Assembly: GCA_963813715.1 (NCBI GenBank)
Contig: CAWFAK010000005.1
Span: forward strand, 1,440,001 to 1,504,000
DNA: 64,000 nucleotides
Reading direction: 5' to 3'
Origin: an uncultured Planctomycetaceae bacterium
GTDB taxonomy: Bacteria > Planctomycetota > Planctomycetia > Planctomycetales > Planctomycetaceae
In this document: one piece after another, positions 1-64,000 of the stretch
Numbering within the stretch: position 1 is the stretch's first letter
Layout: each line of letters starts with the position of its first letter
Made by a program: the position numbers and the translations under genes
Notes under the pieces: model-generated
Databases searched by the model: none
What the model saw: the letters and a program-made list of their open reading frames with translations, nothing else
What the model was told of the DNA's origin: nothing

Positions 1-111
1 CCACGCGGCCGCGCTGCGTTCTTCATTTCTCACGCAGCCCGTCGCGATTCGGCAATGCGGGCCAAAGCGTTTTCTTCCAACAACAGGACGTTTTCATCGG
101 GAGGTGACACG

Positions 112-1380
112 ATGGTGCCGCAGTTGCTTACGTTATTGCGCTCTCGTCCCCGGGCTCGGTCCCGCGCTCTGATGGTCCTTTCGCCGAACTGTCCCGCCGT
201 CGAGAATCTCGAGGAACGCACGCTGCTGACGGCCGCGGTGACGTCGGCGCCGACGCTGGCCATCCTCAACGGAAACTTCACCGGTAGTTATTCCGGTCAG
301 ATCAGCGTCAACAATAACGGCACCGTCACGAAGTCCGCCGTCGCCTCGACGGCGTTTTCGATGGCGATCAGCAACGGCGCCATCACGTTTACCACGCCTG
401 TCGGCAACGGCACGGGAACGGTGACGGTGGGCCGGGCCATTTCCGGCACCGTCGAAGCACCGTATCAAAGCACCACGGTGCCGGTTACGGTCACCGGTAA
501 CATCACGAACGTCAACGCCGTTCAGACGTACGCGAGCGGCAAGTGGACCTTCTCGGTGAACCTCGGCGGCGGCGTCACGGCGACCGGCAGCGGAACGTGG
601 ACAGCCAGCGCACCGCAGATCCTGAGCAACTTCGACGGCAACTACGCCGGCACGTACCAGGGGACGATCACCACCAACACGAACGGCTCGATTTCGACGA
701 CGCCGGTCTCGCCGGGCACGTTCATGGCCGCGATCAGCAACGGCGTGATCACCACCGCCTTCCCCAGCGGCAGCGGGCTCACCGCGGTGTCGGGCTCGAT
801 TAATGTCACCGGCCGCGTGAACAGCACGGCCACCTTCGTCGAGGACGGCGTGACGATCACGGTCACCGCCTCCGGGCCGACCTCCCGCGGCCTGACGGGA
901 GTCAACGGCACCGGCAACTGGAGCTTCAAAGCCAACCTTCCCGGCGGCGTTTTCGTGACGGGCACCGGCACCTATACGTTGGAAAGCATCCTGGTCCTCG
1001 ATGGCTCCTACGCCGGCACTGCGGTCGGCAACGTGACGGAGAATGACAACGGGACGATCACCAACAACCCGATCCCGGGCAGCCTTCTCAGCAACAACAC
1101 GGTCGACGTGACGATCTCCAACGGCACCGTGACCTTCTCGGCCCCCGGAGTCCCGGCGACCGGCACGGGCACGATCGATTTCGACGGCAACATCACGGGA
1201 ACGGCGACCTTCACCGACAATAGTGTGACCGTGACGATCTCGCTCGCCGGCACGGGCATGCCGACGGCGTCGGGCAATGTGCTCAATGGCACCTGGACCA
1301 TCCCGTCCACCGACGTCGGCGGCGGAGTGACCATCTCCGGTTCCGGCACCTGGAGCGCAACGCCCGTGACGGCCGTCTAA
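112..1380 (+). CDS. Planctomycete extracellular protein with three tandem Thr/Gly/Ser-rich beta domains
   Basis: ATG at 112 after GGAGGT. N-terminal VENLEERTLLT (LEPR-xLL-type planctomycete motif). Three ~125-aa repeats start LNGNFTGSYSG / FDGNYAGTYQG / LDGSYAGTAVG and end GxGT(W/Y). Confidence 0.75.
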   Translation: MVPQLLTLLRSRPRARSRALMVLSPNCPAVENLEERTLLTAAVTSAPTLAILNGNFTGSYSGQISVNNNGTVTKSAVASTAFSMAISNGAITFTTPVGNGTGTVTVGRAISGTVEAPYQSTTVPVTVTGNITNVNAVQTYASGKWTFSVNLGGGVTATGSGTWTASAPQILSNFDGNYAGTYQGTITTNTNGSISTTPVSPGTFMAAISNGVITTAFPSGSGLTAVSGSINVTGRVNSTATFVEDGVTITVTASGPTSRGLTGVNGTGNWSFKANLPGGVFVTGTGTYTLESILVLDGSYAGTAVGNVTENDNGTITNNPIPGSLLSNNTVDVTISNGTVTFSAPGVPATGTGTIDFDGNITGTATFTDNSVTVTISLAGTGMPTASGNVLNGTWTIPSTDVGGGVTISGSGTWSATPVTAV

Positions 1381-1411
1381 AGCCCGAGTGGCTGATCGCA
1401 GGCAGTCCCCC

Positions 1412-1439
1412 AGCGACCCCGAAAGGGGTCGCTTTTTTT
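1412..1439 (+). terminator. Rho-independent terminator
   Basis: AGCGACCCC-GAAA-GGGGTCGCT followed by a T run, just after the stop at 1380. Confidence 0.9.
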
Positions 1440-1784
1440 GTCGCCGAGGGGCGCGAAAGTCGGTCGCCAGCAGCAGGGGCTCATCGCACGACCGAGCGGA
1501 AACTTTAGCCGAAGTGGGAGGCAGGCTTTGTAACAATTACAGGCACTCGCGGCCTCGCGGGTCGAATGACGACAACAAACCTCGAGAACGCGAATTTCGT
1601 AATGAATTGTCGCAGAAATACTTACGGCGTTTCCTACCTCGGTCAAAGATTTCTCTGTGGGAGTTTTGGGTAAATGGTTTAAACTTTGCTCCCTGCCTTA
1701 CCAATCGGCTGGATCTGCCGGTTGGCGGACGAATGGAATTCGCCGCTTCTGTTTGGGAAACGATCTCAGGGAAGAGATACTCGC

Positions 1785-3140
1785 ATGGATGCTCGGCATT
1801 TGCGCCTGGCCGTGTTTGTTCCCGCCCTTCTGCTTCTGACCGCCTCCTCTTCGCTGGCAGCCGGTTACTCGTACGCGACGCCGAACTTCGTCGTCAATGC
1901 GCCGAGTGCGGAGTTTGCCAAGCAGGTTGGCGACACCGCGGAACGCTTTCGAGCGCTGCTGGCGCACGAATGGCTCGGTCATGAATTGCCCCGCTGGTAT
2001 CGTCCTTGCCAGGTGACGATCACCCAGGTCGGACAGGTCGGAGCGGGTGGCGCGACCACGTTCACCTTTGCGGCCGGCCAGGTCTTTAACTGGAACATGC
2101 GGGTCCAGGGCACCGCCGAACGCATCCTCGACAGCGTGATTCCGCACGAAGTCAGCCATACGATTTTCGCGAGCCACTTTCGCCGCCCGCTGCCCCGCTG
2201 GGCCGACGAAGGCGCCGCGTCGCTGGTCGAACACGAATCGGAGCGCCGCCGCCAGTTGATGCTGCTCCGGCAAGTCTTCCACACGCCGCAGCGGATTCCG
2301 CTGCCGCAGCTGATCGCCATGAAGGAATATCCCAGCGACATGCAGAGCGTCCTCACGCTGTATGCCGAGGGTTACTCGCTGGCCGATTACCTCGTGCAGT
2401 CGGGCGGCAAAGAGCGCTACCTGCGGTTCCTGCAAGATGCTCACGATCGGGATTGGAACTACGCCATCCACACCTACTACGGCCTCGACGACGTGGCCTC
2501 GCTCGAGCGGCACTGGAGCGAGTGGGTGACGCAGGGCAGCCCCGAGCTCGAAATGCCACGCGGCCAGATGATGGCCCAGGCGGACACTCACGGCCGCCAG
2601 CCGGTCATTCGCTCACAGAGCCCGGACGCCGCGTCTGATCCCGGCGATCCGGCGCCGGCGCCGACCAGCCGCGTCGCTCGTCCGTTCCCCCGCGCCGAGG
2701 AGCCCGAAGCACCGTCCCCCGTCGATCGCCGCGCGTTCAGCGTCCGCGGCGAGCAGGCGCAGCCGACATCTCCCGCCGCGAACGACGCCGAAAACAACGC
2801 ATCGGCCAACCCATCGGTCGACGCGACCCAGGCAGCGGCATTGCAGCGGGAAGGTCGTCAGCGACTGGTCAGCGCCGGCTGGCAAGCGACGGCCCGCTCC
2901 TCGTCAAATTCGGGCGCGACTGTCGTCGCCCCGGCCGCCGTCGCCGCTCAACAAACCCATTCGGACGACCGGTCCGCGGGCGAATCTTCCGCTCGACGCC
3001 GGTTCCGCACGGCGAAAGAACGCCACGCCCAAGAGGTGGAGGCGGCCAACAACTCTGCCAGTCCCGTCGAAGAAGCAAGGCCCGAGGTCAGCGACCTCGA
3101 TCTGGCCCACGCACAAACTCCCTTTCACGTCGAGGATTGA
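1785..3140 (+). CDS. Secreted zincin metallopeptidase (peptidase MA-like) with disordered C-terminal tail
   Basis: Signal peptide; HEVSH (HExxH) followed by PRWADEG and LYAEG; low-complexity Pro/Ala tail. Confidence 0.75.
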   Translation: MDARHLRLAVFVPALLLLTASSSLAAGYSYATPNFVVNAPSAEFAKQVGDTAERFRALLAHEWLGHELPRWYRPCQVTITQVGQVGAGGATTFTFAAGQVFNWNMRVQGTAERILDSVIPHEVSHTIFASHFRRPLPRWADEGAASLVEHESERRRQLMLLRQVFHTPQRIPLPQLIAMKEYPSDMQSVLTLYAEGYSLADYLVQSGGKERYLRFLQDAHDRDWNYAIHTYYGLDDVASLERHWSEWVTQGSPELEMPRGQMMAQADTHGRQPVIRSQSPDAASDPGDPAPAPTSRVARPFPRAEEPEAPSPVDRRAFSVRGEQAQPTSPAANDAENNASANPSVDATQAAALQREGRQRLVSAGWQATARSSSNSGATVVAPAAVAAQQTHSDDRSAGESSARRRFRTAKERHAQEVEAANNSASPVEEARPEVSDLDLAHAQTPFHVED

Positions 3141-3362
3141 TCGCTTCGCCGATCGGTTCCCGGATTCCTGACACCCAAACACCTGACAAGTGTCCGCAGT
3201 GCGAAGGTTGGCGTGGCTCTGGACGCCCGCACCGGCAATCCGGCTTCCCGCAGGGCCGGCCTGTCGAAGGTCGTTTACGACTCGGCCAAATATCCCTGGT
3301 CCCTCCGCTCCCTAACGGGTAAGTGACCGAGTCACAAATCGAGCCCGCGTCGACCAACGCAC

Positions 3363-3400
3363 AGAACGAGCCATCGCTTTCGGTGGCTCGTTCTTTTTTT
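3363..3400 (+). terminator. Rho-independent terminator
   Basis: AGAACGAGCCATCG-CTTT-CGGTGGCTCGTTCT followed by a T run. Confidence 0.85.
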
Positions 3401-3532
3401 GGTTGCACGAAACGCTCGTTGCATGCCCATGGTTGTGAGACCGTCCGGAAGCGCTAGAATACCACTGGCCGGCCACTGTCCGACCGCCCGCAGTCCTTCG
3501 TGGACATTGTCCACTGTCGGCTTGGCCGGGCC

Positions 3533-3604
3533 TTCGGATTGCTGGCTGTCTTCAGATTGCTGACTGTCTCAAGGTTGTTGACGGTCTTGAGCATTGCCGG
3601 CTTT
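3533..3604. repeat. Degenerate 18-bp tandem repeat (4 units) upstream of sodA
   Basis: ttcggattgctggctgtc / ttcagattgctgactgtc / tcaaggttgttgacggtc / ttgagcattgccggcttt. Confidence 0.6.
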
Positions 3605-3674
3605 CGCAGCTTTGTGTTCGGCATCAACTTTGTCTGGGCATTCACGGCACACGACGGTTGAAGGAGATCCTCAC

Positions 3675-4283
3675 ATGGCGTACACGCTTCCCGATCTTCC
3701 CTATCCCGAGAACGCGCTCGAGCCGCACATCGACGCGCAGACGATGAACATTCACCGCACCAAGCACCATCAGGCTTACATCAACAATGTGAACGCGGCC
3801 CTCGAGAAGCATCCCAACCTGGCCAACAAGCCGATCGACCAGTTGATGCGCGAGCTTTCGTCCGTTCCGGAAGACATCCGCACGGTCGTGCGGAATAACG
3901 GCGGCGGTCATGCCAACCACAGCCTGTTCTGGACGATCTTGGGCCCGAAGGCGGGCGGCGATCCGTCGGGCGATGTGGGTCAGGCCATCACCAGCACGTT
4001 CGGCAGCGTGGCCACGTTTCGCGAGCAGTTCGCCAAGGCGGCGACCACGCGGTTCGGCAGCGGCTGGGCCTGGCTGTCGGTCGACAAGGGCAAGCTCGTC
4101 GTCGAGAGCTCGCCCAATCAGGACACGCCGCTCTCCGAGGGTCGCACCCCAATTCTGGGGCTCGACGTCTGGGAACACGCATATTACCTGAAATACCAAA
4201 ACCGCCGGCCCGACTACATCACGGCGTATTGGAACGTGGTGAATTGGGGCGAAGTGAATAAGAGATTCGCCGCCGCCAAGTAA
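3675..4283 (+). CDS. sodA: Superoxide dismutase (Mn-type signature)
   Basis: [53 protein letters not shown]. Confidence 0.95.
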
Positions 4284-4306
4284 TCGCGTCACAAGGTTCA
4301 ACGATC

Positions 4307-4341
4307 AAAGGGCCACTCGTCGAGTCGGGTGGCCCTTTTTT
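4307..4341 (+). terminator. Rho-independent terminator
   Basis: AAAGGGCCAC...GTGGCCCTTTTTT hairpin after sodA. Confidence 0.85.
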
Positions 4342-4405
4342 CGCGCCTGCCGCTGAGTGATTCTGCCGATATTCCCAATGACGGTCTCTGGGGGGAGATT
4401 GCCGG

Positions 4406-4747
4406 ATGAGGGGACATTTCGGGCGATTGGCTTTGGCTGGCTTGGCGACAGCGTGCCTGTCTGCGGGATGCATCATCCCCAGCTACCAACTGCCGGCCGG
4501 CTTTAGCAGCAGCTATCAGCGGCAACTCTACGGAATGGATCCGCCGCCGACCCCCGTTGATGGCGGGCTCTCCGCCCTGACGATGCGCCCGGGAATCTTC
4601 TACCCGGAAACGGCGTTTAACGATCCGCCCGTCGCCTTCGATAGCAACGCCTCGCGCGGGGTTGCTCCTGGACCGCTGGTTCTCGGCACCGATCCGCTGA
4701 GCCCGCCGCCGAAAGTCGCCAAGGCTCTGCCCGACGACATCTATTAG
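4406..4747 (+). CDS. Putative lipoprotein, unknown function
   Basis: Basic N-terminus, hydrophobic stretch, lipobox LSAG-C. Confidence 0.6.
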   Translation: MRGHFGRLALAGLATACLSAGCIIPSYQLPAGFSSSYQRQLYGMDPPPTPVDGGLSALTMRPGIFYPETAFNDPPVAFDSNASRGVAPGPLVLGTDPLSPPPKVAKALPDDIY

Positions 4748-4877
4748 ACGCGGCGGCTTAATGTGACCGCGTTGACTGAGCGGAACGAGCGTCGCTGAAT
4801 TGTGGCTGCGAGCAACCGGGGGCTATCATCAACCCCGTTGCGCTTTCCTCCCTCCGTCCACATTCAGCGAGCCCGCC

Positions 4878-5960
4878 ATGGCGAACTCCCCTGCCCGCAA
4901 ATCGTCGACTTCCCCCTCTCGCCGCAGCTTCCTCAAAACGGCCGGGGCGGCAACATTCGTCGCAGCCGCGGGACCGACGATTCTCCGCGCGAGCGATAAG
5001 GCCGGCAGCAAAGCGCCGGTGCTGGGGACCGGCGAGCAGCAATATGAGGTGGTCAGCCATACGTGGGGCGAGCTGCCCAGCCACATCGTTTGGGGTGAAA
5101 CGCACGGCGTGACCGTCGATGGGGCGGGCTTCATTTACATCAAGCATCGCAACTACGCCAAGACCCCGATGGACGCGATCGTGGTCTTCGATCCCCAGGG
5201 AAAATTCGTCCGCTCCTTCGGCAAGGAGTTTCACCGGGGCGGCCATGGCATCGATCTGCGCAAGGAAGGGAACGAGGAATTCCTCTACCTCTGTGATGTG
5301 CAGCACGGCATCGTCGCCAAGACGACCCTGAAGGGCGAACACGTCTGGGTGAAGTGGACGCCCGAAGAGCCGAACGTTTACACCGGAAACAATAAGTACA
5401 GTCCGACCAATGTCGCCTTCGCTGCCGACGGCGGCTTCTACATCGGCGATGGCTACGGTTCGAATTACATCCATCAATACGACAAGGACGCCCACTGGGT
5501 CCGCACGTGGGGCGGCTTCGGCGATGCACCCGGCAAGATGAAAACGCCTCACGGCCTGTGGCTCGACGACCGTCCCGGCCGGACGCCGTCGCTGGTTGTG
5601 GCCGATCGTGCGAACGCCCGGTTGCAGTATTTCACGCTCGACGGCAAGCACCTGAGCTTCGATCACGACGTCAGCTTCCCCGCCCATTTCGATCTGCGGG
5701 GCGACGTGATGATGGTTCCTGACCTGCACGCCCGCGTTTCCCTGTTTGACAAGGACAACAAGGTCATCACGCACCTGGGCTACGATCCGAACTGGACGAA
5801 GCAGGTGTTGGCCAACAACTTCAAGATGCGGAGCACGCCCAAGGACTGGCAAGCCGGCCGCTTCGTCCACCCCCACGACGCCTGCTTCGACCACAGCGGA
5901 AACATTTTCGTCGTCGAATGGGTGCCAACCGGGCGCGTTTCGTTCCTGCGGAAGGTTTGA
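4878..5960 (+). CDS. Tat-exported NHL-repeat beta-propeller protein
   Basis: SRRSFLK twin-arginine signal; NHL-like blades (HGVTVDG, PTNVAFAADG.FYIGDGY, PHGL, VADRANARLQ, PHDACFD). Confidence 0.8.
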   Translation: MANSPARKSSTSPSRRSFLKTAGAATFVAAAGPTILRASDKAGSKAPVLGTGEQQYEVVSHTWGELPSHIVWGETHGVTVDGAGFIYIKHRNYAKTPMDAIVVFDPQGKFVRSFGKEFHRGGHGIDLRKEGNEEFLYLCDVQHGIVAKTTLKGEHVWVKWTPEEPNVYTGNNKYSPTNVAFAADGGFYIGDGYGSNYIHQYDKDAHWVRTWGGFGDAPGKMKTPHGLWLDDRPGRTPSLVVADRANARLQYFTLDGKHLSFDHDVSFPAHFDLRGDVMMVPDLHARVSLFDKDNKVITHLGYDPNWTKQVLANNFKMRSTPKDWQAGRFVHPHDACFDHSGNIFVVEWVPTGRVSFLRKV

Positions 5961-6150
5961 TTTCCCGGAATCGGCCGTCAGTCCAAGTCCGAGGTCCAAC
6001 TCCCGAGCGCGAACGACGTTGCAAGCGCCGCACTTCGGGGCGATGATGAATTGTGCGGCCACGAGCCCTTGCCAAGCCGGAGGCAAGCCTGCGCTCGCAG
6101 ACTCGCGCGATTCTGCCGCATTCCCGAAGCGCCGCCGACGAGTTCGCTCA

Positions 6151-8015
6151 ATGTCCTCCGAAAATGGCCTCCCCCCGACGGACCGCGGAACCGGGCGGGA
6201 CGCGAGTGCATTTTCACGCGGGCCGTGGCTGGCGTTGTCGACGCAAGTGCTCGGACGGCGCCGGTCGCTCCCGCTGGCGGCGTTTCTCGTCGGCGTGGGT
6301 GCGTTTGCCCTCACCGTGGGGCTGGTGATCAGCAGTTTCTTACAGACCCGAGAAGAGGCCCGCCAACGCTACTTGCAAACGACCAAAACCGAAGTGCGGA
6401 TGCTCGCCGGCGCTGTCGATATGAACACCAAGCCGGCCGCGAACGGGCCGCGCAAATTGGATGTCGAGCAGGTTCGTAAGGCGGTGCTGGAACTCTGGCT
6501 GCAGGCCGGACATTGGATTCCGGCGCCGGACGAAAACTTCGTGATCGTCGACAACCGGAACATGGACGTCATCCTGAATATCGGCGCGCAACGGGCGACT
6601 CCCGATCCGGCGTCATCCGAAACCAACGTGCGCGGCATGGTCGTCGCCGCGCGGGAAAAGCTCGGATTTTCGGCGCTATCGGGTCGCCCCATCCGTTATA
6701 CCGGTGAGTTTCTGGCGCCGACCGGACAGGAAATGCTGGGGTCGTTCTGGGGACTGAGAGGCGGCCAGAGACTGGGTGCTCGCCGTCTATCGCTCCAAGA
6801 ACGGTCTCTACGAATCGGATCCCCGATTCGGGCTCTTCGGCACATCGATCGAATTCACCAGTGTCGGCAGCGTGGTCGTCGCCTGCGTGCTCGCCATGCT
6901 CATCTCGCTGCTCCTGATGTATTACACGTATAACCTCGCGCGGCGCGAACAAGTGCGGACGGAAGAGGCGCGGGCGCGGCTGGCGGCCATCGTGCAGGAT
7001 TCGGACGACGCCATCTTCAGCCAAACCTTCGACGGCCACATCACCAGCTGGAACCGCGGCGCCGAGCAGGTCTTCGGGTTTGCCGAGCCCGAGGCGGTCA
7101 ATCGCGACAGTCGAGCGCTCATCCCTTCCCAGCGAGACGGTGACGAACAAGAAATCATCCGGCAAATCGAGCGCGGCGAATCGCCCCCCGAGCACGCGGT
7201 GGAAGCGATCCGCGTCCGCAAGGACGGGCGGCCGATCCACGTTTTGCAGTCGATCTCGCCGCTGGAAGATTCCAGCGGTCGGCGCGTCGGCGTTTCAATC
7301 ATCGCCCGCGACATCTCGGCCCAAAAGAATCTCGAACGCGAAGTGCTCGAGATCACCAGCAACGAACAACAGCGCATCGGCCGCGACCTGCACGACAGCC
7401 TGGGCCAGGAACTGACCGGCCTGAGCTACCTCGCCAAGGGGCTGACGCAAAAACTGTCGGCCGATGAAAGTCCGCAGACTGCCATCGCCCAGACCATCGC
7501 AGACAGCGTACAACGGGCCCTCCGGGAAGTCCGCACGGCCGTGCAAGGACTCGTTCCCGTCGAGGTCGACGCCGCGGGTTTCATGGCGGCCCTCGAGCAG
7601 CTGGCGACGGAAACGAGCGCCGCGCTGCGGGATCGATTGCCGCGTCGAAGGAGACGAACGCGTCCGCATCGACGACAATGTGGTGGCAACACACCTCTTT
7701 CGCATTGTGCAGGAAGCGATAAACAACGCAGTCAAGCACGCGCAGCCGCGGCAAATCCTCGTCCGCCCCGAGCTGTCCAACGGAACGATCAGCGTCACCG
7801 TCCAGGATGACGGCGTCGGCATTGGCTCGGGCACCTCGTCGCGTAACGGCGGGATGGGGCTGAGAATCATGCAGTACCGCGCGGGCGTCATCGATGCCAC
7901 GCTGGAAGTTCGCCGCCGCGACGGCCAGGGGACGGCCGTCGTCTGCCAGATCAACAACCCGTCCCCCGCCGCCCAGTCGGACTCGTCCGGAAACCATGAA
8001 ACGTACCACAACTGA
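6151..8015 (+). CDS. Membrane PAS sensor histidine kinase (HisKA_3 type), split by two apparent frameshifts (~6775, ~7620)
   Basis: TM segment and periplasmic part; PAS (DAIFSQTFDGHITSWNRGAE); IGRDLHDSLGQEL; HATPase LFRIVQEAINNAVKHA, DDGVG, GMGL, spread over three frames. Confidence 0.85.
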
Positions 8016-8670
8016 AACGCAGCGCGCTCGGATCCTGATCGTCGACGACCACCCGCTGGTCCGCAGCGGCCTGCGGCTGTTAATCGACTGCGAGCCGGAC
8101 CTGGTCGTTTGCGGCGAGGCGGCCGACGCCACCGAAGCGATGCGCCTCTTGGAGAGCCAAAAACCCGATCTGCTGATCGTCGACCTATCGCTCAAGGAAA
8201 GCAGCGGCCTGGAGCTGATCAAGCGCATCAAGATCCGCAACGCGGAAATCAAGATCCTGGTCAGCTCGATGTTCGAAGAGTCGCTCTACGCGGAGCGGGT
8301 GCTGAGCGCGGGCGCGCTGGGATACGTGCACAAGCAGGAGGGCATGGACCGCGTGATCGAGGCGATCCGCTGCGTCCTCTCGGGCCGCGTCTGGTTGAGC
8401 ACGGCGATGAGCGACCGCATGCTGCGGAAAATGACGGCATCGCCCGCGCCGCCGACTCAGTCCCCGGTGCACACCCTTTCCGATCGCGAGCTCGAAGTCT
8501 TCGAGCTGATCGGCCGCGGCCGATCGACGAAAGACATCGCCAAACAGCTGCACCTGAGTGTCAAAACCGTGGAAACGCACCGCGAAAAAATCAAAGCCAA
8601 GCTCGGCCTGGCGTCCGGCGCTGAACTGACCCGCGCCGCCATTCAGTGGGTCATCGAGCAGGGCGGCTGA
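7996..8670 (+). CDS. NarL/LuxR-family response regulator
   Basis: [11 protein letters not shown] receiver domain; LSDRELEVF...[13 protein letters not shown]. Confidence 0.92.
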
Positions 8671-8920
8671 CGGGCGGCGCCCCTCTCCCGGCGAGCCCCT
8701 TCCCTAAGGCCGACCGTCGAAAGTGGCGATTTGTTTTGACGGGCTTCCCTAACGTGCGATAGCATAAGCAACTGCCGGGGGTTGAGGGGTGTCCGGGCGA
8801 CGGCCTCGCAAGTAACCGGCTGGCCACGCCACCGGAACAATTTGTCCGGGCATGGCCGCCTCGCCGGCCGAATCCCGTAGTTCTTCCAGTCTTCGCCTGC
8901 TTCCTCGAAGGAGGTGCACT

Positions 8921-10102
8921 GTGTCGCAACGCCGTGCCTTGAAGGGTTTCACCCTGATCGAGCTGTTGGTCGTGATCGCGATCATTGCGGTGCTTGTCTC
9001 GCTCTTGCTCCCGGCCGTTCAACAGGCCCGCGAAGCGGCCCGGCGCACCCAGTGCCTCAACAACCTCAAACAGATGGGTCTGGCCCTGCACAACTATCAC
9101 GACGTGAACCTCGTCTTCCCGATGGGGCAGATCGCCGTGTTGTTCCTCAATCAAACGCCGAACACCGCGTTCCAACACGCCGACCCGACCGAAGCCTCCA
9201 CGTTGACGGCCACTGGGTTGCAAACAACCGGGAACGGCAACGGAAATGGCCAAAACATCATCGGCGGCTTCGGCCTCCACGGCACGAGCTGGATGCTGAT
9301 GATCCTGCCCTTCATCGAGCAGCAGCAGCTCTATAACGAGTGGAACTTCCAGTTCAACGTCCGCGACAACGGCGAACTTCTGACGTCCACCAACCAGTCG
9401 CAGCCGGCGCAGGTCGACGTCGCCTGCTTCTACTGCCCCACCCGCCGTGGCAGCTTGAGCTCCGCCAAATACACGAACGTCCGTCACGTCGACTGGTATC
9501 AGCCTGGCACGATCCCCTGGTCGCGCGGCGGCAACGACTACGGCGGCTGCATCGGCGCCGGCCTGGGCTGGTTCACCACGACGATTCCCATGCCCATGGA
9601 CAACACGGCCACGCCTCCGGTCGTCGATATCGGCACGTTGGAGCTGACCAGTGAACAGATCCAATACCAGGAACTGCTGAACCCCAATGAGATCTACATC
9701 CCCACCGGCAAAGTGTTGGGTCTCTTCTCGGTCAACCGCTCGCTCGGTATTCGCGACATCTCCAACGGTTCCTCCAACGTCATCATGACCGGAGAGGTCC
9801 AGCGGCTGAACGGGACGGACTTGAACGGAAACGGCTCGGTGCTCGACCCTACCGAAACGCAAACGATCAGCTGCGATGGTTGGGCCTGGGGCGGGGCTGC
9901 CACCCTCTTCAGCACGCTGAACCCGCCCAATCGCCCGTTCACGTTCGACACGCCGGGCAGCGATCACACGGGCGGCATCATGCAAGTGGGGCTGGCGGAC
10001 GGCAGCTGCCGAGCCCTGAGCCAGAACATCGATCTCAACACGTTCAACACTTTGGGCTGCATCTCCAACGGAAAAGCGGTCACCAACTGGAACGTTCAAT
10101 AG
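8921..10102 (+). CDS. DUF1559 prepilin-type N-terminal cleavage/methylation protein
   Basis: [52 protein letters not shown]-terminal H...ADGS motif; GTG start after GGAGG. Confidence 0.92.
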
Positions 10103-10125
10103 CGAAGGACCGGTAAACCGCCGCC

Positions 10126-10828
10126 ATGTCGATCCGCTTCTCGTGCAGTTGCGGGCGTAAGCTCAAAGTTTCCGACGAAAAAATCGGAATGAAAGTGCTC
10201 TGCTCATCGTGCGGGGCGACGCTCAAAGTCCCGAAAAAATCGATGGACGAGTACTGGCAGGACGTGCCGGTCAAGAGCGACGCGGCGAAGGTCGACTACG
10301 TCGGCGGGGCCAAGGAATTCTTGATCCACTTCGTGCCGGGCGGGCTCGTCGTCGGCCTGATGTGTTACTTCGCCTACTTCCTCTCGTCCCAGGTCCTCAC
10401 AGGCCACGATAACGTGCCCCCGCTGGGCAAAGTTTCGGGGCGCGTGACGATGGCGGGCCAGCCCCTCGGCAACGCGACGCTGCGATTTGTCCCGAAGGAT
10501 CCGCTCTACGGCGACGGCGAGAACGGCAAGAAGCTGGCGGCGTCGGTGTCGATCGGCGTGACCGATGACAGCGGCCACTACACGCTGCTCTATGTGAAAG
10601 ACGTCTACGGCGCGTACGTCGGCCAGCATCGCGTCGAGATCTCGGCCAAGGACGCCAACGGCCGTGAACGGCTGCGCCCCGACTTCAGCAGCTCGAAGTC
10701 GATGTTATTGCGCGACGTCAAACCCGGCTCGCAAGAACATGGATTTCGAGGTGCAATCCATCGATTCGCCTAGTTCGGGCCCAGCTCCCGCGCCCGTGGC
10801 GGCTCCCGCCCAAGAGCCCCAACCCTGA
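10126..10828 (+). CDS. Zn-ribbon + TM + carboxypeptidase-regulatory-like domain protein (DUF1559 partner); probable frameshift near 10735
   Basis: CSCG...CSSCG; one TM; VSGRVT.AGQPL...[11 protein letters not shown]. The called ORF stops at 10773, but the other frame gives a plausible NMDFEV end stopping at 10828. Confidence 0.65.
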
Positions 10829-10965
10829 TTCTCTCGGTCGCGGATGTCGCCCGCCCCCAACCTTTCCGGCACGCTCTCCATCGCACCCCGAGCGTTGACG
10901 CTCCGCCCCGCCTCGGGCGGCCTGGGCGCTGGCACGGCCGCGTTTCCTGACGTAGGCTGGAGATC

Positions 10966-11259
10966 ATGGTCGAATTGGGCCAAATTCTCCTGCTGGCAGT
11001 CGTTGTGGCCGCGGCGTGGCTCCTGCTGTCGCCCAAGCCCGTCTTCAAAATGCGGGTGGCCCAGGGATCGCTCAAAGTCACGCGGGGGAAAGTGACGTTC
11101 GACCGCCAACAGCAAGCCGCCGAGATCCTCCGACAGTGGCAGATCCGTCGGGGCTGGATCGGCGGCGTTCGGCGCGGCAAAAGCCTCAAGCTCACTTTCT
11201 CCCACAGCGTCCCACCCGGTTGTCGCCAGCAACTGCGGAATTTGTGGACGAACTGCTGA
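10966..11259 (+). CDS. Small N-terminally anchored protein (DUF3634-like)
   Basis: GGAG RBS; TM helix followed by a basic domain ending QQLRNLW. Confidence 0.65.
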   Translation: MVELGQILLLAVVVAAAWLLLSPKPVFKMRVAQGSLKVTRGKVTFDRQQQAAEILRQWQIRRGWIGGVRRGKSLKLTFSHSVPPGCRQQLRNLWTNC

Positions 11260-11550
11260 GTTCGACCCGAGAGCGTGGGACTGCCTGGCTCCAGCGAATG
11301 TCATCACGATGACGGCGCTGTTGCTGGTCGGACACAGCTCACTCTGATGACATATCCATCAGTCGTTCGATGCCGATAAATCGCATCTCGTCCCGCCTGA
11401 GCGACTTACGCAAAAACGCACTACGCCGCCAGAGAATTGGCATCGCGTTCGCTTTTGTCTGAGTCGCGGATCGACAAAAGAAGTCAAAACGATCGATCCA
11501 GCCCTGGCAAGAAAAAACACGTCCTCCCACGAAAAACAAAGGACACAGTC

Positions 11551-11826
11551 ATGATCGCCAAGAAACTGCTGGTCGCCGGAATCGTTGGAACCGCCATGAT
11601 GTTCACCGCCAACGCGAAGACCGCGACGGCCGCCCCGCCGCACGTCCGCGTGGTGGGCCGCCCGGTGGTGGTGGGCGGATATTGGAACCGCCCGTACTAC
11701 TACAGCTATCCGACCGTGTATGTGCCGCCCACGCCGGTCGTGTCGACCGTTTATGATTGCGGCCCATACTGGAACACGGGCGTCTACGTCGGCGCACCGC
11801 GCATCGGAGTCCGCATCGGACGGTAA
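11551..11826 (+). CDS. Small secreted Tyr/Pro/Gly-rich protein
   Basis: AAGGA RBS; signal peptide MIAKKLLVAG...ATA; YYYSYPTVYVPP core. Confidence 0.65.
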   Translation: MIAKKLLVAGIVGTAMMFTANAKTATAAPPHVRVVGRPVVVGGYWNRPYYYSYPTVYVPPTPVVSTVYDCGPYWNTGVYVGAPRIGVRIGR

Positions 11827-11980
11827 TTGACCGCGTGCCCGGCTCATCGCCAGATGAGAGACACGTCTGCCGTCTGGCGATGAAATCCGCAGCACGTCAC
11901 CTGGGCCGTTCACGCCCCGCTCGCTCCCTCGATCGAGAGCGGCTGACCCATCGGGCATCTGGGTCTCCATTGCCCGCGGA

Positions 11981-13545
11981 TCAGCCGCTTTCTCCGGTTC
12001 TGGACGAGAGTGAATCGCGCGAGCCGATTCGCAAGAGCAGCCGAGCGAGCGGGGCGACAGGCAGATCGGGTTGAACGATCCGCTCCGCTCGACCGAGTTG
12101 GCGGAGCACGTTTTCCGCTGCCAGGAAGCCGCTCCGCACGGCCCCTTCCATCGTCGAGGGCCAGCCCGTCCGCGTCCAATCGCCGGCCAGTTGCACGTTG
12201 GGCAGCGGCGACTGCTGGGCCGGACGGCAATTCTCCGCTCCCGGCCGCACGGAAAAAACGGCACGGTGCTCCGTGAGCAGCCGCCCGTGCAACAGTTTCG
12301 CCTGTCCCGTCTGCGGAAAAACGTCGACGAGTTCGCGCACCACCTCGGCAATCACGTCTTGCTGGCTGGCCGACGCGATGTTGCGGCTCGCGCTGATGAT
12401 CACCTGGTAGTTGTGGCCGCGCGGCTCGACGGGCGGTGCCGCGGCGGAGAGCTGCACGCCGGCCGCGGCGTCTGCGTGCAGCACGTCTCGATTGAAGATC
12501 CATTGGCTGAGCCGATCGATCAGCACGGCGTGCGGAAGCTCGGCCGGACCGGACGAATTAGGATCGTTGCTCGTTCGCGCTCCGGACGGAATCAGGATCG
12601 GCCGGTCGAACCAGAGGTGGACGCTCGAGATCGGCGCGGTTTCCAGTTCGCGCACGTGGGCAACGTCCGGATGTGCGGCACATTCGGGTGGGAGCAAATC
12701 GAGCACGAGCCAGTGCGGCACGGCCACAACCACGTGGTCCGCCGGGATCGTCTCGCCGGAACGGAGGACGACCCCGGCCGCGCGGCCGTCCGCGATCACC
12801 AGATGAGAAACGCCGGCCTGCAACCGCACGCTGGCCGCACGCTCCGCCAACCAGCTCGTCAGCCTTGCGCCGTAGAGCGTATCGAGGGGCACGGTTGGAA
12901 TCTGGACTTCCCATCCGTGGCGGTTGGCGAGAAACCCGTCGACAAAGACCTTCCGCGCCTGGCGACGTCGATCCGCTCGAGAGTCTCGCTCAACGAGCTG
13001 ACGAGCACGGGCGTCCAAAAGCGATCGATGGCAGCCTGGGTTTGTCGATGCCGAGCCAGCCACGCGGCAAAATGTTCTTCGTGCGAGGGGGCACCGTGCT
13101 TGCCCGGGGCGCGGGCAAGCGCCCGCATTCCGCGGCCGATCGCCAACAGGTCACGCACGGACAAATAACTGGTGTGGGCAAACGCCGTCGCCAGATGCAG
13201 GGGAGCGGGCAGCGCGCCGGCCGCCAACCGGTTGACGACGCGGTCGCGCCCAATGAAATAAAGCGCGCGCTCCGTCCGAAAAAGATCGGAGAGCCCGAGC
13301 GTGCGACAAAAGTGTTGAAAATTGGTGCAACAGCCCAGGCTGACGTGCTGGCAATTGTCGATCTGCGTGCCCGTCGCTTTATCGACGAACGAGCTGGCCC
13401 GACCGCCCAAGCGGGGCCGCGACTCGAGCACCGTCACGCTCACTCCGCGGTCGGCGAGCGTCACCGCGGCCGCTAGGCCGGCCAGACCGCCGCCCACAAT
13501 CACGGTGCGCGGCGCGGCGGACGCGCGGGGGGCCGTCGCAGTCAA
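11981..13545 (-). CDS. hpnE: Hydroxysqualene dehydroxylase (squalene-associated FAD-dependent desaturase), frameshift ~12965
   Basis: IVGGGLAGLAAA, LGGRASSF, IDNCQHV, LAGDWTRTGWPSTMEGAVRSG across two frames. Confidence 0.85.
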
Positions 13546-14599
13546 GCGGGCGTCACCACGATTGGCTCGGCGAGCGTCGGCTGTGTCAGGGCGACGCGAT
13601 TGACAAGCGTCGGCGAAAAGCCGGGCGCCTCGACGTGGATTTCATCATCCGCCGCGAACTTCCAATCGCGCGTGCCGAAGCTGAGCCGGCTCGTGCCGAA
13701 AAAGTGCAGATGCACGTCGCCCGGCCGGCGGTGCTGCGGATATTTGAAGTGATGGTCCTCCAGATTGCCGAGCGCGTGACACATGAATTGCTCGCCGCTT
13801 TTCAGTTCGCCGCTGTCGTAGATGGTGCGACCGCCGCGGCGAACCGAACAGCGCAGCGTGATTTCCTGAAAATCCGTGGACGTGTTGAGCGTCGGGCCAA
13901 CGGCACAAGTGCAGCAACTTCGACGGGGCCAGGTGCAGATAGCTGATCTTTTCGGTCGCATGGTCCGACCACTCGTTGCCCAGTGCAAACCCCAGCCGCC
14001 GCGGACGGCCCTGCGGATCGATCACGTAACACCCGACGATTTCCGGCTCTTCGCCCCCGTCGAGGGCAAACGAGGGAATTTCCAGGGCCTGGCGATGGGC
14101 CCGCAGGATGCCGCCATCTCCTTTGTAGAACCATTCCGGCGCTTCGCCACGCGCGCCGGCGGCCGGCTTGCCCCCGGCCAGGCCACGGGCAAACATCCGA
14201 GCCGAATCGGTCGCGGGGATGTCGGTCTGTGTTGCTTGGGCATTGGGCGTGCGGTGCATTTCGTCGCGCGACTGCATGCTTCCCAGATGGCTCAGCCCGG
14301 TTCCGCTCACCAGGACATGATGGGGATCCGGATGGTCCAACGGACAGCAGAGGCGCGGCTGCATTGCCGCCCCCCTCGCTCTGCCAAAGAGCGTCCCATT
14401 CGATGGTCGCGGCACGTCCGGAGTCGATGACCGATCCCACGAACGACTCGAGCGGTTGATCGAGCCGGCAGGCCGCGGCGAAGACCTCGACGAGGTATCG
14501 CAAATCGTGCCGCAAGCTCGTGACGTCGTGCACCGCGTCGCGTTCGAGCACGCCCACGCGGCGGCCGATTCCCGGAATCTCAAACTGAACGAGCTGCAC
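13542..14599 (-). CDS. Fumarylacetoacetate-hydrolase family protein (AraD1/GguC-like), two apparent frameshifts
   Basis: MQLVQF start; PLDHPDP..VSGTGLSHLGS, PEWFYKG, EEPEIVG, GNEWSDH; C-terminal HFKYPQHRRPGDVHLHFFGT. Confidence 0.8.
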
Positions 14600-14790
14600 G
14601 CGGCAATCCCCGACGAGAGGTCACAGACCGAACCGGTGCAGTATAGAGGCCGGCCGGGGAGTGATCTAGAAATCGCACCGCCAAACGGTCTTACGATGTC
14701 GGGAAAACAAAAGACGCTCTCCACGAAATCGGAGAGCGTCTTTCGTACGTCAGGTGAAAAACCAGTCGGGCACAAGCCTGCCCAGCGCAG

Positions 14791-15099
14791 TCAGTGGGCG
14801 GATGCGCTGGCAAAGCCTCCGGTGATCGTGCTGCCGCTGACCCCCACGGTGGCGCTAAAGGCGTGGTGGGCGCCGACTGAAAACGGGCTGCCGATGCTGA
14901 GGATGTTCGTGCCGGTCGAAAAGCTGAACGTGATGGCGATCGATTGGCCGCGAACCTGCATTCCTTCGCGGTCCGGGAGGACCTTCATACCGGCCAGGCC
15001 CATGCGGGACAGGCTCTGTTGGGAAACCTGCCCGTCACCGGCGACTGCCGGCGCAGCCGCGAACGCGAGAACACAAGCCAAGGGAATGAAACGCCTCAT
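14791..15099 (-). CDS. Small secreted precursor, paralog A (signal + pro-region ending QVRG + G/S/A/F core)
   Basis: MRRFIPL...APAVA-GDGQVSQQSLSRMGLAGMKVLPDREGMQVRG; GGAG RBS; clearly homologous to the next two genes. Confidence 0.8.
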   Translation of the reverse strand: MRRFIPLACVLAFAAAPAVAGDGQVSQQSLSRMGLAGMKVLPDREGMQVRGQSIAITFSFSTGTNILSIGSPFSVGAHHAFSATVGVSGSTITGGFASASAH

Positions 15100-15372
15100 G
15101 GCAAATTCTCCGTACAAGTTGGCGAATCACAATCAAACGCGGGAGCCGAGCCGGCTCCGAGAAAGCGTTTGTCTGCATCCATTCGAATTGCCCGCGCCCG
15201 ATCAAGGCACGGGGGCGGCGCCGCTGCTCGCCCTCGTCTTCATGAGAGTGGGCAACCGAACGCGCCGTGCCGGCACTCTAGTAGGCCCTGGGGCCGGCCG
15301 TCAAATGGCGAAGCATTGTTGGATGAGCTGAGCGGTGCTGTCGGACGAAAAAACGTCCGTCCGCACAGGCGC

Positions 15373-15405
15373 AAAAAAACGCCCCGTCCTGTTGAGAACG
15401 AGGCG
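15373..15405 (-). terminator. Probable terminator of paralog B
   Basis: Imperfect GC hairpin next to an A7 run on the + strand (U tract on -). Confidence 0.55.
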
Positions 15406-15500
15406 CCTTTTATGCGGAGAAAACTCGCGACCTTCGGAGAGGTCGCTCGATTTCCGCGAGCCCGGCCGTCAGCTGACCGACCGGACGCGAGAGACCGAAA

Positions 15501-15863
15501 TTACTTGGCCGTCGCGCTCGACGAACCGCCAGCGGCGACGCCGACGACGATGATACCGTGGTTGGTGGCAACGCCGCCGACCGCGAAGCTGACGTTGTTG
15601 CCGCTCGCGCTCTTGCTACCGGCCGCGAAGTAGGTGTTGACCGAAGCGGCGCCGCCGCCGGGAACGCCGAGGAAGGCGATGCTGCCGCCAGCCGCGACGG
15701 CGATCGACAGACCGCGAATCTGCGAACCCTGGGCGTCGGTCATGGTCTGCATGCCCGAGAGACCCATCTTGGCCAAGCTCTGGCTGGAAACGTGACCGTC
15801 GCCGGCCATGGCCGGAGCGGCCGACAGAACGAGAACCGACGCGAGCGAAAGGAGAGTCTTCAT
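15501..15863 (-). CDS. Small secreted precursor, paralog B
   Basis: MKTLLSL...APAMA-GDGHVSSQSLAKMGLSGMQTMTDAQGSQIRG-LSIAVAAGGSIA...AGGSSSATAK. Confidence 0.85.
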   Translation of the reverse strand: MKTLLSLASVLVLSAAPAMAGDGHVSSQSLAKMGLSGMQTMTDAQGSQIRGLSIAVAAGGSIAFLGVPGGGAASVNTYFAAGSKSASGNNVSFAVGGVATNHGIIVVGVAAGGSSSATAK

Positions 15864-16084
15864 TTGCCTGTGCCTCGAGAAAAAGGACAAATTAAGCGCA
15901 CCTTTGCCGGACAAACCCCTGACGTTGAAATGGCCCGTCCAGACAAAACAGAAGCCACAAACTACCCAGCTTTACTTATCGCTGTCAATCATCTAATCGG
16001 AAAAATCGCTACAAAACGACAAAGCTGCATAAGCTGGAGTAGGTAGGCATACTGATTGCTGGTCGGTGGGCGACCACCACTGAT

Positions 16085-16129
16085 AAAAAAAAACACGCCT
16101 CGTCGCAGAATTGCGGCGAAGCGTGTTTT
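16085..16129 (-). terminator. Probable terminator of paralog C
   Basis: AAAACACGC...GCGTGTTTT long hairpin with an A9 run on the + strand. Confidence 0.7.
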
Positions 16130-16228
16130 GGTGGGCACAGGCTCGATGCGCCGTGGGAGCCCGTTTTCAGATTCGCTCACGGCGGATCGTTGGTTTGAGT
16201 CGTCAGGTCTCAAACCGTTGAGGCTAAA

Positions 16229-16603
16229 CTACTTAGCGGACGCCTGCGAGGCTCCGCCGGCGACGACGAAGTTGGTCGTCGTCATCACGTGGTTGCCGTA
16301 GGTCTTGACCGTGCCGTCGGCCGCGCCGCTGATGTTCGAACCTTCGGCCGACTTGTGGCCAGCGGCGAAGTAGGTGTTGAACGACGAGGCGCTGCCGCCG
16401 TCGCCGTGGATCGTGGCGATGCTGCCACCGGCAACCACGGCGACCGACAGGCCGCGGACCTGCATGCCCTGGGCGTCGTTCATGTTCTGCAGGCCGGCGA
16501 GGCCCATGTTGGCCAGCGACTTGCTCGAAACGTGACCTTCGCCAGCGAAGGCCGGAACAGCCGAGAGGGCGACGATGGCGGCGATTGCGTACAGGCTCTT
16601 CAT
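16229..16603 (-). CDS. Small secreted precursor, paralog C
   Basis: MKSLYAI...VPAFA-GEGHVSSKSLANMGLAGLQNMNDAQGMQVRG-LSVAVVAGGSIA...AGGASQASAK; GGAG RBS. Confidence 0.85.
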   Translation of the reverse strand: MKSLYAIAAIVALSAVPAFAGEGHVSSKSLANMGLAGLQNMNDAQGMQVRGLSVAVVAGGSIATIHGDGGSASSFNTYFAAGHKSAEGSNISGAADGTVKTYGNHVMTTTNFVVAGGASQASAK

Positions 16604-16958
16604 CTCAAACTTCTCCACATTGTTTCAAAAGGGTGCGGAACTGGGATGCACAACAGACTGGATTGATGACTTTGGCTGCAGCGGCTGAGCAACATCCATT
16701 GCTCACATGGTCCCACTCTAAAGCCGGGTGGAGAGCTCGGTCAATTGCCTAGTTTATGTATTTTCTCTATTTTCACATATGCCGCTTGCCAGAGGCGACA
16801 GCATGAGCTACGGCGCATCTGCGCGTTGGTTGCGGGCGGGAAACATCACGAAATGACGCGACGGCGATCCAGCGCAAGTGCCTTTCAGAACGCCGATTAG
16901 CGTGACGATTACCGCCGAGGGAAGCAGTCCCGAGATAGGGGACGGCCTCACTCCGGGG

Positions 16959-17819
16959 TCAGCGCGCGTGCTGTCGGAAGAAGGCCCAAAGCAACTCGTT
17001 GGCCGATATTCCGGTCGCGGACGGGCCGAGATAGGTCCCCGAGGGGATTCGACCCGGCCACGTGTGTCCGCCGCCGTGGATCGTGTAAAGAACGACCTCG
17101 CTCGCGGAGTCTCCTGGCCCCCAGACGCTCTTTTCCACGGGAAAGCCGCCAGTTTCCTCGGCCCCGATCGTGGATTCCTGGGGCCTTTCCGGGCAGCCGT
17201 TGGCCGCCACCCACCAACGCACCGAGTCGGCGGCGGAGCGAAAGACGATCGTCGTCAGGCTTTTGGGGCCGAGACCACCCGCATAGGGGGTGAATTCGTC
17301 GGCCGTGCCGTGAAAGTGCAGGATCGACACCGGCCGCGTCAGTCGGCAGCCGTCCGTTCCCATCGGCCCGGCAATCGAGGCAATCGCCGCAATTCGTTCG
17401 GAGAGCTCCAACGCCAATCGATAGGCGAGCATTCCCCCGTTCGACATACCGGTCGCAAACACGCGGTTGGGGTCGATTTCCGCCAGGCCCGCCAGATCAT
17501 CCAGGAGGGCCGCCACGAAGCCCACGTCGTCGACGTTGTCGCGCAGCGCGTCGCCGCAGCAGTTGCCGGCATTCCACGTGAGCAGGTTCGGATTGCGGCC
17601 CGTGCCGCTGGGGTAGACGGCCAGAAACCCATATCGGTCGGCCGTCTCGTTCAGACCGCAGAACCGGGCCATCGTCCTGGCGTTGGTGGCGCCGCCATGA
17701 AAGACCAGCACGACGGGGACAGGTTGGGCGGGGTCGAAGCTGGGGGGAACGTGGATCAGGTACGTCCGTGTGCGCTCGCCGCAGGGGAGCGAGCATCGAT
17801 GGTCGCCGGGTGAAAGCAT
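16959..17819 (-). CDS. Alpha/beta hydrolase, PHB depolymerase/LpqC-like esterase
   Basis: VLVFHGG, WNAGNCCG, nucleophile GMSNGG, HGTAD, GGGHTWPG. Confidence 0.88.
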   Translation of the reverse strand: MLSPGDHRCSLPCGERTRTYLIHVPPSFDPAQPVPVVLVFHGGATNARTMARFCGLNETADRYGFLAVYPSGTGRNPNLLTWNAGNCCGDALRDNVDDVGFVAALLDDLAGLAEIDPNRVFATGMSNGGMLAYRLALELSERIAAIASIAGPMGTDGCRLTRPVSILHFHGTADEFTPYAGGLGPKSLTTIVFRSAADSVRWWVAANGCPERPQESTIGAEETGGFPVEKSVWGPGDSASEVVLYTIHGGGHTWPGRIPSGTYLGPSATGISANELLWAFFRQHAR

Positions 17820-17828
17820 GGGGCGGGC

Positions 17829-19403
17829 TTACTGAACGACCTTGACGGCCGTCACGTCGTGGCCGTCGGCACTGCCCACGAAGTGGATGGCGACCCGCGA
17901 TTTTGCGTTCTGGTCGTAGATCCAGACTTCGCTCACCCGCCCGGATGCCACCACGCGGGTTCGCGAATCGGGGGCGCCAATCATTTTGCGGATCTGCTCC
18001 CGCGTCATGCCCGTGTAACGACCGGCTTCGGCTGCCTTCTGCACAGGGTCGGCCGGTAGCGCGGCTGCCTGGGCGGCCGTGAGCCATTGGCCGTTGACCC
18101 GCTTGTATCCGAGTCGTTCGAGCTGTCCGCCAACCTCCTTCATCTCCGGGGCGATCTTCGCCGCCTGCAGCAGGAGCCGGGCGGCCGACTCGTTGTCGTC
18201 CAGCAGCGACTGATATTCGTGGGCCGCCTGCACCAGGTCGCTGGGCCGCCCCTCCTTGGTCAAGCGGTCCTCCTTGACCTTCACCCAAGCACGTTTCGCG
18301 GCCGACGCTTTTTCCGGCTGCCCGCGGCGCTGGAACTGATCCGCCAGATTCAACAGCTCGTCCCGAGTGAGATGGGCCACATCCGCGAGCCGCTCGTCGA
18401 GCGCCCCGCCGCGGAGCGCTTCGGCATGGAGGTGCTGTTCCGGGATTTCGCGGTCGATGCGATCGGCCAGCTGCATCGGATCGCGATTGCGCTCCTTGGC
18501 CCACAATTCGAGATACGCCGAACGGACGTCGATCCAAAGCATGCGGTTGAGTAACAGCCGTTCATTCGCGGGCGCATTGCGATAAGTGGCAATCGGGTCG
18601 TGGGACCAGCGGTCGCGCAACGCCTCCTCCGGTCCGGTCAGCGGAACTTTGCAACCGCCGAGATTGTCATTGACGCGATTGGAAAGCGCTTCGAGATCTG
18701 CTGCCGTCGAATGTGCGCCGCGGAGCGACTGCCAGCGGCGGGTCAAAGACTCCTGCACGAACTGGACTCGCTCGTCTTCCGGTTGTCCGTATTGCGGATA
18801 TTTCTTGGCCAGAGCGAGGCGGCCGTCGAGATCATCCGCCGGCAGCAGCTTCTCTTCCCGGCGCAGCGCCTCGGCGTAGAGCCCCTGCGACTCGCGGGCC
18901 AGGGCCTCGTCGCCGTAGAAAGCGCCCCGAGCCGCCGCCCACTTTCCCAGCGCGTACCACTCCGCGGCGGGGGAGTTGATCAGCGAGTCTTTCCGCTCGC
19001 GCAGCGAATCTTCGTCCGAGGGGAGCGTGCGGAATTGCCGCACCACGAAGACCGGGCTCGCGGAGCGCATCTCGAAATGGCCGAACACTTCAAGATTGCG
19101 GCTATGGACGCTGCTGGTCTCGATGGGGAAGTGCTCGTCCTCCTTGTACCAGACAAAGTTGAGGTCCTGGCAGTTCAAAAACCGCAGCAGCGTGGGGGAG
19201 AAGACCGAATATCGTCCCTCAACCTTCATCGAGGCGCCGCTTTGGGCGTACGCCGTCCACAGCCCTTTCCTCTTGGCATTCATCAGCTCGGCGATCGAGA
19301 CGGCGTCGGCCCCGCGCACCGCGGACCCGCGCGAAAGCAGGCAGGCGGCTACGACCAGCACCCACCAGCAACGCGCGAAGCGAGATTGCGTTCTGAGGGT
19401 CAT
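17829..19403 (-). CDS. Secreted hypothetical protein, helical repeats and SmpA/OmlA-like C-terminus
   Basis: Signal peptide; long ORF coupled to its neighbours; GMTREQIRKMIGAPD...EVWIY. Confidence 0.7.
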   Translation of the reverse strand: MTLRTQSRFARCWWVLVVAACLLSRGSAVRGADAVSIAELMNAKRKGLWTAYAQSGASMKVEGRYSVFSPTLLRFLNCQDLNFVWYKEDEHFPIETSSVHSRNLEVFGHFEMRSASPVFVVRQFRTLPSDEDSLRERKDSLINSPAAEWYALGKWAAARGAFYGDEALARESQGLYAEALRREEKLLPADDLDGRLALAKKYPQYGQPEDERVQFVQESLTRRWQSLRGAHSTAADLEALSNRVNDNLGGCKVPLTGPEEALRDRWSHDPIATYRNAPANERLLLNRMLWIDVRSAYLELWAKERNRDPMQLADRIDREIPEQHLHAEALRGGALDERLADVAHLTRDELLNLADQFQRRGQPEKASAAKRAWVKVKEDRLTKEGRPSDLVQAAHEYQSLLDDNESAARLLLQAAKIAPEMKEVGGQLERLGYKRVNGQWLTAAQAAALPADPVQKAAEAGRYTGMTREQIRKMIGAPDSRTRVVASGRVSEVWIYDQNAKSRVAIHFVGSADGHDVTAVKVVQ

Positions 19404-20635
19404 GGTTTGACCCCTACGATTTCGGCCTGCTCCGCCAAAAGATGCGCCGTGTCGTCGTCGGTGCGGAGCGCGTCAGTACCGAGGCCCAGGGCCCGATACG
19501 TCTCGGCGCCCGCCCAGAGGAAGGCGGTCGAATCCTTGAGTCGCAGCACCCAGACCTTGCTTTTGGTCCCCTCTGCAGCAAATGAAACAAGTTGGCCGGA
19601 AAAAATCACGTGCTGCGGACCGGCGACGGCCGACGGCGGCGCGAGCACCTTGAGCCTGGCGTCCAAGATCACCGGCGCCCCGTCAATCGGGAACGGATAG
19701 CGGATGACTGGCTGCGTGACTCCGTCCGGCCCCGCATCCGAGACGACGTCGGCGTCGACGATGATCCAAGTTCCGGCATAGTCGCGGGCAAACTTCTCGC
19801 TCCATTGCGTGTCGCCGGCGGCCACGGCCGCGCGGGCCTCGTCGCACAGTTCGTACAGCGAAAGCGGCGCGAGATGGGCCATCGCGGTCAGCTCTTTGGC
19901 TTTCTGGCGTACGGCCTGCGACTCGGAATCGTCTCGGCCCAGAATGTCGACGGCCGCGGAGGCCTGTTGATATTCGGAGGCCGCCTCGGCGAATCTCTTG
20001 TCGCGGAAGGCCGCCTCGCCGGCCTCCAGATGGTCGTGCAGGGTCAGGGCGGCATTTTCTTTGACGTGCGAGTGCCAAATCAGATAGCCGGTCAGCAGAA
20101 CGACGCCGACGATCGCGCAGCCGACGATGCGGACGGGCGAGAACGTCGACCCCCGGAGGGTCGGCAGGCTCTCGGCGGATTCAATGCGAATCTCGCTGGA
20201 GGAGCCGGTTCCCACGGCAACCGCGGGGGGAGCCGACCTCGCCCCGGAAGACGGAGCCGGCTGCTGGGCAATTTCGGGCGCGGACCCGCCGGCGGCAAGA
20301 TGTCGACGTGCGGGACTGGCCGGAACGCCGCTCGGCAAGGCGGTGGGGTGCGGAGGGACGGCGTCGCGGCGGATCTCGGGAGCCGATTTGGGCGTCGCCT
20401 TCTTTTTCGGTTTGGGTCTGGGATAGACGTCCCGTGGCAGCACGAAGACATAGCTGCCGCACCGGTTGCACCGCACGACCTGAAAAGTGGGCAGACGCAT
20501 CCCGGACATGCGATGCGTGCAGCGGCAGGCGACTTCGTAGGGCTCGGGCTCGGGAGGCGGGCTGCGTCGCAGCGCCTCGGTCGCCTTGGCCAGCCAATTG
20601 ACCATGAGAATCCTTGCCGTCCGGTCGGAGCTCAA
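19400..20635 (-). CDS. Hypothetical single-pass membrane protein with N-terminal Cys cluster
   Basis: CRC...CNRCG, Pro-rich linker, one TM, TPR-like helix pair; overlaps the next start by 4 nt. Start may be ~20605. Confidence 0.7.
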   Translation of the reverse strand: MSSDRTARILMVNWLAKATEALRRSPPPEPEPYEVACRCTHRMSGMRLPTFQVVRCNRCGSYVFVLPRDVYPRPKPKKKATPKSAPEIRRDAVPPHPTALPSGVPASPARRHLAAGGSAPEIAQQPAPSSGARSAPPAVAVGTGSSSEIRIESAESLPTLRGSTFSPVRIVGCAIVGVVLLTGYLIWHSHVKENAALTLHDHLEAGEAAFRDKRFAEAASEYQQASAAVDILGRDDSESQAVRQKAKELTAMAHLAPLSLYELCDEARAAVAAGDTQWSEKFARDYAGTWIIVDADVVSDAGPDGVTQPVIRYPFPIDGAPVILDARLKVLAPPSAVAGPQHVIFSGQLVSFAAEGTKSKVWVLRLKDSTAFLWAGAETYRALGLGTDALRTDDDTAHLLAEQAEIVGVKP

Positions 20636-20800
20636 CGGCTCGACGGGATGATCACCTTTGCAGCGGCGAGCCTGTATGGCTCGACCGGGGCACTTTGATT
20701 ATTCAACTTGCGCAAAAGGCGGTCAACGTCCTTACGCGTGGAAGGCGCCCCTTGACCTTATCTTCGTCTCAAGGCGATTTGCGTCTGCCTGGATCCCGCA

Positions 20801-21163
20801 TCACAACGAATCCCAGCACATGACATCAATGACAAACCACAGATGGGCGATCAATAAGCCGACCAAATTCGCCGCGGCGAAAAGCACTCCGAGCAGCACA
20901 ACAACTGCCACACCGGCAGATGTTCTGCACCACGAGGCATTGGTTATCACGGCAAACGCCCACAAGCCAGCACCCGCGAGGAACCCCAAAAACATCGGGA
21001 CGGTGAGAACATTTTCGAGAACCGTCGACCTCGCGCCGCCTCGCGTTTCGGCTTCATACTCGATCAAAAAGGCAACCGCGGTCGGACCCCAAAAAAGAAG
21101 CAACGCTGTTAGATACCACCGGATTAGCGAAGCCTTCTTCGGTGCGTCTCCTCGCCGAAGCAA
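20801..21163 (-). CDS. Small orphan membrane protein (3 TM)
   Basis: Three hydrophobic segments; visibly more AT-rich than the flanks; start uncertain. Confidence 0.5.
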   Translation of the reverse strand: MLRRGDAPKKASLIRWYLTALLLFWGPTAVAFLIEYEAETRGGARSTVLENVLTVPMFLGFLAGAGLWAFAVITNASWCRTSAGVAVVVLLGVLFAAANLVGLLIAHLWFVIDVMCWDSL

Positions 21164-21243
21164 TGGAAGTTCGGGTTCCGCCAGTGGGACTCAGGCGAAA
21201 CACGCCGGCAAGGATAACGCGCGATTAGGTTTGCCCCGGCGGC

Positions 21244-22500
21244 TCAGGAGTAGGACGCGGGCGGGAAAATCTCGCCACCTCGGCCTTGTTGGATCAGCGG
21301 GATGTAGGTCTCGAGTTCCGCCGACGTCTTCGGGTCGGTCAGGTCGACCGTCGCGCGGCGCTCGGCCGACAGGTAAGCGGCCATCGTCAGCCGGGCGATC
21401 TCGACACCGTAATGCCAGTCCAAGAGTGGCGGCCGGCCGGAGAGCAGGGCGTCGCGGGCATCGACGTTTTCGTCCGTGTAGCCGTAGAGGTCGGGCTCGT
21501 TCGGCTGGACGGCGAGCAGGCCGCGGCTGGCCGTCGATTTTTCCAGGGCCGATTCGGAGTCGGCCACGCCGCGGGCCGCGTCGTCGCCCACGAACAGTTC
21601 CAGCGTCGAGCGGAGGGTATTCGCCTCGAACGCGTAGCCGGGACCGAGCCCGTCGAGAGACAGCCGCAGCCCTTGCTTGTCGTACATCCAAGACGACGTG
21701 AATTGAGCCTGCGACAGGCGACCCGTCTCGGGATTCTTGTAAGTCACCATCCCGGTGGCGAAGTCCTCGGCCGGCGTCTTTGCGTAATCGACATTGAATC
21801 GCTCGACGAGCTTTTTCCGCCACGCGGGCTGGCCCCACTTGAGGAGCGCGAGATTGGCCGAGACCGATTGCGGCTCGAGGAACGTGGGGGCCTTGCCGGG
21901 AGGCGTCAGGGCGTACCAGCCGACGGCCAGGCAGTGACAGCCCATGTCGCTCAAGACTCCGCCACCCTGCCGGGTCGGATCCCAGAACCAGGCGTTATGC
22001 GGTCCGGAGTGCTCTTCCCCCGAACGGACGAGGACCGGTGGCCCCATCGCCGCCATCACGGACGCCAGCTGCGTCCGGGTCGACTGCAGGGTCTTCATGT
22101 GCAGCTGGTTCTCAAAGTAGATATGCCGCAGCCCGGCGTCCTCGACGAGCTGGACCATCCGCCGCGCCTCGGCCAGGTTGCGGGCCAGCGGCTTCTCGCA
22201 GATCACCGCCTTCAGCGGACTGCCGGCTTTGACCGCCTCGACCACTTCTTGCACGTGCTCCAGCCGCGCGAAATTCGGCGCGAAGAGCGCAATCACATCG
22301 ACATGCAGTGCCATCTCGCGGATCGACGAATAGATCCGACCGGCACCGAGTCCCTGCGATTGAACAAGTTCCGCGAGCGCCGTGGGCGGCCGACGCGACA
22401 CCAGGCCGGCGACTTCAATCCCTCGCACCGCGGCCAGGGCCCGCAGCTGAAAGCCGGTAATGAAACCGCCGCCGACGATGCCGTAACGAATGGGGGACAT
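21244..22500 (-). CDS. Gfo/Idh/MocA family oxidoreductase
   Basis: YGIVGGGFI Rossmann start, ICEKPLA, GGGVLSDMGCH. Confidence 0.9.
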   Translation of the reverse strand: MSPIRYGIVGGGFITGFQLRALAAVRGIEVAGLVSRRPPTALAELVQSQGLGAGRIYSSIREMALHVDVIALFAPNFARLEHVQEVVEAVKAGSPLKAVICEKPLARNLAEARRMVQLVEDAGLRHIYFENQLHMKTLQSTRTQLASVMAAMGPPVLVRSGEEHSGPHNAWFWDPTRQGGGVLSDMGCHCLAVGWYALTPPGKAPTFLEPQSVSANLALLKWGQPAWRKKLVERFNVDYAKTPAEDFATGMVTYKNPETGRLSQAQFTSSWMYDKQGLRLSLDGLGPGYAFEANTLRSTLELFVGDDAARGVADSESALEKSTASRGLLAVQPNEPDLYGYTDENVDARDALLSGRPPLLDWHYGVEIARLTMAAYLSAERRATVDLTDPKTSAELETYIPLIQQGRGGEIFPPASYS

Positions 22501-22628
22501 GGCGCTTCAATGACAAAGAAGGGTCAAAACAGAGCGTTTGGCCCGTTCATGTCAGCGGCGCGCAGCACGCATGTCAATCGTGGCGTTGAGGGCGAGCGTC
22601 GAGGAGAGCTCGAGCGCACCGCGCCGAG

Positions 22629-24074
22629 CTACTCGCACGACTGGAAGCGGACGCTGCCGGCGATGAAGAAGACGACGGCGAAGGCGACCAGCATCATGCA
22701 GCACTCGAAGATCATCCGCGGGTCGGGCGAGGCCTTGCTCAACAGTTCTTCGTAGGCCATCAGCGACCAGGCGTGCGGCGTGGTCAGACTCAGCTCGCGC
22801 ATGGCATCGGGCAGCCATTTGCGGGGAGTGAAGCAGCCGCTGATTCCACCCATGGTGATCACGAGGATGGTGGCGTAGGCCGACACCTGCGATTCGCTGG
22901 TGACGCAGGTGGCGACCAGCAAGCCCAACGCGGTCGCCGCCATCGACGTGCAGAAAATCACCGGCAACAGCATCAGTGGGTAAGCACCCCACGAGAAATC
23001 AAAAATGATCCGGCCGCAAACGAAGAGCAGCAGCGTCTGGGCGACGGACAGGATCAGGAACGGCATCGTTTTGCCGGAGAGGATCGAAATCGGCCGCACC
23101 GGCGCAATTCGCAGGCGGCGAAGCGTCCCCTGCTCCCGCTCGTGGAGCACCGAGCGAGCCATGAAGCTCACGATGAAGAAGACAAAGAACACCGTGTACG
23201 ACGGCACGATGGCGTTGTAGACCTCTTCGCTGCGGACGATGGGACGGGGCGTCGACGCTTCGGGCTGCAGGTTCGGCTTGTCGTTCTCTTCGTCGAACTG
23301 CGCGCAGGTCGTCGACATGAACCGTCGGTGCAGCGAGTAGCGACACATGACCGGCGGAACGATCGTTTTAAAGACGACCGAGAACGCCAGTTGCTCGATC
23401 AGCGAGTGCGTGCTCGATTCGGGCTCGCGGCTGATGAGCGACACGTCGAGCGAGCCGAGTCCGTCTTTCAATTGGTTGTCGAGGATGTCGCCCGGCTTGA
23501 GATGGCTCACTTGCCGGTAAAAGTTCGGGCCGATCACCAGGGCGGCGTTCACGGAGCCGTTGTCGACTTCGGTCTGCGCCCGGTCCGGAGTGAGGATTTC
23601 TTTAATCTCGAAACCGCCCCGCTGCTGCAGTTCGTTAATCACTTTGACAATGATGTTGCGGGCGATTTTCTTCTGCGTGATTTTTTCTTCGGCGTCGAGC
23701 GTTTCGGCCGAGCTCTTGGCGACGGCTGTTGCCGGTTCGTTCCCGTCAGCCGGTTTGGCCTCGGTCGGCTTGGTCTCGGTCAATTTAGTCTCGGGCGGCT
23801 TGTCGTCGGCGGACTTGGTGTCGCTCGACTTGCTCGCGCCCTTGCTGTCCGAGTCATCGTCGTCCCAGCCCGCCTGGCCGATCTGCTCATACGCGACGGC
23901 ATCGACGACCCCGACCTTGAGCACCTGGTTGGTGTTCTTCCAACCGAGCAGCTTGCCCATCGTCAGGCCGATGATCGTGATGAACACCAACGGCAGCACG
24001 AGCAGCACAAAGAGCGCTCGGGCGTCGCGAAGGAGGATCTTCAGATCCTTCCTGGTGATTTCCCACGCTTTCAT
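22629..24074 (-). CDS. ABC-2 type exporter permease
   Basis: KDLKILLRD N-terminus, TM1, large extracytoplasmic loop, EREQGTLRRL, further C-terminal TMs. Confidence 0.9.
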   Translation of the reverse strand: MKAWEITRKDLKILLRDARALFVLLVLPLVFITIIGLTMGKLLGWKNTNQVLKVGVVDAVAYEQIGQAGWDDDDSDSKGASKSSDTKSADDKPPETKLTETKPTEAKPADGNEPATAVAKSSAETLDAEEKITQKKIARNIIVKVINELQQRGGFEIKEILTPDRAQTEVDNGSVNAALVIGPNFYRQVSHLKPGDILDNQLKDGLGSLDVSLISREPESSTHSLIEQLAFSVVFKTIVPPVMCRYSLHRRFMSTTCAQFDEENDKPNLQPEASTPRPIVRSEEVYNAIVPSYTVFFVFFIVSFMARSVLHEREQGTLRRLRIAPVRPISILSGKTMPFLILSVAQTLLLFVCGRIIFDFSWGAYPLMLLPVIFCTSMAATALGLLVATCVTSESQVSAYATILVITMGGISGCFTPRKWLPDAMRELSLTTPHAWSLMAYEELLSKASPDPRMIFECCMMLVAFAVVFFIAGSVRFQSCE

Positions 24075-24143
24075 AGCGGTCTTTTGCTTGCAGTCTGTTG
24101 ATTACGGTGGACGGTTTTAGCGGCGAGCCGGAGTCGGTGCTGG

Positions 24144-25094
24144 TTAGTCCCGCAAGCGGCTGCCGGTCATTTGCAGGAACAGTCGCTCGAGGTTGGCATC
24201 GTTGGTCTTCACGGCACGCAGGTCGACGTGCGACTGATCGAGCAGTTGCAAAATTCGCGTAAGCGTTTCGTTGAGCCGGTCTTTCTCCTCGACCGATCCC
24301 CGCGGCACGACAATCGTCGCCGAGCCGTTGTGACCTTGTTCGATCCGACCCAAAGGTCCCAGCTTGGCGGCCAGGCCGTTGGTCGGACGCGAAACCCGCA
24401 GACACAGGTCGGCACTCAGGCGACTGAGCAGCGTCTGCAAATTGTCGCAGGCGAGCACGCGGCCTCGATCGACGATGGCCACACGCGTGCAGAGCGCCTC
24501 GACCTCTTCCATGTAATGGCTGGCGTAAACGGAGGCGACGCCTTCGGCACTCAGCGCCCGCACGCAGTCGAGCAGGTGGGCTCGCGACTGCGGATCGACG
24601 CCCACCGTGGGCTCGTCGAGGATCAGGAGTCGCGGCCGATGCAACAGGGCCACGCCGAAGTTGAGCCGGCGCTTCATACCGCCGGAAAAATTCTCCGCCC
24701 GGTCGTTCGCGCGGCCGGTGAGCCCGGTGCGCTCCAGAGATTCATTGATTCGTTGTTTGAGAGTCCGCCCCTTGATGCCGTAGAGGCGGCCGAAAAAGTC
24801 GAGGTTCTCCCGCGCCGACAAATCGGGGTAGATCGCCAGATCTTGCGGCACCACTCCGAGCGCCTGGCGGAGGTCGCGGTTTTCGGGCGACAGCTCGCGC
24901 CCCTCGAGGCGGATCGCGCCCGAGTCGGGTGCGAGCAGGCCGACGATCATGTTCATCGTCGTCGACTTGCCGGCGCCGTTGGGCCCGAGGAGGCCGAAGA
25001 CCTCGCCGGGGGCAACCGAAAAGCTCACGTCTTCAACGGCGACCAGGTTGCCGAAGGTCTTCCGGAGATTGCAGACTTCAAGGAGGTTCATCAC
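24144..25094 (-). CDS. ABC transporter ATP-binding protein
   Basis: GPNGAGKST, FSGGMKRR, LILDEPT. Confidence 0.95.
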   Translation of the reverse strand: MMNLLEVCNLRKTFGNLVAVEDVSFSVAPGEVFGLLGPNGAGKSTTMNMIVGLLAPDSGAIRLEGRELSPENRDLRQALGVVPQDLAIYPDLSARENLDFFGRLYGIKGRTLKQRINESLERTGLTGRANDRAENFSGGMKRRLNFGVALLHRPRLLILDEPTVGVDPQSRAHLLDCVRALSAEGVASVYASHYMEEVEALCTRVAIVDRGRVLACDNLQTLLSRLSADLCLRVSRPTNGLAAKLGPLGRIEQGHNGSATIVVPRGSVEEKDRLNETLTRILQLLDQSHVDLRAVKTNDANLERLFLQMTGSRLRD

Positions 25095-25537
25095 GTCAGA
25101 TTTCTTCGCGTCGGCAAAGTCCGAACGTTGTCCGCGACCGTGTGACGGGTAATTTAAGTCATCGTCATTTCAATCGATCCGAATCTACGTGGACGGAAAC
25201 CGCGGACGCTTAACGGCGGCAAAGCGAGCCGACGAAGCCGGTTCGAACGATCAACGTCGATGAACAGTGCCAGCGGGGTTTCGGCAAGCACGGCTGAGTC
25301 TGCGGATGAGCCAAATTATTGGGGCAGGCGGCCGGTTGACCCCCGAACAGTTGGCAGACGATTGGCCGGCCGCGGCGCGGCGGACAAGGCAAGAGAGGGC
25401 CGCGGACCGCTGCGCGTGACGTGTCGCCGCGCCCATAGAGAAGGGAGTGATAAGGAGGCCGGCTTCTCAACTCGTTGCAATTCCAACCTGCACGGCTAGG
25501 ATACAACCAGCGCACGGCTTCCAAAGGATCCTCTCAC

Positions 25538-27367
<1,830 letters not shown>

Positions 27368-27435
27368 TCGCCCCACCACGACTCGACCTGGCACTCCTCG
27401 AATTGCGGGGCCGTCAACGGGCGTGGAGCATCCCA

Positions 27436-27645
27436 ATGGCAGACCTGGCAATTGCTTTGATCCCCCTAATCGTCCTATTCGCCCTCATGGTGATGCTGAT
27501 CGGGACGAGCGCCCATTTTCAGCGCAAAAAATCCCTGAAATTGCAAGTTGAGACGAACGAGCTGCTGCGAGAGCTTATCGCAGAGTTTCGCGCAGGCGGT
27601 CAAGCCCCGGAACCGCAGCCAGCCTTGCAGAAACTTTCAAACTGA
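27436..27645 (+). CDS. Small single-TM hypothetical protein
   Basis: GGAG RBS; MADLAIALIPLIVLFALMVMLIG followed by a basic/amphipathic helix. Confidence 0.55.
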   Translation: MADLAIALIPLIVLFALMVMLIGTSAHFQRKKSLKLQVETNELLRELIAEFRAGGQAPEPQPALQKLSN

Positions 27646-27720
27646 CCCACTGCCCCACCGCGCCCTCCCTCCGACTTGCCCGCCTGAATTCTGCGTCTGA
27701 CCGCAAGAACCCAGCCTTTG

Positions 27721-28962
27721 ATGTTCAGTACCCGCCGAGAATTCCTCGCAGGTTCCGCTTCATCTCTGGCGCTCGCCGCCTACGGTCGGCGTGCGCAATC
27801 CGCCGGTCGCGGAAAGACCGACGCTCCCGGACGGCTGTTGTTCACTTCGCAGGGCAAAACGGGCATCGTCAACACCGACGGTAGCGGACTGCGCTATTTC
27901 GACTTCAAGGTTCCCAAGCAGGCGACGTGGCAACCCTCGCTGACATTCAGCGACGGCCACCGAATCGTCTTTTTGAGCATGGAGCCGCGGCGCGACGGGC
28001 CGGGTCGGCCGTTCTCGCAGTACTACTCGCAGACGCCGACGCACATTTGGATCCACGACCTCAAGTCGGGTTCACTCGAGGAAATCTGCACCAAGAATCG
28101 GCTGGCCTCCTTCGAGACGCCCAGCTTGCTCGTGGGCGACGACCGAATTCTGGTGCAGGTCGTCCGCGATATGGTCGGTCAGGTCTACAGCATGCGTCTC
28201 GACGGCAGCGACGCGCGCGAGTTCACCCGCGTAAACGAAGGAATGCCGTACGGATTCAACTTGTCGCCTGACCGCATGCGCGTCGCCTTCCATCTGGGCG
28301 GGGGTGAGGGGTACCAGGTTTGGACGAGTGACCTGGAGGGCAAGCAGCGGATTCGCATTGCCGCAAAGCCGGGACATTTGTACTTCGGCCCGAGCTGGTC
28401 GCCCGACGGGCGATCGATCGCGTTCGTCGATTGCCAGCCCGGAGAGGAGCCGGGACACGATTGGGCCGACGTTTGTGTCGCACACGCGGACGGCAGCGGA
28501 TACCAAACCGTCACGACAGGCAAGCAGATGTGGTTTTACGCGACCTTTGGCGATCTCAAGAGGCGGGGCGGTGGATCAAACCTGCTGGGCTGGACGACGA
28601 ACGGCGAAATTCTGTTCCCGCGACGTTCTGCCGGCTCGGAGGTCGCGTGGAGATACCAAGCCGCGCGGCCCGACGTCGACCATTTCAATCGCGACTATCA
28701 TCCCGAGTTGGCACGCGGCGGCACCGAGATTTGCTTGCTCAATCCGGTAACGGGTCATGCGGTCGGAGTCTCGAAGACCTCCCGTCCGTTCTGGGATTTT
28801 CGACCGACCCAGTCGCGGGACGGACGATTTATCGCGTTCTGCCGCGCCGCAACGGGTCACGCCCCAGAGCTCTGGGTCATAAATTCCGACGGATCGAACC
28901 CGCGATTGATCACACGCGGCGTCGATGATCGAGGAGTCGAATACCCGCGCTGGCTGACCTGA
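27721..28962 (+). CDS. Tat-exported TolB/PD40-like beta-propeller protein
   Basis: STRREFL signal; PSWSPDGRSIAF, LSPD, SRDGRFIAF, DGSNPR blades. Confidence 0.82.
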   Translation: MFSTRREFLAGSASSLALAAYGRRAQSAGRGKTDAPGRLLFTSQGKTGIVNTDGSGLRYFDFKVPKQATWQPSLTFSDGHRIVFLSMEPRRDGPGRPFSQYYSQTPTHIWIHDLKSGSLEEICTKNRLASFETPSLLVGDDRILVQVVRDMVGQVYSMRLDGSDAREFTRVNEGMPYGFNLSPDRMRVAFHLGGGEGYQVWTSDLEGKQRIRIAAKPGHLYFGPSWSPDGRSIAFVDCQPGEEPGHDWADVCVAHADGSGYQTVTTGKQMWFYATFGDLKRRGGGSNLLGWTTNGEILFPRRSAGSEVAWRYQAARPDVDHFNRDYHPELARGGTEICLLNPVTGHAVGVSKTSRPFWDFRPTQSRDGRFIAFCRAATGHAPELWVINSDGSNPRLITRGVDDRGVEYPRWLT

Positions 28963-29050
28963 GACGCGAGCGCTTTACAAAAAAGCATCGGCAGGACCTT
29001 GCGATCCTGCCGATGCGTTCGATTCCTGGCTAGCGGAGCGTAGCGAAGTT

Positions 29051-30260
29051 TTACCAGGTGAATCCGGTCGCGACCGTAAAGCCGACCAAGTTGTTCTCCA
29101 CGGTTCCGATCGAGCCGTTGGATTGGGCGGCCCCGGTGCCAGAGACAGCAAACGAACTGCTGGAGGCCGAACCGTCGTTGCCCAAGTTCCAGTACTGGTA
29201 CTCGACGGCAACGCGGAAGAAGGCGCACATCGGCAGGCACTTCAGCTCGTGGTCCCACTCGACGCCGGCCAAAGCCTCGACGATGAACGCGGTGTCCCAA
29301 TTATCGGAAAACGCGCGTATTCGTCGATGTTGCGGCACCGTCGACTTCGGTGACGGTGGCCTGGGTCTGAACCGTGCGCTCGGCCTCGCCCCACAAGACT
29401 GAGCCGCGAACCCCGTAGACGAGGTTGAGGCAGCCGTCGCAGGTCAGGGGCGTCCGACCCAGGAAGCCAACGGTGATACCAGCACCGTTGAACGTGAACT
29501 TGGTAAAGGCGCTGGTATTGAAGATTTCGGCGGGCGTGTTGTCGCGTGTGAGGTCGACAGCCTGGCCGGCCTCGAACGAAGCGTAGCGGGCGCCGAGAAA
29601 GCCGGTGAACTTATTGCCGCAGTAGCACAACGAATAGGTGCCTTCCAGGTCGACGGTGTACGCCTTGATGCGATCCATCGTGTACTGGCCGGTCGCACCG
29701 ACCGGGAGACTCTCCCACGGGTCGAGCCGGTTCGTCGAATCGCTCATATACCAGAAGCGACCCTCGATGCCCCAGCAATCCTCCTGGACGCCGGCCCAAA
29801 TTCGCGGCGAGAAGGTGAACTGGTCGAAGACCTGGCTGTTGCCTTGCTCGAACGTCGTGCCGGGGGGGGTCGTTTCTATCGACGAATCGACGACCATTCC
29901 CCGAGTTTGCACGTGGAAGATGGTCGCCTCGACGCCCGCGTTGAAAACGCACTTGGGCTCACAGAACGGTTCGCCAAATGTGTTGCAGCAGTTCGGCGGC
30001 GCCGGGCAAACTGACGAGGCGCAAGGAGCCGGCGCCGGGGCCGGCTGATTGCCGACACAGGGGGCCGAGGTGTCCATCGTCGCGTTCGTGGTGATCACCT
30101 TGGAATCACCGCTGTCCTGCGTCGCCGAGGTGAGAGAGTAATCCTCGAAGATCTTGGCAGGCGGGTCGTCGGACGCCGCAGCGTCCCCCGCCTGGGCGCA
30201 CAGCGGCAGGCACACAACGAGTGGCGCCGCGAACGCCAATTTCTTGAACAGTCCTTTCAT
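29051..30260 (-). CDS. Outer-membrane beta-barrel (BBP7-like), frameshift ~29310
   Basis: Signal peptide, Cys/Pro-rich linker, alternating beta strands (SPRIWAG, GIEGRFW, GARYASF); the second frame ends GFTVATGFTW. Confidence 0.72.
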
Positions 30261-31056
30261 TGGTTTACTCCGTTGATTCCGTTCATACGGTTACTGGACA
30301 ACTGGATGACCGCAAGGTTTCTCGCTCCGCTTGCCTTGCGGGATACAGCGACCATCTGGCCCTGCAGACCCGTCATCGGCGGCGATTGACGTATCAAGCG
30401 GCTTGCTCCGGTTGCTGCGCGAAATCCAAACGCTCGGATTCCGCACAGAGTGACGTTCGTGACCATCGTCCTCGATCTGCCGACTGCAACACGAATATGG
30501 CGCGTGGCGGTAGATGCGGCAGATCCGTGAAGTTCGATACGACGTGGACAACCGGACCCTCGCGACGCTCGTTTCCCGCAAATTCGCGCCTTCGTGGCAA
30601 TCGGGCTCAACTTGGCGGCGGAGCGTGCGCGAAATTGGCGTCGCACGGATGGGGAATCGTCCAGACCGCTCGACCGTCGCTCTATCGCGGCACGAGCACG
30701 GAACCGGTGTTTACGTCGGTGCGAGACCAGGATTGCAGACTTGCCATTGCTTCGCGCGGAGTGACCGAGGGAGATGTCCGAACAGTGAGGCTTTGCCGGT
30801 TGCGTAATTCCGCTGGACCTTTTCGCCTGCGAGAACCCTGCCGACTGTACTGTTCCGGTTTTGACGAAAAGGCGCGGCGTATCGATTTTGCGAGTCATAA
30901 CGACGCCCGTCCGGATCGATTCTAAGACGAACGATCGTGGTCGTCGGCGGCGCATCGCGCCAGGGAAGCCGAGGTCACCATCGGCGGAGGCTTGCCGGCA
31001 AAATCTGCCGGCCCGGCACCGCGAAACTAAAGTGCTTTGGGCACTGGGGGAACACC

Positions 31057-32553
31057 ATGGAGGGTGGCCGCTCGATTCTTGGATATCCGGCACGGCTGCT
31101 GGCCGGCCGGGGGCGAGTTCTCGCCTGCAGTCTGCTGGCGGCGACCGCCGCGGCGGGCTCGTCGCGCGTCTGGGCCGACGACTCGGCGGTGCTGCGAACG
31201 CTGGCTCAGCGATTCGATTCACCAGTGAGCGTCTTTACCGAAGACGAGATCGCGGTCCCCTTCAATCAAACGGTGGCGCCCGGCCGCGTTTACGTGCGGC
31301 CGGTCGAAGCGCCGCCGTCTCTTGAATTGGAGATGGTGGCGCCGCAAGTGACGCCGATCTTCGTCCAGGCGCCCCGCGTTGTGGTCGCGCCGCCTCCGCC
31401 GCTCGGCCTGGCCATGGAAGCGCCCGTCGTCGTCCCGCAACGGATTGCGATGCGGAATCTTGATCCGCCTGCGCTTTCGCTGAGCGTGGCAGAACCGCCG
31501 GTGGTCATTCCGCCGCCGATCATCCAGACTCCGGCCGGTTACGCGCACTTCAACTCGCCCCAGGCCGACACCGTCTCGTCCGACGCGCTGCAGGTCGCCG
31601 GCTTGACCATGGCTTCCGCGGACCAACCGCCGCCGGCGCCGCCGGTTGACGGATCGACGCCTTCTCCCAACGCTGGCTCCCTCGGCCAGGTGGAGAAGCT
31701 GGGGGACGCGCCGCCGAGCAATTCGCTCGTCTTCTTGCGGACGCAGCAGGCCATCCTGCTCGAACCCGGCAAATGCCAGTTTGACTGGGGCCTCTCTTAC
31801 AGCGTCTTCAACGAGGACTTTGCCGTGCCCGAGTTCAACCACTCGGGAGCCCTCGTCAACGTCGCCACCGAACGCGAGCGGCTGCGGCTGCTGACAATTC
31901 CCTTCGCCGTGCGCTACGGAGTCTGTGACGGGTTGCAAGCCTACCTGAACGTGCCGCTGGGCTGGGCCAACGCGGAAGAAACGAACACCGACGGCGGCAG
32001 CGTCAACAACAACTTCGGCGGCACGGGCGACATCTCGGGCGGCTTCAGCGTCCAACTGATGAAGGGCTGCGGCGCCTGGGTGCCCGACGTGATCGGCTCG
32101 CTCGGCTTCGTCGCTCCCACCGGCCACGCCACGTTCGCGACGTCGCTGGTAGCCTCCAGCAGCTTCCTGGGTCAGGGGTTCTGGGACATCACCACGAATT
32201 TTATCGCCGTCCATACGCTCGATCCGGTGATCTTCTACTACGGCGGCGGTTACGTGCACCGCTTCGAGAACAACATCGACGGCGTGACCGTCAACCCGGG
32301 TGAGGAGTTCGACTACCTCTTCGGCGTCGGCTTTGCCGCCAACTCGTGGGTGACCATCAGCGGCACTCTCCTGGGCTCGACGATCACGCGCTACGGCGCT
32401 AACGGCGTCACCATCCCGGGCAGCGATCAGGATCCGATGCGTTTCCGCATCGCGGTCACCGTGGTGAAAGACAGTCGCATCTGCGAACCGTTCGCCGAGA
32501 TTGCCATGACGCCCGACGCGCCGTCGCGTGTCGGCATCACGTTCACGTACTGA
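31057..32553 (+). CDS. Outer-membrane beta-barrel transporter (Phenol_MetA_deg / FapF-like)
   Basis: Signal peptide, Pro-rich N-region, LLEPGKCQFDWGLSY, AVRYGV, GGTGDISGG, APTG, LGQGFW, NPGEEF, C-terminal aromatic residue (VGITFTY). Confidence 0.72.
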   Translation: MEGGRSILGYPARLLAGRGRVLACSLLAATAAAGSSRVWADDSAVLRTLAQRFDSPVSVFTEDEIAVPFNQTVAPGRVYVRPVEAPPSLELEMVAPQVTPIFVQAPRVVVAPPPPLGLAMEAPVVVPQRIAMRNLDPPALSLSVAEPPVVIPPPIIQTPAGYAHFNSPQADTVSSDALQVAGLTMASADQPPPAPPVDGSTPSPNAGSLGQVEKLGDAPPSNSLVFLRTQQAILLEPGKCQFDWGLSYSVFNEDFAVPEFNHSGALVNVATERERLRLLTIPFAVRYGVCDGLQAYLNVPLGWANAEETNTDGGSVNNNFGGTGDISGGFSVQLMKGCGAWVPDVIGSLGFVAPTGHATFATSLVASSSFLGQGFWDITTNFIAVHTLDPVIFYYGGGYVHRFENNIDGVTVNPGEEFDYLFGVGFAANSWVTISGTLLGSTITRYGANGVTIPGSDQDPMRFRIAVTVVKDSRICEPFAEIAMTPDAPSRVGITFTY

Positions 32554-32631
32554 TCGGATCGACGATCGCGCCAAACAGCCAGGCATCGCCTCATTCGTCA
32601 GATAGCCGGGCGCCAGAGCGAAAGCTGCGAT

Positions 32632-33423
32632 ATGACCGCGGTTAAAAATCATCGCTGGAAGCGGATCGTCGCGGGGCCCATCGTCTTGAGCGTGGCCCTC
32701 GGCGTGGGGCACTCGGTCTGTCCGAGCGCGAGCCGGGCGGGCGTACAGTACAAACCAATCCCGCCCAGCGACGACCCAACCGAAATGCGGGCCCCGATTC
32801 GCGATCCGCAGCACGTCTTTTGGAAAGGCGTGTGGAGCTGGCGCGAGCTCAAAGACAAAAACGTCGTCAAGCAGAACCGCGACTATTCGTGCGGTGCGGC
32901 TTCGCTGTGCACGTTGCTCAAGTACTACTGGGGCGACAACGTCACCGAGCAGAAGATTCTCGACACAGTCGACAAGATGCTCACGCCGGAGGAACGCAAA
33001 GAACGGATTCAAAACGGCCTCTCGCTGACCGACCTTCGAAAAGTCGCCGTGAAGCTCGGCTACGTCGCCAGCATCGGCACACTCACGTTCGATCAGCTCT
33101 CGCAGTCGAAGATCCCCGTGCTGGTCGGCATGAAGATCGGCAAGTTCTATCACTTCGCCGTCTATCGCGGCACGGACGGGTACTGGGTCTATCTGGCCGA
33201 TCCGGCCCGCGGCAACTTCCGCGGCCCTGTCAAAGAATTCGTCGACACCTGGCAGAAGAATGCCATCCTCGTCGTCGCCAAGAAGGATCAGGACATCAAG
33301 GAGGATTCTCCGTTGAGCCTCAAGGCCGAGGACATCTATCTCGGCACGCTCAACCGCCTGATGTTCGAGCGGCTGATTAGCCAACCCTTGGGTGCCACGC
33401 TGCCGTCGGCCAGCGCACGCTGA
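32632..33423 (+). CDS. Stand-alone secreted C39 cysteine peptidase (FapD-like)
   Basis: Signal peptide; VVKQNRDYSCGAASLCTLL (Q, C), YHFAV (H), YLADPARGN (D); no ABC domain. Confidence 0.88.
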   Translation: MTAVKNHRWKRIVAGPIVLSVALGVGHSVCPSASRAGVQYKPIPPSDDPTEMRAPIRDPQHVFWKGVWSWRELKDKNVVKQNRDYSCGAASLCTLLKYYWGDNVTEQKILDTVDKMLTPEERKERIQNGLSLTDLRKVAVKLGYVASIGTLTFDQLSQSKIPVLVGMKIGKFYHFAVYRGTDGYWVYLADPARGNFRGPVKEFVDTWQKNAILVVAKKDQDIKEDSPLSLKAEDIYLGTLNRLMFERLISQPLGATLPSASAR

Positions 33424-33583
33424 TTGCCGCAGATTTCTGGCAACGCGGTCTCGGACCGAGCGGTATCACTTCGGGCTCCCTCACGAAAATTGCCCGACTC
33501 GCCAGATTGCACCATCGCCCGGGCTTCTTGTGTCGTAGCCTGGAGGACACACGCAACGCGGGGCGAAGTGGGCGAAGATCGGC

Positions 33584-34582
33584 ATGCCGGGTCAGGAAAT
33601 CGACGAACGGGCGGCCAGCGCACGGGGCACGATTGAGGCGACTGCCCCAGCCGTCAGCGAACGCCCAGCCGCCAGCGAACGCTCGGTCGCCGGCCTGCTC
33701 TTCGGCCTGGCGACCTATGTCTACTGGGGATTTCAGCCCCTGTATTTCAAGCTCGTGCAGTCGGTGCCGCCGGCGCTCCTGGTCGCACATCGCACCGCCT
33801 GGTGCGCGATCTTCATGGTCCTCCTGCTCACGGCCCTGCGGAGCTGGGGCGATTTTTTGCGCTGCGCCGCCTCGAAACGCCTGCTGCTCTTGCTGACGTG
33901 CAGCTCACTCCTCTTGGCGACCAACTGGTTGATTTACATCGCGAGCGTCGTGAACGGCCAAATGGTCGAGACGAGCCTCGGCTACTACATCAATCCCCTG
34001 TTCAGCGTGTTCCTGGGGATCGTCTTTTTGCACGAGCGGCCGGGAAGGTTGCAGACCGTCGCCATTCTGCTCGCGGCGCTCGGCATTGCGTACCTCGTCT
34101 GTCGGTTGGCCTACGTTCCGTGGCTCGCGCTCGGTGTCGCCGGAACATTCGGCCTGTATGGACTCGTCCGCAAAGTGGCGCGGGTCGAATCGCTGACGGG
34201 TCTCACGCTCGAAACGTTGCTCTTGTTCCCGCTGGCGGCTGGATATCTCACGTGGCAGTCGATCAGCGGGACCGACATCTTCGGCGGTTTCGGCGGCGGC
34301 GGTCGCGTCCTGGTGCTCGCCAGTGGAGCGATCACGGCGATACCGCTCTTGTTCTTCGGAGCGGCGGCGCGGCGGTTGCCGTTGTCTACGCTCGGATTTC
34401 TTCAATTCGTCTCGCCGAGCTTGCAGCTGGCCCTGGCTGTCTTGGCGTACGGCGAACCCTTCACCTTCCATCACGCCGTGAGTTTTGGCCTGATCTGGAT
34501 CGCGCTGGCCCTGTTCACGGCCGAAACGGTGCTGTCTCGCCGCCGAATGCGCGAGGCAATTCCACAGCCGCCGGCTCGTTAA
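33584..34582 (+). CDS. rarD: EamA-family transporter RarD
   Basis: YVYWGFQPLYFK, NWLIYI, ETSLGYYINPL, YGLVRK, LSTLGFLQFVSP. Confidence 0.9.
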   Translation: MPGQEIDERAASARGTIEATAPAVSERPAASERSVAGLLFGLATYVYWGFQPLYFKLVQSVPPALLVAHRTAWCAIFMVLLLTALRSWGDFLRCAASKRLLLLLTCSSLLLATNWLIYIASVVNGQMVETSLGYYINPLFSVFLGIVFLHERPGRLQTVAILLAALGIAYLVCRLAYVPWLALGVAGTFGLYGLVRKVARVESLTGLTLETLLLFPLAAGYLTWQSISGTDIFGGFGGGGRVLVLASGAITAIPLLFFGAAARRLPLSTLGFLQFVSPSLQLALAVLAYGEPFTFHHAVSFGLIWIALALFTAETVLSRRRMREAIPQPPAR

Positions 34583-34630
34583 GCCCAACGCCGTCGACAC
34601 GCTGGCTCCTATCGCCAGCGAAAAGACGGC

Positions 34631-37279
34631 TCAGAGACCGTCCCGCAAGGCGTGCAGCTTTTCGAGTGCGGCGAGCGGCGTCATTCGGTCGAGATCCAAG
34701 CCGCGGATCGCATCGAGCACGGGGTGCTGTTCCACCTGGAACAGCGTGAGCTGTTGGCGAGCGGACGGCCGCGTCGAACGCGCGGGAACTTTGGGGCGAC
34801 CCGCTTCGTCGACGTGATCGGCCTCGAGCGATTCCAGGATCACCGTCGCCCGCTCGACGACCTCCCGGGGAACGCCCGCCAGTCGAGCCACGTGAATGCC
34901 GTAACTTTTGTCGGCCGTCCCGGGCACGATCCGATGCAGGAAGATCACGTCGTCGGCATCCTCGCGGACGGCCACGTTCCAATTCGAAGCGGCTGAGAGC
35001 GTCTGCGTCAGTTCGGTCAGTTCATGGTAATGCGTGGCGAAGAGCGTGCGGCAGCCGACCACGTCGTGCAAATGTTCGGTGACCGCCCAGGCGAGCGAGA
35101 TGCCGTCGTAGGTGCTCGTGCCGCGGCCGATCTCGTCGAGGATCACCAGGCTGCGAACAGTCGCGGCGTTCAAGATGCGGGCCGTCTCCGCCATCTCCAC
35201 CATAAATGTGCTCTGCCCCTTGCCCAGCTCGTCGCTAGCGCCGACGCGGGCGAAAATCCGATCGGCGATGCCGATCCGCGCGCTCGCGCCGGCACGAATG
35301 ATCCCATCTGCGCGAGGAGGGCGATCAGTGCCGCCTGACGAATGTAGGTGCTTTTGCCCGCCATGTTCGGGCCGGTGATGATCTGCACCCGCCCGAGCGA
35401 GGCCGTGGCGGCGCCGTCCGCTTGCGGCGACTCGGCGGGAACGCCCAGCCGAATGTCGTTGGGGACGAACTCACCCGAAGGCTTCAGGCGGTCGAGCACG
35501 GGATGTCGCGCATCGCGGACGTCGAGGATCGGCTCCGCGCAGAGTTCTGGCCGACAATAGTTGTGCCGCACGGCGACGGTCGCCAAGGCCGCCAGCACGT
35601 CGATCTCGGCGAGAGCGGCCGCTGTGCCGGTCAGCCGTCGCGATTGGCCGGCCACCCGTTCGCGCAGGGCTGCGAACAGCTCCTGCTCGAGCGCGATGGC
35701 CTGCTCTTCGGCGCGGAGCACTTTCTCCTCGTGCTCCTTGAGCGGCGGCGTGATGTATCGTTCCTGGTTCTTGAGCGTCTGCTTCCGCATGTAGTCGGCG
35801 GGCACCTTGTTCGCCTGCGAGGCGGTCACCTCCAGGTAGTAGCCAAAGACGCGGTTGAAGCCGACCTTGAGATTGGCGATGCCCGTGCGGGTGATTTCCT
35901 CGGCCTGATAGCGGGCGATCCATTCCTTGCCGCCGCGCGCCAGCCCGCGCAGTTCGTCGAGCTGCGGGTGGTAGCCGGCGCGAAAGACGTTTCCCTCGGT
36001 CGTTCCTAGCGGCGGTTCGTCGGCCAGAGCCCGCTCGATCTCGGCCCGCACGTCTCCGCACAGATCGAGCTGCTCTTCCAGTTGCACGAGACGCGGCGAA
36101 CGACGGGCCGACAGACGGGCCTTGAGCTTGGGCAACAGCGAAAGCGTCCGGGCGAGGCAGGCCAGAGTCGCGCGGACCGGCCCGGCCCGTCGCCACGCGG
36201 GCCGTCAGCCGTTCGAGATCGTAGGCCCGCTCCAGCTCTTCGCGCAGATCGCGGGCGAGCACGACGTCCTGCGTCAGTTCTTCGACCGCATCCAACCGCT
36301 CGTTGATCGCCGCCAGGTCCGTGAGAGGATTGGCCAGCCGATCGGCCAGCACGCGGGCCCCCATCGGCGTGACGGTTTCATCGATCACCGACAGCAGGCT
36401 CCCCTCGCGAGCTCCTGTTCGCAGCGTTTCCGTCAGCTCCAGGCTGCGGCGCGTCGCTTCGTCGATCAACAAACTCGACCCGCGGCGATAGGGCTCCAAG
36501 CGGACGATGTGGCCCAGCGCACTCTTTTGCGTTTCCTGCACGTACTGCAAGAGCGCGCCCGCCGCCGTTACGCCCGGAGAGTTTTCATCCAGGTCGAAGC
36601 CGTCGAAGGTCGCCGTGCCGAAATGTGTGAGCAGCAAGCGTCGACAGTCGGCTCGCGCGAAACTCCAGGCGGGCCGGCTGCTGGTCAGCATGCCCTCCCG
36701 CTCGGCTAGTGCCGCAACAATCGCGGGCGGCAACGCTTGATCGGGCACCAGGCACTCGGCCGGCTCGATCCGCGCCAGTTCGTCGGCCAGGCTTTGCGGC
36801 TCGATCTGGGCGGCGACGAAGCGGCCTGTCGACAGCTCCAGCCACGCCAGGCCCAGCCCTTGCTTGTCGGGCCAGACGCTCGCCAGGAAGTTGCACTTCC
36901 GCGGATCGAGCAGCCCTTCGTCAACCAGCGTGCCGGGCGTGACGATTCGCGTCACTTCGCGGCGGACGAGCCCCTTGGCGAATTTGGGATCTTCCACCTG
37001 GTCACAGATGGCGACGCGGAGACCCGCCTCAATCAATTTCTGGAGATAGTTTTCCAGCGCGTGATACGGAAAGCCGGCCATCGGCACCGGGTTGGGCGAG
37101 CCCTTGTCGCGGCTGGTGAGCGTGAGACCGAGAACCTTGGCCGCCAGCTGTGCGTCCTCGAAAAACAGCTCGTAAAAGTCGCCCATGCGAAAGAGCAACA
37201 GCGAGCCCGGGTTCTGGCCTTTGACCTCCAGATACCGCTCCATCATGGGCGTCTGTTTTTTCAGCTCGTCGACCGACAC
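34631..37279 (-). CDS. mutS: DNA mismatch repair protein MutS, apparent frameshifts ~36150 and ~35285
   Basis: [53 protein letters not shown] across three frames. Confidence 0.95.
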
Positions 37280-37387
37280 GGGTGCGCCTCTTTAACTTGC
37301 GACAATCGGCGATCAGCTGCCCAGCCTTGCATGCGGAAGAGTAAGATGCAAGTGGAGCGTTTCGATGTTTGAGTGCGAGGCAGAGTC

Positions 37388-37735
37388 GTGAAAAAACCTT
37401 CCCGGTTGGAAGACCTCGACACTGAAGCGGGTCGCACCACCGATGAGTTGGTTCGACTCTTTGCGATCACAGTCATGGGCGTCGTGGGTGCTGTCGAAAG
37501 AGGTCTCTGGACCGCGGACGACGCGGTGCGCGAGTTCTTCAATGCGGAAAACTGTCTCTTCGTCGAGAATCGTCTCAACAGCAAAATCGCTTCGGAAATC
37601 ATGAAGCGCGGCGTGCAGTTGCCCGATCTGTTCGATGCGCTCGATCCCAATAGCGCTCGTTGTGAGTTCGAGCGAGAGCTCAAGAAGATCCGTGTGCTGA
37701 GCGAATGCCTGCTACCGTCCGGGCCCGTCGCCTGA
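37388..37735 (+). CDS. Hypothetical protein (DUF3969-like)
   Basis: Compact helical ORF between mutS and prs; the family resemblance is from memory only. Confidence 0.5.
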   Translation: MKKPSRLEDLDTEAGRTTDELVRLFAITVMGVVGAVERGLWTADDAVREFFNAENCLFVENRLNSKIASEIMKRGVQLPDLFDALDPNSARCEFERELKKIRVLSECLLPSGPVA

Positions 37736-37743
37736 AGCTGCCG

Positions 37744-38766
37744 TCAGTCCGGCAGCCGCGTGTCCGGGAACAGGTTGCTGACGCTCGTACGATCGTGGAT
37801 CGAGCGAATCGACTTGGCGAAGAGCGCGGCAACCGAAATCACCGAGACGTTGGGGGGCAGCGGATCCTGCACGTTCTCGATCGTGTCGGTGATGAACAGC
37901 TCCTTGATCGGGCTGGCCGCCAACCGCGCGGCGGCCCCCTTGGAGAGCACGCCGTGCGTCACCGCCGCGTAGACGTCGAGCGCTCCGCGGCGTTTGAGCA
38001 GCTCGGCCATGCTGATCAGCGAATTGCCGGTGATCGTGAAATCATCGACGATCAGAATGTTTTTCCCCTTCACTTCGCCGATGACTTCCAACACCTCGGC
38101 CCGCTCGGTGTGGTCGGCCCGGTGCTTGTTGCCGATGACGACCGGCACGCCCAACAGCTGGGCGTAAGCGGAGGCGTCTTTGGCAAAGCCCGTGTCCGGG
38201 CTGCAGACCACCAGGTCGGAGATTTTCATTGTGCGGATGTGGGCCGAGATCACGTGCCGCCCGTAGAGATGATCGACGGGAATCGCGAAGAATCCCTGAA
38301 TCTGCGGACTGTGCAGGTCCATCGTCAGCACGCGGTCGGCGCCGGCGGCTTCGATCGCGTCGGCGCAGACCCGGGCGCGAATCGACACCCGCGGCTCGTC
38401 CTTCTTGTCCCCCTTCGCATAACTGAAAAAGGGAATCACGGCCGTCACTTGCTGGGCACTCGCGCGTTTGAGTGCATCGATCCAGAACAACAGCTCCACG
38501 AAGTTGTCGTTGACCGGGTAATGCACCCCCTGAATGATGAACGTGTCCCGCCCCCGCACGTTCTCCTTGATCTGCACGAAGACATTGCCTTCGCTGAACA
38601 CGTGGGCCTTGCACGGGGAGAGCGGCACACCCAGTTCGTTGGCGATCGCCTGGGCCAGCAGCGGGTTGCCCGAGCCGGCCAGCACCGCCAGGTCGCCCTG
38701 CGGCGCCTGAAACACTTGCGGACGGGGACCGGGCGCTTGAATGGGAGAGTTCGAGACTCGGCTCAT
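37744..38766 (-). CDS. prs: Ribose-phosphate pyrophosphokinase
   Basis: [46 protein letters not shown]. Confidence 0.94.
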
Positions 38767-39079
38767 AAGGCGGGAAGCCTGGGAGAATCGCCCGGGAGAG
38801 GCAGAATTCGCTGCAAAGTGCATCATAGCGGCGTGGGCAGAGCGACGCAAAAGTGTGTACGCGGACAGCCCTTGCGCCACGTCCCGACTGTCACTGTCCC
38901 GACCGTCAAAGTTGACGCCGGCCGGGAACAGCCGCTATAGCAGCGTTGGAACCGGGCGTCGGCCGAACCGCGGAGTCGTTGGCGTGTCTCGATGCTGCTG
39001 CGTCTTCGAGAGACGCCGCGCTGGACGCGAATCAGCCGACGTGCGGGACGGAAACCGGAACGAGCGAGGATTGCCGACA

Positions 39080-40164
39080 ATGACCAAGCGTATCGTCAAT
39101 TTTTCCGCCGGGCCGGCCGCGCTGCCCGTGCCCGTGCTCGAGGAGGCCCGCGACGCCCTGTTGTCGCTGGGCAACACGGGGATCGGCATTCTGGAGCATT
39201 CGCATCGCGGCAAGGCCTTCCTGGCCGTCTACCACGAAACGGTCGCCCTGTTCCGCGAGGTCGGCGGCATTCCCGACGATTACGAAGTGCTGTTTCTCCA
39301 AGGCGGCGCGTCGACCCAGTTCTTCATGGTCCCGATGAATTTCCTCTCGCGCGAAGCAGACGGCCGACTACCTGGTGACCGGCGCCTGGTCGGAAAAGGC
39401 AGTGGCGGAGGCGGGCCGGTTCGGCAAGGCGCACGTCGCCTGCTCCAGCAAAGATCGCAACTACTGCTACATCCCCAATACGTGTCAGTATTCGCCCAGC
39501 CCGGCCTACGTCCACTTCACGTCGAACAACACGATCTTCGGCACCGAGTTCGCGCACGAGCCCTCGATCCCCGCCGGCAGCCTGCTCTTTTGCGACGCCA
39601 GCAGCGACATCTTCTCCCGGCCGATCGACGTCAAGCGCTACGCGCTGATCTATGCGGGCGCCCAAAAGAACCTGGGGCCCTCCGGAGTAACGCTCGTGAT
39701 CCTGCGAAAGGATCTGATCGAGCGGGCGCCCGAGGACCTGCCGACGATGCTGCAGTACCGCACGCACGCCGACAACGAATCGATGTACAACACGTGCCCC
39801 ACGTTCGGCATCTACGTGATGGGGCTGGTGGTGAAGTGGATCAAGAATCAGGGAGGGCTCAAATCGCTCGAGGCGCACAACCGCGCCAAGGCGGACAAGC
39901 TGTACGCGACCCTCGACGCCAGTCGCATCTTCAAAGCGACGGCCGACCGCGACAGCCGCTCGCTGATGAACGTGACCTTTGTCGGCGTCGAGCGAGGAGC
40001 TCAACAACCAGTTTCTCAAGTTCGCCGAAGCGCAGGGGCTCGACGGATTGAAGGGGCACCGCAGCGTGGGCGGAATGCGGGCCAGCTTGTACAACGCCTT
40101 CCCTCCCGAGGGAGTGGACGCTCTGGTTGACGCAATCAAACGCTTCGAGGCGCAACACGCATGA
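39080..40164 (+). CDS. serC: Phosphoserine aminotransferase, apparent frameshifts ~39355 and ~39985
   Basis: [57 protein letters not shown]. Confidence 0.95.
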
Positions 40165-40989
40165 GCGGCGGCCGTCCCCCCGCGGCCGATTCCCCGGGCG
40201 GCCCCGGCGAGCCGGGTGGCAAAGCAGGCGGGGGCGCGGGCGGGGACGACCCGTCGCATGCCGACATCGGCATCGTCTGTGCGCTGCCGATCGAAATGGC
40301 GACCTTTCTCGCCCGCTGCGAACGCGTGCGGAAGTACGTCGGCTCGAACTTCGTATTCCGCGGCGGGATCTATGACGGCATTCGCATCGTCGTCGTCGAG
40401 AGTGGAACGGGACAGGCGCGGGCCCGCCGCGCGACTCACGCGCTGTTGGACGCCCATTCGCCGCGCTGGGTTCTCTGCTGCGGCTTCGCCGGTGCCCTGG
40501 TCCCCAACATTCGCATCGGCGACGTCGTGGTGGCCGACTCGATCGTCGACGGCCAGGGCCAAATCCTGATGATCGACGTCGGCTTTCCCGCCGATGCGAA
40601 GCAAGGCATTCACAGCGGACGACTGCTCACGCACGACACGATCGTGCGGCTGGTGACGGAGAAACAACAACTGGCGGCGCGGCACTCCGTAATCGCCGTC
40701 GACATGGAAAGCCTGGCCGTGGCGCAGGTCTGCCGCGAGCGGGGAAAGCGTTTCCTGGCGATCCGCGTGATCAGCGACGACTTGTCGAGCGATCTGCCGG
40801 TCGAGGTGCTCTCGCTGATGGGGCCGACGGGGACCACGCCGCTTCGGCGCGGCGATGGCGGCCGTCCTCTCGCGTCCCTCGAGCGTCAGTGATATGTGGA
40901 GGCTTCGCAACTCGGCCAAGCTCGCCGCACGACGCCTGGCGACGTTTCTCGACGGTGTGGTGGTCCAGCTTTACAATGCGGGGCATTGA
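40161..40989 (+). CDS. Nucleoside phosphorylase family protein (MTA/SAH nucleosidase, HpnG-like), frameshift ~40840
   Basis: [34 protein letters not shown]; the C-terminal helix continues in another frame to a stop at 40989. Confidence 0.82.
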
Positions 40990-41010
40990 GGCTTGGACGG
41001 CTTTTGGAAT

Positions 41011-41044
41011 TGGGTGGCACTGGCGGCTCGTCCGCCAGTGTCTT
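41011..41044. repeat. Palindromic REP-like repeat GGGTGGCACTGGCGG(C/T)...CCGCCAGTG
   Basis: The same element recurs as an inverted pair at 45444-45536. Confidence 0.8.
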
Positions 41045-41084
41045 GAATTTGCATCCCAGCATCTGAATCTGCATCGAGGTTAGC

Positions 41085-41866
41085 GTGCGTCCCTGGGTGC
41101 TCGCGGAACTGAATTACGGATACCTGCGCGAGCATCCGGTGCAAGTCGCCGTGTTGCCGCTGGGCGCCACCGAACCGCACAATCTGCATCTCCCCTACGG
41201 CACCGACATCTTCGAAGCCGAGGTGATCGGCAGCCACGCGTGCGAGGCGGCCTTCCAGCGCGGGGCGGCCGTCACGCTCTTGCCGGCCATTCCCTACGGG
41301 ACCGACACGAATCAGCTCGGCTTCCCGCTGGCCATCAACCTCAATCCGTCGACGCTCTTGACGGTCATCCGCGACATCGTCGATTCGCTCGCCGTCCACG
41401 GCGTTCACAAGCTGGTGCTGTTGAACAGTCACGGCGGCAACGACTTCAAGCCCGTGCTCCGCGAGCTTTACGGCCAAACGCCGGTCAGGCTGTTCCTCTG
41501 CGAGTGGTACCGCATGGCGGCGGACGCCCAGAAGCAGATCTTCAGCGCATCGACGATCACGCCGGAGAAGTGGAAACGTCGCTCGCACTGGCCTATTTTC
41601 CCGAGCTCGTCGCCCGCGATCCCAAAACGGGAACGCTGGCGGCCGACGACGGCGACGTCCGGCCGACGCGGTTCGAAGCCGTCAATCGCGGCTGGGTCTC
41701 GATCACGCGGCCCTGGCACCTGTTGACGACGAACTCGGGTGCGGGCAACCCGCACGCGGCCACGGCGGAGAAGGGACGGGCCCTGATGGACGTGCTGGTC
41801 GAACGCATCTCGGGCTTCCTCGTCGAGCTGGCGGCAGCCGAGATCGATGAACAATTTCCGTTTTGA
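41085..41866 (+). CDS. Creatininase family protein, frameshift ~41545
   Basis: LPLGATEPHNLHLPYGTD, LNSHGGN, DHAGEVETS, GNPHAATAEKG. Confidence 0.88.
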
Positions 41867-41889
41867 TTTCACTCAGTTGGGACTCTGAC

Positions 41890-42622
41890 ATGTCTCTCGC
41901 GAATAAGACGGCACTCATCACCGGCGGCGGCACGGGAATCGGAGCGGGCTGCGCTTGGGGCTGGCCCGCGCGGGCTGCGCGGTGGCGATTGCCGGGCGAC
42001 GCAGCGATAAACTCGCCGAAGCGGCCCGACTCTTCGACGGCAAGCCGGCGATCAAAACTGCACGAGGTGGACGTCGCCGATCGTAAAAGCGTCGCCAAGC
42101 TGTTCGAGTGGGCCAATCGCGAGTTGGGCCGCATCGATATTCTGGTCAACTGCGCGGGGACCAACGTGCAGAAACGGTCGATCCACGATCTGGATCCCGA
42201 GGATTGGGATCGGCTTGATGGCGATCAATGCCACAGGTGCTTACAACTGCATCCGCGAGGTCCTGCCGCAGATGAAGGAACGCCGCGACGGGCTCATCGT
42301 GAATATCAATTCGACCGCCGGCGTGCGGGCCGGGCTGATCGGCGGCGTCGCCTACAACGCGTCCAAGTTTGCGATGAAGGCCCTCGGCATCACGGTCGCC
42401 CAGGAAGTCCGCGAACTGGGCATCCGCGTCACGAACATCTACCCGGGCGAGGTCGACACGCCGATCCTCGAAAATCGGCCCGTCCCGGTGACGGCCGAGC
42501 ATCGGGCCCGCATCCTCAAGCCCGAGGACGTGGCCGCCGTCCTGGTGACGATTGCCGCCCTGCCCCCCCGAGCCAACGTCTCGGAAGTGGTCATCAAGCC
42601 GACGATTCAACAGTTTGCCTGA
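41890..42622 (+). CDS. SDR family oxidoreductase, several apparent frameshifts
   Basis: TGGGTGIG, IDILVNCAG, YNASK, IYPGEVDT. Confidence 0.88.
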
Positions 42623-42999
42623 CAGGGGCAGTGCCCCTGTACCCGGTGCGGTTCGTGCGTTTTGAGGAATCGGCTGTTCGCCGCGGGTTATCGGAGGGAG
42701 AAGGGCTCGCGCAGGGCGTTGTCGCGAAGCGACCTGCCCCCAGAGCCCGGCGATCGGTGGCCGGGGCGTCCGCTTGCGGAAGCCCCGGATTTTCGTAGGG
42801 CAGGCTGTGTGTATAGACACTGTGCCTGCCGTCGGCTCTCGTGCGTGACGCGGGTCTCGCACGCTGACGGCGCTTCGTGGTTGTGTCAGAGCGCTTCGTC
42901 GCGTTAGACCGTGAGTTCGAAACCGACACAATTACGCTCGTCTGTCGGCCGCGATTTCATTGGCTCAGCGTGGCGGGCGGCAGGCAGAGCCTGCCCTAC
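42621..42999. repeat. Cluster of intergenic repeats
   Basis: 42623-42705 is an inverted homolog of 45270-45355; 42751-42794 is an inverted homolog of 45557-45594; GTAGGGCAGGCT (42795-42806) and AGCCTGCCCTAC (42988-42999) form an inverted pair. Confidence 0.75.
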
Positions 43000-43030
43000 A
43001 AGACTCGGTTACGGCGGATGGCGCGGGAGT

Positions 43031-43426
43031 TCAGCGGAGGAGATGGCGGTAGACGATCGGCGCGATCAGCACGCAGAGCGGCAACAGTCCGACGACCACA
43101 ACCAGCAGGTAATCGCGTCTCGTCCTCGTGCGTCCGCGGGGGACGAAAGCCGTCAGCAACCAGCCGAACGACCAGCCGAAGCAACCGCCAAAAAGCCTCC
43201 CAACGAGGACGAACGGCCGCGGCAGGTCGCGGTCGTCAACTGTCCGCCCTTTTGCCCGCAGGATGTCGGCTGCCTGCGCCTGTACTTGCACCTGTTGCCG
43301 GAGGTGAAAGTGGGCTCCCCAATACTCGCCGAGCACGGTGCCCACGACTCCGCACGAAAAGCCCAACAGGCAGCCTAACGCCCATAACGCCGGCTTTCTC
43401 GGCTTGTCGGTCTTCGCGTCGCTCAT
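43031..43426 (-). CDS. Small membrane protein (MSDAKT...), solo cassette-like gene
   Basis: Three hydrophobic segments; preceded by GCCGCTAGAATGACGGA-ATG and followed by TGA-ACTCCCGCGCCAT, the boundary motifs of the 59-64 kb array. Confidence 0.72.
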   Translation of the reverse strand: MSDAKTDKPRKPALWALGCLLGFSCGVVGTVLGEYWGAHFHLRQQVQVQAQAADILRAKGRTVDDRDLPRPFVLVGRLFGGCFGWSFGWLLTAFVPRGRTRTRRDYLLVVVVGLLPLCVLIAPIVYRHLLR

Positions 43427-43708
43427 TCCGTCATTCTAGCGGCCTTGCGCCCTCCCCCGGTCGCGCGAATCTTCGGCTTGGGATTTTGCTTGCCTTCCCC
43501 AACCGACAAGTCGCCGGGTGTTCGCAGATCGGGCCGCGGGCTCCCTAGGGCCGGCCCATCGACTGCGGCTCCAACATATCCCCACCGCCCCACAATCTCC
43601 CAACTTGTTTACACGCTCATAGAAACACGACCTTGTTCCATTTCCAGAATCCGCAAAATGGAGATAGGAGTCTTTTTTTCCGTGCAGTTCACAAGTTGAG
43701 AGTGTTGT

Positions 43709-45412
43709 ATGTCCGAGCGAAATGGGAATGGGCACATGCCCGAAAGTGGGGCGGCGGTTGGGGATCGGGTTAATGGCGAGACGCCGGCGGTCAGGCCCGA
43801 TTTGACCGATGCCCAGCGGGCGGAAGCTGTTCTGGAATGGGATCGCCGCTTCGAGGAGGCGCTGGTCGAGGTGCGGGCCAATTACGATCCGCAGGCTGAG
43901 GCAGCCAAGCTGGAGGGCCAGCCGGAGCCTGTGCGCGCCGGCCTCAATCGGCTGCGGGAGCTGGTCGTGCCGCCGAAGAAAGAGTTTCGGCTCTTTTCGG
44001 CCGCCCAGCTCAACTCGGGGCAGTACGAAACTCGCTATCTGGTCCGCGGCATTCTGGCGGCCGGGCAACCGGGAGGCATTTTCGGCGCCTTTAAGACGCT
44101 CAAAACGTCGCTGGCCGCCGACTTATTGATCTCGATCGCCAGCGGCACTCCCTTCCTCGGCCGCTTTCCCGTGCCGCAGCCGGGCCGCGTCCTCTTTCTC
44201 TCCGGCGAATCGGGGTTGCCCGCGCTGCAGTCGATCGCCCGGCGGATCTGTGCCGAGCGCGGCCTGTCGCTGGAAAAACTCGACAATTTTGTCCTTTCGC
44301 CGGACTTGCCGCGGCTGGACCTGAGGTCCGACGTCGCGGCGCTCAAAAAACTCATCGAAGCCGAGCGGCCCGTCTGCGTGGTCATCGATCCGGCTTATCT
44401 CACGCTCGGCGGTGACAACGGCCGCAACCTGTTCGCGATGGGCTCGCTGTTGCGGCCGCTGGCCGAACTCTGCGAATCGACGGGCTGCACCGTGCTCGTC
44501 GTGCATCACTGCAAACGCTCGCAAAAAGCGGGCGACCCGGCCACGCTCGACGACATCGCCTGGAGCGGCTTCGCCGAGTTCTCGGCCCAGTGGCTCCTGG
44601 TGTCCCGTCGCCGCCCCTTCGATCCGGCCACCGGGCACCACGAGCTGTGGCTGGGCGCGGGCAGCCGCGTCGGCAACCACGGCCTGTGGGAACTCGACGT
44701 CGACGAAGGCCGGCCGCACGAATTCTCGCTCGACGTTCGGCCCCACGGCCCGGTCGATGGTCCGCTCGACGATTCTCTTGCGGGCGAACACCGCGTCTGG
44801 AAAACGACCCTTCGCCCGGTGGCCGCGCTGCAACGGCAACTCGACGCGCAGTTCGTCGCGGCCAGCGAAGACCGCCGCCTCCGCCGCCGGGCGGCCACGT
44901 TCGACCGCCAAAAGCAACGCGTGCTCGAATTCCTCTCCGCCCACCCCAACGGCTGCAACGCCACCCAAATCCGCGAAGTGCTCGGCTTCAACGGCAACCG
45001 AATGAAACGGCTCCTGGACATGCTCTGCGACGACCGGCTCGCGCGGACCGAGGAAATCTACCACGACCGGCGGAAGGAAATTCTGTACCACCGCGTGCAG
45101 GTCATGGATCTATCCGCCACCGCCATCCAATCCAACCGCGTCAGCCCAGTCGATGAAATGAAGTACGAGGTCCGGTCCGGACACTTTGTCGATCGACCGG
45201 CAGCGGGACCGGACGACCGACGCCCACCCACGCCGCTGAACGCCGTCTCGCCGGTCAACGCGAGTTCCCCCCTTCGCCCACCGATTACCCGCGGCGAACA
45301 GCAACCGGTTCCCCAAAACGCCCTAACCGCACCGGGTGCAGGGGCGTTGCCCCTGCCCCTGCCGGGTCCGGACACTTTTGTGGGAATGGGGACCGACGCG
45401 GACCGGACGTAG
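43709..45412 (+). CDS. RecA-fold AAA_25 / RepA-like ATPase (helicase) with putative C-terminal wHTH
   Basis: YLVRGIL..GQPGGIFGAFKTLKT (Walker A variant), FLSGES, VVIDPAY (Walker B), LVVHHCKR; HTH-like VLEFLSAHPNGCNATQIREVLG. Confidence 0.82.
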   Translation: MSERNGNGHMPESGAAVGDRVNGETPAVRPDLTDAQRAEAVLEWDRRFEEALVEVRANYDPQAEAAKLEGQPEPVRAGLNRLRELVVPPKKEFRLFSAAQLNSGQYETRYLVRGILAAGQPGGIFGAFKTLKTSLAADLLISIASGTPFLGRFPVPQPGRVLFLSGESGLPALQSIARRICAERGLSLEKLDNFVLSPDLPRLDLRSDVAALKKLIEAERPVCVVIDPAYLTLGGDNGRNLFAMGSLLRPLAELCESTGCTVLVVHHCKRSQKAGDPATLDDIAWSGFAEFSAQWLLVSRRRPFDPATGHHELWLGAGSRVGNHGLWELDVDEGRPHEFSLDVRPHGPVDGPLDDSLAGEHRVWKTTLRPVAALQRQLDAQFVAASEDRRLRRRAATFDRQKQRVLEFLSAHPNGCNATQIREVLGFNGNRMKRLLDMLCDDRLARTEEIYHDRRKEILYHRVQVMDLSATAIQSNRVSPVDEMKYEVRSGHFVDRPAAGPDDRRPPTPLNAVSPVNASSPLRPPITRGEQQPVPQNALTAPGAGALPLPLPGPDTFVGMGTDADRT

Positions 45413-45443
45413 GTTTGCGGATCCGGAATCGTTGATGTCAGGC

Positions 45444-45536
45444 ATTGGGTGGCACTGGCGGCTTGTCCGCCAGTGTCTTCTGATGGGCAGCGCGACGGAC
45501 CCAAGACACTGGCGGACAAGCCGCCAGTGCCACCCA
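45444..45536. repeat. Inverted pair of palindromic REP-like repeats
   Basis: TGGGTGGCACTGGCGGCTTGTCCGCCAGTGTCTT and its exact reverse complement at 45503-45536. Confidence 0.88.
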
Positions 45537-45605
45537 CGACCACGTCTTGGCCAAAAGAAAATCCGGGGCTTCCGCAAAGCAGAGCGCCCGGCCATCTATG
45601 AGAAG

Positions 45606-45869
45606 GGTAGCGTCAAGGGTTGGTTTTTGCGTTTGAAGTGGTGATCTGGGCGATGCGGTACGCTCAACCATCTATTCGGGATCACCAACGGTCTGGAACA
45701 GGTCCGTCGATGTCGCCAGGAAGCCGACTTTCGAGAGACGCCCCATTCACCCTTCGAAGGTCGCTCTTGTCATGGAACGCCTTCATGGCCGGGGGCGGGG
45801 TCGTCTGTGGGTCGTCGCAGCGCTTTGGATCGATTCTTTGGTGGGTGCTCTCCTGCCCAAGCTCGGGAT
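45606..45869 (-). ncRNA. Candidate bridge/seekRNA of the IS110-family element
   Basis: 3' non-coding region with stems flanking short segments that match the reconstructed target and donor junctions (see findings); RNA ends unknown. Confidence 0.6.
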
Positions 45870-46889
45870 TCAAGTGGGTTGCTGGCTGACTGAGTAGGGT
45901 TGGCCCGTCTTCAAGATCGCTGTCATCAGGCACAACAACCGGCGGGCCACGGCGACGATCGCCTTCTTGGCACGCACGCGCAACTTCAATCGTTCATAAA
46001 TCCGACGCCAACGTAACGAGTGCTGAACCAGCCGCCAGGCGGCTTCGACCAGCGTCGAGCGCAGCAGCGTCGAACCGTTCTTCTCCAGGTGCAGCTCCCG
46101 ACTCTTGCCCGCACTCTCGCGTTGACCCGGTGAGAGCCCCGCGTAAGCGACGACCCGCTTTTGCGAACCGAAGCGATCAATGTCTGCCAGCTCGGCCAGC
46201 ACAACTTCGGTGGTCACGAAGCCCACTCCGGGGATCGTCCGCAACAGCGTCCGCGCTTCCTGCTCGCGAAGCGGCGCTGCCTCGGCGAACTCCTTCAGCC
46301 GGGCGTTGACGGCCAGCAGCTGACGCCTCCCGAAGTGCAACTCTTCGACCATTTGATCCACGGCGAACCGATCCGCTCCCGAGAGGGGCACTTGGGCGAG
46401 ATACGCCAACCCCTCCACGGTGAACAGACTGGGGCGATCCGCGTTGTAGTCGCAGAGAATGCGGCGCAGACGGTTCTTGACGGAGGTCAATCGCCGTTGA
46501 ACGCCGCCCCGCTGACGCACCAGTCGTCGATGCTCATGCTGCCGCGGAGTCGCGCGGTAAGACGTCGGAATCATGTCCAGAGCCAGGAACTCCGCGAGGA
46601 TTTGCGCGTCGAGCCGATCGCTTTTACGCGTGCTCTCGGCAATCACACGCAGCTTCTTCGGGTGGGCCAACAACACGCGATGGGCCACGGGCTCGATCAA
46701 TCGCACGAACCATTCGTAGCTGGCGGTCGCTTCCACGACAGCCTCGAACTCCCCGAGCCTCTCGAAAAATGCGAGGATGGTCCGCTCTTCGCCACAACGC
46801 ACGGTCCGACGCTCCAAAACCCGCCGCGATTGGTCGACGACGCAAATCGTGATAGTCTGCTTGTGTAGGTCGCAGCCGGCAAATTTCAT
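45870..46889 (-). CDS. IS110 family transposase
   Basis: MKFAGCDLHKQT, VVEAT, KSDRLDA (DEDD domain); LRTIPGVG, YAGLSPGQRESAG, KKAIVAVARRL; AAGGA RBS. Confidence 0.95.
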   Translation of the reverse strand: MKFAGCDLHKQTITICVVDQSRRVLERRTVRCGEERTILAFFERLGEFEAVVEATASYEWFVRLIEPVAHRVLLAHPKKLRVIAESTRKSDRLDAQILAEFLALDMIPTSYRATPRQHEHRRLVRQRGGVQRRLTSVKNRLRRILCDYNADRPSLFTVEGLAYLAQVPLSGADRFAVDQMVEELHFGRRQLLAVNARLKEFAEAAPLREQEARTLLRTIPGVGFVTTEVVLAELADIDRFGSQKRVVAYAGLSPGQRESAGKSRELHLEKNGSTLLRSTLVEAAWRLVQHSLRWRRIYERLKLRVRAKKAIVAVARRLLCLMTAILKTGQPYSVSQQPT

Positions 46890-47066
46890 GGCGGTGTCCT
46901 TTTGTGGAAACGGTTTGCAACAAACTCCGTTTACCACGTTCAAGCACAACCACCAACCGGCTCGGCCTACCTCTTACCGCTCCTCATAGCTTCACCCGTC
47001 GCGTAGTCCTGTAGTTTCGTAGGACAAGCTGGCAGCTTGTCCTGCGTGCGGGCACGGGACCAGCGG

Positions 47067-48802
47067 ATGGTCCGGTCGCGGCCGCCGGGAAAGACGCCGC
47101 AAATGGCCGGGTTCCAGGCTCGTCTCCCCAAGAATCGGGTTTCCGGCTACCCTTCCGCCACGATGCGATCCGACCAGCGATATGTGGTTCGGGAGGCGAT
47201 CCGTCGCCAGCAGGGGGAACCGGTGGGAGAACCTGTCCGGGAACCGCTGCGCCGCGACGCGCGCGAATACGGGCGATACGAGGACGAGCAGCCGCCCCGC
47301 CGCGAAGTCCGGGAGTACCAGCAGGGCGAATATCGCGAACCGGCTCCCCCGTATCGCGAGCCAGCTCCGGGCTACCCCGAACCGGCTCCAGCCTATCGCG
47401 AACCGCCGGCCGGTTATCGCGAGCCCCCAGTCACTTACCGCGAGGTGGGCGCCACTTATCGTGAGGCGGGGCCGGTTTATGCTCCCCGTCCGGCACCCCC
47501 CTATTCCGAGCGCCTGCCTGACGAGTCGTATCGCCGCCTCCGCCGCCTCCGCCGCCCCCTCCCCGTCCGGCGCGGCCCCTGTATTCGGTGCGCGAGGCGG
47601 ACCCTTACGGTCGCCGCGAGATCCGCTCATCCTACCTGGCTCAGCCCCAGGAGGCGGGATCCGCATATGGACCCGGCGAGTCGGCGCGTCGTCCAGTTCG
47701 CGAGCGGACGGCACGTCGCGAGGAGTGGCAAGCTGCCGAGCAGAACGAAAACGAAGAAGACTCGACCGATCAGCCCACCGCTCCGGCCTGGTTTGCCGTC
47801 TCGCGAGCGACCGCCTTCTTTGTCGGTTGCGTGACCCTGTTGGCCCTGCTGGGCGAACTGCGGTTTCCCAACTTCTCAGCCGGCGACTGGTGGATCGATC
47901 TCGCGCCCTTGCCGAAGGCGGCGTCCCGCGGCGTGCTCGGCCTGTCGGCCGCATTTCTGATTGTGTTTGCGTTCTTCCCGCGGGCCAATGGATTCATTCG
48001 CCGTTGTGGCGGGCTTTGCACGATGGGCCTGCTGGGAGCGGCCGGTTGGAGCGTTTACCGGTATTACCACGTCGCTCACGCGGGTCAAAGCTTCCACGAT
48101 TTGCCGGTCCCCTTCGCCCTGCATGTGGTCGCCCTGCTCTTCGTCGTGTTGCCCGGGCAGCTGACCGGCTGGTGGGAGCGAACGAACTTTTTCAAGGACG
48201 CTTTCGTTGGGATGGTGACGCTGGCCACCTGCGTGGTCAGTTTTCCGCTGGCGAACTTCGCCTGCGTCGGCCTGCTGGATGATCGAGCCGGCATTGATCC
48301 GGCTCAAGGTGCTGCCGCCGTGGTCGTCGCCGGGCGGGCAGACGCCGAGAAAATCGCCGGCGAGAAACCGGACCGGAACCCGTTGCAGGCGGCGTGCCAG
48401 CTCTATCGCGAGGGGCAGGTCAAACAGCTGTTGCTCGTTCCCCGGTCGGGCGAGACAGGCGGCGCCGAGGAAACGCTGCAGTCCCTGCGACGGGCCGTTT
48501 TAGACCAGGGAATTCCCGAGGCCGATATCCTGTCGCCTCCAGGTGCTCCGGCCGCTTCCGCAGATTCTCGTGCGATGCTGGGCGAGACGGCCAAATTTCT
48601 CGACGCACAGAAGTTGCCGCATGTGCTGATCGTCGCCCGGTTTTTCGAGGTGCCCCGGATTAAGCTCAGCCTCCAGCGGGCCGGGCTCGACGTGCATGCC
48701 GCACCGATTCGCGAGGACGTGCGGACCCCTCAGATGCGGCCCGTGCTGGCCCGCGAGGGGATGGCCTTCTGGCTGTGTTACCTTCAGCCGGTGTTAATGT
48801 AA
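47067..48802 (+). CDS. Membrane protein with N-terminal YREP repeats and a degenerate DUF218/YdcF-like domain, frameshift ~47530
   Basis: Repeat-rich N-terminus, ~5 TMs, then AVVVAG, ACQLYREG, QGIPEADIL, VLIV...PR, LAREGMA pattern. Confidence 0.65.
47331..47477 (+). repeat. Coding 21-bp tandem repeat, 7 units (YREPAPx)
   Basis: YREPAPP YREPAPG YPEPAPA YREPPAG YREPPVT YREVGAT YREAGPV. Confidence 0.85.
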
Positions 48803-48943
48803 CGCGTCTGGGATCTCCCCGGTCCGTCGCATCCGCCTGGCCCTGAACGAAAAACCTCTTGCACCGGCCGCCGGGACGCTAGAATGATTTTAGAAAGGCC
48901 GAAGTGGCGCGCCGTACGCGTGCGCTCCGGTGCCAGGAGCGTC

Positions 48944-49600
48944 ATGCCGCAGCGAGGCGAGCGAGATGTGAACCGTTCGGCAGAGCCGCCGGTCGCCCAG
49001 CTCGGCCGCTCGCTTCCCCAGAGCCAGTTCGCGCTGCGATTCTTCGGCCTGTCGGCCGGCCTCTTTCTCGCCGCGGGATTGATTGCGTGGGTGCTGTCGC
49101 GGCTGATCGGGCCGCCGCACGCCCCCGGTCAATTCATCATCCCGCTGGCCTTCGCCTTCAGCACTGTGTTCTTGGTCCTTTGCAGCGCGGTCCAGGTGCG
49201 GGCTCTGGCGGCCGTGCGTCGCGAACGGCAGCGAAAGTTCCGCAAGAACATGCTCTGGGCGCTGGCTTACGGGACGGCGTTCGTCGGCGTTCAGGTCTTC
49301 GGCATGTGGTGCGTCGTCCAGAACCTGCGCGCCATCCAGAACGCGGGCGAGGCCCAATTGGGGGCGACGGCTCTGGTCATTGCGGCCGCGGCGATGCACG
49401 CCTTGCACGTCGTGGTGGCCCTCTTGCTGCTGACCTTGGTCACGCTGCGAGGACTGAACGACCGCTACGACCACGAATACTCGTTCGGCGTGTTGGGCTG
49501 CAGCTGGGTCTGGCACGGCCTGGGAATCATGTGGATCTTTATCCTGGGCGCGTTCGTCGTCTGCGACGGATTCCTGGCGCTCCGCGTGCCGCCGCTTTAA
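48944..49600 (+). CDS. Cytochrome c oxidase subunit III-like membrane protein
   Basis: Five TMs; STVFLVLCS, AFVGVQ, MHALHVVV, WVWHGLGIMW; start uncertain (48944 or 48968). Confidence 0.72.
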   Translation: MPQRGERDVNRSAEPPVAQLGRSLPQSQFALRFFGLSAGLFLAAGLIAWVLSRLIGPPHAPGQFIIPLAFAFSTVFLVLCSAVQVRALAAVRRERQRKFRKNMLWALAYGTAFVGVQVFGMWCVVQNLRAIQNAGEAQLGATALVIAAAAMHALHVVVALLLLTLVTLRGLNDRYDHEYSFGVLGCSWVWHGLGIMWIFILGAFVVCDGFLALRVPPL

Positions 49601-49624
49601 ATCCCGCGGACGGGCCAAACCGTG

Positions 49625-50170
49625 TTACGCGGTGATCCCCAGGTCGCGAATGGTCAGCAGGCTGTGAAAGGGAACGTCGCGAGCGGCAAAGGCGTCGGCT
49701 CCGCCCTGCAGGCGATCGCAAACGCCGACCACGCAGGCCACGCGGCAGCCCAGCTCTTTGACCCGGTCGATCGCATCGAGCGCGCTGCCGCCGGTGGTGA
49801 TCACGTCCTCGACAATCACGACGGTCGAGCCTGGCTCGACCGGACCCTCGACGGCCCGCTTGGTGCCGTGCTCTTTGGCCTGCTTTCGGACCAAGAAGCC
49901 AACCAATGGCCGGCGTCGTTCGGCGGCCACGGTGAGCACGCCCCCCACAATCGGATCAGCCCCGATCGACATTCCGCCGACTGCCGCAAACTCGATTCCT
50001 TCCAACCGCTCGAGTATCCCCTCGGCAATCAGCCGCAGCCCCTCGGAATGCAGCGTGATCAAACGGCCGTCGAGGTAATAGCTCGACTTCTGCCCGGAGG
50101 CCAACGTAAAGTCGCCGAACTTGAGCGCATGCTGGCGGAAGAGCTCGATCAAACGCGCGCGGTCGTACAT
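49625..50170 (-). CDS. pyrE: Orotate phosphoribosyltransferase
   Basis: GDFTLASGQKSSYYLD, VRKQAKEHG, VIVEDVITTGGS. Confidence 0.95.
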   Translation of the reverse strand: MYDRARLIELFRQHALKFGDFTLASGQKSSYYLDGRLITLHSEGLRLIAEGILERLEGIEFAAVGGMSIGADPIVGGVLTVAAERRRPLVGFLVRKQAKEHGTKRAVEGPVEPGSTVVIVEDVITTGGSALDAIDRVKELGCRVACVVGVCDRLQGGADAFAARDVPFHSLLTIRDLGITA

Positions 50171-50384
50171 CGTCGTGTCCCCTCGGTGCCGGCCATCTTA
50201 CGCGCCTGGAGCGATCGGGACAGCGACCCGCGTGGCGGATCGAGCGCATCGCTGCCACTAAAGATCCGGTGGCTGGGGTCGAGCCGGAGGCGAGCCCCCA
50301 GTTCATTTCCTAAGCGCTGGGGGCGGCGCAGGACGCCGGCCCCAGCCACCCGAGAGTAGTGAGGTGCTGCGCCAGAAGAAACCG

Positions 50385-51719
50385 CTACGGTCGGATGGTG
50401 ACTTCCGAGCCGACGTTCAGCATGTCGAAGACTTCGGTCACGTCTTCGTTGCGCATGCGGATGCAGCCGCGCGACTCGGCTTTGCCGATCGAGCCGGGAT
50501 CGATTGTGCCATGGATCCCGTAACTGTTACCCAGATCGAGCCAGCGCGGGCCGAGCGGATTCTGCGGATCGTCGGGATCGATCACGCGGCCGTGCGGGTC
50601 GGTGTACTGCGGCTTCACCACCTTGTTGAGCACGGCGAGTTTGCCCAAAGGCGTGCTGCTGTCCTTGCCGATGCCGATCGGATAGGCCCGCACGAAATAG
50701 CCGTAGGCGTGAATGGTCATCAGGAAGCTGCCCGCTTCCACGATCGCCGAGAACGGCCCCTGGATCACCTTGAGCTTGCGGCCGGGACGCAGTTTCTTCG
50801 GGTCGTCGATGCGGTTGAGCTTTGCCAGATACTGCCAGGGAATGTTGTACCGCTTGGCCAGCTGCGCGATCTGGTCGTTCGGGCTGACGATGTAAGGCTC
50901 GACAAAGTGCAGCCGCGGGTCAAAGTAGATCGCGTTGGCCGTCTTCTCGATCCGCTGCTGAATGGCGCTGCGCCAGCCGGGCTTGCTCCAATAGATCGTC
51001 GAGAGTTCGCGGTGGGCGCGCAAAATGTCGTCGGCTTCGAGAAAGCCGTCGATCGTCTTGAGACGGGTGGCCAGCTCGGGATCGACGGCCGGAGCCGTCG
51101 CGGCGGGGGTGGTCGAGTTGGGGGCGGCCGGCTGCGCCGACTCTTCGACCGTGTGCGAGGCCGGGGCCACGTCCGACGGCATGGAGGGCGCGGCCGCCTG
51201 CCGCACCGGGGGCTCTGCCGCCGACTCGGGCGTGGGCTCCGATTGAGCCTGCATCGTCGGCTTCTGCGGGAGCGGCGCAGACGAGGGGTCGGACGGCGCG
51301 TTGAATTTCGGGCGACTCATGTCGACGTCGTCGATGCTGGCCGGCTCGACCGACGACGGCGTCGTCGGATTGGACCGGAGCTTCGGGGCCGTGTCCTCGG
51401 CACGTTGCACCATGAGCCGCGCTTTGGCCGACTTCATCGATTCATGCTTCGTGGGCGGCGGGGCATCCTCCACTTCCGGAGGCGGCTCCGATTGTGGCCC
51501 GACGGAATTCGTGACTTCGATCTGGCCGTTCGGCGGCAGCGGATGCGCGGCGGGATCCGTGGGCGTCGTCGCTTGAGCGACCCCCGGGGCCGACGTCAGG
51601 CGAGGCCAGGCGATGTCGAACCAATCGAAGTGCGAGGCGCCGTACAGCGTTCCTCCGACCAGCAGCGTCAGCCAGAAGGCCCAAGTCGCGAACGACTGAC
51701 GTTTATACTGTTGTCGCAT
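50385..51719 (-). CDS. L,D-transpeptidase with LysM domain
   Basis: N-terminal TM, Pro-rich linker, LysM (YIVSPND...LRPGRKLKV), NPLGPRW, YGIHGT, SRGCIRM. Confidence 0.9.
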   Translation of the reverse strand: MRQQYKRQSFATWAFWLTLLVGGTLYGASHFDWFDIAWPRLTSAPGVAQATTPTDPAAHPLPPNGQIEVTNSVGPQSEPPPEVEDAPPPTKHESMKSAKARLMVQRAEDTAPKLRSNPTTPSSVEPASIDDVDMSRPKFNAPSDPSSAPLPQKPTMQAQSEPTPESAAEPPVRQAAAPSMPSDVAPASHTVEESAQPAAPNSTTPAATAPAVDPELATRLKTIDGFLEADDILRAHRELSTIYWSKPGWRSAIQQRIEKTANAIYFDPRLHFVEPYIVSPNDQIAQLAKRYNIPWQYLAKLNRIDDPKKLRPGRKLKVIQGPFSAIVEAGSFLMTIHAYGYFVRAYPIGIGKDSSTPLGKLAVLNKVVKPQYTDPHGRVIDPDDPQNPLGPRWLDLGNSYGIHGTIDPGSIGKAESRGCIRMRNEDVTEVFDMLNVGSEVTIRP

Positions 51720-52017
51720 GGACGTTCTTCCTTGAACGGCTCGCGGCAGGTGCGGGAAAGCAAGAAACAGCAGCGGAACAGCGAGAAAATAGCCGCGGAA
51801 CTATAACAGGCGTTTTTGAGATCGACTACGGGAAGATTGCTTCGCCGTAACAGTCCGTGCGACTGGAAGTTCCGTCGACTCGGTTTCTCACAACGCGAGC
51901 CGGCGCGATCCGCGGGATGGGCGTTCTCAAGTGGACGCATGAACTGAAACGCCCGACCCTGCGTTAGCGGGAACGAAAACAGTCGCGATTCGAGAAACCT
52001 CTTGGCAAGCGTGTTGA

Positions 52018-52792
52018 ATGTTCATCTTCTCCACCATCTGTGCGGTCATTCTGGCGATCTATGTCGGCTACGAGTCGGCTCGCGGACGCAGCAAATATCA
52101 GCGGTTGAAGACCGCCGTCGCACAGGGCGACCGGACCGCCCGCTCGCGCTTCTACGTCGAAATTTTGATCTTCGAGTGCGTGAGCGCGGCACTCGCGTTT
52201 GCGGCTCTCGGATTCGATCCCGCGCTTCGACCCAGCGCATCTGCAACTCGACGAGACGGCCTTTGGCCAATGGTGCGTCTCGGCCTGGCAGCACGTCGAT
52301 GTCGAAGCGGTCCGAGGACTGGTCGTCGGGGCACTGGCGGGCACCGCGGTCGTCCTGGCGCTCTTGTGGCGGGCTCGTCGCAAGGGACCGTCGGCACCCG
52401 TCTCGCAGTCGCCCTTGGCGCGTTTGCTGCCGGACTTCGGAGCCCTCATTCCGACGACGCTGCGTGAGCGACTGATCTTCGTGCTCGTCGCCCTGAGTGC
52501 GGGCCTGTGCGAGGAAGTGGTCTTTCGCGCATGGCTGCTCGACGTGCTGCATCAGATCGGTTTGGCCGGCCTGACTCTGGTGGTCGTCGCGTCCGTCGTC
52601 TTCGGTCTGGCCCACATCTATCAGGGTGTGCTGGGGATCGTCGTCACGGGCGGGTTGGGACTCGTCTTTTGCGGCCTCTATTTCGCCAGCGGCACGCTTT
52701 GGCTGCCGATCGTGATTCACGCGATCATCGACCTGCGGATCGCCGTCATGCCGTCATTGACGGCTCCTGTCCGCGACGCGTCGGCCGCCTAG
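52018..52792 (+). CDS. CPBP (Abi/CAAX) intramembrane metalloprotease, frameshift ~52225
   Basis: AGLCEEVVFR, FGLAHIYQG, HAIID. Confidence 0.85.
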
Positions 52793-52949
52793 CGGATTCG
52801 GGCCGATGCCGGCGACCCTTTCGCCTGCCTGGGTTCCCCCTTGCTGAGCGTTTCACCCGCGCCGCCACTGCTCATATACTGCTGGAGTCGGCAAAGCGCC
52901 ACCAGTCCCTCCCCTGATCCCCTCCTTGCAGCAGTAGAGCAGCCACCTC

Positions 52950-54311
52950 ATGAGCAAGAAAACAACCCAGGGCGGAAACACAACGCGACGCGATTTCTTG
53001 ACCCACAGCACGGCGCTCGGCGCGGCGCTCTGGGTGTCCGGCCGTCCCGCCCTGGCGAGCAAGTCGCCCAACGAAAAGCTCAACATCGCGGCCATTGGTT
53101 GCGGCGGCAAGGGACGCGTCGACATTCGCGGCTGCTCTCACGAGAACATCGTCGCCTTGTGCGACTGCGACGACGGACGCGCGGCCGAAACCTACAAGCG
53201 CTTTCCGACCGTGCAGAAATACAAGGACTACCGCAAGATGCTCGAGGAGCGCAAGGACATCGACGCCGTCCTTGTCTCCACGCCCGACCATCATCACGCG
53301 CCGGCCAGCGTGATGGCGATGAAGCTGGGCAAGCACGTCTATTGCCAGAAGCCGCTGACCCACTCGATTTACGAGGCCCGCCGCATGCGCGAGGTGGCCC
53401 ACGAGATGAAGGTCGTCACCCAGATGGGAAACCAGGGGCACGCCTTCGAGGGAGCGCGGCGAATCGTCGAGGTCTTTCGCTCCGGAGCGATCGGCGAGGT
53501 CCGCGAGGTGCACTGCTGGACCGATCGGCCCAACGGCCATTGGTGGAAACAGCCCGTCGCCGTTCCGAGCGATCGGCCCCCCGTCCCCGTCGGCCTCGAT
53601 TGGGATTTGTGGCTCGGCCCGGCCCCCAAACGCGCGTATCACCGCATCTACTGCCCGCACGATTGGCGGGCCTGGTGGGACTTTGGCTCCGGCGCCTTGG
53701 GCGACATGGCCTGCCACATCGTCGATTCGGCCTATTGGGCGCTCGAGCTGGGATCCCCGGTCACAGTCGAGGCGCAGTCGCACGGCGCCACGACCGAATC
53801 GGCGCCGGCCTGGCAGATCATCAAGTTCCAATTCCCGGAGCGGACGTCGCCCGCGCGCGGCGTCACGCTGCCGCCGGTATCGCTCACCTGGTACGACGGC
53901 GGCAAAAAACCGCCCGCGGAACTGGCCCAAGGCAACGTGCTGCCCCCCGGCGGAACGCTCTGGATTGGCAGCGAAGGGACGATCTTCACCGTCGACGACT
54001 ACAGCATCGTTTTCCGGCTGCTTCCCGAAAAGAAATTCGAGGGCTACCAAGGACCCAAACCCTACCTGCCGCGCAATCCGCGCAGCGAATACGCTCCTTA
54101 CATGGAGTGGATCGCCGCGTGCAAAGGCATGGGAACGACGTTCTCGAACTTCGACTACGCCTCCCGACTCACCGAGTCGATGCTCGTCGGCGTGCTGGCC
54201 GTGCGGCTCGGCAAGAAGATCGAGTGGGACGCCGAGAATCAGGTCGCCAAAAACGCCCCGGAAGCCGCGCCGATGATCCATCGCGAGTATCGGGCTGGCT
54301 GGACGGTTTAG
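52950..54311 (+). CDS. Tat-exported Gfo/Idh/MocA oxidoreductase
   Basis: TRRDFL signal; IGCGGKG, STPDHHHA, YCQKPL, QMGNQ, GALGDMACH. Confidence 0.92.
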   Translation: MSKKTTQGGNTTRRDFLTHSTALGAALWVSGRPALASKSPNEKLNIAAIGCGGKGRVDIRGCSHENIVALCDCDDGRAAETYKRFPTVQKYKDYRKMLEERKDIDAVLVSTPDHHHAPASVMAMKLGKHVYCQKPLTHSIYEARRMREVAHEMKVVTQMGNQGHAFEGARRIVEVFRSGAIGEVREVHCWTDRPNGHWWKQPVAVPSDRPPVPVGLDWDLWLGPAPKRAYHRIYCPHDWRAWWDFGSGALGDMACHIVDSAYWALELGSPVTVEAQSHGATTESAPAWQIIKFQFPERTSPARGVTLPPVSLTWYDGGKKPPAELAQGNVLPPGGTLWIGSEGTIFTVDDYSIVFRLLPEKKFEGYQGPKPYLPRNPRSEYAPYMEWIAACKGMGTTFSNFDYASRLTESMLVGVLAVRLGKKIEWDAENQVAKNAPEAAPMIHREYRAGWTV

Positions 54312-54500
54312 TCTCCCGCCCTGGCGTCGGTCCGGTCTGGCAACCTGAAGAAAGCCGGCTTTCGATGGACATCCGTGGCTGTTTGGGCCGGCGGCCCGTT
54401 GTGGCGGGCTTGGCCTTTTGCGAAAATCGCCAGACACCGGCTGGCCCCAAACGGTGACTGGCCCCCGGGTAGCGGTGGCCGGAGATCGCGCGGAGCGGCA

Positions 54501-57500
54501 ATGGCACGATGCAATCGATGTTGGTTGTCGCGTGGCACACCGCTTTGGTCGTTTTCTCACGTCGCTCGCACCGCGGCGATGGTCGGCCTGTTGCTCGCTT
54601 CCTGTCGAGCTTGGGGCGCACCGCCGTCATCTCCCGTCGCAATCGATCGCGATCTTCAGCAGCCCTTCGCGGAGGCTCAATCGCTCATCGGCCGCGGGCT
54701 CTTCACCGACGCGATGCGCCTGTTGCAACCGATCCTGGGCGACTCGCAGAACAGGCTGGCGTTTCTCGACGGACGCTATGTCGACGCGAAAATTGCCGCC
54801 AATCGGCTGATCGGCACCTTTCCTCGCACGGCGCTCGCCGCTTACGAAAAAGAGTTCGGCAAGGAGGCGAGCGACGACCTGCAACGGGCGCAAACCGCGG
54901 GCAAGGTCGAAGACGTCCTGCGGGTTTTCACGACGTATCGACACACGGCGGCCGGACTGCGTGCGCTGGCGGTCGCCGCCGGCATCTTTTTCGATCGCGG
55001 CCAGTTCATGGAGGCGGCAGCTGCGAGCCGACAACTACTCGACCTGCCCGACGCAGCCGAGCAGCCTTCGGCAGCCGCGCGGCTCGTCTTGTCGTGGATG
55101 CGGCTGGGAGCAAGTGACCAGGCCCGCCGCTGGATCGACGGCCGGCGGACGGTCCTCGCCAACTCCCAGATCGAAGTCGAGGGCCATCGTTATCCGCTCG
55201 ACCGCTGGCTGGACGAACTCTTGCGCCCGCGGCTGCGAGCGCGTCCGCTGTGACAAAATCGGCGCCCAGCGCCGGAGGCCACGCGCAGACGCTCGCCCCT
55301 TGGAACGCGCACACTCCCACCACGCTTTCGCTCTGGACCAAGCGGCTGAGCGGGACCGGCACCTCGGCGCGCTGATCGACGAACTGATCGCCCGGCGGGC
55401 CGCCTCCGGCATCGCCCCCGTTTTTCATGGAGTGCCGCTGGTCGTCGGTGAAACCTTGGTGGTGCGGACGGGCGACGAGCTGGCCGCCTACGAACTGGCG
55501 ACCGGGCGCTCGCTCTGGTCGCACGATGTGTCGCCTCCCGGCGGCGGGTTCGAGGGGGGCGGCTTCCGCGACGTCACCATGCCCCTGGTGACAGAGACGC
55601 TGGCCGACCGGTTTTTCGCCGGCGCGCCGCACACGGCGATCTCCAGCGATGGCGAGCGGATTTTTACGGTCGTCGAGGATGTGGCGCCGTCGGTTCCCAT
55701 GTTCTCGCGCCGCCGACGCTTCGCCGTCGAAACGCCGCCGAAGAACAGCCTGGTCGCGTTCGATTGGCTCACCGGCAAGCAGGTCTGGCGATTGTCGGAC
55801 ATCGAGGTCCCGGGGGCCGAATCGGCCGGCGACACGAGAGACGTCGATTTTCTCGGTCCGCCGTTGGCGCACTGTGGCATCTTGTATGTGCTCGCGCGTA
55901 CCGAGGAGGCCGCTTACCTTCTGGCAGTTGGGCCGGCCGACGGAAAAGTGCGTTGGTCGCAAAACCTGGCCGGCTTCTCGGGCTTCGAGGCCGATTCGGT
56001 TTCCTGGTCGGGGCCCTCTTGCATGCCGCTCGAAAGCGAAGGGCTGCTTTTGTGCCCGACGCCCGACGGCTTGGTGATTGCCGTCGACCTGATCACGCAC
56101 AGCGTGCGCTGGGCCTATCGCGTCGAGCCGGTGGAAGAACCGGCCCGTCGGCCTCCGCGCTGGGGGCGTGGCTTTGCCGGCGCCGAAGCACGTTGGCTTT
56201 CGACCTGGCGGGAAACGCTGATCCGTAGCGACGGCGCGCGCTGCTATTTCATTTCCCCGCGCTCGCCGCAGGTGCACGTGCTCGACAGCAGAGACGGGCA
56301 AAATCATCTGGACGCGACCAATTCCCGGCGGCCTGTTTCTGGGACCGGTCGAGCCGGGCGGACCGGGAGCGCCGGCCTCGCTGATTACTGTCGCCAAATA
56401 CCGGGTGAACGCTTGGGACGCGGCCACCGGCAAGCCCTTGTGGAGCGCTGCGGTCGGACTGCCCAGCGGCCGGGGCCTCGAGATCGATCGGCATTACTAT
56501 CTTCCGTGCACGAACGGAGCCGCGGTCGACGTCGATCTGCACAATGGCCGCGCCACGTCGGTCGTCACCGCGGGGAGCGACACGCTGGGCAATCTGGTTG
56601 CCGCACCGGACGGGGCCGGAGTGGCGGTCGTCGCGCAGTCGCACGAGCAGCTCATCGTGCTGCCGACGCTCGAAGCACAGCGTCGCACGCTCGTGGCGAA
56701 AGTCGCCGAGCAGCCCGAGAATGTCGAATCTGCGGAATCGGCTGGCCCTCGTCGAACGCGAAGCCGGAGATTTCGAGAGTGCCGAGCGCCGTTTGGAAGC
56801 GTTAATCGCGGGGCCTCCGAAAAAGCCGGCAGGAGCGGGCAAGAAAACGGAGACGCCCGAGGCACCGCCCGCCCGCTTTCGCCACGAACTCTTGGAGACG
56901 ATGCTGGCCGACCTGGAAGCGGTCGCCGGCTCGCGTGCGCGGCCCTGGCAGAGCGAGTACAGCGCAATACCGACTCGCAGCAATGGGCCCGGTCGCTGCG
57001 GACGCTGGCCCTGGCCCGCCAGTCCGCGGGCCAAACGGGCGGCGCCTTCGAGTTGCTGTTGGGTCTCGCCAAGTCGGACCTGCCGCCGACGCTCGAGGTC
57101 GATCGCGGTCCCGCTCGGGTCGGTCGCGTTCGATCGGCAGCTCCGCGCGGACCTGATGGATTTGCTCGCGGGGTCTTCCCTGCCCGCGTTTCGCGAGGCC
57201 CGCGCACAGCTCTTGAGGACTCTGCAAGCCGCCTTGGCCAGCGGCGATATCGAGACGCTGCGACGCGTCTCCGACCGGCTCGGTTTCGCCGAATGGGATC
57301 CGCGGCTGCGACAAAAGATCGAGGAAGCGCTGCGTCCCGATCCCGGCTACCAGAGGGAGCAGCTCACGCTCTGGGAAGAAGCGTTGCACCAGGACCGCAC
57401 GCGCGGCGGCGAAGCCCTCCGCAAGTTGGCCGAACTTTACTTTTCGCGAGGCGAACGCAACCTGGCCGCCGGCTGCTACCGCCGCCTGCGCGATGATTTT

Positions 57501-58985
57501 GGCGACGTGCGATTTGCCGACGGGCTGAGCGCGCTCGACCTGGTTCGCCGCGTGCGAAAAGATCGCCGCCTGGCGGCCGAGATCGATCGGTCGCTGCCCG
57601 ATCCGTGGCCGGCCGAACGGCCCCAGACTCAGGTCGAAAACAACACCGGCGCCGGCCCCAATTTCTTTCCGCTGCCGATGGAGAGCACGGCCGGCAGCGT
57701 CTTCGAGCGGATGGACGTGGCCCTCGATCGCGAAGGGAAGACGCTGCGATTCCAGGGAGAGCCGCGGCCCACGTCGTGGGACCTGACACTGCCCGTCGAC
57801 ACGCCGCCCTTTCGCGGGTTTCAGACGATTCATCGCGGCTGGGGAATCGGGCAGCTCCTGATCGTGCAGGACGGCGGCGATCTCTACGGCGTCACCCCGC
57901 TCGACGACGGCGGCGAGGCCAACCCGCGGCTGTTGTGGCACATCGACCTCTTGCCGGCCGAAGAAGTGGCGGCGAGCGAGATTGCGCTGCCGATGGGCCG
58001 CGGAATCGCCGGGCTGTTTACCGACCGCAGCTCGATGATCGATCATCTCGGGCGTCCGGCGGCGAAGATCGTGGCCGTGCAGCCCGGCGCCATCTGCTGT
58101 CTCGATCGCGGACGCCTGACCGCCTACGACCCGCTCACCGGGCGTCTGTTGTGGCGGAGAACCGATGCGTCACCGGTCGACTCGGGTTCGGGGGACGAAT
58201 CACTTGTCGTCCTCTTGGACCGTCGGGCCAAGCGGGTCGAGTTTCTCCGCACGCTCGACGGCAAGCGGATCGCCGAGCGCCAGCTGGCCGCCAAGAGCTC
58301 GGAGGTGCACTGGCTCGAAGGCCGCGACGCCCTGATTCAGTCGGTCGACCCGCGCGGGATGCGGGTCACGCGGATGGATCTGCTGGCCAACGAGATCAAA
58401 TGGACTCAGGTCTTCGCCGCCGCCAGCCATCTCGTGCAGCTCGACGGGCGTCGTTACGCGGTGGCGGAGCCCGATGGCGCGTGCCACCTGATCAGCGCGA
58501 CGACGGGTGACCGGGTCACCACCGAAAACATTCCGGGCGTCGAGCACTGCCTGCAGGTTTACACGACGAGCGACGAACGGCGATTCTACGTCGCCTTCTC
58601 CAAGCCGTTCGCCGATTCGGAGAACTTTCGAGCAAACGGCCAGCGCGACAACGCGCGGAACCCGCTGGTCAACGGCATCATCTGCGCCTTCGACCGGCAG
58701 TCCGACAAGCTGCTCTGGAGCCGCCGCCTGGACGACGGTGTCTTCGAGCTCGACCAATCGCGCGTGGCCCCGGCCCTCGTCTTCTCCTATCGTCACATCG
58801 ACAAGGGAGACGACGACGTCCCCTGGCCCTACCTGCACGCCATCGACAAGCGCACGGGCCGCGATCTGATCCTGGCAAAGCTGAACAGCTCAGCGACCCA
58901 CCCGTGGTCCGAAGTCGACACAACCCGCCGCGAAGTCCAGGTCCGCGTGCCGGAAGCGACGGTCCACATCCAGTACGCGAAGTGA
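54501..58985 (+). CDS. Large secreted PQQ-like beta-propeller / TPR-like protein, broken by several apparent frameshifts
   Basis: Consecutive overlapping ORFs with repeated AxDxxTGxxxW blades (AYELATGRSLW, AFDWLTGKQVW, AYDPLTGRLLW, AIDKRTG) and helical repeats; start uncertain. Confidence 0.75.
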
Positions 58986-59024
58986 GGCGCGAGCGTTCAT
59001 TCCGTCCCGGTCGTGGGGGCGCAT

Positions 59025-59061
59025 CCTGGACGAGAGTTGCGGATTGGGACGGTAGTCCAGG
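59025..59061. repeat. Array hairpin module, divergent copy
   Basis: CCTGGAC-N23-GTCCAGG, with a spacer homologous to the other copies. Confidence 0.7.
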
Positions 59062-59067
59062 GCCATG

Positions 59068-59322
59068 TTAGGGACTTAGGCGCCGGATGATGTTACTGAT
59101 CGTGTCGTAGACTTGCGGATTTCTTCCGGCCAGCCATTCGACCGGCGCATAAAAGTACGCCACAGCCCGGCATACGGATCCCCCGTCGGCGACGGCTCCA
59201 TAGTGGAGAAGCCATCTGAGCGCGACCGCTGATGGGACGACGCTGAAAGTGTAAATGAATGCCACAGCCGGAGCCGCCCAGCCGATCCACGCCCACGACC
59301 GTTTCCTCGGTTCGTCGCTCAT
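59068..59322 (-). CDS. Small membrane protein MSDEPRKR...
   Basis: GCCGCTAGAATGACGGC-ATG start; basic N-terminus, TM, YTFSVVP...FYAPVEW motif shared with 62843-63092. Confidence 0.75.
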   Translation of the reverse strand: MSDEPRKRSWAWIGWAAPAVAFIYTFSVVPSAVALRWLLHYGAVADGGSVCRAVAYFYAPVEWLAGRNPQVYDTISNIIRRLSP

Positions 59323-59945
59323 GCCGTCATTCTAGCGGCGGATTGGTGCCATTCTCGTATCCCAGGTCCATGTGCAGCGACCTGGTCCGGTACTGACGTG
59401 CCTAGGCATGGTGAGGGTCGCCGGGAAGTGCGAATCGATCGGGTCTTAAGACGCCGCCAACGAAGGATCGTCAACGAAAATCTCGCGCGACCGGGCGGGT
59501 CCGCCGAAATTCGGTCAACAGGCATCCCCTATACCAGGAGAGGTTGTACGGACCGCATTTTCAAAAGGAGCGTCCGGACCAGCCCCTCTCTCCGATTGCA
59601 GCCCGTCGGGCCTGTTTTCGACCTTGGCCTTTCCGACCTGGGACTTCCCCGTGTCGCGTCCCAATCTGTCCCGTCCCGACCTGCGATCGGAGGTTCGGTC
59701 ACGAATTTCGTGGGTCACCTTACCGTGAAAAAATTCGTGACCCAACCCACCGTGTTTTCCCCTATGCCATTTCGCTCTACCCCATTCCGCTCAACCCCCG
59801 CGCGCAAAGAGTCCGCTCTCTCCATTCAGCCACAAAAACGAGATCCGTCCAAGATCAGTTTTCTTGGAATCCGCGATTGTGGATCCGCATCGTCGAGTGG
59901 GACTGCGGCATCGATTCCTGGACTCAAGCCCCGCCACTGAATTTG

Positions 59946-60042
59946 AGCCCCGCCAAGGGGCGTCAGAAAATAGCCCAGCGTTTCAACCCTAGCTAAGCCG
60001 GCCCACAAAAAAGTCTCCGAAGCCCCGCCAGGGGCGACAGAA
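59946..60042. repeat. Short direct repeat pair with internal palindrome
   Basis: AGCCCCGCCAAGGGGCGTCAGAA (59946-59968) and AGCCCCGCCAGGGGCGACAGAA (60021-60042). Confidence 0.7.
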
Positions 60043-60095
60043 CGCTCGTTTCCCACGAGTTCCGAGCGTCGCGAGATGGCTGTGTTTCGCCGGTT

Positions 60096-61544
60096 TTAGG
60101 GCGAACGAAGCGATTCAAAGAGCGGCGCCCGTTTTGTTGCCCCGCGTTTTGTGGCATCCGGGTCCGTGACTGATCCGAGCATTTGCCGCACGATGTCGCC
60201 GACGTCCTGCCGTAGCGTCGGCGAGTAACCGACTCGCAAATCATGGACATTTCCCCGCTGGTCGATGATCACCAGAGTTGGAAAGCCCGGCACGCCGTAC
60301 TTGTTTGGCAGATCCTGTCTGACTTTGAGAGTCGCATAATTGAGCCCTGCCTTCTCGACGACGAACTGGGCGTCGGCTACATCCGTGTCGGTGTTCATAC
60401 CGAGCACGACCACAGGTTGTCCCTGAAAGTCTGCCACCAACCCTTTGATTTGAGGCATCGCCCGGATGCACCAGCCGCAGCCCCGATACCAGAAGTCGAG
60501 GATCACGATCTGGCCCCGATACGCCTTGAGAGAATGCAGCTTGCCCTCGAGGTTCCGAGCTTCCCAGTCGGCCGCTGGGTGTCCGACGATCTCTGCCCGG
60601 CGATTCGCGTCGTGGATTGAGCGCGCTGCCAGGTCGTCGTGGCTCTTGAGCTGCTGATCCAATTGCCGCTTCACGATCGGAACGCTTGCCGCTTGACGGG
60701 CCTCCACGAGCAGCGCCTTCGCCTCATCCAGCAGCCTCTTGCTGGAATTCTTATCTCTTGATGCTTGTCGGATCCTTTCCTTGTAGGCACGGTCGGCCTG
60801 GAAGTAGTGCTCGGCCTGTTCCGACAGCTGCTTGATCCACTGCGCGTCGCGGTCTTCGACTGATACCAGTTCCGCAGTCCCGTTTCCTTTGCCTTTGAAA
60901 CCCCAGCCCTCGGTGTCCTCGTGTCGTTCCTTCGTGACGAGGCCGCGCTTCCAATCGAATGTCACCGTGCGTGTATGTGTCCTGAGACGGACCTCGTCGG
61001 TCAAGCTTTTGCGCCGCTCCTCGAAAATCCAGGCGCCGGCCTTGGTCTCGGAATTCGAGACGACCCTGAAAGACGAACGCCCGCCCTCGTTCTCGTCGAT
61101 TCTCTCCCAGACACTCGCGACCTCCATGCGATTGGCGGGCAGTCGTGGAAACAGGTACGTCGGATCGATGCCGGCGCTTAAAGACGGATTCGGGACGAAC
61201 CGCCCGTCGCTGAAGATGTCGCAGTAGACCAAAGGGGATTCAGCGGAGGGGCGATCCTTGCCATCGCGACGGAACGACTCCGCAGTTCGGATCACGACGC
61301 GGTGACTGCCGTCGTCGTTCTTTCGGAGAACCCAAATTTTCCACTCTTTGTGGACCTCGAAACGGCCGCCTTCGAATTTGAAGTCGTTGCTGCTCGCGTA
61401 CGTGATCTCCCGGCCGACCTCGAGACGGTAGCGGGGCAAGGCAGCGTCGGGATCCGTAACAACGGCAACTGGCATTTGGCTTGCCGACGCGAGCCCCGCA
61501 AGCAACCCGACGAAAACGTGCCAAGAGGGAATCGACCGAGCCAT
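60096..61544 (-). CDS. Secreted TlpA-like thiol-disulfide oxidoreductase with large N-terminal domain
   Basis: Signal-like N-terminus; SLKAYRGQIVILDFWYRGCGWC (CxxC), YGVPGFPTLVIID. Confidence 0.85.
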   Translation of the reverse strand: MARSIPSWHVFVGLLAGLASASQMPVAVVTDPDAALPRYRLEVGREITYASSNDFKFEGGRFEVHKEWKIWVLRKNDDGSHRVVIRTAESFRRDGKDRPSAESPLVYCDIFSDGRFVPNPSLSAGIDPTYLFPRLPANRMEVASVWERIDENEGGRSSFRVVSNSETKAGAWIFEERRKSLTDEVRLRTHTRTVTFDWKRGLVTKERHEDTEGWGFKGKGNGTAELVSVEDRDAQWIKQLSEQAEHYFQADRAYKERIRQASRDKNSSKRLLDEAKALLVEARQAASVPIVKRQLDQQLKSHDDLAARSIHDANRRAEIVGHPAADWEARNLEGKLHSLKAYRGQIVILDFWYRGCGWCIRAMPQIKGLVADFQGQPVVVLGMNTDTDVADAQFVVEKAGLNYATLKVRQDLPNKYGVPGFPTLVIIDQRGNVHDLRVGYSPTLRQDVGDIVRQMLGSVTDPDATKRGATKRAPLFESLRSP

Positions 61545-61561
61545 CGGGCGCTCCTCAGCTT

Positions 61562-61633
61562 CATGCTGCCATTCTAGCCTCGGCAGTGAGGCCGCATCCT
61601 GAGCGAAAGTTGCGTTGGACACGGGAGTTTGGA
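61562..61633. repeat. Array intergenic module, degenerate copy with internal deletion
   Basis: On the - strand: AACTCCCGTGTCCAACGCAACTTTCGCTCAGGATGCGGCC...GCTAGAATGGCAGCATG. Confidence 0.7.
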
Positions 61634-61637
61634 AAAG

Positions 61638-61931
61638 TCAGCCGCAATTAATTCTGGCCGGCCGTCGCAGCCAATCTCTGATTCCAATGAGTAGACCGAA
61701 GATCCCGCCGATCGATGCCTGCCACAAAACGGTCGTCCAGCGCCGCGGCGGAATCAGGAAAGAAGTCCGGCCGACGATTGCGCCGATGATTACGATGTTG
61801 CTAGCGATGTCCCAAGCGGCATTTTTCAGAGGGCGCGCCGGCTTACGTTTGGGCTCTACTTCCAGGCTGACAACCGCAACGGGCTGCCAGCACGATTCGA
61901 CTGAGTCGAGTCTCTTCGGTTCGTCGTTCAT
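61638..61931 (-). CDS. Small 2-TM protein MNDEPKR...
   Basis: Starts at a GAATGACGGC-ATG junction; two hydrophobic segments. Confidence 0.68.
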   Translation of the reverse strand: MNDEPKRLDSVESCWQPVAVVSLEVEPKRKPARPLKNAAWDIASNIVIIGAIVGRTSFLIPPRRWTTVLWQASIGGIFGLLIGIRDWLRRPARINCG

Positions 61932-61935
61932 GCCG

Positions 61936-62478
61936 TCATTCCGGGGGCGAGTTTTGTGTCGGTCCACGGACTTCTGATTTTGGCTCTCGTGCGGTGAGGA
62001 GCCAGGCGCCCGCTTGCTTTCGGAATCCAAATAGTTGAACCACTTTATCTTTGCTCCTCGGAGAGCGAGGCGTCCAGATCGTGTGGATCGCCGCTTGCAA
62101 GTGGCGGGCGGTCCTCGCCGGGACCGCGACGCGGAAGATGAGACATCGCCGTCCCGTTCGGCCCGGCTCCCAGTCCTCTCCCGTCCACGCTAAGCGCTCG
62201 GACCAGGTGAATTCAGGTGAAGCCCGATACGCAGAGCCGGTCACGGTTTTGTTGTATCCGAACGGCCATGCGAAGCCGCCGTCAGCCGTCCAACGGATCG
62301 GACGATGCGGGCTGATCCAATGATGGCAGCAGCCGACCTCGGCATACACCTCGGTGCGCGCCTCCGCCGCCGCGTCTGCCGCCTCTGCCAAGAGTGTGCG
62401 GATCGCGACCTCCCAGAGTTGGGGATCGTCGTCAGCCGAGAGGTGTTCGGCAATGATTGCGAGGGCGGCGTTGCTCAT
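61936..62478 (-). CDS. Soluble hypothetical protein (180 aa, Trp-rich)
   Basis: Co-oriented ORF whose TGA stop is the TGA of the next junction motif. Confidence 0.62.
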   Translation of the reverse strand: MSNAALAIIAEHLSADDDPQLWEVAIRTLLAEAADAAAEARTEVYAEVGCCHHWISPHRPIRWTADGGFAWPFGYNKTVTGSAYRASPEFTWSERLAWTGEDWEPGRTGRRCLIFRVAVPARTARHLQAAIHTIWTPRSPRSKDKVVQLFGFRKQAGAWLLTAREPKSEVRGPTQNSPPE

Positions 62479-62522
62479 GCCTGCACAAACCCATTCAGTA
62501 GCCCCACCAGCCGCTCATGCGG

Positions 62523-62753
62523 TCATTCCCGGTGGTTGGCACGGAAGTTTATCGCGGCGCATTGGAACCAGCGGATAGCGGTTGAGACACTCAGCCAAAT
62601 GAGAACGAGGAACAAGGCGTCGAACGGCAACCAAAATAAGATTTCGCCGCCCACATGAAGGGTGTTAATCTTGAAGAACCGTCCGGCGCAGTCGCAGCAT
62701 GCGCCCAGAGCGCTTGCATAGAGTAATAACCTGCTCGGCTGCGGGATCCTCAT
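62523..62753 (-). CDS. Small 2-TM protein MRIPQPS...
   Basis: Flanked by TAGAATGACGGC-ATG upstream and GAATGACCGC-ATG downstream (stop codon inside the motif). Confidence 0.68.
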   Translation of the reverse strand: MRIPQPSRLLLYASALGACCDCAGRFFKINTLHVGGEILFWLPFDALFLVLIWLSVSTAIRWFQCAAINFRANHRE

Positions 62754-62845
62754 GCCGTCATTCTAGCGGCGGATTTCCGCGCACGGAAAACCCCGGGTAA
62801 TCGGCCGCACCCTGAACGAAAGTGGGCGATTGACACGGGAGTTCA
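62751..62845. repeat. Array intergenic module, full copy 1
   Basis: About 90% identical to 63556-63651 by manual alignment (~8 substitutions, 1 indel). Confidence 0.9.
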
Positions 62846-63092
62846 TGGATCAGTGACTGACTTAGTCCACCAATAAAGGTATCGGTTCCTCGCGGTTTGC
62901 AGTGGCCTTTAAGAGACGCGTCACCCATTTAATGGGCCAGTAGATGATCTGATAGGGTTTGAGAACCAGACCGGTGTCGTCGACACAATTGAGCAAAGTC
63001 GCTGGCCCGTACGTAGCCGGGTACAGCGCAAACAGCAAAAGCACGACCCACCAGATCCACGGCCGCGCTCGTTTCTTCGGTTCGTCGCTCAT
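62843..63092 (-). CDS. Small membrane protein MSDEPKKR..., probable frameshift near 62890
   Basis: The called ORF stops at 62862, but the alternative frame reads NRYLYWWTKSVTDP and stops at 62843, exactly at the repeat boundary; paralog of 59068-59322. Confidence 0.72.
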
Positions 63093-63096
63093 GCCG

Positions 63097-63339
63097 TCAC
63101 TTCCGGAGCGACCTCAGGTCGGCGACGAGTCCGAGGGTTCCAAGTAGCGAGGCAGCGGCAGCAGCCAGGATCAATCCGGAATCGCGTTGAGCGATACCAA
63201 CGCATAATAAGATCATGGCACCGCCGAATCCCGAGATCCAATACTTGATCCACCTCATCGCGCCCCACGGCTTCGGGTCTAGTGCGTTGTTGGATTGCCA
63301 GCGGGCTTCCGTGGCTTCGTGGTCGGGAGGGTCATTTAT
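63097..63339 (-). CDS. Unannotated 80-codon 2-TM ORF with ATA in place of ATG (possibly decayed)
   Basis: TGACGGC-ATA AAT GAC CCT...; translates INDPPDHE...MRWIKYWISGFGGAMILLCVGIAQRDSGLILAAAAASLLGTLGLVADLRSLRK; its stop is the TGA of the next junction. Confidence 0.65.
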   Translation of the reverse strand: MNDPPDHEATEARWQSNNALDPKPWGAMRWIKYWISGFGGAMILLCVGIAQRDSGLILAAAAASLLGTLGLVADLRSLRK

Positions 63340-63369
63340 GCCGTCACGCTTGCGGTTGGCACGGGGACT

Positions 63370-63558
63370 TCAGCGGCTGCGTCGGGCCACTCGGAAGGCG
63401 AAAGCGAGATTGAAACCGAAGAAGACCGTTGCTCCGACCAGCGCCGCTGGAGTAGGAGAGCCCGTTGGGCCGTGCGAGAACTTCCACATTGCCCAAGAGG
63501 CGATGCCCGTGGCCACGGACAGCCAGTGCCACACCGGATGGCGGTTCTCGTCGCTCAT
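63370..63558 (-). CDS. Small 2-TM protein MSDENRHP...
   Basis: GCCGCTAGAATGACGGC-ATG start; two hydrophobic segments. Confidence 0.68.
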   Translation of the reverse strand: MSDENRHPVWHWLSVATGIASWAMWKFSHGPTGSPTPAALVGATVFFGFNLAFAFRVARRSR

Positions 63559-63651
63559 GCCGTCATTCTAGCGGCAGATTTCCGCGCATGGAAAACCCCC
63601 GGGTCATGGGCCGCACGCTGAACGAAAGTTGGCGATTGCCATGGGAGTTCA
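63556..63651. repeat. Array intergenic module, full copy 2
   Basis: Runs exactly from the TGA of the upstream gene (63649-51) to the ATG of the downstream gene (63556-58). Confidence 0.9.
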
Positions 63652-63855
63652 GCGGCGCAGATTGACCGCTTCAAGATAGTGGATCAACTGATCGACGTGC
63701 AGGGCCTCTTTGAGTCGGTGCGTTCCGATGAAGACGTGTTCCAGATAAGCCAAGCTGAGGAGCAGAACCGGTACGAGCAGGATGCAACAAGCGACCATCA
63801 ACGGCGATCCGATCAATCGGACGAATGAAGGAGATTTTGCGTCGTCTGTGCTCAT
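63649..63855 (-). CDS. Small single-TM protein MSTDDAKS...
   Basis: GACGGCGGC-ATG start; one TM; stop codon is the first 3 nt of the repeat module. Confidence 0.65.
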   Translation of the reverse strand: MSTDDAKSPSFVRLIGSPLMVACCILLVPVLLLSLAYLEHVFIGTHRLKEALHVDQLIHYLEAVNLRR

Positions 63856-63891
63856 GCCGCCGTCCTCAGTATGGCGCGGGAGTTCGACCGC

Positions 63892-63999
63892 TCACTCGCG
63901 AGCGCCAGAAGGGAGCCACCCGAGCCAGCCCTCGCGTTCGAGCCACACATAGAGCGCGGTCATTGCGACCAGAACGAGCAAGGGAATGACAAGCTGCAT
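63892..63999 (-). CDS. 3' part of another small membrane protein (probably truncated by the window edge)
   Basis: Reads MQLVIPLLVLVAMTALYVWLEREGWLGWLPSGARE-stop, followed by GAACTCCCGCGCCAT, the module start motif. Confidence 0.5.
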   Translation of the reverse strand: MQLVIPLLVLVAMTALYVWLEREGWLGWLPSGARE

Positions 64000-64000
64000 T

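Follow-up and report, generated by a model that had tools for sequence, protein, structure and literature searches.

The RNA-guided recombinases of IS110 and IS1111 elements are under development as genome-editing tools that work without a double-strand break. In the IS1111 elements described by Siddiquee et al. (2024, PMC11187229), the guide RNAs, termed seekRNAs, are encoded 3' of the transposase gene and carry the match to the top strand 5' of the match to the bottom strand, which is the reverse of the IS110 type. These seekRNAs occur in a short form of ~80 nt and a long form of ~150 nt. For ISEc11, a short RNA lacking the 3' half was enough for transposition, and the role of the long form is left open in that account (PMC11187229). 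Durrant et al. (2024, PMC11208160) give 93% as the share of IS1111 elements with a predicted bridge RNA in the right end, and place the donor-binding bases often in a multi-loop rather than in an internal loop.

The window analyzed here, a stretch of 64,000 nt from the genome of an uncultured soil bacterium of the Planctomycetaceae, harbors an insertion sequence that belongs to the IS1111 group as defined in those reports (PMC11187229, PMC11208160), because it has subterminal inverted repeats and a longer non-coding region downstream of the transposase gene (275 nt, 45869-45595) than upstream of it (105 nt, 46994-46890). Its main parts are the following.

45595..46994, minus strand: insertion sequence of 1400 bp, with one copy of the TG/CA core counted (equally 45593-46992)
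45593..45594, no strand: right-end junction copy of the core dinucleotide, CA (TG as read on the transposase strand); second copy at 46993-46994, both junctions carrying it in all eight copies
46980..46989, no strand: left-end arm of the subterminal inverted repeat, CTATGAGGAG on the minus strand, matching the other arm at nine of ten positions
45596..45605, no strand: right-end arm of the subterminal inverted repeat, CTATGAGAAG on the plus strand
45870..46889, minus strand: intact transposase gene, 339 aa, within the IS1111 range of 330-350 aa
45563..45592, plus strand: REP-like hairpin unit, its 3' foot being the target; on the other side, CCC lies at 46995-46997

A DNA search of the window's own genome showed that it carries eight copies of the element with 96-100% identity, together with six further short matches to the left flank only, which are uninterrupted REP-like units. 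The first and last bases are identical in all eight copies (...GCCA|TCTATGAG...CTCATAGCTTCA|CCC... on the plus strand), and each copy is inserted between ...GCCA and CCC..., that is, into one sequence, in one orientation and with no target duplication. The flanks in the window read ...GCGCCCGGC on one side and CCCGTC... on the other; when rejoined they read GCGCCCGGCCACCCGTCGCGTAGTC, one base off the GCGCCCGGCCACTCGTCGCGTAGTC found in L009, an empty paralogue of the whole neighborhood. This uninterrupted paralogous site confirms the ends of the element. The ends and CA core proposed in the initial annotation are therefore those of all copies, junctions and the empty site, and the search for other copies defined no different ones. 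Rejoined flanks are the same as empty sites, in keeping with the specific, duplication-free insertion that characterizes IS1111 elements, and the inverted-repeat arms, set 1 and 3 nt in from the core, fall within the 7-17 bp given for the group.

The target is associated with a repeat family. The REP-like unit has the form CCGGGGCTTCCGC...GCGGAGCGCCC(C)GGCCA, and 33 such units were found genome-wide with a strict pattern. Six of the eight copies lie at the 3' foot of a unit, while the other two (L007 and L008) occupy non-REP sites that are nonetheless compatible with the guides described below. Unoccupied CCGGCCACCC sites number 57 in the genome and just seven of them are in REP units, yet REP units hold six of the eight copies. 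This preference is attributable to the REP sequence extending the match with the 10-nt guide, which reaches nine of ten positions there. The element accounts for eight repeats of this genome located in a REP-like family; four of these repeats have retained a coding frame.

Other features surround the element. Close to the REP unit, on its left, is a perfect 34-nt inverted repeat with a 23-nt spacer (window 45446-45536); genome-wide, 83 occurrences of its arm were counted at no more than four mismatches, and in metatranscriptome runs the repeat is found on many separate contigs with high summed depth. It looks like a second, abundant family of palindromic repeats. To the right of the element is a 14-nt inverted repeat (window 47018-47046) whose GGACAAGC motif is common to the large palindrome on the opposite side. 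An Rfam search of 45000-47500 with E values up to 1 returned no bridge RNA or seekRNA family, the sole match being a sub-threshold microRNA model on the flanking palindrome. The product of the upstream gene (window 43709-45412, plus strand) has 567 aa and combines an AAA_25 domain with a weak match of MarR type, an architecture that is frequent in mobile-element replication or primase-associated proteins.

The transposase contains the Pfam domains PF01548 (E 3e-15) and PF02371 (E 6e-23), and scores 223 bits against a cutoff of 140 with the NCBIfam model NF033542, 'IS110 family RNA-guided transposase'. Comparison with the solved recombinases of IS621 and ISCro4 gave a significant match over the C-terminal half only (E about 1e-13; 1.4e-13 for IS621). 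Residues D7, E53, D91, D94, G251, P254, S259 and G261 are invariant among 16 homologues, and by analogy D7, E53, D91, D94 and S259 would be the catalytic residues. The GL-P----S(t)G motif reads GLSPGQRESAG, in which SA replaces SG or TG. The reading frame is intact in four of the eight copies, including that of the window, and in the other four it stops at residue 197 or 237. Among plasmid-borne relatives in PLSDB, none exceeds 34% protein identity to the transposase. The transposase clade was found, at E <=1e-40, in 30 of the 301 genomes searched from the same family; the phylum had been called little sampled, which does not describe Planctomycetota particularly well.

A total of 98 homologous loci were collected. 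A scan of species genomes contributed seven (Planctomycetaceae, Planctomyces and Pirellulales), and a metagenome scan with the 16-protein alignment contributed 80 more. The sequences 3' of the stop codon align well across loci, and RNAalifold predicted three helices on 18 as well as on 36 sequences. The structure was fixed at 30 pairs in these helices (P1, P2 and P3) and scored on the 36-sequence alignment, where 89.7% of cells are paired compared with 77.2% in shuffles. Changes on both sides were found at 23 of the 30 pairs; none of 500 shuffles reached any of the five measures used, and sliding the partners by 1-3 columns as a control lowered pairing to 33-47%. A covariance model built from this alignment (R1) gave 93 matches in 92 of the 98 loci, and in the six loci that lack a match, the sequence past the stop codon is no longer than 167 nt. 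A search with the filters off took R1 to seven planctomycete loci with more distant transposases (33-35% identity); five of them gave a significant match in the 3' region (E 3e-9 to 2e-7), and the other two (L045 and L051) gave none at E <=0.01. The only enterobacterial element tried, an IS110-family element of an E. coli plasmid (L132), was unmatched under the same settings (best E 1.9). The RNA predicted for the window is laid out as follows, from its 5' end.

45653..45809, minus strand: predicted bridge or long seekRNA core, 157 nt, matching R1 with 122.5 bits, E 1e-32 (L022:1281-1437)
45796..45806, minus strand: helix P1, 5' strand AGACGACCCCG, pairing with UGGGGCGUCU at 45745-45736
45786..45795, minus strand: predicted 5' target guide CCCCCGGCCA, complementary to the top strand (transposase orientation) at the core TG and the flank beyond the right end
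45756..45784, minus strand: helix P2, 45784-45775 pairing with 45766-45756 around the loop 45774-45767; contains GAAGG/CCTTC
45748..45752, minus strand: predicted 3' target guide GGGUG, with the sense of the three flank bases that precede the left end and of the core TG
between P1 and the hexamer, minus strand: conserved linker
45719..45724, minus strand: candidate donor guide for the left end, the hexamer GCUUCC, complementary to left-end bases 2-6 (GAAGC)
45677..45718, minus strand: helix P3, with a conserved base UGGCGAC/GAUCCCG and a variable hairpin on top
45669..45675, minus strand: candidate right-end donor guide AUAGAUG, in the sense of the five final element bases and of the core
45668-45655, minus strand: conserved tail GUUGAGCGUACCGC
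45611..45616, minus strand: conserved TTGACG box, 16 nt inside the right end, of which TTGAC is conserved in the homologue alignments

Two variations in this layout were seen among the homologues. About half of them (L065, L066, L072, L096, L129 and others) contain a further conserved module, ~150 nt long, that separates the donor block from the TTGAC box, so that the stretch from P1 to the right end is ~366 nt instead of ~215 nt. One metagenome contig (L088) gave two R1 matches on opposite strands, which represent two related element copies within 1.8 kb.

The initial annotation had picked its guide candidates from the window alone, naming four strings on the minus strand, all of which are present: CCCGGCCA (45793-45786), GAAGGGTG (45755-45748), ATAGATG (45675-45669) and CTTCA (45638-45634). 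To estimate chance levels, the 275-nt non-coding region was simulated 20,000 times with a first-order Markov model. They were 0.015 for CCCGGCCA and 0.006 for ATAGATG, compared with 0.10 for a 7-of-8 match to GACGGGTG, 0.12 for GGGTG and 0.23 for CTTCA. Two of the four matches (the 7-of-8 match of GAAGGGTG, and CTTCA) are thus unremarkable on their own; the homologues rescue GGGTG and do not rescue CTTCA. Single-sequence folds did not surpass shuffles (z -0.12 and -1.38); in the fold of minimum energy, P3 is absent and a non-conserved TGGTGATC/GATCACCA helix is favored. Given such folds and chance levels, the question of the guides could not be settled from the sequence of the window by itself.

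The target module consists of an internal loop between P1 and P2, with two guides that read opposite strands as in the IS621 type. P1 has 98.3% of its cells paired and changes on both sides at five of ten pairs, and P2 has such changes at all ten of its pairs; the GAAGG/CCTTC stem noticed in the initial annotation is a part of P2 and shares in these compensatory changes. The CGCCCC/GGGGCG outer stem proposed alongside it was half right. Its 3' strand is that of P1, but the 5' partner was misplaced: the outer stem is GACGACCCC/GGGGCGTC, and it is in GACGACCCC, at 45805-45797, that the compensatory changes occur (for example, one pair changes from C-G to U-A in three sequences, and two others from G-C to A-U in 8-11). 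With GACGACCCC as the 5' strand of the outer stem, the whole of CCCCCGGCCA is left unpaired as a guide.

Guide columns were taken from the R1 alignment and element ends were located by conserved end motifs, which gave 92 loci, 81 of them with a right end and 74 with a left end. The 5' guide was scored with two registers allowed, in controls as well. It pairs with the right-end flank at a mean of 8.5 of ten positions, whereas non-cognate pairs reach 4.5 of ten (72 unique pairs from 80 loci), and the guide of the window pairs with its own flank at nine of ten. When guides differing at more than three positions were treated as separate clusters, the mean over 25 clusters was 7.88, which none of 10,000 permutations of the flanks attained. 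Two of the 25 clusters (L029 and L098) pair at three of ten positions only, and the guide region of L098 has an insertion and is misaligned. The 3' guide behaves similarly over a shorter stretch. Its three core-adjacent positions equal the flank in 90-96% of 69 unique pairs, even though 19-22 of these guides are non-G at each of the three positions, and agreement falls to ~50% at the next two positions outward; over 19 clusters, the observed mean was again beyond all 10,000 permutations. Both target guides therefore covary with the flanks over ~90 loci. The covarying unit contains the whole of CCCGGCCA as part of the 10-nt CCCCCGGCCA, while of the 8-mer GAAGGGTG the GGGTG portion covaries and the remainder is not used consistently. 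The match to the top strand lies 5' of the match to the bottom strand and the two overlap at the insertion point, which is the guide order of IS1111 elements. We consider it nearly certain, from this comparison of guides and flanks, that both predicted target guides are real.

The treatment of the core within the guides varies in two respects. Guides that end in ...CUG pair one base further out than those that end in ...AUG, and the first core base is then left unpaired. In L028, L030, L059 and L062, which represent three independent insertions of one guide type plus L030, the right-end junction carries TA and the 5' guide ends in UA, while the left-end junction carries TG and the 3' guide ends in UG, so that the guides disagree on the second core base. 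This mismatch between junctions hints that only the first core base must match. In the window, UG is the last dinucleotide of both same-sense guide segments, and CA that of the 5' target guide.

The 3' half of the RNA carries two segments that relate to the ends of the element itself. Position 2 of the GCUUCC hexamer faces left-end position 5 as T-A in 43, C-G in 16 and A-T in two of 74 loci, and position 3 faces left-end position 4 as T-A in 66 and G-C in four of the 74; at positions 1, 5 and 6, pairing is just 39%, 72% and 64%. The segment AUAGAUG is present as ATAGATG in 89 of the 91 loci aligned there, and L099 has ATGGATG. Two loci, L039 and L040, have a CG core at both junctions, and there the donor guide reads AUAGACG and the 3' target guide reads GGCCG. 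Because AUAGAUG and the right end both barely vary, the link between them comes from this core change in one lineage. Together with its low chance level, the change sustains the earlier proposal of ATAGATG as the donor guide for the right end. The second donor guide proposed there, CTTCA (45634..45638, minus strand), proved to be a chance match: a 5-mer complementary to the core and the left end, counted at any place in the tail, which cannot be aligned between homologues, was found in the equivalent tail of seven of 69 homologues compared with three of 69 on the control strand. The segment that covaries with the left end is instead GCTTCC at 45724-45719.

The hexamer and AUAGAUG flank P3 directly in all aligned homologues, and the internal order of this donor module is that of the target module. 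P3 (45718-45677) is itself conserved, with changes on both sides at seven of nine pairs and 86.6% of cells paired. The donor guides had been drawn around a TGGTGATC/GATCACCA stem; that stem was the choice of the single-sequence fold, overlaps the 3' strand of P3 and has a partner segment that is not conserved. No helix that would close the donor module in the manner of the IS621 donor loop was found, the candidate partner columns being invariant. A donor-reading role for this module appears somewhat more probable than its absence, judging from the covarying positions. Near the right end, the TTGACG box may possibly serve as the -35 element of a promoter formed at the circle junction; in the circle it would be followed by a 17-nt spacer and then GAAGCT, which would be a poor -10 element.

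The ends, the target, the helices and the covariation between guides and DNA were observed directly, and they make it highly probable that this IS1111-group element pairs an IS110-family DEDD recombinase with a downstream structured RNA of ~155 nt in the role of a bridge or long seekRNA. By analogy with published relatives, the non-coding region would be present as RNA bound to the recombinase, and circle formation and chemistry would follow those systems. In the proposed mechanism, the 5' loop strand CCCCCGGCCA would pair with the top strand, at the core TG and eight bases beyond the right end, and GGGUG would pair with the bottom strand of the three bases before the left end plus the core. 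The target guides would thereby specify insertion at ...GGG-TG-GCCGGGG..., the foot of a REP-like hairpin. The donor segments, with GCUUCC complementing the start of the left end and AUAGAUG sharing the sense of the right end and core, would keep the joined ends of an excised circle in place, and recombination at the shared TG would insert the element with no target duplication. The mechanism is the one published in 2024 and is not new; the element is a well-supported further example, and some novelty is limited to the covariation set, the donor module and the oddities of core and register.

Three other explanations of the matches were weighed. The matches could be due to chance, with the protein recognizing the REP hairpin when it chooses a site. 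GGGTG and CTTCA are indeed expected by chance at the levels given above, and six of the eight copies are in a hairpin-forming repeat, but the covariation between guides and flanks over 25 and 19 independent clusters, with 0 of 10,000 permutations in each case, already contradicts this explanation, and L007 and L008 lie outside REP units at sites that nevertheless fit the guides; it can hardly be credited. The guide segments might instead act as DNA, for instance by pairing as single-stranded DNA in the manner of IS200/IS605. Flank covariation on its own does not distinguish RNA from DNA, and the contigs from public runs described below indicate presence and not transcription. However, G-U pairs are conserved on the transposase strand, in 36 of 36 sequences at two positions of P1 and P3, and these would be C-A mismatches if read on the other strand. 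In addition, relatives co-purify with RNA of the non-coding region and the RNA works in trans in the experiments of Siddiquee et al. (PMC11187229), and the NCBIfam model itself is named 'RNA-guided transposase'. Action as DNA is very improbable on these grounds. A narrower role is also conceivable, in which the RNA, as a seekRNA in the strict sense, guides the target only, the protein reads the donor ends through the subterminal inverted repeats, and GCUUCC and AUAGAUG are scaffold or protein-binding motifs. This would agree with the 82-nt ISEc11 RNA, which supported transposition without the 3' half in an account that leaves the role of the long form open (PMC11187229), with the near invariance of AUAGAUG and the right end and their little covariation, with the poor pairing of hexamer positions 1, 5 and 6 (39-72%), and with a donor module that has no closing helix. 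Against it, several lineages show joint changes of hexamer positions 2 and 3 with left-end positions 5 and 4, respectively (C-G 16, A-T 2 and G-C 4 against a T-A majority), AUAGACG accompanies the CG core in L039 and L040, and both donor segments abut P3 in all aligned homologues. We regard restriction of the RNA to the target as unlikely.

The family may work as described while the copy in the window is an inactive relic. This copy carries ~20 substitutions that are absent from the other seven, located at 45826-45891 and 45768-45772, and four of the eight copies are already frameshifted. Public runs that contain most of the element number 20, from 16 studies, and six of them are metatranscriptomes; the element is shown by them to be common in soil data. 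In the four runs examined (three RNA and one DNA), one contig per run extends from about 45561/45587 to 46997-47048, stopping at or near the element's ends, and all four carry the majority variant of the other seven copies and not that of the window. No circle-junction or excision joints were seen in the contigs of these three RNA runs and one DNA run, which report presence only. Conversely, the window copy keeps an intact reading frame of 339 aa, nine of ten positions of its flank pair with the 5' guide, and its guides and helices are identical to those of the other copies, the private substitutions being clustered in the last codons, the leader before P1 and the P2 loop, with none in guides or helices. 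Recombination with a diverged relative may have introduced them as a patch. That the window copy is a relic thus seems somewhat unlikely, and the element is real and probably active, with a well-supported predicted guide RNA. The overall proposal of the initial annotation, an intact IS1111-type recombinase with a TG/CA core and a guide-bearing 3' non-coding region, is borne out by the eight copies, the empty sites and the covariation of guides with flanks.

The planctomycete clade offers a natural series of at least 25 differently programmed guide/target pairs on one conserved scaffold. This series shows the pairing rules directly, with one side using 10 nt and the other side 3 nt in addition to the core. 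The clade also lends comparative support to a donor-reading role of the long IS1111 RNA, the point left open in PMC11187229. The chances appear even that the unexplained 3' half of the IS1111 'long seekRNA' is a donor-binding module, which would make it a true bridge RNA of two specificities, with an open three-helix layout and nearly all target specificity in one 10-nt guide. If so, two short donor guides, 5' and 3' of a conserved hairpin, would read the top strand of the left end and the bottom strand of the right end with the core, and the other side of the target would contribute only 3 nt plus the core.

Among the systems closest to the element are the IS1111 seekRNA elements ISEc11, ISPa11, ISKpn4 and ISPst6 as described by Siddiquee et al. 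(PMC11187229), with which it shares the long downstream non-coding region, the subterminal inverted repeats, orientation-specific and duplication-free insertion and the order of the guides. Its transposase has the same length as that of ISEc11 (339 aa), its target is a REP element as for ISPa11, and its target module of ~70-80 nt inside a conserved RNA of ~155 nt parallels the short and long seekRNA forms. It differs from the elements in that account in its planctomycete host, in being known from sequence where theirs come with biochemistry, and in the covariation of the 3' half of the RNA with the element's own ends. Like the bridge RNA of IS621 (Durrant et al. 2024, PMC11208160; PDB 8wt6), a single RNA is predicted to read both strands of target and donor around a 2-nt core; both elements have a target-binding internal loop between two helices, a REP target, and a recombinase with a DEDD domain and a serine-bearing C-terminal domain. 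Unlike in IS621 as described there, the RNA is encoded 3' of the gene and not 5' of it in the left end, the guide order is reversed in both modules, the putative donor guides flank a hairpin and not an internal loop, and the left target guide has only 3 nt plus the core. Comparable in layout are the predicted bridge RNAs of ISCARN28, ISAzs32 and ISPa11 (PMC11208160), which likewise lie in the right end and have donor bases outside a simple internal loop; those predictions were inspected by hand on one element each, whereas the structure presented here draws on covariation across ~90 loci.
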